From Vicugna vicugna (taxonomy: Eukaryota): a stretch of DNA of 64,000 bases. The number at the start of each line of letters is the position of its first letter. The stretch's first letter is position 1. The notes beneath the pieces are model-generated. The model saw only the letters and a program-made list of their open reading frames with translations. It did no database searches and was not told where the DNA came from. Where the stretch lies: NCBI GenBank assembly GCA_013265495.1, contig MU062133.1:10146182-10210181 (forward strand), in the 5' to 3' direction. The position numbers and the translations under genes are program-made. Shown one piece after another: positions 1-64,000 of this stretch.

Positions 1-2099
1 CCTCCTGCCCTGTCGTGTTCCCCGGCAGTATGTTTTGGAGTCTAGAGCTGTAGACTACAACTAGTAAATTGTCCTACTGACTTAATTAAAGTGGATGGAG
101 TCAGAAGAAACCAGGCTCCTAGATTCCCAGGCCAGTATTACTGTCCCAAAGAGAAGAGATTCCATAAAGTCAGATTTGTGGCTTGACATTTTGAACCCTG
201 CAGATACTGGCTTTACCCTCAGAACGCTCTCCTTTTCTTTTTCTTGATTTTGCTAGTTCTCTCCCATCATTTGCTGCCACGCCTGGAGTTTGTGAAGGAG
301 GGGGCCAGGCGGAGAGCTGTGTCCTTCTAGGTGACCCCCTAGGCCTGATGGGCCCTGGTTGGAGTGGGGACTGCCACAGCACCCCCTGCTGGGTGGTCGG
401 CTTGCCTACACTTTCTAGGGGAGCCCGGGTGGGCCTGTGGCTGGATCTCTGCCACCAGTGTGACCACGTGACTGCACGGCAGTGTGTCACGCCTCCCCAG
501 CCCTCTCTTGCTGTGCCTGTTCGGGGCAGAGAAGCCAGCTCCTGGCATGAGTGTGAGGAGGCTGGCGTGTCCTGGGCTGGCTATCCTGCCTGCGGCTCCA
601 GGGAACAGCCCCTCACTGGGACTCGGAGCAGGAATAGCTGACTTATCTCCTTTTAATTACTCTGGACTGGGATGGTTTATGTTATTTTCAGGGTGTCTTC
701 TCAATTTCATCCTAAAAATATGTCTTCGTTCTATTCAGAATAGATTTTTAATTGCCCTCTCCCTGAAAAGTGATGAGCAGAATTAGTCTTTGGGATACCA
801 GCAGCCTGAATGAGAAGTCTGGTTTTTGCTTGGTGGCCAAGGTAGCACATTAAGCAGGGCTGAGGTGGCTCCAGTCAGCCTGCACTTTGAAGGTGTCCAG
901 TTTCTGCATAGTGGCTGCCTTCTCTTACTCTGGGGTATTCAGTAGAGGAAAGGACTTGTGGCCAGTCTGTTATCCCATGATTGGGCGCCTGTCCCAGCCA
1001 GCTCTGGACTGGCTGGATGGCTCTCCACAGCTCCTTTCCCCTCTCTGAGTTTCAGGGCCTCACACATGACACATCACAGAGGCCAGATCAGTGCTTCCTC
1101 TAAACAAGAGATTCAGGCTTCTTGTGGTGACCTGCCAGGGACCGAGGGCCTGCACGGCAGCACGTGGTAGCCATTGCCTCTGCTGGGCCACTCTCACTGG
1201 CCCACCATTGGGACACTCTGGGCCAGCCGACCTGGAAGAGTCCCACTAGCCCTGACCTTGCCCACACCCCCAGGTCCACCCTGCCTGTTGACCCTCGTGG
1301 ATTCCCCACACTCCACAAACAAGCAGCTCCCCTCAGCAGTTCAGAGCTGCCCCCAGCAGGAACTCACCCAACGTTTTGGTGGCCCCTCAGTCCCCAGTCT
1401 CCTTGCCTTCTTTGCTGCCCCCAAACTTTCGATGTTACCACTGCCTCTCACCCTTCTGGCTGCAAGGGTCAGAAACTCCCTTAGGGGAGAAGGAATCCCA
1501 TGGGAACGGAAGACTGCTGGCTCCAAGGACCAGATCGCCCCCTTGTGTCCTCCTCGCTGACGTGGGTGTCTGCACGTCTTCACCTCAGGCCTGCTCAGGC
1601 CCAGCCTCTGTCTTTCTTCTTTTTTTCCCTGCAATCAACTGATGCACAATGTATATTTTCTAGTGAGAATTCCAGAGGAACAGAGTCCAGTGGGCTTAGC
1701 GAATTGGCGCTGCCCCACTGGGCAGAGCTCTTTGGGCCAAAGCTTCTCCGTAGAGTGCCTGCTGGACTGAGTGTTGACTGCCTTTTGGTCAAGGGCCCGT
1801 CTCTAGTCCCACCTGTGTCCGCCCTTCTGCCAGGAATGGTCCTGCCGGGGCCACAGTCCTCGGTGTGGGCTCTGGGCAGGAGAGTGTCTGAAAAGAGCAT
1901 GGTAGGTGCACACAGGCATGTATAGAACCCATCACCTACCTAAGTCCTACCCAACCATCACATCCCAGCATAGATCCCAGCCCCTGCAAGAAGCCCCTTT
2001 GGGTTCCTCCTGCTCCTTTCCAGTCATCAGGGACAGTACAGACACGGGGCCAGTCCCCATCTTGAAGCTTCCATCAACATTTCTTCCCTTAACCCAATC

Positions 2100-2185
2100 C
2101 TCATAACAACCTTCTGGAAACTGTATTCCCTTTTTACAAAGGGAAAATGAGGCCCAGAAAGGTCCTGTGACTCACTCAGTGGTGC
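2100..2185 (-). mobile_element. MIR SINE fragment
   Basis: ccctttttacaaagggaaaatgaggcccagaaagg resembles the reverse-strand MIR core (cccattttacagatgaggaaactgaggcccagagagg). Confidence 0.55.
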
Positions 2186-2590
2186 AGCCGAGGCTCATCT
2201 CCACCCCATGACTCCTGCCCAGTGTTCTGTCTATCCTGTTCCCGCCCCTCTGAGCCCTTGAGCCCCTGTTTTGTGTTATACACTGGACGATGGTTGGAGC
2301 CTGTCCTTTGGCATCTCCGGGGGGTGCCCTGTGTTGTGGTGATCTCTGATGTGTCCACTGCCCACGGTGTGTCTGCTCCTCCCTACACTAGACAGTTAGG
2401 TCAGCACCAGGAGGGCAGGATGGGGCACCATCGGGGCTCACCTGCGGGATGAAGGTGAATGGAGGTCAGATTCTTGGCAGCCTCAGCCTCTTCTTTGTCC
2501 TCTGCCTAGATGTCTTCTCCTTGAGGGAGGAAACACAGGATTTCTGGTAGAGTCTCTTCTGCTTGTCCTGAAGGTTAGAAAGTTTTAGAT

Positions 2591-2826
2591 GAGTGTGTGT
2601 GTCTGTGTGTGAGTGTGTGTGTCTCTGTGGTCCGTGTGTATGTGTCTGAGTGTGGCTCTGTGCATATCTCTGTGTGTCTGTGGGTCTGTGTGTGTATGTG
2701 GGTGTGTCTGTGAGTGTGTGTGTGAGTGTGTGTGTCTCTGTGGTCCGTGTGTATGTGTCTGAGTGTGGCTCTCTGTGTACCTTTGTGTGTCTGGGTGTGT
2801 CTCTCTGTGCCTGTGAGTGTGTGTGC
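2591..2826. repeat. Degenerate (TG)n-rich microsatellite / low-complexity tract
   Basis: Interrupted GT/TC dinucleotide runs; explains the His/Thr and Val/Cys-rich spurious ORFs at 2575-2949 and 2650-2910. Confidence 0.9.
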
Positions 2827-4471
2827 TTGCACAGGCAGGCAGTCAGCAGACAGAGGCGCTGCCTGGAGTTCCTGACAGATGACGCCGTGCTCCCTGTCGG
2901 GGGCCTTTAATTTCCCGTTCAGCGCCAAGCCTGTGAGGGATCCAGTCACTCGCCCACACCTCTGTCAGTAAAATGCCAACAAGCCATTTATGTCCCTGTT
3001 TCTTAGAAAATGAAAACTCAAGTCATTCAACCATAGCAGCCTGTGAATGGGTCTTGCAGATTTACCCTCCAGTACCTGGAGACCGGCCTCTGGATCCTGG
3101 AGACTCCTGCCAGGGCGACAGGAGCCGGGGCCACCCGGTGGTCCTGCAGGGTCCCCTGGGCGTGAGCTCGGGCCTTTGATGAGGGCCTAGCCCGTGGTAC
3201 CTGTGCTGAGGGGTGGTCAAGGACCTGTAAAGGATTCCAGAAGGCTCCACCCTGGGCTGGGTTAGTCCAGCTGAATGGAAAGATGTGCAGGAGCAGGCCC
3301 CACGCTGACGCTGGAGGCCATGAGAACACGCCTTGGGAGGTGTGTCTGGGTGGGTCACTGGGGGCCCTTCTGGGGGTGATGCCGACATGCTCTTGTGGCA
3401 CCATCCAGGGTGGATGGCCTCCAGGTGTGGGGCGTGTGGACAGAGGGCTGGGCTCCCTCACCGCCTCGGCCCCAGCAGAGCAGGTGGCTTTGTCTAGGAT
3501 CCACAAGTGGTCCCTGGAGGAGCTGTTTACATCGTGGGAAGTGATTTTTTCCCCACCTTCTTATTGCTTCTCTTCTCTCTGGAGGAGCCCATGTGATTCT
3601 CCTAAACTGACATGTGGGCTGGGGCCCCCTCATGGTCACCTCACGGATGGACCCTTGTGTCCAGCTCCTCCAGCATGGGGTCATTTCTCTTCACAGAGGG
3701 ACTCCTTCTGCCCTGCAGGAGGCTCTCCAGTGGTCTGTTGGCCCTTGCTTTCAAATCCTCTTTGAGAATTTCTCAAACATCTGCAGAGTCAATGCTCTTG
3801 CCTCTCAAATTCCCAAGCAGTCTAAAGAAGAACTCTGGGCTCTTCTTTCCCTCGGAGGGAAGTGGCCTCCATCATTTCTGCAGTGTCTGATTGCCCTGCA
3901 GCCTGGCGGGCCTGTTGCTGGTGGTGGGGTAGGTCAGGGGAGGCCAAGCCTCAGTGTGGGGAGGGGGTCTCAGGGGAGCATCATCCAGACCCTCACTAGC
4001 GGGGCTGTGGGAGCCTCTCATCCTCCTGGGCCGTGACTTGTGCTCAGGGACTCCCTCTGAGCTCTTCGTCTATCCTGAGTGTCCTAGGCAAGTAACCCAA
4101 ACACAGCTACGTTCCCCCGTGGCCCAGGCTCCAGTGGGAAGTGCGTGAAACAACAGAACGTCTTTCTCCCTGAAGAACAACGCAGGGCTTCCTTACAGCT
4201 TTCCTCAAAAGGGTGTGTGGAGTCCCACCTATCACATCCCCAGGTGCATTCTCCAAATCCAGTTTAGAGCCTCTGACCTGGAAGTTTCCCAATTGAGACC
4301 GCTGCTCAGACTCTCCCCTCCCACTCACCTGTAGTTCATTTACTGACGGGCCCTCCTCACTCACCTCCTTCCCAGCCCTCCACCCTTCACCCCCACAGGC
4401 CTGACTTGCCGTCCCCTCCATGCACAGCCCCTGCAGGACAGTCATGTCACTCCTGCTGGATACTTCTAGAA

Positions 4472-5595
4472 CACGTGCTTGGGGTTTACTGTTGCTAGAG
4501 GTGGCAAATGCATCTGTTTCAAATCATTTATGTTTTAAGTCAGTAAATGACTACTTATGTAAGTTTCCCTGGCACTTTGGGGACTTCTGAGCGTGTGCGT
4601 GCACATGCGTGTGTGTACCTGTGTGTATCACCTGAGAATGCATGGCTAGTGAAGATTGGATAATCATGCTCATTTCTCAGTCACCGGTTGGTTTATGACT
4701 TTGGATCAATTTGACTGCTATATACTTTTAAATTGCTTTTATTATTTGTCATATATGGTTTCACATATAGTGAAAGTGTGGCTATAAAAAGTGGCAAAGA
4801 CGGAAAACATAAAGAACATTTATATTAAGCTACCACAAGCTAATGAGGAGCCTAAGAATGATAGTTCTGAAAATTTGCCTGAGTCATTTCTTCCAGATTT
4901 GTAAGTTGTGATCATCTGATTCAAGTTCTTATATAGGTCTTCTAAATGTCTTTAGTATGTCAAATGAGGGGGAAAAAGGTGTAGGGTTGGAGTCCACAGA
5001 AAATACAGAGAAAGTTTAGCTAGGTTGTCTTTTTATTGATTGGGATATTACAAGCAATATGTTATTTTGAAGAACTTATAAATCTCTCTCTGAATCCTGC
5101 TTTGTCTTATCATTTAGATAACATGTGAACATTACAAAAATAGTGCAGTTGATTTTCTTACACTCAAAATGTGAGAATTCTAAAGATCAGGTCACAAAAT
5201 ACAGGTTTTATCTATTTTTAAAGCTGATGCATATAATTAAGTTTCAATTATGTTTTAAATGTATGTTGGTTTCAGAATCAAAATGTCATGTTTTATTTGT
5301 CAACAAATCAGTCTTCCCTTACACAACTAATTTAAAAGAAATGAAATGTTGTGTGCAACTTGTTAAATGGAAAAATGTTGAAATGTGTCCTTATATATTA
5401 TGAACGTTATTAAAAATTATCTTTTAATGCTCACTTAATATAATCTTTCAATAATGTACTCATATAAAATATTTAACTAAAAATCTTTTTTTACCGTAAG
5501 CCATGCAAAAGTGATAAAATGATATGAGGGGGTTCGTGAAATTATAGATTATCGTGAACAGAGTTCATTAGTCAAAACCGGGATTGGAAATGCTG
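4472..5595. mobile_element. Ancient hAT-Charlie-type DNA transposon relic (subfamily not assigned)
   Basis: ~1.1-kb AT-rich island in GC-rich flanks; right end ggggttcgtgaa...ttggaaatgctg is Charlie-like; flanked by ttctagaa (4464-4471) and atctagag (5596-5603), both fitting the NTCTAGAN Charlie target; left TIR is degenerate. Confidence 0.5.
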
Positions 5596-6114
5596 ATCTA
5601 GAGACACAAAACCCAGGAAGTCACAGTCCTGAGCAGGAAGGAGGGAAGAGAGGCGAGCTATGGTGGTGAAGATGGAGAGGGACCAGCCCCGCCTGGAACG
5701 GAGCATGCTGCTTCTGCTTGGGCTCAAATACCCTTCTCACCTCTCACCAGCCAGAGACCATCCCCACAGCAAATGCCAAAAGCTAGTCAGAGATGAGGGC
5801 ACTGATCTTTGTTACCTTTACCTCTTGTTTCCTGAAACTAAGTCACGATGAAAAGTACATCCTTCGCGGATGGAAACCCCAGGTTCTCAGTAGGACCCAA
5901 CCCTGTTCCTGCGGCCGCCGATGAAGCGTACATCTCCCCAAACGTCAGTTGTGGAAGGTGCATCCCGAGGCTAATCCTTAGCTAAGCTGCTTTGCCAGCC
6001 TGCCTTAGATTAGACTGGGTGGATGGGGTGCAGATGACAGCATTTCCGAGAACTGGCTGTCACATGACTTGGCAAGAGGCTACCAGGAAGGGAGAATTTC
6101 ATCCCTTGCACCAT

Positions 6115-6230
6115 TTGTGAGAGCTGGAAGGACCACAGGGTGCAGGTCATCCAGGCCAATTCTCTTTCTGTAGAGGGGACACATCGAAGCCCAGGGATGG
6201 GAGGAGGCTTGCACACAGGTGGCCCATGAT
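6115..6230 (-). mobile_element. MIR (MIR3-like) fragment
   Basis: gagagctggaaggacc...ggtcatccaggccaattctctttctgtagagggg...gaagcccaggga matches the MIR3 reverse-strand pattern. Confidence 0.5.
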
Positions 6231-9200
6231 GCCAGGAAATCTTCAAGAGTGGTCTAGTTCACACGTATGTGCCATTTAAAAGGTACTAATCACAGGACGA
6301 TTGCATCGTTGCTGCACCCTGGGAGATGGCCTCAGGGTCCTGGGGAAAGGCTCTCACACAGAGCACAGGCTCCAGGAGACAGCGTCGATGGGGGAGAAGG
6401 CTTATGTTTGGGGCAGATTACGTTAAGCAACAGCAGAGACCGTCTGCTGTGGTCGGGGCTCTGTGAGTATTTTGTGACCCATCCTGCGGGAACATTTATT
6501 TGTATCTATTCCAGTTGGTTGACCTGCCACAGCCCATCTTCAGATGTATCCATCCAAGGTGCTATTATTTATAGAATCATTGACTCACAAGCTCCCCAAG
6601 GGCTCCCCTGCCAAGTGACTTCCCAGCCACTGCCGGTCTCCCCCGAGGGCAGACGTGCGCTGTCCGGCAGCCGTCCATTCCTCCAGGCGCAGCCTGGCGG
6701 GGGGAGGGCCCTGCTGGACTAGCCCTTTCCCTCTGGCTCCTGTTCCTTCTGCCCCTTGGGGTCACCCAGAGTGCACCTGGCCCGCCTGCCACAGGACATG
6801 TACAGATGATGACCGGACCTTCCCCGTGGCCACAGATAAATGCCAAGGCAGCAATAACGTCTCGGTCCCCTGCTCTTCACACAAGATGTTTCACATCCTC
6901 TTAGCATCTCAGTCATGCTTCTCTGAATGGGCTGCAGTTTGTCCACATCCCGTGGAAACCACGGCCCAAGAACTAAATGCAGCGCTTGGAGCGCTGACCA
7001 GGCAGCAAAGGACAGAGTTGCCAGCTCTTTGTGCCAAGATCTCATTGAGCAGCTGGGCCTGGTTACAGCTGACAGCTCTTCTGGAAGCTTCCATGTTCTG
7101 GTGGGGACCATGCAGTTTGGCATGTGGGTGAGGCGTGCATCAGGGGCAGTGGAATTTCACCTCTGAAAGGACCACATGTGTTGTTCAGAAAGAACATTTC
7201 TTTCTAAGGCCTTTTTCTGTTCCCCAGAAAAGTCCTGTCACTCTTTCACAGAGTGACACGGACTTCAGACCTTCAGTGATTTACTTAATGATCCCAGGCC
7301 TCTTGATCTGGCTTTTCACGGGCCTGGAGACCACCAGAGGCACCTCGGATGTCCCTGTTCTCGTTCCTGAGGACCTAATTGGAGCTCAGGGTCCCCTGAA
7401 ATTCCACCAGAAAGCGCCAGCTAATTACACAGCAGGGTAATCGTGCAAGAGCCTCTTCTAAGAAGGACAGTATGTCCTGTTGATCATCCAAGGCTGAATA
7501 TTTTTGCAGCGTTCTATATTTACACCAAAATGGAGATGAACGTCACAATATGGCATTATCCCAGGAAATGAATGAATCTGTCAAAAATCACTCTTTACTG
7601 AATGACTTCTTTAACCCAAGTTGCCAGCAAAGTCTATCGCAGTGGGGAGTCATGCTCTGAATGATGTATCCTGATGAAAAATTGATATTGGTGGCAATGA
7701 CATTTTTAAAGATTCTATGTGTTAACAGTAACTTTGAGTTCTGTGGGAGGCGCCGAGGGTGGCGTGTTCTGCGTGCCCACACACGTGTTTATTAGTTTGT
7801 AACCTTCAGCCGTGGCACTCCACCATCACAGCAAAATTGCAACCCTTCAGCGCCTGGGGACATTCATGTTAAAGTGGCTTTGAGGAGAGATGGCTCATGC
7901 GGTCAGGCATTTTGGTGTCACACTCAATTGGCTAACCATAGTCATTTTGGGTTGTATTATTGACTAATTTGGATAATTCACCTACTGGGAAGTATTTAAA
8001 GACAAAAATGTAAAATCCCGTTGGTTCATGAGCGAGGTCCTTGATGTCAGTTCTGTGACATATTTTTAAACACTGGAAGCTGTTCTGAAGGACTATCGAG
8101 GCATGTTGTGGTTAAGCAAAGCAGTATCAGGATCCCATCAGCTGTCTGTCAGCCCGTCTTCCTGTGCTCCTGGAGGTTCCCATCCGGGCAGCTATTTCAT
8201 ACCTGGGCAGCTCCAGTTTAATGGAGAAGGCCATTAACAAGCGTGCTGGAGTGTGTCCCTGTCTGGAGCCTGGATGAGCCATCAGCAGGCTCACAAGCTC
8301 GTTTCTTGATTGGTGTGGAAATATGTCACCCCTGATAGTGTTGCAGGCTGTCGCCGCTGATGGATTAATGACAGAGCCCCTGCTGCACGGCCTCAGTCAC
8401 AACAAGCCACGCAGATGGAACAGAGTTTGGAGCCACGTCTGCAGGAGGCCTTGGAATGCCATGTGCGGCAGCTACTAGGAGTATGCAAGGGTGGAAGTGG
8501 AGGGGGGCAGAGTCACTCTGGGACATGTTGCTGTGTCTCTCTGTCCCCTGCCTGTGAGGTTTGAGAGTTTGAGGCCCACATTCCCCTAGAAATATTTTTG
8601 AGGCGCTTAGGTTCTGACATGGGCACAGGATTTTACTAGTTTTCCCCAAATCACATCCCTCCTTCCTTGTGTCCCATAATCACTTTAACCTGCCTTACAT
8701 TATGAAGGGTCTGTGTCTCGTCTCTTACCTACGTGCACAAATAATGACCATGCACCCCTTTGTGCAGCCAGCACCACCAGGGTGCATCTGGGTTATAGTA
8801 TCTTGGGACCAAGAAAGGCGACCCATTCTGCCCCAGGCACCCACACACATCACCTTATGTTACCCGGGCTGACTTGGGTTGATACGCAGTGTAAGTGGCC
8901 GAAACGAGTCAAACAGGAATGAACGTATGGCTGAGCTGAGAGGAAAGGCCATGTTCTCATCCCCAAACCACAGGGTCTAATCGCAGGTCAGCACACCCTG
9001 AGATTTCACAAGATTTCACAAGAAGCAGGGAGTGATCTGAGGGCATTAGCTCCCCCAACAGGATGGGCAGGGCGTCCAAATACTTCTCTGGTATTCACTT
9101 TGCAAATGCCCCACTCTTTCCCATTAAGGTACCTCTCTGGACAATCCATGGAAAGTTCTGCTCTTCCTCTCTCAGCCCAGGCTGGAGCAAGACTGGGCTC

Positions 9201-9799
9201 TGGGCTCTCTTCTTGACTGCTGCTAACTCAGAGTATAACCTTGGCTGAGCATATGCCTTCTCCTCTCTGGGCCTCAGCTTCTCCGTATGCATGAGGAGAC
9301 GGCTAGAACAAAAGACTAATAACTCTTTGAGTTATGATTGTGAACATTCACCTCTTACCAAGACAAGCCTGCACCTAGACACATGTACACACATACATGC
9401 GTGCACACACACACACGTACAGACGTGCCCGGCTGGGTCCCGATCCCTCACTGTTATCAAGGTCCATCCTCTCCATGTGAGTCCCTTTGGTGCAGTGCAG
9501 GGAGCGGTGGTTGCTGGCGTTGGGGGCTGGGCAGCCACACCTCCTGGGAGAGGCCACTGCCGAGTGCTCCTTGCCATGTAAACCATCATTCAGCCCTGAA
9601 GGACAGAGCAGCGCTCCCATGGTGGGTTCTCACTGTGCTATATAAATGTTTCTTTTGCTGCGTAACTAACGAAGCTGCTCTACCAAAAGTTTAGAAACTA
9701 GAGACGAGGGGAAGAGAAGTCACCTAGAACAATGCAGCCCCAATGGCTGCCCCTGTCATTTTGCAAATTTCCTTCTGGTGACTTTTCAAATATGTACTT

Positions 9800-9995
9800 A
9801 AAATCTTTTCATGCTTGGCACTGTGCCAGGCACTTTGCACACATTAATTACTTGAATCTTCACAACTTTTCCTGGATAGTAATTAACGGACCCCATTCTA
9901 TGGCAGAGAAGACTGTCTCCAGGTTGAGCAAGTTTCTGAGGATATTCAGCTGCTAAGGGCTGGGATTCAAACCCCTGCTTTGTGACCCCAGAACT
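9800..9995 (-). mobile_element. MIR SINE
   Basis: ctgtgccaggcactttgcacacattaattacttgaatcttcacaac...ccccattctatggcagagaagactg...gggattcaaaccc follows the full reverse MIR layout. Confidence 0.8.
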
Positions 9996-10014
9996 TTTCC
10001 TCCTTCCATTAGCA

Positions 10015-10196
10015 CAGTGGTTCCCAAGTGTCACCTGTAGGAAGATCAGCTGGAAGGCCTGTTAGGACACAGATTGCTCGGCCCATCTCCAAAGGTTTCT
10101 GATTCAGTAGGTCCCAGCCCGAGGTTCTGCATTTGTAGCAAACTCCCACGTGACGCTGAGGCTGCTGCCCTGGGAGCCATACTTTGAGAACCACTG
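10015..10196 (-). mobile_element. MER5A (hAT-Charlie MITE)
   Basis: Terminal inverted repeats cagtggttccca...tgagaaccactg; 182 bp; the reverse complement reads cagtggttctcaaagtatgg...cagcagcctcagcgtcacgtgggag...gacctactgaatcagaaac as in MER5A. Confidence 0.9.
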
Positions 10197-10724
10197 TCCT
10201 GGTCTCTGCTGCTTCCCTGTGCAGACCTGCTTCCAGGTCCTGATTTCCCTGTTCATTCTGAAGCATCCCCCTCTGTTGCTGTTTACCTTCACAAACATCA
10301 CTTTCAGCAGCTATGTGGTATGATGCATGTTCTTTAAAAGAAATTTATTGATTAGTTGATGCTCTGGAATTCATAAACCGTGTCTTCAGCTAAGAGCCCA
10401 GGAAAAACCATCCACAGTTATATTCCTCCCTGAGAAGGGCTCTCTGGGCCCTCTAGCTGATCCTAAAGTGACAGTATGTTGGATCATTACATCATTGCCC
10501 AATACCATTTCCAGTTACCTACATCTGTCCCATTCTTCAAGGCACAATTCAGCTTTCATCTCCACCAGGAAGCCCACCGTACCTGCACCAGCCCTTTGGG
10601 ATCTCTTCCTTGCTGAGTCCAGTTACATGGGTATTACTGTAGTTGAAGGCCTCATTTATAGCCTGGGAATGAGTTCTGTCTCTTCTAGAGAGTGATCTTG
10701 ATAGCCCAGAGCCCAGTCTGTCAG

Positions 10725-10826
10725 TCCTGCAAGGGCCTTGGAAGACCTTTGGTCCAGTCTCCCAGTGTATAGATGATGAAACTGAGGCCCAGAGGTGAAG
10801 AGAACTGTCCCAGCTCACACAGAGCT
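10725..10826 (-). mobile_element. MIR (MIR3-like) fragment
   Basis: agatgatgaaactgaggcccagaggtgaag MIR core. Confidence 0.7.
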
Positions 10827-11534
10827 CTGTCCCTACAAACTGTTTTGAATCAATTCATGACAACAGAGATTGTTTTTTGACCTTATTTCTGATATGCATT
10901 TACTGTTTAAAGTGACTTCCCAGATATCCCTACACTGAGAGCATACAGACTTGAGACAGACGGGGTGTAGTGCCTCTCCTCCTCCCCGCCCTGCTGTGCA
11001 GCCTGGGGACCACCTCTGGAGCCACAGCCACTGTCTCGCCAGGGGCCCTCTCATGCCTGTATGGGTAGCCACTGGAGAAGGCGCTTGGATCCCGGATCCT
11101 ATTCCAAAGGTGTACAAGGGGCCCCTGGGAGCCAGGGCACCCTCCGCTCTTCTGACGCTCCAGGGGTGGGAGCTGAGTTCACAGGGGCCCCCAGCTTGCA
11201 GATGGGTCCTTCCTCTAGAAGCATGACCTGTGTGCAGAGCTCAGGATGGAGTGAATAATGTGGAAGGAAGCCACAGCTGGTCTTTCTCTGTGGGAAGGAA
11301 ATATGCCTGGAGGCTTATGTTTTTATTATCTAACAAGTGTATTTTCTCTGAAGCAGGCTCAAAATGGGGCAAGAATAATTATTCCCTGCAGCCCCACCTC
11401 CGCCTTCTCCTCCCAGGGGACTGTGTGACAGCCTCTTGGCTGGCCCCGCTCCGCCCGGCCCCTCCACCTGCAGCTACTCCTCAGTGGCTGCCATGAATAT
11501 GGATGGCGGATTCTACATTTCCAATTTGCCCTTA

Positions 11535-12010
11535 TTTTTTTTCTTATTACAAAAGCAATATACATTCATTATTTAAAAATCAGAAAATATGAACCAAAAA
11601 GAAATGAATGAAAATACCTCATAATATCACCCATGCCAAAGATAACCAGAAAAAAATGATGACTCTCAGTTTCAGATCATACTTCCTTTCTCTTTCCTTA
11701 TTCTCTATTTCATTTAAGGTTTTTATGTACCTATAAACATGCTATTGGGTGTTATAGGGCTTTTCTTTAAACCATAAATAAATTCATGCTTATGTATGTT
11801 GTAACATGCTTTCTTCACTTAGAGAATCTTGGGTACCTTTGCATGTCAGTGCTTGAAGATCTGATTCATCCTTGTTAAAATAGCGTTCAATAATTAATAA
11901 CACTGAAGCATTGATTGACACAGTCCTCTTGTGTTGGCTGTTTAAATTATTTTCAAACTTTGCCCTCTGAACAATACACACATCGTTGTGTACTGGCCAG
12001 TTACCTCCAG
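11535..12010 (-). mobile_element. Old L1M (L1ME-like) 3' fragment
   Basis: ttattacaaaagcaatatacattcattatttaaaaatcagaaaatat...acatgctttcttcactta... is typical antisense L1ME 3'UTR; AT-rich. Confidence 0.6.
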
Positions 12011-12039
12011 TTAGTTCACTGGGTATGTTTAAATGGTGT

Positions 12040-12640
12040 AGTTTATTCATTCAAGCAGCCATTTACCAAGCTCCCACTATGTGCCAGCCCTTGTATCACA
12101 TACTAGGGCTGCAACAGTGCACCAGACAACAAGATCCCCTATCCTAGCACTTCTAGAAAGGGGGCATGGTTCATAAACAAGAAACAAGTAAATTTTAAAA
12201 ATCACTGCAGATTGTGAGAAGTGCTACGTGAAATCAACTGTGTGATGTGATGGAGTGATTGAGGGAGAAGGTAGGGGGGCTGGTGTGAATGTGGGAGGTC
12301 GGAGGGGGCTTCTCCGAGGAGGCGTATGACCCAAAACCTGCAAGAGAAGGGCTGAGCATGATGAACAGAGACTGAGGCAGAAGGGGCTGGTGTGGCGGAG
12401 GAAGGAGGAGGCAGAGCAGAGGGAGCAGGGGACCACTGGCCAAAGAAAAGGCTGGAGAAGTCATGGGACCCAGCCATGACTTGGGACCCAGAGGCCGTGG
12501 TCAGTATGTAGATTTCCTTCTGGGAACAGCGTGGTGTGGCAGGGGCAGGGGGATGAAGAGACAGCAAAGGACAAGATTTATTTTGGAGTTGGAACCTACA
12601 GGACATGGTGATGAGGCTGGGGAGGAGGAACAGGGAGAGA
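12040..12640 (-). mobile_element. L2 LINE 3' portion
   Basis: Begins with the antisense L2 tail attcattcaagcagccatttaccaagctcccactatgtgccag; the minus ORF 12202-12768 contains LITMSCRFQLQNKSCPLLS, resembling the L2 ORF2 C-terminal SCRF.LQNIS motif. Confidence 0.8.
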
Positions 12641-15600
12641 GAGGAATCAGAGGAGATGTCTGGATTCATCCACGAGGAGCCTGGTGCTGCCTTCTCGCTG
12701 ATTTCCAGAGTGGGCGCCCTGAGAAGGCCAGTTTGCTGGGCAGGGTTGTAGAGCATCCTCGAGTCCACCAGCAGGATGGACGTCTACACCAGGCCTGAGT
12801 CTCCACCAGTAGAAGGGTAGCTGTGGCAACAAAAGCTACAAGGCGTGTACTGAAATATCTTACAGAGTCACCAGGGCACCTGAATTATGGTTGCTAGAGA
12901 CCGATGAGGCCGTTGCCCAGATCCTGTCATTCTAAGGCTTGGCTGCACGATTCTCCCCAGGAAGGAGTCGGGGGTTACGTGGGGGCCACAGGCTCACACG
13001 TCGCCTTGCTGTGCTGTTCAGGTGCCCTGGCACCTGTGGGATCTGGGACTGGGACTAAACCGCATCCCCTGCGGTAGCTGGGATGAAGACACTGGTAGGA
13101 GACACATCACATAGGCGAACAGATCCCCAGCCAGATTTTACAGAGTAGCCATGATATCTTTTTAAAAGATGAAAAATGGAACCTTTAAAATGCAGTAAGT
13201 TTTCTCCCTCTTTGAGGGTGTGTATGTGTGTAGTGGGGTGTGCGAGTGTGTGGTCTTTTAAAAGAGCCAGGCCCGTGGGGCATGGTCCAAAGCCAGGAAC
13301 CCTGTGCTTTGACAAAGCACTGATCCGTGGTTTTGTTTTCTCTGTGGGAGAGAAAGGCCTTGCCCAAGCCCCCCATCGGGTGAAGGCACTAGTCAAGAAT
13401 GCAGTCCTAATTAAAACTTCAGGCAGTCAATAAACTACAGTTCCAGAGTGGACTGAAGTTCTCCTGATTTCATGCTCAGGCCTTTTGGAAAGGAAAGAAG
13501 AAAGAAAGAAATGGAGAGCTTAAGACTCCTTGCCCCGGGCTATTTCTGGTGAACCAGTTACTGGGGTTTTATATGCATTTTCACAAAGGGACAAATATGT
13601 GGGGCAGATGAAGTGGCTTTGCAGGGGGCTGGGTTTTGACATGCTGTGAATGGCGGTCTGTAATGGGGCGAGACTGGCTGCACTGAGCCATTACCATGAT
13701 TAAATCCTCATCTTCCTGGGGGCCCATGGGCTAGGGGTCCAGCTGTGTGCGGAACACAAGCATCCTGCCATCGTGTGGTCTGGGCAGCCTGTGCCTGTCA
13801 AGGCCTGGGGTGGGCGGGGGGAGTGACTTGTCCGTGGTTATGGGCTGTCTTCCCACCTGCCTGAGGGAGGATCTGGGAAGCAGGGAGCAGGGCTGGGCTG
13901 GGGCTGGCTGAGGACACTGATGGTATTGCCATAAATAAGACTTCACAGAGCTGATGGAAAACGCCATCCTGTGGCGTGGGGTCCTGGGGGCTAGCATGAG
14001 GCAGAAACTGGGTGTGAGGAAGGATTGAGGAGGATATGATTAATTCACGGGAGGAGACACCCTAAAAGGGGCAGCCTTTGAGTGTGGCCTGTGGAACAGG
14101 GCGTCGGGGAAGCAGTGAGGTGTGTGTTTGGGGTTGCAGGATCCGCAGGACCAAAGGCAGAGAGGCATGAAAATGCATGGTGAGCATCGAAGGCACATAG
14201 TGGCACGCTGGGAGATGACACTGGGGACTGGGTCAGGTTCTGAATGCTCCTGAAGGCCATCCCGAGGTCTGTCTCCTTCTGTGCATGTGAGTGATGGCAT
14301 CACATTAGGAAGGTGGGTCTGCTGAGTGGAGGCAGAAGCTAGGCTGGATCGGAGAAGAGTTTCCGGCTGTTAGGAGCCAGAGCATCCAGGTGGCTGTGAC
14401 AGTCCTGAACAGGACAGTGCTGATGGCCTCAGCGTGGAATCTGCAGGCCTGGGGCATCAGTGTGGGTGACGCAGGAAACAAGTCAACCTCAACTCCCAAG
14501 TTTGGGAAATGAGCTGCTGCTGCACGTAAATCAATTTTCTACTCCACTAAGTTTCTTCAGTTAAGCGCCCAAACTTAAATTAGCTCCTTTTGGAAGAAGG
14601 CTTCCTAAACAGTGACCGCTGAGCATCGCCCTCTGCCTTTTTTAAGCAGAGGAAGTAGAACATAATGTAACCACAGTCTGATGTGACTGTTGCTATGAGT
14701 AGTCGTAACTGCTCGTTCTCATGGGCCTCGAGGCCAGTCGAGGTGTTTGGGACCCCTTCCTTGCCCCAGCACAGGACAGCTCCAGGCTGTTACATCTAGC
14801 TACTTCTGGATTTTCTCTTAAAAAGAAAAAATAAAGGCTATTGTTTCCTCCCCATTCTTTCTTCCCTTCTTTGCTATCATTCTCAGTTGAACAGCTTTTG
14901 GAACCCTGGCACTCCTGCTAATTCTGATCTGCCCCAAGTGTTTCAAACCTCCAGCTCTTCTTAAAGTGAAGTATATGGCCGTTTGGATGGCCGTTTGCCT
15001 CGTTGATACTTCCACCTCCATAGCTTTACTGCGGATGACAGAGCCAAGCACACAGGGATGTCCTCGTACTCCTTTGGTATTATTCCCGCAGTGCCTGGCC
15101 CTCTGCTGAGCACATTGTCTGGACTCAGTAAACACCTCGAGATTTAAGAGAGGTAGATAGGCTTCTATCATTTTTCCCTCATCCAAGGAGTTTACCTTTC
15201 AGTCCCCTGTCGGCTGGTGTTACGAAGCCACGTTGCAGAGCCAATTTCCCCTCCCTTCTATGTGGTGTAAGTTGTTTGGCGATTGCCCACGGCCCTGTGG
15301 AACCTGCGCCTCCAGAGCAGAGTCACTCTGCCTTCCGCATTGTGGGTTTCGGCACCGAGTGCCGCGTGGAGACAAGCAGATGAGTCACAGGTGTGGATGT
15401 GCCGGGCGGCTCTTGTTCGCGGGACAAAGCCGCAGGTGTGCCTTCTGCGCTGGGAAGCAGGAAGAGGGGGCCTTGACAATTCGCAGGGTCTCGGGTCAAG
15501 TTCGTTCTGTGTAGACTTGAAAATGCTTTGGAGATGCGGCCAGGCTTCTGCAGCTGTGGAGAAAATGAGAATGATTTCTGCTATTTGCTGTCAGGGCCAC

Positions 15601-16427
15601 CGTTTAAGCCCATGTCTTGCTAGGTCAACGTGTTCATGCCCAGAGCTATAAATTAAAAAGAAAAAACTCCTTAGACTTTGGTGCCATCTCTTTGACAAGA
15701 AGCTGAGTCTGTTTATTCTCTTGCAGTTGCTAGGAGCATTGCAGACCAGAAGGGGATGGAGGATGAATGATTTTAGGAATATTTTCCAAGAGGAAAAAAA
15801 TTGCAAACACAAATCCCCACAGTCCAGAGAGTAACTGGTTTCCACCTCGTAAAGCTCATCGCAAGATCAAGACTCTGAAAATCAATCCCCCGCGCTATGG
15901 TTTAGCTGGGTCGCTGGCTTGATCGAAAGCCCTAGTTCAGTGGGATGTGTGGGCAAGGTGTGGTAAGGAGGCCAAGTCTATGCAAACCAGCATTGAATCA
16001 GTTACTTAAAACAACAGACTTGGGTGACACGAACAATTATCCTGACTAGCGCATCTGGGAGCAGCAGTTTATCTCAGAATCTCATTTAATGCCATGAGAC
16101 TGAGGTTGGTTTCTTGATACAGCAGATTGCAATTGCAAAACTCCTGCAGAATTCTGGTATTCTGAACCTCCTTCATCTGAACATAGTCCTTAATGATTTA
16201 ATCCCACTGTTGGATGAGTTGGGGGCATCCCTTTTGCTAGAGAGACTTGAAAGAAATCATTGTCATTTATATGGATGACATGGTTTTGTTTTCACAGATC
16301 CAGAAAGGGCCTAACAGAGCACAGGCTCTGTTGTCCAATTATTATCCTAAAGACGGCTGCTGAATAATTATTATAAACCCAAAGTCAACACTTCTGGGTC
16401 GTTCTCCAGCATTTCACTGACTTATCC

Positions 16428-17448
16428 TGTCTCAGTTCATATATTGCTGGGCAAAAATCCACCCCCAGATTTAGCATAAAAGAACAGCAGTCATTTATTT
16501 GCCCAGGATCCTGCAGTTCAGCAGGGCTCAGCCAGGTGAGTTCATCTCTGCTCTTCACGATGGCCACTGGGGTGCCTGGACTGAGGCTGGAAGGTGCGTT
16601 TCCAAGACGGCTCATGGATCTGGCTGTTGGAATGGAGCTCAGCTGGGGCTGTCGATCAGTGCCTCAGCTGTGGTCTCCCCGTGTGGCTGGGATGGGTTTT
16701 TCACAGCATGGTGGTTGGGTTCTGAGAGGACGTACCTTGAGTAAAAGTTCCCAGAGCACAAGCCCCACAGTGCAAGCACTTTTCAAGCTTCTGCTTCTAT
16801 CATGCTTGCTCATATCTGATTGGCTGAAACTAGTCACATGGTACAGCAGGCAGCACAATGACCACCCCTCCACCTCCCGCCAAGATGTCCAGATTCTAAT
16901 CCCCGAAAACTGAATGTTATTGTTACATGGCAATTGGGATTTCATAGATGTGATTAAGTTAAGGATCTTGAGATGGAGAGGTTACCCTGGATTATATGGG
17001 TATCTCAGTGTAATCACAAGGGTCCTTATAAATGAAAGAGGGACACAGGAGAGTCAGTGTCAGAGAAAAAGGTATGAGGACAGAAGCAGAGTTTGAAGTA
17101 ACACAGAGGTCGGCTTTGAAGATGTAGGAAGTGGCCACGAACAAAAGAATGCAGGCAGCCTCTCCAAGCTGGAAAGGTAAGGAGATGGGTTCTTACCTAG
17201 AGCCTCCAGAAGCCCCTGCTGATACCTTGCTGTTAGCCCAGTGAGACTCATTTCAGACTTCTGATTCCCAGAAACCATAAAGTAATAAATTTGTGTTTTT
17301 TTAAGCCACTGAGTTTGTGGTCATTTGTTACAATGGCAATAGGAAACTAACGCACATGGCCACGCCGAATCAGTGTGGGAGAGATGTTCACAGAGTGAAT
17401 ATGGGAGCTTTAGTTCACTTGGGGGTTCACCATGGTAACCGACTACCC
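16428..17448 (-). mobile_element. Older MLT1-type (ERVL-MaLR) solo LTR, split by an MLT1D insertion
   Basis: ggctcagccaggtgagttc...ggagctcagctggggctgtcg...gattggctgaaactagtcacatgg resumes after 17354 as catggccacgccgaatcagtgtgggag...gtaaccgactacc. Confidence 0.75.
16842..17354 (+). mobile_element. MLT1D-like solo LTR
   Basis: aagatgtccagattctaatccccg...gtgattaagttaaggatcttgagatgg...aataaatttgtgtttttttaagccactgagtttgtggtcatttgttacaatggcaataggaaactaacgca; perfect 5-bp TSD CATGG (16837-16841 / 17355-17359). Confidence 0.92.
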
Positions 17449-17659
17449 TCCCAATCAGGATATGTTTTACAAACCAGTATATCATGGGGTTTTCATCAGG
17501 AAGTTATCTTGCTCAAAGTTAAATATTTTGTGGGTGCCTTATAAATCACTTTTCCTGGTCAAGATGGACATTTAGTTATCTATGCTCTATAGTTATTTCA
17601 AACTAAAATTGTTACCACCATGCTGAATCTGATGCCACTTTAGGTTAGAATCAATCTAA

Positions 17660-19250
17660 TATTCTTTTTCCTTTCCCCAATTTTTACTCTGAAAAATTTA
17701 AACATAGAGAAAAGTTAAAAGACTAGTACAATGAATTTCTGTGTACACACCACCTAGATTCAATCATTGCTAATATTCTGCCGTATTTGCTTAATTTATA
17801 TGTGTGTGCATATCTGTCTGTAGATTGGTTGACTGATCTAGATAAATAGATACAGAGGTGGGTTTTTTTGTGGAGTCATGTAAAAAGTTTCAGACATCAT
17901 GACCCTTCATCCCTAAATACGTTAGCATGTGTCCTAACTATAGGGTCAGTCTCCTACATTACCACATTGCCATTATCACAGCTAAGAAAATTAATAATAA
18001 TTCCCCACTATCATCTGACATTTGGTTGGTATACCTTCATATTTCCCCAGTGGCCAGAAAATACATTTTTTATATAGCTTTTTTAAAAAAATCCATTCAT
18101 ACATAACATTTAGTTAATGTCTCTCTAGTCTCTTATTCTGAAAAAAACCCACACCTTTTTTCTCTTTTCAGGACATTGACTTTTTGAAGAGACCAGGCCA
18201 GTTGCATTGCGGGATATCCCACATCCTAATTTTGCTCAGTTATTTCCTCATGATGGTGTCTGACCTGTTCCTCTATCTCCTGTATTTCCTGTAGATTGGA
18301 AGTTGGGTTTTGAGGCTTGATTGGATTCAGGTTATATGTGCTTTTGTCAAGAATACACCATAGATGATGCTGTGTCCTTTACATGACCTCATACCCAGAG
18401 GCACATAATGTCAGGTGTCCCCTATCGGTGAAGTTAAGTTTAATCACTGGGTTAAAGGTGGTGGTCACATCACACCATTGCAAACATAGGCTTTTCCCTC
18501 TGTAATTGCAAGTAATCTGTGGGGTGATTTTTGGCCCTGGGCAAATATGCTTTTTGCAATAACTTTTTACCTACTGACTTCTGCATCCCTTGAGGACCCT
18601 TACCCAAGCTAGTTATCTCAGATGTAGAACAATAATTTTCTAATTTTGCCTTTCTTTCTATATTTATTGGCTGAAATCAGCTCCTCCTTGCTTTTAGGCA
18701 CAATATGTCCCAGACAGACTTTGTGTTTTCACTGTTCCAGACCTAGAATCAGCCATTTTCCTGAGGAACCCTGGTTCTTTTTAGTTTGGAATTTAAGACC
18801 AACATCTAGGCACTAGGAATGCTCATTCTAAGACCATTTAGTGGATAGAGCTGGGAAATACATTTGTTTAACAAATTATATGTTCAAATTCATATTTCCA
18901 ATTCAAATGAAATACTCAAGACTTTTTTCTTCTTGGTTTTGTTTATGTTTGTATCTCTTCAAGCTAAAATTTTGAATCTTATATATTAACATATTTACCT
19001 CTTTGTATATAATACGCATACACACATAAAATAGCTTTCCACTTACAAGACCCATATTATTACTAAGAGTAAAACTGCTGAGTGAAGTTTCTCTTTGCAC
19101 CTCTTTCTACCTTAGAGTATATCCTATTATGAAAGAACTGTGTTCGAAAGTCATTCTTTGTGTGATTATGTTATCCGTTTGATATACAGCTTCATTTGTT
19201 GAGATTTGTTTTGGATTACAAGATTTGAATTAAATTAATCCTTCTTAAAC
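17660..19250 (-). mobile_element. L1MC-like 3' region
   Basis: aaaaatttaaacatagagaaaagttaaaagactagtacaatgaa...ttttgaagagaccaggccagttg...gatgctgtgtcctt is characteristic antisense L1MC 3'UTR. Confidence 0.75.
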
Positions 19251-19259
19251 TAATTTTTT

Positions 19260-20490
19260 TGGAAAATGTTAAGTGTTTACATGGTTTAATGTTCAAAACT
19301 ATACAGTAAGAAGTAATAAGAAACGTTGATTCCATACCTGTCTTTTCCATCACGTCCCCGCCATTGGTAACCATTTTGTTAGCATTGGGTTTATCTTTTT
19401 TGTATTCACCCTCATTTCCCCTTCTTTCTTAGACACCACCAGCATAGCGTCTGTGCTCTTCTTCGCCTTGCTTTGTCTGCTTTTCAGTGTAGCCTTGAAG
19501 AACTCCCATATCAGTCCAGCAGGGCTGTCCTCCTCCTCCCTCAGGTGTGATGCTCCTTGTATCTCAGTGGACTCAGCCAGTCCCTATCCATGGGCTGTTG
19601 GGTTGTTTCTCATCCTTTTTTTTTTTTTTTTACCAACAATGCCGTAATAAGTAATCTCTAGCATGTGCTTTCTCATACGTGAGAAGGTGTATCTTCAAGT
19701 GGGATTGATTAATGGGTCAAAAGATTAAAACATACACAATTTCATCAGGTATGCCTAGATTCTCCTCTCTGGGGGCTGGACCATTTTTGCATTCCCCCAG
19801 TGATATGTGAGAATGCCTCGGTCTCCACAGCCTGAACCACAAAATGCTTGTCACACTGTTGGGTTTTTGCCAATATGATGAGTAAGAAATGGTATTCCAG
19901 TTTAGTTTTCATTTGTATTTATCTTATTGAGTAAGGTTGAGCATTTTTTCATAGATCTAAGGGCCATTTCCCTTTCTCTCTCTGTGAACTGAATACATCC
20001 TTTGTTTTTCTGTTATGCATTGGGCCTTTTTCTTCTCAGTTTTCAGGGCTTTTTCTAATATTAGAGATATAAGACCTTTGTCTCTGATATAGGTTGCAGA
20101 TGTTTTCCTTTCTCAGTTTTGCCGTTCATCTTGACTCTACTTAATGTATTTCACCATGAATTTGTCTTATTTTGACGTAGACAAATTTATCAATCTTGCA
20201 TTACCTCTGGATTTTAAGTCATAAATTAGAAAAGCCTTCTCCTCTCCCAGGTTATCAAGGAATTCACCCATGTCTTCTTCTAGTTCCTGTTTAATTTCAT
20301 TATCCATTTTGATCACTGTATCCATTTAGAGTTTATTCCAGTGAATGGTATGAGATATGGATTCAAATTTAGTTTTTTCCCAAAGACCATTCATCTTTCC
20401 CCCAAAGGATTGAGATGCCACTTTTATCATATGTCAAATTTTCAAATGGACTTGGGTCTACTTGCCAGTTTTCTGTTCATGAATCTGTCA
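19260..20490 (-). mobile_element. Old L1M (L1ME/MD-like) ORF2 3' end and UTR
   Basis: tttgcattcccccagtgatatgtgagaatgcc...aaatggtattccagtttagttttcatttgtattt...ttgagcattttttcata...ggtatgagatatggattcaaattt is antisense L1 ORF2-end sequence. Confidence 0.85.
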
Positions 20491-22366
20491 GACCTGAGAT
20501 TCATGAAGATCACCTTGACCCTCCTCTGGATAAAAGCACTGTGTGTCTCTGTCATGTCCTGACATTGTCTAGGTCAGCCCAACCCCATAGGGCAAAAGCT
20601 CACGAGTGACCGCTGAACCTCAGCATGGAGTGGCTGCGGTCCATTCAGTCAGACTGTGACGGACATCATAACAGACTCTCAGCAACCCAAACCACACCAA
20701 CAGCTTTGCTAAGGGCACCAGTACTTACAGAGCGGGTCTGGGGGATGGCCAGTGCATCTGGTCCTTTGGGGAATGAATGCTCTAAAGTTCTTCCTGGGTC
20801 ATGCTGGACACTTAGGTACCATATAGCAATCTAGACCATAGTGACTTCCATGGAATTGCTTTAGATGAACAACACTTTAGTGACTCATCATGGTCCTATA
20901 TTGAGGGATGTGCTAAGAAAAAAACCCTGTGAAACTCACGGGTGTTACTGAGCACTCACTCTGGCATTCTCTCTGGTTTTATCTTATTTCTCCTATATTT
21001 ATCCTGATCGCCTGACATTATTTTACTTGTATCTTTTTTAAAACTGCATCTTTGCAAACTGATTTGAAGTAGAGGGATATATTTCTGAAGGAGGAGGGAA
21101 GGAAGGAAGGGAATCACACAACACAGATGGTTTTGCGCTGCTGAAATATGTAAACAATGCGCCGCCGTCCTTGATTCCAGCCTAGATTTACTGCACTTTT
21201 CAAAGGAACCTCTCTTTGACAGGTTTACCTAATGCAGAAAAACACCTTTGCTTCCAGGTCAAGCAGCTTTCATCCTTTAAATCTTGTCATTTTAGATCAG
21301 AGAGGAATAAATGCAGAAGGATTTTAAAGGCTGATACAGGTTCAGACAAGTGTTTCAGCGTCTGAAGTCAGCTTGAGGCATTCGTGTTTGACTTCATTGA
21401 ACACGGCCACACCCCGACCCACCTTTGCCATCGTGGGCCTGCGCTGGAGTGGATGCTGCACTGCCCTGTGGACCAAACGTAGCCCTTTCTGCTGGCGTTC
21501 ACCACCATGCAGTCACTGTCTTCCTCTCTTCCTGACCCTTCTCCTTTGGTCCAGCAGCCCTTTGAACCTGTGTGTAAACGACACCACAGCTAGGAATTCT
21601 TGGCCGCCTCGTTCCCTTTAAATTCCCTTGCTCCAGTCTCCCCAGCCCTGGGCTCTGCTTGTATCTTAGGTGACAAAATCGACCTTGCTTTCCTGCTTCA
21701 TAAATTCGTTCTCCTCTCTCACAGGTTTGTGCCCAGAATCCCAGAGTTAGAACGGCCCTCCCTGACTGTCCTGTGACATCAGTCCTGTAGGGAGGGAGGC
21801 AGGTGGGTAGAAGAAGACCTTGCCCTTCAGTGGTGCTGACAAAGATGTCCTGGGCACCAGCACTCATGGTGCAGGCTCTGCAAGGGGCACAGCGAGGGGG
21901 GAGCCGTGGTTCTGAGACTGCTCTGGGGGGAGGCCCAGGGCAGCAGGTAAAAGAAACCTCAGAATTAAACTCCTGCCACCAAAGTGGTTTCTGAACCCCA
22001 AAGACTGCTGGTTCAAAGCATGCAGCTTCCTCCTGTGCTCTGCTACACTCGTCATCTTCTTCCCAAAGTGACGACACTGCCCTCTGCCTCCCCAGACGTG
22101 TCTTCCTTTGGCGTCTTGTCCTCCCATTCTTTTAAATGTTTGAAGGGAGAAGATAGCTTTGCTGATGTCATTGCTTGGGAGGTGCCTGCATTTGCTGCAC
22201 TCGGTCAGGTGTCCTTGTGAATATGAAAAGTCACCAGTCACACATCAGCCTGCCTTGTCTCCCGAACACTGATGACTGCCAAGGCTTGGACCCAGCCGAC
22301 CCTCCGTGACCCAACGTGCTCCCCTCAGTCTTGGCACTTAGGCCATTGTCATGTCAGTATTCCCTA

Positions 22367-22653
22367 CACAAAGACCCATCTCCCTTCTCTAAATATCTGA
22401 AATAGGCAAAGCTCTGGAAGTAAGAAATCATTTGACAGAAGAACCTGACTTAAACTGACATAAGGCCACTTAGAGTCCTTATTTATCCCAGTAAATGTAA
22501 ATATTCATAACTTTTGCTATAGAAATATTAATATGTCTGATTCTGGGGTGCTGTTCTAAAACCTCCTGGGAGAATCATGATATATGGCATTTGTATTCTA
22601 AACTCCAAAGTAGATCTGGTCCCAAGGACTTGGGATAAGGGTTTATGGAACTG
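22367..22653 (-). mobile_element. MER46C-like TcMar-Tigger element
   Basis: The reverse complement cccttatcccaagtccttgggaccag...cagcaccccagaatcagacatattaatatttct...gggataaataagg...tcagtttaagtcagg matches MER46C; TA precedes the left end. Confidence 0.75.
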
Positions 22654-22944
22654 GATAAAACCAGAGGCTCGAGATGCCTGTAATTTCACTCTGTATGACT
22701 GACAAGGTAACTCATGCAGAGAAGTGGCCCACGCCAGGTGAAAGTATATGATGCCCAAGACTGAAAATATCCAAACCCAATCAGTATACTAAGAGCTTCC
22801 TCATCCTTGGAAGATCCACAAGACATGCATGAAGGCTAGAAAAATGTCCCCAAATCAGAATGTAACTGGACATCTCGTAGACCCAATAATATGTCAATGC
22901 TGGGTGCTCCAGCAAGTTTCTAGAAATCTACTGATAATAAGATT

Positions 22945-23725
22945 TTAAATGCTTTCCATATGCCAGGCACTGTTCTAATTGCCTACTATGACTTACCTAA
23001 TCAAATCCTTGTGACAACCCTTTGAGGCATTAAATATCAATATCCCTTTAGAGATGAGGAAACTGAAGCCCAGAGAGATTAAATGCCTCTATTACAGTTC
23101 ATAAGCCAGAAAACAGAAACCTCTCTGGCTATTTAAACAGAGATTACCAGAGAGAACTGGGAGTTTCCAAAATCATTAGAAAGGCAGAATCTAGGTTCAG
23201 CCTCCAGGAATGATTCCCAACATGCACTGCAGAATGCACCATCAGGACTGCTGCTTCCGCAGGTGGGAAGGTTGGGAATCAGGACCCCACTATGGGAAAT
23301 ACCAGCCTCAGGACACCCACCTTCGCTGCCATCCAGGGACCAGGATGGGTCACCATGACTGTTGGCTTCCGAGTGGATATTCTGCCTTCCAACACACCCA
23401 CAAAGCCAGCGTCTGGTCTCCTAGCCTCTGCCTGGCAGGAGGAGAGTAGAATCTAAAGCCGTATGGCTCCCACCTCATTTCCGTGGCCTCTCAGATCATA
23501 TACAAGCCCATCTGCCTTGTAGAACCTAAAACACATCTGGGTCCCTGGAGGTACCAGGGAACATGCCATTTTAGCTTTCCTAAAGGCACATCAGGAGGAA
23601 GGTTGAATGGATGTCCATTGAGCCAATCTATGGTTTCGTACATTAACTTCTCAAAGATGACACAGGAGGTGGTACAACCAGGATTTGAAGCCAGACTGTC
23701 TGGCTCCAGAGACTAAGCTCTGTAA
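22945..23725 (-). mobile_element. MIR split by an LTR insertion
   Basis: First half ends agagatgaggaaactgaagcccagagagattaaatgcc (~23087); second half ...aagatgacacaggaggtggtacaaccaggatttgaagccagactgtctggctccagag resumes ~23650. Confidence 0.7.
23090..23650 (-). mobile_element. Old MaLR-type LTR (MLT1N2/MLT1M-like)
   Basis: agaaaacagaaacctctctggctatttaaacagaga resembles the antisense start of late MLT1 LTRs; it interrupts a MIR. Confidence 0.5.
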
Positions 23726-23924
23726 ATTTGACTGCCTCTCCATGAGCTCATGCCTGGCCTGGCTGGTCCCCCGTGACATGTATTCTCAGCACATCTCCAA
23801 CTGATCTATGTGTCTTTATGGCTCAAGGGGTGGGGGGCTCTAAAGCTAGACTCTGAATGTGGGGAGTGGGCTGTGATTAATGACATCCAACCACCATGGA
23901 TTATCTCCCTCTGTCCTGTACTGG

Positions 23925-24375
23925 CTGGGTGAGTCAGTTACCTATGAACCCCACAGTGCTATGCAACTAAGCCACCAGAAAACTCAGTGGCTTAAGACAA
24001 TAAACATCTAATGTTGCTCATCTAGTCTGCAGGATGACTAGTTCTTCTGGTCTTAGCTGGGTTCACGTGTGCCTCTGTGGTCAGCTGTGGGCCATTTAGG
24101 TGGCTCTGTTGTTTTGGCTGGCATCTCTCAGGCTTGGTTTCAGCTGACAGATCTCTGGCTGGGTGGGCTGGTCTCATCCTCCAGCAAACCCAGCCAGCAT
24201 GTTCTCATAGCAGTTCCTGAGAAGTGAGAGAGGAAGCGGAGATGCACATTTACTTTTCTAAACCAAGTTACATGGTCGTGCTCAGGGTTATGGTGGAAAG
24301 GGTACTACAAAGTTCCAGGACAAAGGGTGTAGATAGGGGAGGCCATTAGTTGGGGCCATTAACCTAAGGCACCAT
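23925..24375 (-). mobile_element. MLT1H/I-like solo LTR
   Basis: ccaccagaaaactcagtggcttaagacaataaacat...tcatcctccagcaaacccagccagcatgttctcatagcag...gggtgtagatagggggagg...ggggccatt. Confidence 0.8.
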
Positions 24376-25285
24376 ATTGAACCCCTCAGATGAGCCCATG
24401 CCCCTGGTGCCATGGAAAGCACTGTTTGGGTATTGGATGGGAGGCAGGGAGGGCCAAGCCTTCTGGAACTCCAGTGTCAAATGTCATGCAGAATTCAGCC
24501 TCCAGGGGCTGTCCTACAAGGTCCTGCATAAACTAAATCCCCTGTTCCTTTGGCTGGCTCAGTTCTGCGCTCAGGCCAGGCTGGCCAGCTGACTCAGAGA
24601 CACAGCCCTCGACTTGCAGGGCCTCTGCTTAACGGAGCCGCTTCTCAACAAAGACAGTCTTTTGACATCTCAAGCGGCATGTCTGCTTGCTCACCAATTA
24701 AAAGGCTCATGTCCTCAGTGTGACAAATAGCAGGGAAAACAATTCTGCAATTCAGGACACAAGTGGGGAGAACATGAGCAAGTTAATCAGGAATCAAGTG
24801 CCGGCCTTGTCCTCGGGCTTTCGTCCAGCCTCTCAGTGAGACCGCGCGCCTCTCCCAAGACTTCCTGGGTCGCACCGGCCAGGCTGCCCCCGCCGCAGGA
24901 TCATGTGAAGGGTCAGGGTTGTTTTTCCGTAGCTTAGATTTCGGCAGGCAGGTCTTACGTCTTCTTAATGCATATTTAATAACCTAACAGTGCTGCCCGG
25001 TGGCTGTGCTGTGGGGACAGAGCGGAGACCAGGGTCCCTGTGTAGCCAGACCCTTCTCTGCAGAACAGGAGGGGCTCCCCACGTGCCCGGGGGCCAGGGT
25101 CAGGTAGCAGTTCTGACAGCAGGAGACGCTCAAGAAAATAGGCATTCCTCTCATTTTTTTCATCTGGATCCATTTCCCTTTGAAACACAACTGACCCCCA
25201 GTGAAAGGAGAATTGTGTATTCCCTGGTTTGCTTCCCAAGAAATGATTTGAACTAAGTAAAAATAAATGAATGAATAAATAAATA

Positions 25286-25612
25286 AAAATAACAGCTTTA
25301 TTGAGAGAGAACTCACATCCCACACAGGTCACCCATTGCAGGTGCACAATTCAGTGTTTTTTAATATAGTCACAGATACGTGCAGCCNNNNNNNNNNNNN
25401 NNNNNNNNNNNNNNNNNNNNNNNNNNNNNNNNNNNNNNNNNNNNNNNNNNNNNNNNNNNNNNNNNNNNNNNNNNNNNNNNNNNNNNNNNNNNNNNNNNNN
25501 NNNNNNNNNNNNNNNNNNNNNNNNAAATGAATGGAGTCCTATAATAGGTGGTATTTTGTGACTGGATTCTGTCACTTGGCTTAAACCAAGTACATTTTTT
25601 CAAGTTTCATCT
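25286..25612 (-). mobile_element. L1MB-like 3' end (interrupted by a gap)
   Basis: aacagctttattgagagagaactcacatcccacacaggtcacccattgcaggtgcacaattcagtgttttttaatatagtcacagatacgtgcagcc...aaatgaatggagtcctataata. Confidence 0.8.
25388..25524. other. Assembly gap (N run)
   Basis: 137 N. Confidence 1.
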
Positions 25613-25619
25613 TTGAAGG

Positions 25620-25810
25620 CAGAAGACTCCTGGCTCCACCGCCACTTCGCTGTGTGAGTTTAGGCAAATGGCTTGACCTCTCTGAGCCTCGGTTTCCCCA
25701 TCTCATTACGGGGAGAGTTCCAGTGCTCACTCGCATAAAGCTCACTGGGTTAACACATGTGAAGGCTTCCAGCTCTGCCTGGGACAGTCTTCAGTAAACG
25801 TGATTTCTTA
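25620..25810 (+). mobile_element. MIR SINE
   Basis: ctgtgtgagtttaggcaaatggcttgacctctctgagcctcggtttccccatct MIR core. Confidence 0.85.
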
Positions 25811-27034
25811 CCATTTTTCTTGTCCTGGCTGTCCCTGAAGACGTTTCTAGCTCTGTTTGGGGGGCCCCGCCTCTCTGTTTTCATTCCCTTAGCAAACATT
25901 TACTTCAGTCTGCACAACTCTCCCCACAGGGGCTGCACCTGTGTCCCAGGGAACGGGGCGATCCTGCGTGGGCCTCGCAAGTCCTCATCCACCTGCACGC
26001 CACCCCTTCTCCCTGGGGCAGCCTGATGGCCCCTCTCTGGGCTCTGAGGTTCACAGTAGTTCTGGGAATGTCACCTGGAGGGCCTCCCCTTTGTACCCTC
26101 AATATTTCTACTCCCAAGTTGGGACAGGGTAAGTATAACCACGGCCCTTGTTGAAAGGAACCACACTCCTACTTGCTGACGTGCAGTCATCCATTCATGT
26201 TAATAGTGTTAACTGTAAAAATGACAGAAACATCTTTAGAAAGGCCACAGGATAAAGGGAACTACATCCCTCAAGCCTGAGATACTTACTGACTTCCTTC
26301 TGGGGTGTTCTTTTCGTCTGCAGGTGGGTAGAATTTTATGAGACCAAGTGGGGAGACTCAGAATGTGGATTCCCCCACCGCAGAGCGCTAGAGTGGCACT
26401 TCCGTGTAGCTGCACGTTTACACTGGGACTGTGGTTTTTTGTGCGTTTTTATGTCTTTTCCATGTCTGGGTTTCTCTCCCCTGAGAGACTGTAAACGTCT
26501 AAAGATCAAGAACTGTGTTGTCTCCTTTTATAGGAGTGTGTGTTTCAAAAAGAAAGAAAGAAAGAAAGAAAAGGAAATTTTTTAAAATGTCTCTTATCTA
26601 TGCCTGCGACGTTTTCTTACTGATGTGACGACCTGGTGTCTCAGGAAATGGCCTGGAAAACATTACCCTGCCCCAGCCGTGGCTTAGTCCTCATGCCATC
26701 TGGCGGGGTCTTTTGTCCCCTGAACTACCTGTGTTGTATGAGATGACAGGAAAATGCATCAGTGGCCGGCACAGGGCCAAGAGGCAGAATTTCTCTGAAG
26801 CTTCAGGATTTTGTTTGCTTGTGCTGCATCTCCCATATTGAGATTATTTGGAAATCCTATTGAAAATAAAAGTTTCCTCCCTGCCATATGGGAACTTTGG
26901 GAAAAGAATCCACCCTCTATTCCAGGCTTTTGCTTTATTTCAAACAGCCGGAGGATGAGGGAGGAAGCATCTGATGTAGGAACCAAGGCATCGTCATGGC
27001 CTGAGACGGGGCTGTAATTAATAAAGTGGCCAGT

Positions 27035-27225
27035 GGTCACTGAGTGCCTCCTGTGTGCCAGGCTCTGCTCTCAACATCGATGTGTAGTGTTGTCTCATCT
27101 CATCTTTACAAAGCTTTGTGAAGAAAAGATGCTTGTTTACCAGTAAGGAAACTGGGGCACAGAAAAGAAACACAATCTGAAAGTCCCACAGCTAGTGACA
27201 GTGGAAGCCGGATTCCTGCCCCACC
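27035..27225 (-). mobile_element. MIR SINE
   Basis: cactgagtgcctcctgtgtgccaggctctg...gtaaggaaactggggcacaga...cccacagctagtgacagtggaagccgg. Confidence 0.75.
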
Positions 27226-27310
27226 AGCCTCACCTGAAACTGCAGAATAACAATATTGTTTTCAAGTTTCAGTCTCTCTGGTTTGAACCATCCCTCATGG
27301 TGGGCAAAGC

Positions 27311-27360
27311 ATATGGCGCCATTTTCCCACCAGAACCTGATAAGCGCCATTTTGACGTCA
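27311..27360. promoter_or_regulatory. Candidate regulatory cassette: two YY1-type sites plus a perfect CRE
   Basis: GCGCCATTTT at 27316-27325 and 27344-27353; TGACGTCA at 27353-27360; motif match only. Confidence 0.4.
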
Positions 27361-27739
27361 GGAGCATGTCCCAGAGGCCCAAATCTCCAGGGGGTATAGG
27401 TCCAGGCCTTGGGTGCATCAGTTCCTAATCTCTTGCATTGATTGCTTCTTTCTTAACACTAAAAATTAAGGGAAGGAACTTCCCATTAAATCGTTACAAC
27501 AGTCCCACGGCATGCAAGCAGTCACGTCCCAAGAGAGGTCAAGAGATGCTCTATGATTACATCAGGTTGGGAAGTAGCGTCCCCCGCTTAAAGCATGCAG
27601 GACACATTTGTGGGCCAATTGTTCTGCGTACTTGGTCTAGCACAGGACGTCTGTGAGTGTGAATAGGGGAACATATGTCTGTTTTCCCAGTGAAAGCTGG
27701 CGCTCCCTTCAATTCATGATTGTAGGTGACAAACCACAG

Positions 27740-28060
27740 TAGTGTGTGACTTTGTCACCTATGGGAATCACAGATATTCTCCTCCTGTTGCACATGTCTC
27801 AAAATATCATTTATATTCATCATTACTTTGAAATTATGATAGTTTTAAACATGCCACTAGACTTTAGTATTTAATACACTAATAAAGAAGACATTTATTA
27901 TGTTAGCATTTTGTTTTTTTGGTATGTTGGTAACTATACTTAAATGTAACTGGTTTCTTTTATCATCCTACGTTCTTTATTTTGTGTATTCAAAAGTATT
28001 ATTCTGAAACGGAGTCCACAGGCTTTTCACCAGGCTGCCGAAGGTGCCCATGGTCCCTGG
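27740..28060. mobile_element. hAT DNA transposon relic (family uncertain)
   Basis: AT-rich body ending ttattctgaaacggagtccacaggcttttcaccaggctgccgaaggtgcccatgg, a terminus typical of old hAT MERs. Confidence 0.5.
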
Positions 28061-28134
28061 TTACCCTCTACTGACGGTTTCCAGGAAAGTGCTTTGGAGG
28101 ATTTGAAGATGGGAAATGCAGGGGGAGTGACTTG

Positions 28135-28164
28135 CACACACACACATACATACACACACAAGTG

Positions 28165-28200
<36 letters not shown>
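28135..28200. repeat. (CA)n microsatellite with a (CG)4 core
   Basis: cacacacacacatacatacacacacaagtgcacgcgcgcgcacacacacacacacacacacacaca. Confidence 0.95.
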
Positions 28201-29873
28201 AAGATCCTTGCTGAGAGTGTGGAGTGGGCCTTTCCCTCTGGAACCAGAGCCCCTGCCAGGTCCTGGCAGCCTGGTTCTCTGGGCATCTCAAGGAATGAGA
28301 AACACTTGTGACTCACAGCAAAGACACTGCTTCGTTGAAGCCAGAGAAACACGATTTATTACCAGCATGTTTTCAGTTCCAGGCGATGCCTTGAAAAGGT
28401 CAGCTTATATGAATATTTAGAAAAAGCAAGATCATAAAATAAGAGGGATTTGGTATTTGGGTTTTTTTTTCCTTTGCCGAAGAATATTCAGGCTCGCTCT
28501 TACAATGGGCAAACCCAGCACTCTTTACTTGACCTGCATTTACTCTTTAAGAAGGAAGATGTTGTAGAGCGGCATTTGGGGAGAAGATTTATGATGCAGG
28601 GGGTTTTATAGCATTTGAAACTAGGGCAGCGAGCCCTAAACATGGGACCAGAGGCCTCTTGCCATCTAGTGTCCAGCGAAGACGGCAGGTTAGGAGAACA
28701 TGTGTGCGCTGGAGGTCCTGCTCAGTGCCTAATTGTTCCGTATTTGTTTCAGCTGATGGCTACTCTTTTCATTAGGGGCTTTTAACTGGTGAGTCATCTT
28801 TTGAAAATACGAATTTGATGCAGCCGTTCTTTCTTTAAAACCTCCTTTGGCTCCCCCTTGCCAGAGGAGAGAGTACAAAATCCTTAACCTCCTGGCCAGG
28901 CCCTCTAAGCTTTGACTGCAGCTTTCCGACTAGCCTCATGCATCAGCCTCTCCCTCCACCTCCTCTCCCACCCCGTCCACACAGAAGAGGGGGCTTACTG
29001 TATTGTAGTGTATTGTGAGCTTGGCAGGAGAGTAGTAAGCTAGGGTGTTTATTCTTTATTTCATGTAGTAATTGTTTTTAAAACGACTTAATATTTTTAT
29101 GTTTAGTGGGGTGGGTTTTATTTAAACCCCCAGGTTTTCGGCTGGTCTATAGTCTTCATGGTTTGTGTAACCTTGGGGTACGTTCTTTGCAAAATCCTGG
29201 GTTGACTTTTGAGAAGATGCAGATTGGACATTTGGAAGCAGTTATGTATCCTGCTTCTTCTGTTTCCTTTTATAATCGTATCAGAAAACGGAATCATAAT
29301 GTGCTTACTTCACTTGCACAGTCTCTTATTGTCAGGCGTTCTGCTCCCAGTGTCTCTGATTTTCACTGTCCCTCTCATCTTGCGTTTTTCTGCCGTCTCC
29401 CCTCTGTCCCAGATCTCTTGCACGGTGAATGTGTTTTTTTTTTTTTAATTTCATGCAATCAATATTTCTGGATGCCTACTGCTCACCAGACTCTATGCCA
29501 AGGGCCAGGCGTGGAGTGTGGAGGAAACAGCCAGGCTGCTTGTCAACCTGTTTTGACATGAAAATGTTTGTAGCTTTGCTTGGTTCGGCTGGTTGTTAGC
29601 TGGTCTTACTATTATTATTGTCATCTTCGCTGATTGGTCCATCCATCTGCAGTGAAGACTTCTGTTCAACACAAATAGAAATCCAGTGACCATAAGATAT
29701 TTTGGGGTATGAATTACACTCACCTTTCTGCTCAGGAACTCCCTCTGAGGGCACACAAGTTTGCCATTGGGTACATCCATCCATTGGATGAAGTGTCCAC
29801 GGAGGGGTGGTCCCCTGCTTTCCTTAATTCTCCCATGACGTGGTAAAGTATCTCTTTGGCATTTGTTAGCCAC

Positions 29874-30281
29874 TGTTCCACACTGAACTGTGTCTCCCCA
29901 AAACTGGTATGTCGGAGCCCTAACCCCCAGGATCTCAGAATGTGACTATATGTGAAGATATGGCCTTTAAAGATGCAGTTAAAGTTAAGTGAGGTCACAA
30001 AGGTGGCCCTTAATCCAATCTAACTGACGTCCTTAGAAAAAGAGGCACTCTAGACTCACAGAGACACACCAGGGATGTGTGCAGACACGGAGGAAAGACT
30101 GTGTGAGGGCCCAGCAAGAAGGCTGCCATCTGCAAGCCAGGACAGGGGCCTCAGGAGAAAGCAGAACCGCTGCAACTTGACCTTGGACTTCCAGCCTCCA
30201 GGACTGTGAGAAAATTCATTTCTGCTGCTCAGGCCACCAGCCTGTGGTATTTTGTCATGGGCGCCCTCACTGACCGACACA
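29874..30281 (+). mobile_element. MLT1B/MLT1A-like solo LTR
   Basis: tgttccacactgaactgtgtctcccc...gccatctgcaagccagg...ccttggacttccagcctccaggactgtgagaaaattcatttctg...gacaca; perfect 5-bp TSD GCCAC (29869-29873 / 30282-30286). Confidence 0.93.
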
Positions 30282-32011
30282 GCCACCAATCCTATTTTGA
30301 AGGATTCCGCTTTGGAGCAGACGCCTATGTGAGAACAGGACCTGGAGTCCTCTCGTGTTTTGTAAATGAAGAAGCCGAGGCAGAGGAGCCCCCAGCCCTT
30401 GACGCAGAGGGGCCATGACAGGGACAGGCCTGAGGGGGAGCCGCCTCCACGGAACCCCCAGCCGGGGCCCCTGGGGGTTCCCGGTCCAGGTGCTTCCAGA
30501 GCTGTGCCAGGGACCCGGAAGGATGAGGGGGAAGATGCCGGCAAGAGGGCACCCAGAATCCTTGGAGCAGTGATTTGGGCCTCGCTCAGGAGTGTTCCTT
30601 CTCTTTCCCATGGATCTTAACAGACCATCTGAGAACTAAATCTGAAGCCCTTTCTCTAGTAAAGCCACGTGACGCGTGCGTCTAGCACCCACGAGTGAAG
30701 AGCTGGAAACGTTCTCCCACGCCAGCTCTGCGGGTTTCTGGCTATTTGCGCTTGGGTGTAAATGCTCACATTGTATTTTCTGTTCCTGCCACATTTAATG
30801 CTTCAGCTTGAATGCAGCTTTATCACTGCTTCAGGAATTTTCTACTATTTATTTATAAGTATTAAAATTCTGGACTCTTCTCCCACCAGGAGGGCAGCCC
30901 CATGGAGTCCAGTAACCTCCAGGGCTGGACGGTGGATGCACCCAGGCTGGTTTGAAATGTGCTGACAGGGTCCAGCTGCAGCGCTGGATGGAGGGCAGAG
31001 GCGGGCGGGAGGCAGGGTCACTCCAGGTCATGCACGCCACAGGAGAAGCAGGCCCAGGCGGAAGGGAGCGGGGTGGTGGCCATCAGTATCTCAGGTGTCA
31101 CGGGCAGTGCAGCTCAAATCCAGTCTGTTCTGAGGCCCGTTGGCTTTTCCCAGGTGTTTGCTGAGACCCTTCTGTGCTCCGTACTCTTTGTCTTCCTGGT
31201 CCAGGGGCTGGAGCTGGAAGCGGTGGTGGCAGAGGCAGGAGGAGGTTTAAAGCACAGGCCTTCCTCTGCAGCAGTGCAGGGTGTAGAGAGAGGGGCCCGT
31301 GCAAACACCGTGACCAGCGTAGGATGATGTTTGACCAAAGGCTGAATTCAAGGTGGGCTCTGCACGAGGAGTGGCCAGGTCTCTGGGGGCTGGAGTGGGG
31401 AAGGCAATCTTTTCCTGGGGGTGGTAGGGTACATTCCTGTTGAGCTGCAGGGACTTGGAGGCTTTGGGCAAGAGGACCTTTGGTCACTTCAGGGATTGGG
31501 GTGTGGTTCTGGGCTCCTTCTCCACCCAGGACCCCCACTGTGTGATTGAGACTTCTTTGGGCCTATAGAATCCCCACAGTGTCCTTGAGGTGGTGTGGCT
31601 CTGAAATTCCCTGTTCTTCCTTTAGGGTTGTCACAAGATTTTGACAGGGTCCAGCTGGAATGGGATGGCCAGTGAGAGTTTCTCTGGCTCTGAAGCACAG
31701 GAGCGAGGGCTCTGTAGTCAGACAAATGGCTTCTTCCTTGCCTATGGTGACCTGTTGGCTGAAAATCCAAAGGAAATTCAAGGATCCCCACTCCCGTGAA
31801 AAAGTGAGGGCTCGCACGTTGGTAACTGCCCCACGGGTTCTGATGCAGGCCTACGGCAGCCAACGTTGCTCTAGAGAGGGCTTATTTGAGTCACTCAGCG
31901 GACAGCAAGGCATCTACTAGAAACTCATTTCATTCTTGCCTGTTTACTCTTCATTTAGCGAATTTGTATTGGTGTCTGCTTTCTGCTGGGCACTGGTGCT
32001 CCAGCCTAGAG

Positions 32012-32216
32012 CAGGGGTTGGCAGACTTTTTCTGTAGAGTAAATATTTTAGGCTTTGAGAACCATGTTGTCTCTGTTGCAAGTAGTCAACTTTTGCAGGG
32101 CAGAAGCAGCCATAAACAATACAGAAGCTCATGGGTATAGCTTTTTTCCAATAAAACTTTACTGACAGGCATCGAGCTAGGTTTGGCCCACAGACCATAG
32201 TTTGCTGCCCACCCTG
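32012..32216 (+). mobile_element. MER58A (hAT-Charlie MITE)
   Basis: caggggttggcagactttttctgtagagtaaatattttaggcttt...ttccaataaaacttta...tttggcccacagaccatagtttgctgcccaccctg; preceded by the gcctagag target. Confidence 0.9.
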
Positions 32217-32436
32217 GACTGGAAATAGAGATGTGAACAAAAGTAGTCATGGCTTCTGTCTGTGTGAAGTTTACACTCTAGGCAAGGAAAATGTAAATTA
32301 ATCATATAATCACAAACAAATTATAATTATGAACACAGGTGCCTTAAGGAAAGATAAATTCTCATAGCTCTATAAATGAGGATGTGATATATAGTCTCAG
32401 ATCAAGGCAGACTTCCCTCAAGAGTTGATGCTTTGA

Positions 32437-32964
32437 ACCTGAATGTCCATCAACAGATGATTGTATAAAGAACTTATGGTATTATATATGCAATGGAATA
32501 ATACTCAGCCCCAAAAAAGAATGAAATAATGCCACTTACAGCAATGTGGATGGACCTAGAGATTATCATACTAAGTGAAGTAAGTCAGACAGAGAAAAAC
32601 AAATATCATATGATATCACTTATATGTGTAATCTTAAAAAAAGGATACAAATGAACTTATTTACAAAATAGAAACAGACTCATAGATATGGAAAACAAAC
32701 TTATGGTTACCAAAGTGTAAAGATGGTTGGTGGGGGATAAGTTAGGAGTTTGGGATTAGTAGATACAAGCTATTATATACAAAATAGATAAACAACAAGG
32801 TCCTACTATATAGCACAGGGAACCATATTTAATAGTCTGTAATAATCTATAATGAAAAAGAATATATATATTCATTATGAATATATACATAGCTGATTCA
32901 CTATGCTGTCCACCAGAAACTAACACAACATTGTGAATCAACTATACTTACAAAAAAATAAATA
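32437..32964 (+). mobile_element. 5'-truncated artiodactyl-type L1 3' end
   Basis: cctgaatgtccatcaacagatga...ggacctagagattatcatactaagtgaagtaagtcagacagag...cctactatatagcacagggaac...aatcaactatactt plus A tail; TSD AAGAGTTGATGCTT at 32420-32433 and 32965-32978. Confidence 0.93.
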
Positions 32965-33856
32965 AAGAGTTGATGCTTGAGCTGGGCTCTGAATCAGCAT
33001 TAACCAGCTAAAGAGAGAGGAAACAACATGTGGAAAGTCCCTGCGGCAAGAGAATGGAACATTTTGGAAATTGAAAGAAGGCCAGTGGAGTGGAGTGTGG
33101 AGGAGAACAGGGAGAGGGGTGAGATGAGGCAGGAGAGGAAGTGGTCCATGCACAGCCCTGGGCCATGCTTGGGGCTCCAATCTACCTGGGACTAATGAGA
33201 AAAGCTGTAAGCAGGGGAGACACAGGATCAGATTCGCATTTTGAGAAAAGTCTCTCTGGAGACTGCAACATGAGAACAGAAAAAAGCAAGTGAGGATTCA
33301 GGGGAACCAAGTGAGAAAGGTGGCAATGGAGGTAGAGAGATGTGGAGATGAAGATTTCAGAAGAGGTGTTGATGGGGTGGGTATGGAGGGAGAGGCTCCT
33401 CGGTGTCATATTTGAACAGTTGATTGGTTAGTGGTGCTGTCTGCCCACTGAGACCAGAGCACTGGAGAAGTCCCTGTTGCTTTGTTTTGTTTGGGTCAGA
33501 GGAAGGGGCAGGTTGCACTGCCTTTGAGACATTAAGTTGGAAGTGTCAGATAAGCAGATGAGACGTACAGCCTGGAACTCGGAGGAAAAGAGGGGGCTGG
33601 AGATAATATGTTTTGGGGAATCATCAGCATATGGAAGGTAATTGAAGCTCTGAGCATGGATTAGAGCATCTGGGGGAAGAGAACGGAGTGAAAAAAAAAG
33701 AGTAGAGAGCCTTAGGAAAAATCCTTCAGGAACTCCGATATTTAATAGCAGAGAGAGGAGGGTGATCCTGCAAAATACACCGAAATAACAACCAAGGGAG
33801 TGGGGGAAAAAACAAGACTGTTGTGGCATCAAAGCTGAGGGACAGAAATGTTTAAG

Positions 33857-34000
33857 CAAGGCTTGTGTTCAGCCTGGACACACAGCACAGTGGGACTGAC
33901 CGCGGATGCCCAGCCGTCATTCTGACTGGCCAGTGCATCCACTGTGATTGGTCAGTGCCCCTGCTGTACCAGCTGTTTAATATCATGATTCTCATCCCTG
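33857..34000. mobile_element. Short hAT-type MITE (family uncertain) inserted in L2
   Basis: Imperfect TIRs caaggcttgtgttca / tgattctcatccctg; degenerate 8-bp TSD tgtttaag / ttttcaag; L2 sequence resumes on both sides. Confidence 0.6.
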
Positions 34001-34570
34001 TTTTCAAGGAATGATCATCAGCGCTGAAGGTTTCTGGGATGGCAAAGAAGAAGAGCGGAAACCTCCTGTTGGATTTAGCTACAGGTATATCACTGGTGAC
34101 CTTAACGAGAGAACCTGAGATGCAGTGATGGGTAGAAGAGTGAGCTGAGGAAGGAATAGGAGGTGGATTAGTCGACAGGAGGCCCAGGCAACCCCAAAGA
34201 AGTTTTGCTGGGATGCAGAGGGGCTGAGTAGGACAGACAGAGGGGAAGCTGGATGGGGCTGAGGGGTGGGGCTGAAATTTTCCTTGAAGATGTTCAGTGA
34301 TGAGAAGGACTTACTTGTTCAGTTCCACTGTATAGTTAGTCGCTTACCAGACTTTTATCTGTCTCATTCACTTACTCATTATTTGATCCAACATGCTTAT
34401 CTCATCCTTGGGGGAGATGCTTACTATGTTATAAGCACTGGATTCATTTTATTTCCTTCTTTCTTTTTCAACAGGCACTTACTGAGCACTTACTATTTGT
34501 CAAGTGCTGGACCAGGTCCCCATGATAGAGAAATAAATAAGATAGAGCCTGTGGGCTTAATAGTTTAGTG

Positions 34571-34800
34571 CAGTGGCTATCCACCAGCAGTAATTTAATC
34601 CCCTTTCCCGCCTTGGAGGACACTGGGAAGTGTCTGGAGATCTATTTGTTGTCATAGCTTGGGGTTGGGTGTGCGAGGAGGGAACTAAGGATGCTACTGG
34701 TGTCTAGTGAGTGGAGGCCAAGAATGCTGCTAAACATCCTAGTGTGCCCAGCACAGCCGCACAACCAAGAAGCATCCAGTCCAAAATCTGAATAGGGTGA
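34571..34800 (+). mobile_element. MER20 (hAT-Charlie MITE)
   Basis: cagtggctatccacc...gtgtctggagatctatttgttgtcatagc...gatgctactggtgtctagtgagtggaggccaagaatgctgctaaacatcct. Confidence 0.85.
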
Positions 34801-35128
34801 AAAGTGCCTCAATAAATGTGTGCATATGGCGAGCGCAGGCACCAGAGGATAACCACATACGCACACACGGTGGAGCTGGCCAGGCGGGGGATGAGGGACA
34901 GACAGGAGGGGGCATGGTGCACACTCAGAAGCTTCCAGTAGTTCAGGGTGGAGGCACCATGGCCAGGAAGGGCAGAAGTCATGAGAGTCGGGCTAAGGCT
35001 ACAGATACCAGGCCAAGTATTTTGGATCTTGTCTGTTTAGTGGGAAGCCACTAAAGGGATCCAAATGAGACGAAACCAGATTTGTGTTTTAGGAAGATCC
35101 TTCTGGTGGCAGCAAGATCAAATAATCC

Positions 35129-35395
35129 AATAATCGCTAACATTTATTAAGAACCTGCTGTGTCTCAGGACCCTTTTCTGAGTACTTTATTGAATTACCT
35201 CGTTTAATTTCCCAGCAGCCCTATGGGGAAGTGCTCTTGTTCCCATTATACTGCTGAGGAGACTGAGGCCAAAGGGTAAAAATCTTGTAAATGGGGGATC
35301 CCAGCCTTGACTGATACTCATGCACCAGCGTGAGGTCACCTGCAGTTTTTCCTGTCTCCCACTTTCGGTCTGGGCTCTGGAACCAGACTGGAGCA
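35129..35395 (-). mobile_element. MIR SINE
   Basis: aataatcgctaacatttattaagaacctgctgtg...cccattatactgctgaggagactgaggcc. Confidence 0.8.
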
Positions 35396-36322
35396 TCTAC
35401 AGGGTCTCGGTTCATAATTCATCCGTTCCAGCTCTCCCTGCAGCTGCTCCAAAAATTCCATGCCTGTAGCTTTGAGGAGCGTGGCCTTGAAGTAGCCAGT
35501 TTAATTCATCCTGATTAGGAGTTCTCGTGTAGCTGTTAATTTTTTAGAGACTTTGTGGCTGCAGTGCCCTGTGGAAAGAGAAACATTTGCTTCTGGGAAA
35601 TCTTTGCTGACTGAGACCTTTATGAGGACCCTGGTAATCTCATATAGCTCCTCCGTCAGGACACCCCACCCACTCTCAAATGTACCTTTTCCCCTCTATT
35701 TTTGCTGGGTTGGGCCGGGTGGATTTACACAACTAATAAAATTTAAAGTAGATCTCACAGCCCAAAGCTACATCATTAGCCAGCACAGATCCTGCTTTCC
35801 TGGGTTTTAATTACAGTACCTCCTCCTCCCATTAGGAGGGATAGTTGCATGTGACAACTCCTGGCCAAGGACTGACAGACAGAAAGAGCTGGAGACTGAG
35901 GCCTGAAGGTGGACGGTACTGCACCCCGAACAGAGGGAAGGAGAGGTTTTTGCTGCTCAGGGGGGTCGAGGTTGTGGACAGAGGTGGCACCAGAGGGCTC
36001 AGCAGGGCTCCTCCCATTTGGAAAGAAGACGGGAGACCTATCTTCATATTTATGTATGCTTTTAAATCAATGTGTCTTCACTTTTAAAAAGCAGTAGCAA
36101 GGTTCTGGCAGGGCCAAGGAGAGGCAAACTGGTCTGGGATCCAGAGGAAAAGCCCTTTAGAAAAGAAAGCTGGTGTCTATGCAGTGGAATTAACCCCAAC
36201 AGGGGGTTTCTTTGAAGTTAGCTTGTGACCAGTGAGTTCACAGCCCCAAATTACCCCTGCCTGACAGGTGCAGAGCCTAGGCCCGGCTGACGTCACGTGG
36301 GGTGTCCCTGCAAGAAGCCATG

Positions 36323-36451
36323 NNNNNNNNNNNNNNNNNNNNNNNNNNNNNNNNNNNNNNNNNNNNNNNNNNNNNNNNNNNNNNNNNNNNNNNNNNNNNN
36401 NNNNNNNNNNNNNNNNNNNNNNNNNNNNNNNNNNNNNNNNNNNNNNNNNNN
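36323..36451. other. Assembly gap (N run)
   Basis: 129 N. Confidence 1.
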
Positions 36452-37066
36452 TGGAAAAGCCAAAAACTCTCATTTGAAAAGATACATGCACCCCAGTGTT
36501 CACAGCAACACTATTTACAGTAGTCAAAACATGGAAACAGCCTAATTGTCCATCAACAGATGAATGGATAAAGAATATGTGCTACACACACACACAGTGG
36601 GGTACTACTCACCCATAAAAAGGAATGAAATAATGACATTTGCAGCAACATAGAAATGACCTAGAGATTACCTAGTAAGTGAAGTAAGTCATACAGATAC
36701 AAACACATACCACATATGGTATCACTTATATGTGGAATCTGAAAAAAATGACATAAATGAACTTATTTACAAAATGAAAAGAGACTCAGAGACATAGAAA
36801 ACAAACTTGTCATTACTAAAGGGGAAGAGAAGGAGGAGGAAGGACAAATTAGGAGTTTGAAATTAACAGATATACACTACTGTAGATAAAATAGGTAAGC
36901 AACAAGATTCACTGTATAATACAGGGAACAGTATTCTGTATCTTGTAATGACCTATAATGAAAAACACTCTGGATTGATTGATTGATTGATTGATAATTG
37001 AATCACTTTGCTGAACACTTGAAACTAACACAACATTATACATCAACTATGCTTCAGTTTTTAAAA
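36452..37066 (+). mobile_element. Artiodactyl-type L1 3' end (ORF2 end plus UTR; 5' part lies in the gap)
   Basis: aaaagatacatgcaccccagtgttcacagcaacactatttacag...tgaatcactttgctgaacacttgaaactaacacaacattatacatcaactatgcttca; same family as 32437-32964. Confidence 0.9.
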
Positions 37067-38515
37067 AGCCAACTGCTGATTTTCAGGCTCTCTCTCCACG
37101 TTTCACTTCTTCCTTTAAGGCTTCCGTGGTAGGACAGAGAATTCACTGGGCTTCAGTTTTCACATCTCCACGATGAAGGATCTGTCAGGCTACAGACCTT
37201 CTCTTGTCCCTAGAGGGGTTGATTTCTAGACTAAATTAAGCCTTTGCTAGGATGGCAACTACATACCTGCAGTGCTAAGAAAACTAACTTTACACCCAAA
37301 TATAAGGCAGTTCCCCACTTTCCCAAACAAAAGGGCTTCAAAATATTTTTTTAACCAACCTGAATATACGTACATTTTTGGAATGCAGTATAAATGAAAC
37401 AACAAAATGTTTACTTATAATTTGTAATTAATTACTTTAGTTACACATCTTTAACCTTATAAAATATGTAAACTGTTGATTTTTAAATACTGCTTTCTCC
37501 CACTTATGTTTCATGAGTCACTATCCAAACCTGTCAGGTACAGTTTCAACTCCAGTGTGTGTTCTGTTCCCAGTGTATTTTTTTAATCCCTAGAATGGCT
37601 CTTTGAGTCCCCTGACAGTTTTCCAGGGCTCGTGTGCCTCACTTTCATCCGTGTTCCTGAGAGAGGGCTCTTTTTGAACCTGCGGATTATGCCCTCCTTT
37701 AAAGTGCCATCCCAAGCCACAGGTCCCAATTCCCATAAGCTGGGGCAGTTGTGATTTTTGTTTCATTTTCCTTATCGGTAAATATTCACGATCTCTTGCA
37801 GCAATTAACCATTGCTGAGTTTCTTTTTAAAGTGACTTCTAAAAGTCTTGTTTACAACAACATCCAACACTAAAATTGTGAAGTCACAATCCCAAGAATA
37901 ACCACTGCATCTGTGTTAACTGAATTAGGTGGGAGGGTGCGCTGTAAGAGGAGTCTTTCTATGGTTGTAGAGTCCATCAGATGATACATTGGCTATATTG
38001 AATATAAGGCAACACCCTTTTTTTCTGAGGGATTAAGGGAGATGCAGGAGAAAAGATAGTCATATATTTGGGCATAGACCAAAAATTTTAATTCACCGAA
38101 TTCTCCTTTAACACCCATCAGCCTATTACACTGCGCATAGGCAGACATGTCCAGTGGCCCCGGGTCACAGAAGGTGGTGCTGCGCCTGCCGGGCCCCGCC
38201 AAGAACTCTGGCCACCATCTTTCCCCACTTCCCAAACACCAGTAACTGCAAGCCCCTTCTGGCCACCTTTCTGCCGAACTGCCGCTGGGCTTTTGTGTGG
38301 TTTAATGAACATAGAGTCGTTTGGAAATATGCACTGTGCACCACAAAAGGAAATAGTAATATAATCAGAAATTATTATATTCAGGCACTTCAGAACTATT
38401 GCTACTATTAATGTCCATTATCACTATATTACCTGAAATGTGTTTAACAGTCACAGGCACTAATCAAGGTGCCTGTCCTGGAGAACGTTCATTCTCTCTG
38501 TCTGGATCACACTAT

Positions 38516-38663
38516 NNNNNNNNNNNNNNNNNNNNNNNNNNNNNNNNNNNNNNNNNNNNNNNNNNNNNNNNNNNNNNNNNNNNNNNNNNNNNNNNNNNNN
38601 NNNNNNNNNNNNNNNNNNNNNNNNNNNNNNNNNNNNNNNNNNNNNNNNNNNNNNNNNNNNNNN
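38516..38663. other. Assembly gap (N run)
   Basis: 148 N. Confidence 1.
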
Positions 38664-38769
38664 TATAATATTATTCAGTGGTTACATGGTGGTGGGGGGG
38701 GGTTCTGTTTTTGTTAGGCTTTGGAAAGTGGCAAATTGAATTCCATCCAAGTAATCAGAGGTTATGAGT

Positions 38770-39185
38770 TTCCAGCACAGTATGTTTGCACATGTTGGAG
38801 GCTCATTTTCCCACAGTTGTCCCCAGCCCAGTGCCCCTTGACCATTTGCTGGCCACTCGGGACAGATCCGAAGTGCCAAGGAGTTAATTCACTGACAGGA
38901 GCCCTCAGCCGATGAGACATAGGAGTTGGCGGCAAATACTACAGCTTCCTCTCGCCTCAGGTGGGACAACTCTGAGACATGCCCTTCTCTGTCCCCCAGA
39001 GGTCCCCAGTGAGATTGGCTTTGGTGTCCGCAGTGATGACTTGCTTATTTAGGGCAGTCTCTGTTGGCTTCCTTCACTTACCTGTCTTGCTTCCCCATTC
39101 ACCTACCTGAGCTTTCTGGCATCACTCTCCAAATAAACCATTTGTCTCAAATTCTTGTCTAGGTTCTGCTTTCCAAGAGAGGCAC
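38770..39185 (+). mobile_element. LTR16-family (ERVL) solo LTR
   Basis: ccgaagtgccaaggagttaa...ctcgcctcaggtgggacaactctgag...cagaggtccccag...ttggcttccttc...ctccaaataaaccatttgtctcaaattcttgtct. Confidence 0.8.
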
Positions 39186-39359
39186 ACCTGGTCTCCCAGT
39201 TTTCCCTTTCCCATTTGGAGAGTACCCAGAGGGCTCTCTGGGTCCCTCTGTCCTGTTTTGGGGAGGATTCATGGCAGCAGCCAGAAGTCTTAATGTTTTA
39301 AGGCATCTTCATCCTGAAAGATGAAAATTCTGAACTTTTTTTTTTCAATCAGGAAGGTG

Positions 39360-39665
39360 ATGGATATAATTTATTTCTCCCTCTTCTCTTAATTATTATT
39401 ACCCCATTCAAGTGAGACAAGGTGATTTAATCCGGGTTGTATTTTAAATGCCCATAATCGATGTCCTCATTCTAAGCTATATCTATGTGCTCTTAGATAA
39501 TCTATGTATAATTTTAATAGATTTGTCAACGGCGGCCCTTCTTCATCTAAACAGGCTGCTTGCAGACAGATCACTTAATTTGCGCCTCAGTGTTATGTTT
39601 CATACATTGTTGCTGCACGGCCGACAGATAGCAGATGATCCCATTACAAATGCATTCGACACGGC
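39360..39665. promoter_or_regulatory. Candidate conserved non-coding enhancer (homeodomain-motif rich)
   Basis: Non-repeat AT-rich block with TGATTTAA, TAATCC, TAATCGAT, AGATAA, TGTCAA and TAATTTG; conservation not verified. Confidence 0.4.
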
Positions 39666-39832
39666 ATGGACTGTGGGGAGGAGCAAACTCAAGGTCTCCT
39701 ACTGTGGCAAGCAGAGTGTGGTCCTGCTCACTCAGAAGGGGTGGGTCCTGGTGATCACGGCACCTGAACAGGTGCTGAGGCTGCAGCCCCCTGCAGTACC
39801 CAGATGCTGATGAGAGCCCTGGCTTACCTGCC

Positions 39833-40277
39833 CCAACAGAGGCTGTCAGTGCCACACCCCTTCCCCCAGCCTGGGGAGCACCTGCTGACCGTTCCAGTCC
39901 CACTTCCTCCTCTCTCTGTGTGAGGGTGCCCAGCGTGCTCATGGGGCAGGCTGGAGGCGTTGGGGGACTGATACCCCCAAAGCTCTTGCCGACTAAGGAG
40001 AAGTAGGAAATAATGAATAAATACCTCAGCTTCCTTCCTGTCTTGGGGGGAAACTTTAAGATATGTTCTACCCAGTCACTCAGAGGATCCCCAGCAGGAA
40101 TGAGCCCTGGTTGCCCATAGCAGTCAGTGCCTCCTTGATGGACTTTTCCCTGTCTCCTGTCTCACATCCCTACTCCCTCATGGTGCTTTGTTGGATCAAT
40201 TCAAAAAAAAAAAAAAAACCCTTGCATCCAAATCAGTGTTTCGGGGTCCTCTTTGGAGGGGAGTTCAATCTAAGATG
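39833..40277 (+). mobile_element. LTR16-family (ERVL) solo LTR
   Basis: cagaggctgtcagtgccacaccc...ataaatacctcagcttcc...cagaggatccccagcaggaatgagccctggttgcccatagcag...cttgcatccaaatc...aatctaagatg. Confidence 0.8.
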
Positions 40278-40790
40278 CGTGTCCTTCTGAACGTCTTCAG
40301 GTTGATCTTTCAGGTGTGCTCATCCTCCGGGACCTAGATTAGGGCATGGCAAGGAGCTTCCTGCATCCCAGGAGCTCTACCTCCTCTGACCACCTTCAGC
40401 CCTGCCAGCAGAGTTACCTTAGCCCTCATCACCTGAAGCCTTGTGACTTCCCCTGTTTCTCTGCACGTGGGTGTGCGATGGGGTAGATGCCAACTCTGCC
40501 AGCTCCTAGCTGACCTGAACATCTGCTGAGAGGTGATAGTGCTCTAGCCACATCCTCAGCTTAGAGCAAAGACCAGAGATGCCTGGCAGGGTGAAGGATG
40601 GAGTAGCCAGGCAACACTGAGGGTGCTCCCTTTGGGGGAGAAAAAAGTACCAGAAACCCTTCTTCCAAAGACTGATGTGAGTGCTGACGGATTATTTGTG
40701 CCATTTCTGTCTGCTGGGGTAATTGCAAGGCGAGTGCATTGTGTTCCAAAGGAAAAATGTTCTCTAGACGCGGTAATCTTCACCCTGCCA

Positions 40791-41060
40791 NNNNNNNNNN
40801 NNNNNNNNNNNNNNNNNNNNNNNNNNNNNNNNNNNNNNNNNNNNNNNNNNNNNNNNNNNNNNNNNNNNNNNNNNNNNNNNNNNNNNNNNNNNNNNNNNNN
40901 NNNNNNNNNNNNNNNNNNNNNNNNNNNNNNNNNNNNNNNNNNNNNNNNNNNNNNNNNNNNNNNNNNNNNNNNNNNNNNNNNNNNNNNNNNNNNNNNNNNN
41001 NNNNNNNNNNNNNNNNNNNNNNNNNNNNNNNNNNNNNNNNNNNNNNNNNNNNNNNNNNNN
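40791..41060. other. Assembly gap (N run)
   Basis: 270 N. Confidence 1.
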
Positions 41061-43619
41061 TAAATGTGACCGTGGGAGAGAAGCAGTGAATGGAGTGAGT
41101 TCAGAACGGAGGCTCCCTCACTGGGTATGGCCCGAGATGGAAGGAAATTCACATATGTGGTTACCTGTGTTCATTAGCCATTTGCTTCCACTGTGTTTTA
41201 AGTAGGCCATTAGTATTCAGAAGAATCTACAGGTATCTTTGTTATGGCTTTTTTTTATCTTTTAAATGTACATATAAATGAGTATGTATTATTTATAGAT
41301 GTCTTTGGATTTAGAAACATCGAGCTTGAAAAGTAATGCAGCAAGGAATATTTGATTTACTGCTTGCTGGAAAAGAGAGCAGAGAGAGGAGGACTTTATG
41401 CAGGAAAGAAGCCTGGGTTGGGATAAGTTGTTTAACCTTTTTAGGGAACTTTCCTGGAATCTTCAGTTACAGTTAAACTGTAGAGAGATGACAGGATGGA
41501 AAAAAAAAAAAAGAACAGTGGCTGGGGAGTTTGGAGGCCAGCATTGTGGTCCTGGCTCTCCTGCTAATCAACTATGTCACCTTGAGCTTTCACTCACAGG
41601 CTCTTGCCTTTTGTTTCCTGCCCGCATCTGGACATCAAGACCTGCCAGGCTGTAGCCCAGCAATTTGGTGCATTTGTAATGACTGCTGTGGGCTCTGGCC
41701 GGACTCCCCGGTCACTGGGTTAGTTTACACCAGTGCCGTGAGGTTGGTGAGCGATGGTGCTGTGTTTTTTCAGATGGGACGTGAAGCCATGGTGCGATCA
41801 AGCCACTTGCCTACACACATTGGTAGAGATCAGGAAAACAGAATTAGCTTCTCATTCTATTTTCAGTTCCTAGGCTGTTTCTATATTGGCCAAGAAAAGC
41901 AGAGAACTTACAGAAATTCCTGGTAATGACTGCTTTCTGCCTGGGTACAGAGAAACTTGCCTGTCTGTGATTTATTTTTAAATGGATAACTCATCATATC
42001 TGGGTAAAAAGTACCGTAATCTCCAAAGGCTTCTCTTTCACAATTTTTTTTTCTCCCTGAGCGTATAAAAACAGCCTCAGATCTATTCAAATAAAATAGC
42101 TTTCTACTGGGTGACGAAGTAATGCCTCTCAGACCCCCTTGGGGCTGGGAAAGGGTCTTTAGCCGCTGGCCCTAGGGCTTGGACTCAGAGGAAAGATGGA
42201 ATGAGGGAATAGAAGCTATGAAAGCATCTGCCCGAAGTCCTAGAGTTTGTTTACCAATTGCTGGGGAGGAGGTGGGTGGAGAAGGGGATGGTAAAGGCTG
42301 AAATTGTCCCCTTGGAGGAAATTCAGGGAGAGAGCTGGAGGGAGCAGGGAGTGGTAGCTGACCAGTGTCAGACAGACCCAGGCCAGCTGTACACACGGTC
42401 AGCGCCTTGGTCAGCCAGCTCCAGAGGAAGCTCCCTCTCCAGCCGTCCCCTGCGTGCTCACTTCTGTGGAGAGGTGGTGGGAGAGAAGGCACCAGCCCTT
42501 CCCAGGGCACTGGAGGTATTTCAGGGACACCTGTCCCGTGCCCCGGTGGCAGGCCTGGTAATAGTAATGTTACAGCCACCAGTTATAGGTGCCATGGGGC
42601 TATGCCAAGTGCCTTTCTTCCACTCAGACAGTTAACTCGCAGAGCAACCATGGATGTTCAGTCATATCATCCCCATTTTACAGAGGAGGAGACTGAGGCA
42701 GGGGTGGGCGTGGAGTGGATGGTTGGCAATGTGATCACTCTGCCATTAACCTTACAGATTTAGGCCCAGGTTAGACCTAGGCCTCTCAGAGGATAAATCT
42801 TCCATGCTCCTGATCAACACCAAGCTCTGATTGTGCCGCGTAGACCATGAGCAAGGCTACAGGGTTCAGACTTGGGAGAAGGGATTCCCAAACCTCTCTG
42901 CAGCTCCACGCCGAGACCAAAACCCACTGAGTCTCAAAGCCTACCTTGTTTTACCCTGTGAAGCCACTTTTCCCCCATCCCTTCTCTCTAAGGGGCAGGG
43001 GAGTCCAGGGCACCCTGAACCCTGACAGCCAAGATGTTGGCCAGACCTGGCAATGGGCAGATGCCGGAACCATGACCTTGTTTGGTAGCTGCCTCTCCTG
43101 TCCCCATGCTGTCTCCAGCCCCCTGACATGTATAGCAGTGGGCCCCATAAAGGGCCAATGTGGTTGGCCTCTCGTGTGCTGTGAGCACAGGTCAAATACC
43201 CCCTTGAAGAACCAAGGCAAACGTCCCCAGAGTCAGTCACCAGGAAGGGGACAGGCCTCAGATAAGAACCTGGAGCAGAGAAGGTGGGAGGGAAGAGGGA
43301 AGCCCCGGTCTCTCTGGGCTCTGCTTGTGGGGTCCGGACTTTGAGGTGGGCTCTCACCTGGGTGTCAGTTCCGGTGTGGTGGATGTGGAGATGGGGGCTG
43401 CCACATGGAGCCAGGATGGGCCTGACCAGGCCCGTGGACCCTCCTGGAGAACAGCTGGGCAGCCAGCTTATCCGGCCGCATTCTACTTCCTCTTTCCACT
43501 GCTCTCACTCACCTCCTGGCCCGCTGTTCTGTTTTACTCCCTAGGACTCTAGATAAGTCTTGTTCAAATGTTATAGCCTGGCCCCAGGAGTGTGGGAAGA
43601 ACCAAGGGGAGAGACTTGT

Positions 43620-44110
43620 CCACATCTGAGTCAGAGTTGTAAGCGGCAGCGTGGTGGGGGGGACGGCCCCACCCACACGGCGACCTAGAAGGTGCTGGAG
43701 AGGAGGGTACCGTGTGTCTCGGCACCGGGAAGGAGGGGGCACTGTACCCACCGCACTCCCGCCCGGCAGCGTCAGCAGCTGGCCTTCGCATCAGTGAATT
43801 AGGGATGCCGGCGCCTGTCCTGCCTCTCCTGGGGTCCGCGCGGCCATCTAATGAAGGAGAGAAGATGCAGAAACACTCCAAAGAGCCCACGGCACCAGGC
43901 AAATGTGAAGCGTCATCATGAAAAGCTTAAATTTATGGGTCTAAAGGAGAAGCAACATCTGGGAAGGAATTATTGCAATTTAAAGGGAGGATGCAGGCCT
44001 GTTTATAAGAGCGAAATCTGGAAGCGATGTCTGATTTTTTTTTTTAAACTGGTTTGTATTCCAATCATGAAGCTGTGGTGTGAACGTCCAGATGTTCGAA
44101 GCAAAATTGG
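43620..44110. promoter_or_regulatory. Candidate enhancer: CpG-dense patch abutting an AT-rich homeodomain block
   Basis: About 18 CpG in 43640-43860 counted by eye; AP-1 TGAGTCA at 43627; TTTATGG at 43931. Confidence 0.35.
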
Positions 44111-45679
44111 AGAAAATGAGTTGAGTCTTAGAGGCGTTTTCCTTCCATCAACAGAGCTTTACTGAGCAGCTACTACGTGCCAGGTGCTACTACACGCTGG
44201 GCTTACACCTAATGCCACTGCGGCTGAGTCCGTGTAACAGGCCTGCGGGCGCCTCTGCCCTTCTCTCCAGCTAACGACCTTCCGGAAGTGCAAGGTCATC
44301 CCAGTTCCGGATCCAGTGACAGGAAAATCCCTATTAACTCAGGGAGGGGTGCACTGAGTGGTGGGGCTGAAATGGGGGGATCCTAGTTAATTTAATTACT
44401 GGGAGGTCTGCCCTGCAATAATGTTTTGTGTGGGCGGAGTTGATTTACGACTTTTTTTTTCTGAAACGTGTGGGTCTGGGTTTCCGGCAGAGCTCTGCCA
44501 TGGCATGGCTCAAGGTGCGATCAGGCACAGGCACCCCGTTGTCCGTATCTCCCCATTCTCCTTGCCCAGACCAGCCGAGAGGGACCAGGAGACAGGCCAT
44601 TACGAAGCCTCCTTGGGTGACACTGTGCCCTTATCTTGATACTCTCCAGTGATTTTTCTCAGAAGGGTCTGTACTCCAGAGAGTGCAGGAAAAACTTCTG
44701 GGGGGGAGTTTTCAGTAGGAGAAGGGGTGAAGGGGGGAGGTCCAGGAAAGGGGAGCAGGTGCATGTCTGGTCACAGAAGTGGAGGAGAGCTGGGGGTGTC
44801 TAGGGGCAGGAGACCCGGGCAGTGGAGGACACTGGGAAGAGCCTCTGGTCCGGGAGTGATGGGACCAGTTCTGGGACTAAGCATATTTCCTCCAGCACCA
44901 GCGGGGCCACTGGGAGGCTGTTGCTGTGACCCAGGTGAGAGGTGGGGAGGCCTCGCCCCAGGCAGTGGAGATTGGAGAGAACTGTTCCGAGCAGTGCTGG
45001 GGGTGGGGGGGGGAGAGCCAGGCCCTGAGATGAGGATCCAGCAGTGGCAGAAGTAGGGGAAAGTCAATCACAAACACGTGCATCTCAGTTGGGCAGGGGT
45101 AAAATTGATTACTGAAGTGCGGAAAGTGCAAAAAATCGTCAGTATATCAGTGGTGGTGCCAAAGCTCCACCGTACCTGACAGAATCTTACTCCTTAGAAT
45201 TGAATTTCTCTCATTGGAAAGAATTGAATTTAGTTTTTCTCTTGTTGAGGGGGAGGTGGTGAAATGAAAAACAAAACCAAAAAAAAAAAAGATTGGAAAC
45301 AATGAGTAATAGTAACGAAGAATCCAGGTGAGCTGCCTTCCTGCTGACAGAGGTGTTGTGGTAGGTGTAGGGGGCCCCCTGTAGCTTCTCTACTGTAAGA
45401 GGGTCTGCTCAGGGTGAGGGGGTCACTTCGGAACCTGACCACCTCTGGGGCATCTGGAGGCTGCTGAGAAGTGGGCGATGGGGTTGAGGGGGTAGCCATT
45501 TGGGTTGTAGGATTGGTTTGGGCTCACCAGGACCTGACTGGGGTGCAGACACCCACTGACACCTGTGCGTTTATTCAGCCCAGGGTGGTGACTACAGAGA
45601 AAACACAGGACAGCTCCAAGCTTCTCGTTGCTTGAGGTCCCAGGAACAAGGGGGCCGAAATTCAGAACAAAGATGTGGG

Positions 45680-45900
45680 TTGGGAGGCACAGGTCTAGGG
45701 TTCCAGGTCTGGCTCCCTCCCTCCCTCACTTGCTATGTGACTTCAGGTAATTCTTATTTTCCGTGAGCCTCAGTTTCCTCACCTGTAAAATGGGAGTACT
45801 AAAAGTAACGTATTCATAAACTTGTTAGAGAAGACAGATGAGAAACTGTGAATGACTAGCTTTGTGATCGTCGAACATTATGAAAGTATTGTTATTATCC
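45680..45900 (+). mobile_element. MIR SINE
   Basis: ttgctatgtgacttcaggtaatt...gagcctcagtttcctcacctgtaaaatgggag. Confidence 0.85.
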
Positions 45901-47679
45901 CTCAATCACAAGTCATGGTCTCTGAAGATCCTATCTTTCTTTGAAGAACACGCACCCATAGAAAAGCTTGCCAGGCGGTGCCTCCCTACTTGGAGAATGC
46001 ATAATGGATCTCATCAATGGCCAGTTCTGGCTCCTTAATGGAAAGAGGAAGCCTCTGCGTTGTGCTGGGTGGGCTCTCGGACCACGCGCCATCTTTACAT
46101 CTTCAATCTCCCGTTGTAAAAGCAGTGCCTTCTGGACCCCTCAGTCGAGAACCTGATGGATAAACACTCAGAGAGAGTGTTTATTTTGGGGGTTGGCAAG
46201 ATGCCTGCAGGCTTTGGTGAACCCATGGTTGATATTATTAATGGCTGGCCTGTTTTTCTCTCATAAAAGAAAGAGAGTGTGAATGAGAGTTCCCCTTGCA
46301 GGATACGTACAGAGCAGACATCCCAGCCGGTGCCTGGTGTGCAGTGGGGTCCTGCACCTGGGCTGACAGGACTGTGGGTGTGGGAGCTGGTTTCCTCCCT
46401 ACAGTGTACAGCCTCCTGTTCTTCTGCTTTTTTTCTCGCAAGGAAGTTAGAATCCTCTTTCCCAGTTGTCTGTGGGGTGGTGAGCTACCCACGCACTGGA
46501 GCCGTAATTGGTGTAGCATGGTCAAGACCCAGGCAGGGCTGCTCTCTTATCCTGCCTCAAACGGGAGACTCCCTGATTGGTTTCTCCTCTCTTAAGGCAG
46601 TTTCTCTCCAAAAAGTTGGTATCTTTTATAAGTAAGTTAAAAAAAAAATCCTGGCCCCTTGTTTATAATTCTCCTGGCTATCAATTTGGCTCATGTCAGG
46701 AACCATCTTTATTTACAGACTTTGAGTTGGAAGGGGGCCTCAAAAATTTCTTTGAGTTTAATTTTGAGGCTCTCCCAGCATTTAGGCAGTTATTTAACCC
46801 AAACAGCCCATTCATGGGTCTTGATTTCATATTGGCCTTTATGCCCTGTCAAACTCAGTTAGCATCTCTTCAGGGCCTTGAGAAGGTAAAGGACTTAAGA
46901 CCAATTTCACAGGCATTGACTTATTACCTACTGTATTTTTTAAACTAAAGTAAAAAGTCCCTCATCTTTTAGAGACTCATCCTTTCTTAAGCCTGGAAGC
47001 TGCCCTTTGATGATGAGATAAGTGGGAGAAAAAGGATCAGTTTGACCAGCACTGTCAAAGGTCAAGTCCAGAGGTGGTACCTTCATCTCCCCTGGAGACG
47101 GAAAACCATGCCTACCTCTCTGTGATTTCCTGGGTTCTTCCCTGAGATTCATTTCTCCCAGGCCATGATCTTGGGAAATTTAAGGTTTTACAGTGTTATC
47201 TTGGGAACAAATTATTACTAGAAATCAGTTTCTAGTCATTTATTTTAAAATCACTTTAAATATCATGCATCTCCTTAGAGTAGAATGAATTTAGGTGCAT
47301 GGATATAGCTTCTAGGCCTCCTAAGAAAAGATAGCGAACGAAGGGTCCATTGTGTACCCCCCTGTGATGGATGTCGTAGGCCAGAGATTCGAATATTAAG
47401 ATAATGTCTGTCCTCAGGATGCCCAGGATTTGAGTGCAAGGAGTAGAGGTTGGGTGGGAGGAAGAAGAGCAAGAAGAGGAAAGAAATGGAATTACTGAGA
47501 CATGAGCTAATACCGAATATGAGCTGAGAACAGCTAGAAACCCCTCAAGGGAGGAGCATCTGGTTGGGATGGGTGAAGATGTCATGAAGGAGGTGTGACC
47601 GGCCCTGGGACTGTGAGTGGGTGATGGCAATACTGAGATGCTGATGCTGAGAATGGTACTTATGTACCAGTCTCTCTAG

Positions 47680-47800
47680 TTTTAAAAATGGAAAATGAAA
47701 GTTCATAGAAATTAAATAATTTAGCTGGTGTCACAAAACCAAGAGCCATGTTAGAATTCTAGTTCAGATGGCTGATTCCAAAGTCCTGCTTCTAACCATC
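47680..47800 (-). mobile_element. MIR fragment
   Basis: ttttaaaaatggaaaatgaaagttcatagaaattaaataatttagctggtgtcaca...gctgattccaaagtcctgcttctaacc. Confidence 0.55.
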
Positions 47801-47811
47801 TCTGATAATAT

Positions 47812-48180
47812 ATTCGTTAGGATCCTGACAGGAGCAGACACATTCAAATGTGTAATTTGAAGAGAGTTCAACGAAAGGGCTATTCACAAAGGTGTAGACA
47901 CAGTAGGAAGAGACCACGGCAGGGCAATACCCCAGGGCTCATAATGGGGTGGGGGGAGGGAGCTGTTCCTGGAAGGCAGAGAGGGAGCTATGTGGAGCCT
48001 CCACCTACCCATCGCCAGCCAGAGCCCTGACCTTCAGTGGAGGGTCACAGCCATCCCATGAAGACAGTGCAAGGCACTGCAAGGAGGAAGGGAGAATAAA
48101 CACCCAGCCCCATTCCCACACCCGGGCTCCCACTGGTGTCTGCATTGCCTAAACATAACCAGAAGTCACGGGGTCTCAGA
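47812..48180 (-). mobile_element. ERVL LTR (LTR33/LTR41-like)
   Basis: cacattcaaatgtgtaatttgaagagagttcaacgaaagggctattcacaaaggtgt...gggagaataaacacccagcc...cattgcctaaacataaccagaagtc. Confidence 0.65.
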
Positions 48181-48689
48181 GCTGGAGTGATGCCCTCCGT
48201 GCAGATGAAGTAAGCCTCCCAGGACACAGAACCAGATGGGAAGCAGACCTGGAGGACCAAACAGAAGATCCCCAGCTGTGACGTCACACGTGTCCGCTCA
48301 CGTCAGGATCTTCTCATAAGCATGTCAGGGAACCGTCCCGAAGAATGCGGCTTTGCGTGGGCTTTTTATTTTTGTTCAGAACTTTGTTTCAGTTATCTCC
48401 TCTGGAGGTGGCCTCTGGGGACCACAGAGGAGGAAGGACGAGGCCACTGGCATCAGAACAGTTTGGACAGCCCTGGAGCGTTGGGTCACCTGGGTTGCAG
48501 AGAAGGGAAACAGCCTAACCTGACACTGGCAACCGAGAGGCTTGTCTCAAGAGAATGAGAGCTCCTCCTAAAGCTGGGTGGCCAGGAGCTCGGACTCTCG
48601 GTTAGTAGCCTGTACAGTGGCCTGCAAGGCCCTGCCCAGTCTGGATACTCACCTCTCTAGCTCAGAGTCCTACTAAAATCTCCCATGTC

Positions 48690-49105
48690 CAGCCACAGTG
48701 GGGCCCTTGCTGACCCAGGAGCACAGGAGTCATGCTCCCCGACACCTGCACAGCCCACTCCCTCATCACCTTCAAGTGTGCTTGAGTGTCATCTTCCCGT
48801 GAGGCTTGTTACCCCGTCCACCCTCGCTAAAGTGCATCACAGCCCGCCACCCACATCCTCTGCTCTGCTTCTTCCCTAGTAACTAGTACTCCCTTCTAAC
48901 ACACTCTGCAATTCGTACTTATTCTTTGAGTTTACTGTTTATTCTGTTTCCACCCCCTAGGAGATGAGCTCCATGAGGGCAGGGATTTTTTCCCCCTGTT
49001 TGGTTCACTCAGATTCCCAGGGCTAGAACACTGCCTGGTACGTAGCAGGCACTCCATACACATGTATCAAATGAATAAATGAATGAATAGGTAGGTGAAT
49101 GAATG
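48690..49105 (+). mobile_element. L2 LINE 3' end
   Basis: gagctccatgagggcagggatttt...gctagaacactgcctggtacgtagcaggcactc...aaatgaataaatgaatgaa canonical L2 tail. Confidence 0.9.
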
Positions 49106-49139
49106 AGATCCACAAGGGTCTAAAAATGGACTGACCGCT

Positions 49140-49900
49140 GTACACTGGACCTCTCCCTTCACCAACATGTATCTGTCAAGGATCTTTCCCAGAAAAACAT
49201 CGATCGTTTATTATCACCAGTACTGTCAATACTTTGTGGCCAAGGGGATCGATTTATCCGTGGGCTTCACATAAACTTGGCAGAGGAAATGTACTCACGA
49301 CGTTGGCTCTGTGTCAAAATTAAATGGTGACCTTGGCTTACTTTGCTTCCCTACAGAGGTTATTTCTTAATCATAAAGGAAACATTCTATCCTTGGGGAA
49401 AGTAATATTTTTGCCACCTCCAGCTTTACAATGGCTCTTTGATATGGCCCACGTGTCTCTGTCAGCAGCAGCTGAGAAAGCTTGAGTTTGAGAGGCTCCG
49501 AGAAAGACCCGTTGCGTCGTCGGAGAGAAACTCGTCTTAGGGCGGGATTAGTTTACAATAACTTATTTACCTGTCCACATCCTTCATATCACATTAAAGC
49601 TTTCCCCTGCTAGCCGGGACTCTGGAGTGCTACGAGGAAAAAGGAAAATCAATTGATAATGATATATTCAGTTTAGAAAAATATATTGACTCGCAGGTAA
49701 TGACAGTCATGCATTTTTTGCAGTAGAGGATGCCATTTCCTGTCGTGAAGATGGCTTTCACATATATTATATTTGAAAGAGGGAACGAGGAACAGCCCTG
49801 CCTCCCCATAATAGATAGCCTTTTTCTACGAGGTATTAAATCTATATTTTTTTAAACCTTCTCTCCAAGGAGCCCATCCTTTGCCTCCTCAAGGTCTTCT
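49140..49900. promoter_or_regulatory. Candidate conserved enhancer with CUT/ONECUT-type motifs
   Basis: ATCGAT at 49199 and 49248, palindrome ATCAATTGAT at 49648-49657, TAATGACAG at 49698; CpG retained; non-repeat. Confidence 0.4.
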
Positions 49901-50774
49901 TGTCCATTGCGTAAAAGAAGTAATGATTTGTTTCTGTAATTCTAAGGTCTGTGTCCTGTTCCCTTTTCAGCATTAGATTCAAGACTTAAATTTCTTATTT
50001 TTCCCCATGTTTGGAATTTCTTGGTTTGGATTAGATGGAAGGGAATGTCATTATTCTCTCTTATTGAATGTCAGTGGCTCTACTCTGGGGATGAGGGCTT
50101 TGTGTGTTTGGGGATGGGGGAGCGAAAGCTGGTGTCTACCCCTTGGGGCTCTCTGCTGCCCACTCAGACCCCGTGATCTTGGGGTGCCATGGCAGGGTTT
50201 GGGGACCCCCTGTGTGACATCACCTACACCTGGAAATCCAGGATAGGGACTAGCTGCCCCTTAGAGTAGGGACCATCCCAGATACTGGAATTCCAGAGAG
50301 AACTTTCTACAAAGATGATACGTTTCCCCCACCCCACCCCACCCATCTCCTGTCTCTCCTGTCTCTCTCTAGACGGCCTGGCCTCCTGGTGATGCTCACA
50401 CCCTGCTAAGTGTTGGTGGCTATCAAGGATTCTGCATCCTGGGGACGAATCCCGAGCTTGCCAGAGACGGACGGCGCAAGGTAGGTCAGCTCCCTGGAAA
50501 TCAGAAGGGCATCTTCTCTACCACTGATTGCCTGGGGGAAGTGAGGTCCTCTCACCCTTTTGGTCAGTGAGAGTTTTACCATAGAGGAGGGATTAAGTGG
50601 TACCCTGAGGCAAGCTAAGCCATCTGGACCCCGATCTACCTGGAATCCACCCATAAGCATGGCTGTCACACTTTGCTCACCTGGGACTGGGGTCCCACAG
50701 GAGGCCGGATATGGGGACGCCCAGCAGCCGAGTGACCCTTACATGCCTCAAAAACTGTAGTTTCTTCTTTTGTG

Positions 50775-51280
50775 ATTTAACTTTTCTTGTTATTAAATAT
50801 CACTAAAATATGACTTGTTCATTGGAAAAATATTTTAAAAGATAACACCTAAAATTATATAAATTACTTACAACTGTAATCCTGAGAAATAAGCATTTAA
50901 GGGTCCTTTTTTATGCTTCTTCCCTATGTGTATATGCAAGCGTGCGAGCACACACAGAGATGGGCTCACACTATACGTACTGCTCGGTGATGCACTATTT
51001 TGACTTCACGATATGTCACAGGTTCCTTTTTATGTCAGTAAATACAAATCTATAGCATTTCTAAAGGCTTTATGTCATATGCTCGTAATAAGCTACAGAA
51101 CTTACTTAACCAGTGCCTTAATAATGAACATTTAGTGTGTTTTTACTGTTTCACTCTTACAGATAATACTACAGCAAACATTTCTGTATGTATGCGTGCA
51201 TAGTCATTTGATGATTTCCTTGGATTAAATTTGTGGACCTCTGCCCTACGATTTTGATTCAGGGCTGTCCAGCCTAGATT
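50775..51280 (-). mobile_element. Old L1M (L1ME-like) 3' fragment
   Basis: cacactatacgtactgctc...atgtcagtaaatacaaatcta...acttaaccagtgcc...aatgaacatttagtgtgtttt...atttccttggattaaat antisense L1ME pattern. Confidence 0.65.
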
Positions 51281-52209
51281 ACGAAGACCAGGCAGTCAGG
51301 AGACTTGGGGGGACACAGCCTACCTCGTGAGGGCAGAAGTCTGGTGAAACGAATTAGCCAGCTGGGCTGGAATGAAGGTGGGGCCGGGGGCATGAGGTGC
51401 AGGGCAGCTGAGACTGAGCTGGCCTGGCCTGGCCTGGCCTGGTGGCACTTGAGCACTTAGAAGCCCATGGGCAAAGCCACCTCTGCATACCTGCAAGGGC
51501 TGGTGCTGGGGGAGCTCACGGCTCAGGTGCCATGTTCTCAGCAATGCCACGCCCTGGTGCCCTCCGACCCAGAGCCTCGTGGCCTATGCCTGAGGCCAGC
51601 CTGCAGCCTGAGGTCCAGCCTCCTCACACAGCAGGGGCCACAGCAGCAGACAGACAAGGTTCCTGCCATGTCTGGATTATCTGCTGGTCAGAGAGCTTTC
51701 TCTTTGGACTCAGAGACAGAAGGGTTGGAGATGCCCTCCACTCACAGAGCCCTCGCACAAACTGAAGGGATCCCGAGTTGCGGGCAGTCATGGTTGTCAG
51801 CAGGAAGTAGGAGGAGGCTCCAGGCTGGGCCTGAATCAGCCACTGGAATAGAAGAATCATCCCCATGCGTCCAGCCTGCTGCCTCCCAGCAGCCCAGTAG
51901 GGGTGGCCAGCACGGGCAGATAGGCTCCTGACCTTGAGTGTTGTGGGGCTGTTGGCACATTCCTAAGAGCGCCACTGACTTGACACTAGGTCGTCCTTGA
52001 CACTAGGAAGTGCTTTGCTTCTGTGGCTGTCGGGTCAGAGGAGGGGAGTTGGAAAACTAGACAGCTGAGCTTGGATTTGGTGACCGTGGCATTCTCAGCT
52101 CCTGGTGGGGATAGACGTGGAGTTAAGTGTCTGAGAAAAGATTCTGGAGTTGCTCTTCACAGAAGTCAGTTTTCTAAGAATACTCCTTCAAGTTTTAGAC
52201 GTATGAGTG

Positions 52210-52408
52210 TGGCGGGGGTGCAGGGGATGGAGAGACCCAGGGCAGTGGGTTGATGGCCCTTCTTTTGGGGTCTTCTATTCCCTGCCTCTGACACAAGCTG
52301 GCGCATGGCTCTTACTCATCCCAAGCTTCGAGAAGCATGTATTTTAGGATAGGGAAGGACCTTGAGAGTGATGTCACCAGGCGTATCTGATGGGATACAC
52401 CCCTTGTG
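52210..52408 (+). repeat. Direct repeat copy A (199 bp)
   Basis: Aligns ungapped to 53314-53512 with 11 mismatches by manual alignment (~94.5%). Confidence 0.95.
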
Positions 52409-53313
52409 CTCACCAGACCAGACTGGTCTTCCCACTGAACTCATGGTGGGCTTCCCTGCCACCTGGCCAGTTCCTGGAGGATGAGAATCACATCTGATTC
52501 TCTCTGTATTCCCTTCCACCTCCCCCACCTAGCACCTGCCAGGGCTTTCAATAAATACTCACTGCACACACAGCCATAGCACGTGGCCGGGTGCTGGGTT
52601 GTATGTTTCCCTCACGTGCAGGACTCCCACTGGTTCCCAAGAAGATAGGAAGTTTCCATGGCCCACTTTGGCCCCTGTTGACCAGTGGAAGAACTATCAC
52701 TTTCCTGTGGAATGGGGCCAGGTCACAGGGCTCTGTGTATCCTGCTACAAAGCGGGGACTGCTCGGATGCAAAGAGGCAGGGCTGCTCTCTGCCTGTCAG
52801 TGGTGTGATGAGGATCCTCTACATGAGCAAGAGCATGGTACCAGAACAGCCAGCAGGACCGAAATCCGATGCCAGCACTGCAGTGTGTGACCCCCAACAA
52901 GGGGGGGGGGGTGCTGAGGGGAGGTACAGCTGAGGACCCGGTTAGTTGGGGAAGTGGAGGCTAAGCCAAGGATGGCGTTAACAGACACCTAGGCTCCGAG
53001 GTGACTCAGGGTGAATGCCGATCCCCATCGGTGCTGAGGAGCACCCCATGTGGCATCCCAGCCTCCATCCTGGGACTGTCTCAGGGCTACCTGGCAGGCC
53101 CCTTACCCCTCTGTGTGCCCTGCATCCTGGGAGGACATCACAAATGTCTCCAACCTAATGGGAGCTGTTCCACTAGAGGACACTGTGTACCGTGCCCTGG
53201 ACTTTCACACTCACAGGAGCTTCACCCAGTGAAGCCATCCCGCAGGTGCCCTCGCTGAGCACACTCACGTCCTCTGCTTCCTTCTCTCCCTCACTGCAGG
53301 CAGCCTTGTTCAT

Positions 53314-53512
53314 TGGCGGGGGTGCGGGGAATAGAGAGACCCAGGGTAGTGGGTTGATGGCCCTTCTTTTGGGGTCTTCTATTCCCTGCCTCTGACGCAA
53401 GCTGGCTCATGGCTCTTACTCATCCCAACCTTCAAGAAGCATGTATTTTAGGATTGGGAAGGACCTTGAGAGTGATATCACCAGGCATATCTGATGGGAT
53501 ACACCCCTTGTG
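53314..53512 (+). repeat. Direct repeat copy B (199 bp)
   Basis: Aligns to 52210-52408; offset 1104 bp. Confidence 0.95.
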
Positions 53513-55201
53513 GGCTCCTCTTTCTTATCCATCCCCCTTTGGCTTCCACCCCAAGGATGGACCTGTGGGCTGACATTTCAGTGCTACTTTCTCCAACACA
53601 TACAAGCTGCCACCCACTTGTCCTTAGTTCTTGCCTGTCCTGGCCACATCCTGGGGACCTTGGCAGCCCCTACCTCCTCCGGGCATCTGGGAGCTCAGAC
53701 CCCCTAGGAGGCCATGTAACCCGTGGGCTCGGGCACAGGTCCTTCAGTGGAGCTTCAGCCAAACCCTCAGCCTGGCCCGGGTATCCTTAGTACATCTCTG
53801 GTCCATTCCCTGCCCGGTCCCTGCAGCTGTTCCCCACCTTCTCCACTGTCCTAAAGTCGTCCAGCCGGCCCCGTCCACCTCGGGATCCACAAATGATCTC
53901 ACTGCTTGTGTCCCATTGAGAAATGTCTCATGGAGAACTGTGGGCAACATCTCTGTCTTTCTGGCTACCCCAACCCCTTTTCCTCCTTCTGCCTATAAAT
54001 GAGGTTGTCTGTGCTCCCTGGTTTCCCTCAGCTTTCCTGTCTCTCATCGACCCCTTTCCTCTGTCTGCATCAGCTGTCCCTGGGGCTTGATTCTGGGGCA
54101 GCACCTCTGTCCTAAGGCCCCGACCACTTCTCCAGAGTCCTGAGAATCCGTTATCCACCTGTCTTGATCTCTTCTGAGACTCAGCCTGGCCAGACCTCTA
54201 GGGGTGCCTCACCGCTCGCCCCTCCCTCGACTGTGAACCTCCGTCTTCTTCGCCTTGAGTCTGTCATCTTCCCTCCTGGATCATGAGCTTCTGGAGGACA
54301 GGGACTGTTCTCTTACCTCCCCATCATGGGATCAGATGATCTTATTCAGTTCAGAGGACATAGGACTGCTGGACAGAGTGACCTCACAGGCCGTGTAGGT
54401 TGGACAGGACCCAAGACTGGGAGACTGGCCCCAATCCACCACCTTGTCCTAAATCCACCGCTAACTCCAGGCAAGCCCCAGACAGCTTTCAGAGCCTCTG
54501 TCTCCTGTGCTGTAGGTGGAGAATAATCCCCCACCATCCTAGCTCCCAAGAGGGGCTTGGCAGCTTCAGCGGGAAAATGACGCTGCCTGGGCGGCAGTGC
54601 TCAGCCTTCGGTGAACCCTGTGGGCACCTGGGGGCCTTTAACCAATGTAACACACCTGGGTTCTTCCCCCAGACCTTCTAACTTAGCTGTTCTCATGGGG
54701 ATGGGTATCTGTGTATCCTAAAGCCTTAACCACTACTCTCAATCAAAGATATTACCAAACTCCTGGATTCTAAGCCCTGAGCAATGGAGGCGAAGGTTAC
54801 GGAGATTTGGCAAAACAGAATTCCTGGATAATATGTAATTTATCTCCTCTTTAAGATGTTCTAAAAGCCTAACCCCTGGATCTAGCCACCTGAAAGCCAG
54901 GGAACTTGGCTATGGTCCAGTGGCAACCCTGTTCATCTCGCCCCAGCCTAAAAATGCTTTTACATCAACCATACTTGTTAGAAGATCTTTTTTTTTTTCC
55001 CTATTGATCACATGGAGATGCCCACATTTAGGATTTGGGGGCAGTTAATGTTCCTCCTGACCTGGTGACCCCGTCACTGGTACCCTTGGAGAAGTGCCTC
55101 TGATCTGAGCACATATTTTCCTCCGGGGCCACTGTCAGAGTGTCTCACGTTGGATCACGTTGTAACAGATCAGCTCCTTGTTTGTTTCTTCCAGGTCTAA
55201 A

Positions 55202-55379
55202 CAGTGGCTCTCAACCCTGGCCGGATATTAAAATCACCCAGGGAAGTTCTTTAAATGCCGATATCCAGGCTACACATCAGATCTATTAGATCAAAATCTC
55301 TCCAGATGGGACGCAGGCATCAGTGTCTTTGTGACGCTCCCCAGGCAGTTCCAACAGGACGCCAAGGTCAGAGGCACCG
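55202..55379 (+). mobile_element. MER5-family MITE (MER5A1-like)
   Basis: cagtggctctcaaccctggc...aaaatcacccagggaag...atcaaaatctct...caggcatcagtgtcttt...ctccccaggcagttccaa...gccaaggtcagaggcaccg. Confidence 0.85.
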
Positions 55380-56010
55380 CCAAGCCTAGGGGTGTGACCC
55401 ACCTCTAGCAGACGTGGGGACTTCCCAGGTGTGGCTTCCCCCAGGCAGCATGCCCTGTGCCACTTCCCGCCCCTACACTTGTTTGTCTCTCTCCTGCTTT
55501 TGGTTTACATTGTCTTACAGTATCCTTTTAAGTCACCTTCAGTCCTTTCTGAACTCAGTGAGGTGAAAACAAACAGAATAGAAAGCTTCCTGCTTTTCTC
55601 TGGCTGGGCCCTGGGCACAGCTTCCGCCCCGTCAGGCATCCAAAGAGAGAGGGTTGGAGCCCCCGCTTCCCCACCTAGAGGTGCCAGGTCGGCACCCTCG
55701 GTTCTGGTAATCCCCACACTGGGGAATTACAGCCAGTTCTGCCAAGAGCTCTCCAAGGCCCGTGAGAGAGGCTGGGTCAGTTCACAGCATCTGTGTGCTG
55801 ACATGGGACTGGGGCCAAGAGGGGGCTGACGGGGTGGCCCACCAGAGCATCACTGTGCCCTGGACGGCAGCTGTGCACCCTTGTCTGCCCTCCTCCGTCC
55901 GCACAATTCGGCCCCATGCTCAACAACGTGCTGAGATCGTTGGCCATTGGCAGGAGGTGCCCTGGGGGCAGATCCCCAATTTCTGGATGCTGAGTTGTGC
56001 GGGAAGAGCA
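55350..56010 (+). repeat. Inverted repeat, left arm
   Basis: Reverse complement of 62080-62702 plus 63010-63042; also visible as identical peptide MASPRQHALCHFPPLHLFVSLLLLVYIVLQYPFKSPSVLSELSEVKTNRIESFLLFSGWALGTA in the ORFs at 55431(+) and 62360-62638(-). Confidence 0.97.
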
Positions 56011-56644
56011 CACACACAGGGAGGCAGTTCCCCTTAGCAAATGGGGGTGGGGTGGGCACACACAGCAATTCACTCTTGCTGCAAAACCTCGTTTGGCACC
56101 TGGGCTAGAAATAGCTTATCTGCAAAACCTCAGAGTTTATTTTTGTGTCCAAGTTTGATTTTCCAAGTGACCTGTCTCCTTCCTTCCCTTGCACCTGCCC
56201 CGGAGGCCAGGGCTGCCGGGAACAGTTGTGAGTCTGTGCCCTACAGGAGGGCATCTGGCTCGGGGAGCATGGGAGCTGACACCCAGCCCAGGCTCTGCAA
56301 GCTTTTCTGTGCCCTGTGAGTGCTCAGAGGGAGGAGAGCCTCTTTCTAATTTGTGCAGAAATGCTGAATAGAGTGGTAGTGGCCCTGCCAGAGTTGTGCT
56401 CGGGGAGAGCATCACACACACTTTTGTCCAGTGACCGTTTAAGGACGCTCCTGAATATGTGGGCTCCTGTCTCTTACTGATGATCTCATATATTTGCAGG
56501 TCACTCAGAAGAACTTTTAAGCTTTTGTCTTCTAATCATAAATTCTCCCTTTCTCATGCAACATGACAGATAGAGTTAGAAGCACTAGGGCTGTAGGAGG
56601 AATACTCCCAGCACATAGTAAAACGAAATGGTATTCCCTAACAC

Positions 56645-57260
56645 AGTCATTCATTCAAGCACTTGTTGGCAGCTACATTGTATATTGTTCTAGGTCTGAA
56701 ATCCAGAGAGGTCTGACAAAAGCCAGTCCTCAAGGAGTTGGCAGTCCAGGAGGGAGACCAGCAAGCAAATACATTCTTATAATACATTGTAATAAATGCA
56801 ACAATAGGAGATTACAGAATGTGCTCTGGATGAACTCATTCACTCAACAAATATTTCTTGAGCACCTGCTCTATGCCAGGCATTATTCCAGGCACTGGAG
56901 ATACAGCAGTGACCATGAGACCAAATTCCTGAACCAGAGCTCACATGTGAGGCCACGAGAGCACTCAGCAACTCACTTAGTTTGGTCAAAACCACAGGCT
57001 TCCAAAAAGAGGAAACTTCAAGCTGGAAAGTAGCATGTGTGTATCTGTCTGTCTGTGTATATGTGTGCATGCAGGCAACAGGAACAACTTGTGCAAAAGC
57101 CTGAAGATATGCAAGGACAGGAGAGCTCAGACCATAACTGCTAAGGGAGACCTAAGCGTTGGGAGATGTGGCTGGAAAGGTAATTGGGTCTCAGCTGTGA
57201 TGGGCATTGAGTGCAACGCTAAGCCTCCAGAACCCACCCTCTTGGATAATGGGAACAGAG
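56645..57260 (-). mobile_element. Two adjacent L2 3' fragments
   Basis: Antisense L2 tails cattcattcaagcacttg (~56648) and ctcattcactcaacaaatatttcttgagcacctgctctatgccaggc (~56836). Confidence 0.8.
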
Positions 57261-57544
57261 CTGAGGGCTCACGGAGCACCGGTCTGAGACCACTCTCACA
57301 GCCAGGCTCCCCGTGCACTCCCTGACCCCCAGAGACTCTAGCAGCCTCTTGCTCTGGGCAGCCGCTGCCCCAACCCCACTTCGTTAGAATGTCCAAGGTT
57401 AAGATCGTATGACTTACTTTACCTCCTCCTATGACCCAGTGCTTTTAGTTCTCAGAGTAAATACTTCCACATAATTTCATCTACTTGGTCAAGAAGGAGA
57501 CCCTAGGAAGGAAACAGAGGGGGATTATTGCTGCCATTAATTAT

Positions 57545-57660
57545 ACCAAACAACACGCTGAGGTCCAGAGAGGGCCAGTGTCTTGCCTGAGGTCACACAG
57601 CCCATGAGAGCAGGTGGGAACTAGAGTCCTTGTTTCCTGATTCCCAATCCAGAGCCCCTG
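57545..57660 (-). mobile_element. MIR fragment
   Basis: gctgaggtccagagagggccagtgtcttgcctgaggtcacacagc...cctgattcccaatccagagc. Confidence 0.75.
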
Positions 57661-58132
57661 TGGCCTCCGTGTCAACTGCCACTCCTTCAGTTGATGCCTC
57701 GGAGCCCTGAGTGTCAGTCTGCACCTGCCTGTCTTCTGCAAACGTTAGTTGAGCGCCTACCGTGTGTCAAGCCCAGCTCTGAGTGGCCATCCTCTGGGCT
57801 TCAATGTAGCACCACCCACACCCAGGAGGGAAACTGGAAGAATCACATCTGGGTTGTCCTTCCTTCCACCCACCGTGACCCAAGAGGCCGACGGACCTCA
57901 GGCAGCCAGGCCCGGGCTGTCACCCACCTGTGCCAAGTTGAACAGAGACCTTTGCCACCGGGAGACCACGCCATTCACTCCTGCATCCTCTCATCCAGGC
58001 CACTCGGAGGCGCATTAATTACAGCTGCTGATACATGTTTTCACTCCTACTTGTAAGGGAGCTGGAAGCTAAAAGAATGGGGGAGACTTAAGCCTCGTTC
58101 AGGGGGCTGGAGCTTCCCCGTGTGAGACAGAT

Positions 58133-58290
58133 GCAGCCTAGCAACCCTCTCGGGCCCTTCTTTTGATTTGTAGCAACTCATTTAGATAAAAGCATCTGGT
58201 TCGTGAGGTAGCAACAACACCACAAAATCATTAAAAGCATATTTCTGCTTTCACTAAGTAACCTAGTAACAGCGCAGCAGGTAGCAATTA
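58133..58290. promoter_or_regulatory. RFX X-box cluster (candidate enhancer)
   Basis: GTAACCTAGTAAC (58258-58270) fits GTNRCC-N-RGYAAC exactly; GCAGCCTAGCAAC (58133-58145) has one mismatch; GTAGCAAC at 58170 and 58208; GTAGCAAT at 58281. Confidence 0.55.
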
Positions 58291-58669
58291 ACCCGGCCCC
58301 CTCCTCCAGGTACACAGGCAGGTGCTGAACGTGGGAAATGAAAGTCAGACTATGGAGAGGGCCTATCGTCCAGGGTCCCTTCTCAGATCAGCGCTGAGTC
58401 TCACAGATGTGCACGAGGCCGCCCCACCCGTCAGCCAGAGAGCCTCGCCCTCCCATTAGTGCGGACAGGAGGCACCCTCCCTCTCCAACCCAGAATAAAC
58501 AGTGCAATGATTTATTTAGCACCAGTTCAAGGCTTTCTAAAACACACTCGGAGTGCTCTGCATCTTGAGCAGGTGAGCACAGAGCTGCACCGCTGGCTTT
58601 GTGAATCAGATAAAGTAAGTCTGACCCCGGACCAGGTAGCCAAACTCGCCTCCCGTGACCTCCACTCCA

Positions 58670-58734
58670 ACACACGTGCACGTGCGTGCACACGCACGCA
58701 CACACACGCACACACACACATGCACACACACACG
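58670..58734. repeat. Mixed (CA/CG/TG)n alternating purine-pyrimidine tract
   Basis: 65 bp of uninterrupted R/Y alternation. Confidence 0.95.
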
Positions 58735-59647
58735 GCCTCCGCTCCCATCTAGACAGACCCGGTGCTCCTCACTGACCCTGCTCGTGTGCGTCACACCTCT
58801 GGGCATTTGTCCTATACTAAGCCTGCCTCTCCTGTCCCTATGCATCTCCTGGCAAAGTGCTCCCAGGTCACCCACCCCTGGGAATTTTCTCTTCTCTGAC
58901 TTCCTGATGCTGTTACTCTCCCCAGCACCCATCCGGTTCTTTTTTGGGTCAAGTGCAATCCTTTCACTGTCCGCGGTGCTGAAGGCTCATCCCGGGCCCC
59001 TGTGAGCTCAGAGCTGAGCACATATTAACACTGTAAAGGAACTGATCATGGGAAGTCAACTCACATGGCCTCCAGTGTGGCTTCTGGTCCCCCAGGCCCT
59101 CTGTTTCCCTGCTGTCACTGAACACTCTCACCTGACACCTGGCTGTTTTCTTGTCTGCCTTGGGAGACAGCTAGGAGTCTGCTAAGGGCAAGGGCTGTGT
59201 CTCAGTCACTGGGTCCCTCCCCAAAGCCTGGCACAAAGAAGGCCCTGGAACACATGGGATGAGTAAGTGACCTGTGTGCCTCAGAAGCATCTCATTTAAC
59301 CTGCCTCACCTGTGTGTGCTCAGGGCCCTGCCACACCCATCAGAGCAGCTCACAGCCGCCTACTGTAGGGCAGTGAGGGCAGTGCACTGGCCCAGCCCTT
59401 CTGAGGCCACCACCCCTGGGGACACCACGCACCCAGGCCAGAGCTCTCCTTTCTGCTCTTCTGAGCACTGTCCCCAGACCAGGAGGAAGACAGGCTCCCT
59501 GAATCCTGCTGGAAACCAGGCTCTCAATATTCTTACTTTAACATTTAAAACTGTTTTGGACAGGTGCGTCTCATGTTCAGAGGGGCCTCACAGCCTTCAC
59601 TCATTTGTTCATCATTCATTCATTCATTCATCTGGGGAATGTTTACA

Positions 59648-59880
59648 GTGAGCAGCATAGTGTAGGTCAGGAGCACAGATGGTGGAACCAGCCCTGCCCT
59701 TTACCAGCCGGGTGACTTCCGGCACACTGTTGAATCTCTCATGCCTCAATTTCTTCACCTGCAAAATAAGGATTATAACTATACCTCCCTCACAAGGTGG
59801 TTACAGGATTTAGTTAACATAAGGCAGCACCGAGAGCAGTGCACGAAACATAGTCCAGTACAAGGGTGTGCTATTATTAT
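59648..59880 (+). mobile_element. MIR SINE (near full length)
   Basis: gagcagcatagtgtaggtcaggagcacag...ctctcatgcctcaatttcttcacctgcaaaataaggattataactatacctccctcacaagg...gctattattat. Confidence 0.85.
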
Positions 59881-60789
59881 CCTAAGGGCTAGGACCCCAG
59901 CCAAGACATGGACTTAAATCATGCTGTCCTCAGGACCAAATGCACCTCCAAGGAAGGTGTCGGTGTGCCCACCCCCTGCACCCCTCCTTCATGCCAGTCA
60001 CCCGGTGGCCTCTGCTTGCTGAACACATCCAGTCAGCAGGGGACTTCGGCTCCCAGTGAGGCAGCCCTCCTCAACCCACAGGAATCCCAAACAGCCACTG
60101 GGCTGCAAACTGATTCTCTGCAGACAACGGCAGAAGGTCCAGGGGCCCCTCCTTACTTCTGGTGGGGAATCTCCCAGCACCCATCACAGCCCCGCACTTC
60201 CTCACCCCCGAAGAGGACTTGAACTCCTGCTCAGCCCACAGCTGCCCCAAACTGTGGATGAATGACCATCAGAGACTTTGGGGCTCGTACCACCCAGGGC
60301 TGCCACTGGCCGGCTTTGGGACCTGGAAGCATGTCCCTGCCTCCTCTTTGGATCTCAGTTTCTTTATCTGTGTCATGAGGGGAGTGGATTCATGATTGAT
60401 CCCCAAGGGGCCAGCCAGGCTCTGTCCGGAGGAGTGACACTCTGGATGTGGCCACATGGGGGCTTCTGGGACAACACCCCAGTTAGCACTGTGGCTTCAG
60501 AAGGTATGTCAGCATGTCCTTGGGGCATCTGTCATTAACAATTATGAAGCCATTATCTGGTAAATAATTCATAACCCAAGAGATGGGATAAGCCGCCAAT
60601 AAACAATAATCCGTTTAGAACGAGGCTTGGCGGGGGCAGTGCATCAACGGGGATGCCACTCCATCCTCACCACTGGGGTCCTGCTAAGAGCCCGGCTCGG
60701 GCCTTGCCTCTCTGAAGCCCTCCCTCCCCACCCAAAGGCATCACCCACTCCCCTAGCCCAGCAGGATTTAGTCTCTGGAGTAACAGGGA

Positions 60790-61020
60790 TAGGTATTGAG
60801 TGTTGACAGTGGGCCGGGGCTCTGCTAAAGGATTTCCGTGTGCTCTCTCCCCGAATTCTCCCACCAACCCTATGGACGGGGGCACTGTTATTGTCCACCT
60901 TTACAGAGAAGTAAACCAAGGTCCAGAGAGGCTGAATAACTTACCCCAGGTCAGTGTGACTTGGGAGCTCTGCCTCTGCCCCAGCGTGTCCCACACTCTC
61001 TTCTGCCATGAGTTTTAACC
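60790..61020 (-). mobile_element. MIR SINE
   Basis: gtattgagtgttgacagtgggccgggg...aaccctatggacgggggcactgttattgtccacctttacagagaagtaaaccaaggtccagagaggctgaataacttacccca. Confidence 0.8.
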
Positions 61021-62079
61021 TCTCACTTGTCTGGCCTTGGTCTCCGTGTGACCTAGACTCGGAGCCCGGGAGGCCTGTGCTCCCCTTCTGTCTCCCTCAC
61101 CCAGGGCAGGGCCCCGGAGGTGTCTCCTAGGGCCTGCAGACCACAGCCTCACCGGCCGGCTGGCTGGTTAGTGATGCCGTTAGGCTTCTTAGTGGTGTTT
61201 GGAGGCCAAACCAAGGCCCCTGGGGCGTGGAGTGGGAGGGGTGTCTTCAGGACACTGTCTGAACGCCCCGTCTTCTCAGGGGCCTGGCGCACTTCCCCAT
61301 ATCAGGGAGGTGCTGCAGCCTTCTGGCCACGTTCCTGTGGAGACCTCTGTCCTGGGGAAGGAGTTCTGCGCCCAGATGGTGTGAACAGGACTGCGTGGGT
61401 TGGTTTGTGTTTAGTGTCTGGTTGGCTCTGCCAAGAGCTGCTCCTCTCCCGCCCACTCTGTCACCGTACCAGCTAGGGCAGCTGCTCGCCCTCTGTCTGC
61501 AGGACCATTTCAAAGACCTGCCCAGAGGCCCTCAGTCAGGGAGGGACCCCAAGGAAGAGGAGGGGAGAGCTCTCTCACTGCTAAGAAGGTCCATTCTCGG
61601 CCCTCCCCTGGGTGGGGCGCATCAGCACCCACACGCCAGCCTCCCCAAGGCCTGCTGTCAGGAACGATCTCGGGCGCACTTCTCAGACCACAGAGCCACC
61701 CTGAGTTGGGAGCTGTGAGGAACAGGGTGGAGTTGCTGGATGCTTGGCCCTGTAATGGTCACATCTGGAACGTGGCACAGACCTTGCGGCCAGCCCCTGT
61801 GGTGGAAGAAGCCACAGCGGTTCCCCACGCGTGCTCATTTCTCAATAACTGTGGTAACCAGCCCCGGGGGAGGCCCCTTTTAGCCTTCTGACCTCTCCTA
61901 CTCTAGAATGGGTGGTCAGGACTGGGAGACACCAAGGCCAGGAGAATGGGTCCCTTGCTGCTTTCTAGAACAGCTTGAAACAGACAGAAACTCCGCATCT
62001 CCTTTGAGAAGGATTTCCCGAAGGAGGCACCAGTCCTGCCCTGCTGGTCAGACCCCTGCACTGACACACGTCCCCAGGC

Positions 62080-63042
62080 CCCTTCCTGAACAACCTTGTA
62101 CCCAGAAATGCGGGATCCACCCCGGGGCATCGCCTGCCTTTGGCCAATGATCTCAGCACGTTGTTCAGCATGGGACCGAATTGTGCGGACGGAGGAGGGC
62201 AGACCAGGGTGCACAGCTGCCGTCCTGGGCACAGTGATGCTCTGGCAGGTCTTGGCCCCGGTCCCGTGTCAGCACACAGATGCTGTGAACTGACCCAGCC
62301 TCTCTCACGGGCCTTGGAGAGCTCTTGGCAGAACTGGCTGTAATTCCCCAGTGTGGGGATTACCAGAACCGAGGGTGCCGACCTGGCACCTGTGGGTGGG
62401 GAAGAGGGGCTCCAGCCCTCCCTCTTTGGATGCCTGACGGGGCGGGAGCTGTGCCCAGGGCCCAGCCAGAGAAAAGCAGGAAGCTTTCTATTCTGTTTGT
62501 TTTCACCTCACTGAGTTCAGAAAGGACTGAAGGTGACTTAAAAGGATACTGTAAGACAATGTAAACCAAAAGCAGGAGAGAGACAAACAAGTGTAGGGGC
62601 GGGAAGTGGCACAGGGCATGCTGCCTCGGGGAAGCCACACCTGGGAAGTCCCCATGTCTGCTAGAGGTGGGTCACAGATTTACCTCCAGGCTTGGCAGTG
62701 CCTTTTTTTTTATTTTATTTTTTATTGAAGTGTAGTTGATTTACAATGTTAATTTCAGGTGTACAGTAAAGCGATTCAGTTATACATATGCATGCATAGA
62801 TGTCTTTTCAGAACTTTCCATTATATGTTATTGTAAGAAATTGAACATGGTTCCCTGTGCTATACAGTAGGTCCTTGTGTACACATAGTAATGTGTATCT
62901 GTTAATCCCAAACTCCTGATTTATCCCTCCCTCGCCGTTTCCCCTTGGGTAACCATAGTTTGTTTTCTATGTCCCTGAGTCTGTTTTGGGTTTGTAAATA
63001 CAATTTGTATTGGCAGTGCCTTTGACCTTGCCTCCTGTTGGA
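62080..63042 (-). repeat. Inverted repeat, right arm (interrupted near its outer tip by L1)
   Basis: 62080-62702 pairs with 55373-56010; after the L1, 63010-63042 (ttggcagtgcctttgaccttgcctcctgttgga) pairs with 55350-55382. Confidence 0.95.
62703..63009 (-). mobile_element. 5'-truncated artiodactyl-type L1 3' end
   Basis: Poly-T then ttattgaagtgtagttgatttacaatg...ggttccctgtgctatacagtaggtcc...ttttctatgtccctgagtctgtttt; TSD TTGGCAGTGCC(TTT) at 62692 and 63010. Confidence 0.95.
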
Positions 63043-64000
63043 TGGGGATGCCAGTGACTAATGTGAGACATCTACCTCTTGCTTATCCCAAAAGGAGAGG
63101 CACATCCCCTTGTTCCATGGGGCTGGTACTTTCTCCCGCTCCAGCAGCTTCAATCTGAGACCCCGCAGGAAGCTCTCTCTTCCAGGCTGGCTCTTCCAGC
63201 TCATCGGGATGAGACTTCCTGTGCCATTGAAGACAGACTGACAGAAAACAAAACTATCATTTAAGGAGGGGGCATTGTCAGCCCCAGCAGTCAAAGGAGT
63301 GAGAGAAATCGGCTTTTTTCACAAGGCAGAGAGCGTGGCATTTCCGTGGGCTGTGACAGCACGTACAACCTTCCGACAGCCCCTGAGGAACGCTGCTCTA
63401 TTACGCGTGTGCTCACGTGTAATTTGTCCTCCTGCTCTCGGTGATGGGGTGCTTCGGGCTGCTGAGCGATGTGCCGCAGAGGAGGAGCGGACACCTGCTG
63501 GGTCTGCTCTGGTCCTTCTCCCCCTGCTCCAGGGAGCCCCGGCGATGATCAGCCCTGACACGGGAACCTGCTCCCACAGATCTCCAGGGAAGGAAATTCC
63601 ATCAGCTCCCAGAGTCCCCGTTCCGGTGGCTCCTACTGTAGGCTTTTCTTCTATCTGACCTAAATCTCCCTTGTTGAAATTTAAGCCCATTTTCCCTTGT
63701 TTTGTTTTGAGTGGAAGTGGAGAAGAGATGGTCCCCAGCAGCCTCCTAAAGCAGGGTGGGTCAGAAGTCCTTTGTACCTCCTGCCACGCAGGAGCATTCT
63801 CAGAAACCGGCTCTGTTGAATCCTCCTCTGAAGTCTCAGAACAGCTTGCACATTGAGGCAGGAGACCATTCTCCATCCCGGGGGAGCCCTGGTGGTGGCA
63901 GAGGCCCCCCCGCCCCATGCACAATGCTGAGGTAGCCCCTGAGGATGCTGAGTAAGCCGGGGGAGAAGCCAGGAGAGATGGGCGTGTGAGTGGATCAGCC

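Follow-up and report, generated by a model that had tools for sequence, protein, structure and literature searches.

Two copies of a segment of about 0.66 kb, lying in opposite orientation 6.1 kb apart, form an inverted repeat in the window (the whole 64-kb stretch of DNA that was analysed). Based on the arm alignments and on independent short-read data, this locus is probably an ordinary piece of non-coding mammalian DNA that was duplicated once, on a small scale and long ago, in inverted orientation, and that has become a stable relic. The coordinates of its features are collected in Table 1.

Table 1. Features of the inverted repeat and its surroundings, in window positions
Feature	Positions	Strand	Remarks
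MITE-like dispersed repeat	55199..55385	+	Runs unbroken through the left arm's outer end
Left arm	55338..56006	+	Secure pairing from 55351; likely parental copy
Longest perfect block common to the arms	55443..55622	.	180 bp in the window
Second perfect common block	55679..55803	.	125 bp
Spacer	56007..62081	.	6,075 bp; CpG-poor non-coding DNA
Right arm, inner segment	62082..62705	-	Pairs with 55372-56006
A-tailed retroposon (SINE or short LINE 3' end)	62706..63009	-	304 bp; right arm only
Right arm, outer segment	63010..63048	-	Pairs with 55338/55351-55371; truncated repeat-element tip, whole on the left; 88% over 34 bp
Inverted pair 1, collinear set	55393-55663 / 62406-62676	opposite strands	98% (repeat search of the window)
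Inverted pair 2, collinear set	55661-55820 / 62250-62409	opposite strands	97% (repeat search of the window)
Inverted pair 3, collinear set	55842-55967 / 62120-62245	opposite strands	92% (repeat search of the window)

Arms, borders and inserted elements

The initial annotation had described 55350-56010 as the reverse complement of 62080-62702 plus 63010-63042, and this description proved correct to within about 12 bases. Local alignment paired window positions 55338/55351-56006 with the reverse complement of 62082-62705 plus 63010-63042/63048, giving arms of 656-669 bp when the retroposon is excluded. With the left arm as query against the window, blastn aligned 55372-56006 to 62703-62082 (90.5% identity over 641 columns, E = 0) and returned no third copy of the arm in the 64 kb. 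Once the insert had been removed, the pairing widened to 55338-56006 versus 63048-62082. The separate outer piece 63010-63042, which had been assigned to the arm from the start, is thus real, because the alignment without the insert extends the pairing to 63048. Past the arm ends the two sides were no more alike than shuffled sequence, with a score of 10 against 9.0 ± 1.1 for shuffles beyond the outer ends and of 13 against 10.9 ± 1.3 beyond the inner ends.

The arm-versus-arm alignment listed 44 differences. Relative to the left arm, the right arm lacks the 17 bp of 55821-55837 and carries 6 additional bp opposite 55393. Left-versus-right identity was ~88% at 55351-55392, ~97% in the centre (55393-55820), 91% at 55838-55962 and ~70% at 55963-56006. 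This spread along the arms was uneven (Fisher p = 0.004 and 4e-7), with 2.6% mismatches in the centre versus 8.8-30% at the inner end. The arms therefore did not diverge by one neutral clock throughout; to explain the pattern, some conversion between them in the past, or else error-prone synthesis at the junction, has to be assumed as well. As regards exchange between the arms, the uneven identity points at most to an old event.

The retroposon that interrupts the right arm sits between the two copies of a perfect 14-bp target-site duplication (62692-62705 and 63010-63023), which on the - strand (63023-63010 and 62705-62692) reads AAAGGCACTGCCAA. It entered an arm that already existed. Two further copies of the same family, ~69% alike, were found in the window at 32658-32962 and 36764-37056; the retroposon looks artiodactyl or camelid-like. 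The window also contains four runs of N at 25-41 kb.

The outer 35-48 bases of the arms correspond to the 3' tip of a MITE-like element, of which the right arm holds only that tip. Since the dispersed element continues leftward only at the left arm, the left copy appears to be the parental one. The head of the element (55199-55245) was matched by several other contigs in each of four short-read runs, at a depth about four times that of single-copy sequence, and the repeat search detected no terminal inverted repeats in it. From these contig matches, we take 55199-55385 to be a dispersed repeat, the putative MER5 of the initial annotation.

Copy number and age in independent short reads

We have used short-read contigs (k=31) from four runs (X1, X14, X5 and X8) of the closely related organisms A, B, D and E to obtain an independent view of the arms. 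In run X1, the blocks common to both arms had word depths of 39 (a 208-nt contig) and 34.8, compared with 17-20 for the single-copy flanking contigs. The 125-bp block gave 13.7 versus 6-8.7 for flanking contigs in X14 and 16.4 versus 10-13 in X8, and a weaker excess of ~1.3-1.5x in X5 (9.6 versus 6.3-8.3), the copy number estimated in this way covering only words common to the arms at high identity. At 55593-55708, the left version (0 differences) and the right version (6 differences, with or without a 1-bp gap) each had a contig of its own in every one of the runs. The right-type inner contig matched the left arm up to 55967 and then continued into right-arm sequence (62119 downward); the inner junction of the left arm is as read in the assembly.

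By window blastn and word depth, the repeat is therefore composed of two copies and is not a dispersed family. A single arm, falsely duplicated during assembly, had been raised as a concern by the same annotation and is ruled out by the presence of both arm versions at about double depth in four independent short-read sets. We have also rejected the possibility that the arms are the terminal inverted repeats of a transposon. Their outer ends lie within an older element, which extends further on the left side only, they exist in two copies rather than many, and the spacer ORFs contain no transposase-like ORF and no Pfam family. An artefact or transposon origin for the inverted repeat would thus be extremely improbable.

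Organisms A, B, D and E agreed in the 17-bp indel and in the listed arm-specific letters of 55623-55678 and 55804-55921. The lone exception among the differences listed at 55623-55921 was a 1-bp indel at 55660, missing in organism D. In the inner part, the arm-specific letters could be followed to 55967, as far as the right-arm contig reaches. Because nearly all arm-specific differences covered by the listed contigs are the same in the four organisms, the repeat predates their split. The unchanged middle and inner letters likewise indicate that no arm-to-arm exchange has occurred there since A, B, D and E separated, and the middle and inner blocks covered by the listed contigs showed no sign of recent exchange, that is, of concerted evolution, in any of the four organisms. 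Site 55442 alone differs between individuals: run X1 has the right-arm letter there, so that its longest perfect block extends to 208 bp (55415-55622). One conversion event could explain this variation.

Spacer content and the weighing of explanations

The spacer holds a MIR-core-like pair and a short microsatellite. We found no exon, Rfam family or protein family in it. Rfam returned no family in the whole window and Pfam returned none in 10 ORFs of 51-64 kb or in 20 ORFs of 39-64 kb, while an exact-match look-up of the protein of one spacer ORF gave no record. No sustained CpG island was detected, a single 400-bp bin at 58401 exceeding the threshold and overlapping a microsatellite. The initial annotation had placed candidate enhancers in the spacer, in the form of an RFX cluster and a SOX/FOX/homeobox block. 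The core motifs of the latter were no denser there than in the rest of the window. For RFX, a weak excess of half-sites did hold (1.8 versus 1.2 per kb), with just one X-box-like site. The regulatory part of that proposal is consequently not supported, and nothing in this analysis ties the spacer to a gene or an enhancer.

We propose that the repeat arose when a reversed copy of ~0.66 kb, starting within the 3' tip of the MITE-like element (55338/55351), was placed at a site 6.1 kb off. This could have happened by a replicative template switch or templated repair, or as a by-product of a one-off staggered-break inversion. The retroposon inserted into the right copy at a later time, and the common ancestor of the four organisms already had the repeat with nearly all of its current arm-specific differences. 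Having stayed unchanged from that ancestor onward, the repeat behaves like a fixed structural relic rather than an active switch. We infer that the repeat is neutral and that the spacer, the orientation of which was read in the one assembled individual, has a fixed orientation.

The route through an inversion bears on how the repeat arose and does not conflict with its being stable today. It would involve a staggered break at one end of the segment, fill-in and end-joining, which inverted the spacer once, with the breakpoint sequence duplicated in reverse (Ranz et al. 2007), and we consider it possible but doubtful as the source of this repeat. The form fits, in that formerly unique sequence is duplicated in inverted orientation at both ends of a segment. 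As the model predicts (PMC1885836), the outer junction on the left also seems ancestral, the MITE-like element being unbroken there; however, the same junction is expected if a templated insertion took place in inverted orientation 6 kb away, and the evidence for the model comes from Drosophila rather than from mammals. What sets the model apart is that it expects an ancestral right inner junction, and a former adjacency of the left inner and right outer junctions. An element search in the window for repeats spanning the arm junctions, from which the ancestral order could be read, found none.

The initial annotation had further suggested that the spacer might be a polymorphic or recurrent inversion. 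In such a case the arms would be an active substrate of intrachromatid non-allelic homologous recombination (NAHR) in this species group, which we regard as unlikely; recurrent flipping of the 6.1-kb spacer specifically through exchange in the 180-208-bp perfect block seems slightly less likely still. Arms of 0.66 kb, more than 90% alike and just 6 kb apart, do fall within the range of the repeats known to mediate human inversions by NAHR (654 bp-24.2 kb, >90% identity, the majority of these inversions being recurrent; PMC6748972), at its very bottom. The high-identity centre and the variable site 55442 would also fit occasional exchange. For human meiosis, 300-500 bp of uninterrupted identity has been estimated, with shorter tracts being enough for close repeats (PMC2583991), whereas the longest perfect block here measures 180 bp in the window, or 208 bp in run X1. 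These values lie between the two of a mouse-cell experiment in which cutting uninterrupted homology from 232 to 134 bp lowered exchange 20-fold (PMC2583991). An alternative junction appeared in no read or contig, and no joints came up in the four runs, though exchange inside a perfect block makes no new words and the k=31 contigs end within the 180-208-bp and 125-bp perfect blocks; outside them, the middle and inner arm-specific letters shared by the four organisms speak against conversion there since the split. Altogether, this indirect evidence leans against an active inversion switch. A role of the arms at the level of RNA is very unlikely. If both lay in one putative primary transcript, a ~0.6-kb duplex would loop out the spacer and might lead to A-to-I editing or back-splicing. 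Geometry alone, with perfect complementary blocks of 180 and 125 bp 6 kb apart, would favour such a role; against it stand the spacer content described above and the arm itself, whose core folded no better than shuffles (z = -0.16).

Relation to known inverted repeats

The repeats of the human NAHR inversions (HsInv set; Aguado et al. 2014, PMC3961182; Giner-Delgado et al. 2019, PMC6748972) are likewise two opposed copies of otherwise unique sequence, spaced from a few kb to hundreds of kb, and their identity also peaks in one internal block. The length and identity of the present arms equal the lower limit of that set. In the human cases, populations were shown to carry both orientations, and exchange was mapped to stretches of very high identity, e.g. 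782 bp at 99.9%, whereas the spacer described here was read in one assembled orientation, the perfect blocks are shorter and four organisms have kept the same arm differences. The staggered-break duplications (Ranz et al. 2007, PMC1885836) similarly show non-repetitive sequence duplicated in inverted orientation at the ends of a segment, with one outer junction looking ancestral. They were described in Drosophila, often with duplication at both breakpoints, in contrast to the one duplicated block of this locus.

Mammalian segmental duplications, or low-copy repeats, resemble the locus in being two-copy and non-transposon, and here a later retroposon marks one of the copies. Gene conversion in the past would be in keeping with the uneven identity. 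Segmental duplications are customarily counted from a threshold of 1 kb, and the arms, at 0.66 kb, fall under it.

Taken at face value, the locus adds another small inverted low-copy repeat to those of mammalian genomes, a kind that is already known and common. Were the spacer to flip, few NAHR inversions known from mammals other than humans would have shorter arms, and the arm length would stand at the lower limit known for such events. The locus is also a clean case in which an inverted repeat of an assembly is proved real, and older than a species split, by the depth of short-read contigs and by variants specific to each arm. With its exact arm borders, perfect blocks and diagnostic variants defined, it is a candidate site for long-read surveys of small inversions in these animals.

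Arm pairing and the source copy

A repeat search of the window yielded three collinear inverted pairs, namely 55393-55663/62406-62676 (98%), 55661-55820/62250-62409 (97%) and 55842-55967/62120-62245 (92%). Compared by blastn with the whole window, the left arm had a single other match (55372-56006 vs. 62703-62082, 90.5% over 641 columns). A 304-bp A-tailed retroposon (62706-63009) splits the right arm, and a 14-bp direct repeat without mismatches bounds it on both sides (62692-62705 and 63010-63023). Once this insert was taken out, the alignment extended to 55338/55351 on the left and 63048/63042 on the right, and the additional 63010-63042 piece described in the initial annotation corresponded to this outer right-arm pairing. 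Hence, repeat search, blastn and alignment all bore out the inverted repeat proposed at this location, which encloses a spacer of 6,075 bp (56007-62081). Past both arm ends, no likeness above that of shuffled sequences was detected. Since the retroposon is present in one arm only and its target-site duplication is intact, it was inserted after the duplication. The same ~300-bp A-tailed family has two further copies in the window (32658-32962 and 36764-37056), each about 69% alike.

Both arms end, over their outer 35-48 bases, in the 3' tip of a MITE-like element, putatively MER5 as first named. Its head (55199-55245) recruited several other contigs per run and had about four times the single-copy depth in all four short-read runs, which identifies the element as a dispersed repeat. 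The element is unbroken on the left (about 55199 to 55385); the right arm carries the tip only, and a search further out on the right for the rest of the element retrieved nothing similar. Given this continuity on the left and the lone tip on the right, we infer that the left copy is parental at the outer edge and that the right copy is derived.

Both arm versions in independent reads

Logan contigs from the runs of organisms A (X1), B (X5), D (X8) and E (X14) were placed on 55000-56084. For A, a 208-nt contig over 55415-55622 and a 125-nt contig over 55679-55803 showed word depths of 39 and 34.8, respectively, vs. 17-20 for the flanking single-copy contigs. Depth was likewise raised in E (13.7 vs. 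6-8.7) and D (16.4 vs. 10-13), and more weakly in B (9.6 vs. 6.3-8.3). In all four runs, 55593-55708 was represented by two separate contigs, one identical to the left arm and the other with six right-arm letters, plus a 1-bp gap in A, B and E. Furthermore, 55774-55967 was matched in every run by a long contig with right-arm letters and a 17-bp deletion, which in A, B and E (loose ends listed) ran into the sequence of 62119 downward. The left inner junction is known from the assembly.

The presence of both arm versions, together with the depth, in reads of four independent animals showed that two copies exist and that the copy number is two. This rules out an assembly artefact with a single arm, one of the outcomes that would have overturned the initial annotation, as well as a dispersed repeat family.

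Divergence along the arms and age

With the retroposon removed, the alignment contained 44 arm-to-arm differences, unevenly distributed along the arms. Two blocks of the centre are perfect, namely 55443-55622 (180 bp) and 55679-55803 (125 bp).

Arm-to-arm differences by segment (left-arm coordinates)
Segment	Coordinates	Differences	Mismatch rate
Outer segment	55351-55392	5 mismatches, two indels (1 and 6 bp)	about 12%
Centre (428 bp)	55393-55820	11 mismatches, 1-bp and 6-bp indels	2.6%
17-bp indel	55821-55837		
Inner segment	55838-55962	11 mismatches in 125 bp	8.8%
Inner end	55963-56006	13 mismatches, 1-bp indel in 44 bp	about 30%

The contrast between the centre and the inner end was significant (Fisher p = 0.004 and 4e-7), so a single neutral clock does not fit. 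Either old arm-to-arm conversion homogenised the centre, or the inner end was copied in an error-prone manner at the duplication. At mammalian neutral rates of 1-2.2e-9 per site per year, a divergence of 2.6% to about 6% would place the duplication several to some tens of millions of years ago, with a wide error.

The listed arm-specific letters at 55623-55678 and 55804-55921, as well as the 17-bp indel, did not vary among A, B, D and E. Hence, the duplication and these differences are older than the split of these organisms, which appear to be very close relatives, judged by the few other differences seen. These two intervals have seen no arm-to-arm exchange since that split. Three exceptions were observed. 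At position 55442, the window and B have C, and A, D and E have G, the right-arm letter; this reflects either conversion of one site or a polymorphism that crosses species labels, possibly owing to hybridisation. Organism D lacks the 1-bp indel at 55660 and has two private changes 8 bases apart, T>G at 55501 and A>T at 55509. These two changes fall inside a block over which the arms of the window do not differ, and may lie in one arm or in both; if in both, they would be a conversion signature.

Spacer content, orientation and origin

The initial annotation had proposed that the spacer carries candidate enhancers of a target, a suggestion left unsupported by the motif and CpG results. No family was found by Rfam in the whole window, nor by Pfam in 20 ORFs from the 39-64 kb interval. 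CpG is scarce in the spacer and forms no sustained island there; a single 400-bp bin, at 58401, exceeded the observed/expected threshold of 0.6, and a short, impure CA-type microsatellite (58689-58733) overlaps that bin. Folding of the arm core was no better than that of shuffles (z = -0.16). Core motifs for SOX, FOX and homeobox factors occurred at 0.66, 1.32 and 0.33 per kb vs. 0.86, 1.61 and 0.31 in the rest of the window, and the block reported for them is therefore not an enrichment. The RFX excess was weak: half-sites occurred at 1.8 vs. 1.2 per kb, and a single X-box-like site was present at 58258. No enhancer or target gene was identified. The spacer also holds a 35-bp direct pair (57561-57595 and 60919-60953, 74% alike) resembling a MIR core, which we take to be probably two old MIR fragments. 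Elsewhere, the window is interrupted by four N runs, each 129-270 bases long (25388-25524, 36323-36451, 38516-38663 and 40791-41060), the second directly after a CRE-like and E-box-like stretch whose last letters are ATG.

A segregating or recurrent inversion of the spacer is a fair proposal on general grounds, as human NAHR inversions, mostly recurrent, involve repeats >90% identical and of 654 bp to 24.2 kb (Giner-Delgado et al., PMC6748972). However, the longest unbroken identity between the arms is only 180-208 bp; in mouse cells, intrachromosomal exchange fell 20-fold when the unbroken homology was shortened from 232 to 134 bp, and 300-500 bp seems to be required for NAHR in human meiosis, although less can suffice for close repeats (PMC2583991). 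The stability of the arm differences across A, B, D and E also argues against an active switch. The 31-letter-word contigs end inside the perfect blocks, within which an exchange makes no new word, so that the lack of joints among the placed contigs has no bearing on the inversion. Altogether, we consider such an inversion improbable.

Two origins of the duplication fit the tested features equally well. The right copy may have arisen by templated insertion of about 0.66 kb, in inverted orientation and 6 kb from its source, through template switching or repair synthesis; or the spacer may have undergone a one-off inversion in which the break at its left end was staggered, such breaks being able to create inverted duplications at inversion breakpoints (Ranz et al., PMC1885836). 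Only under the second would the orientation of the spacer differ from the ancestral one. The two-copy inverted duplication itself is real and old, a fresh instance of a well-known kind.
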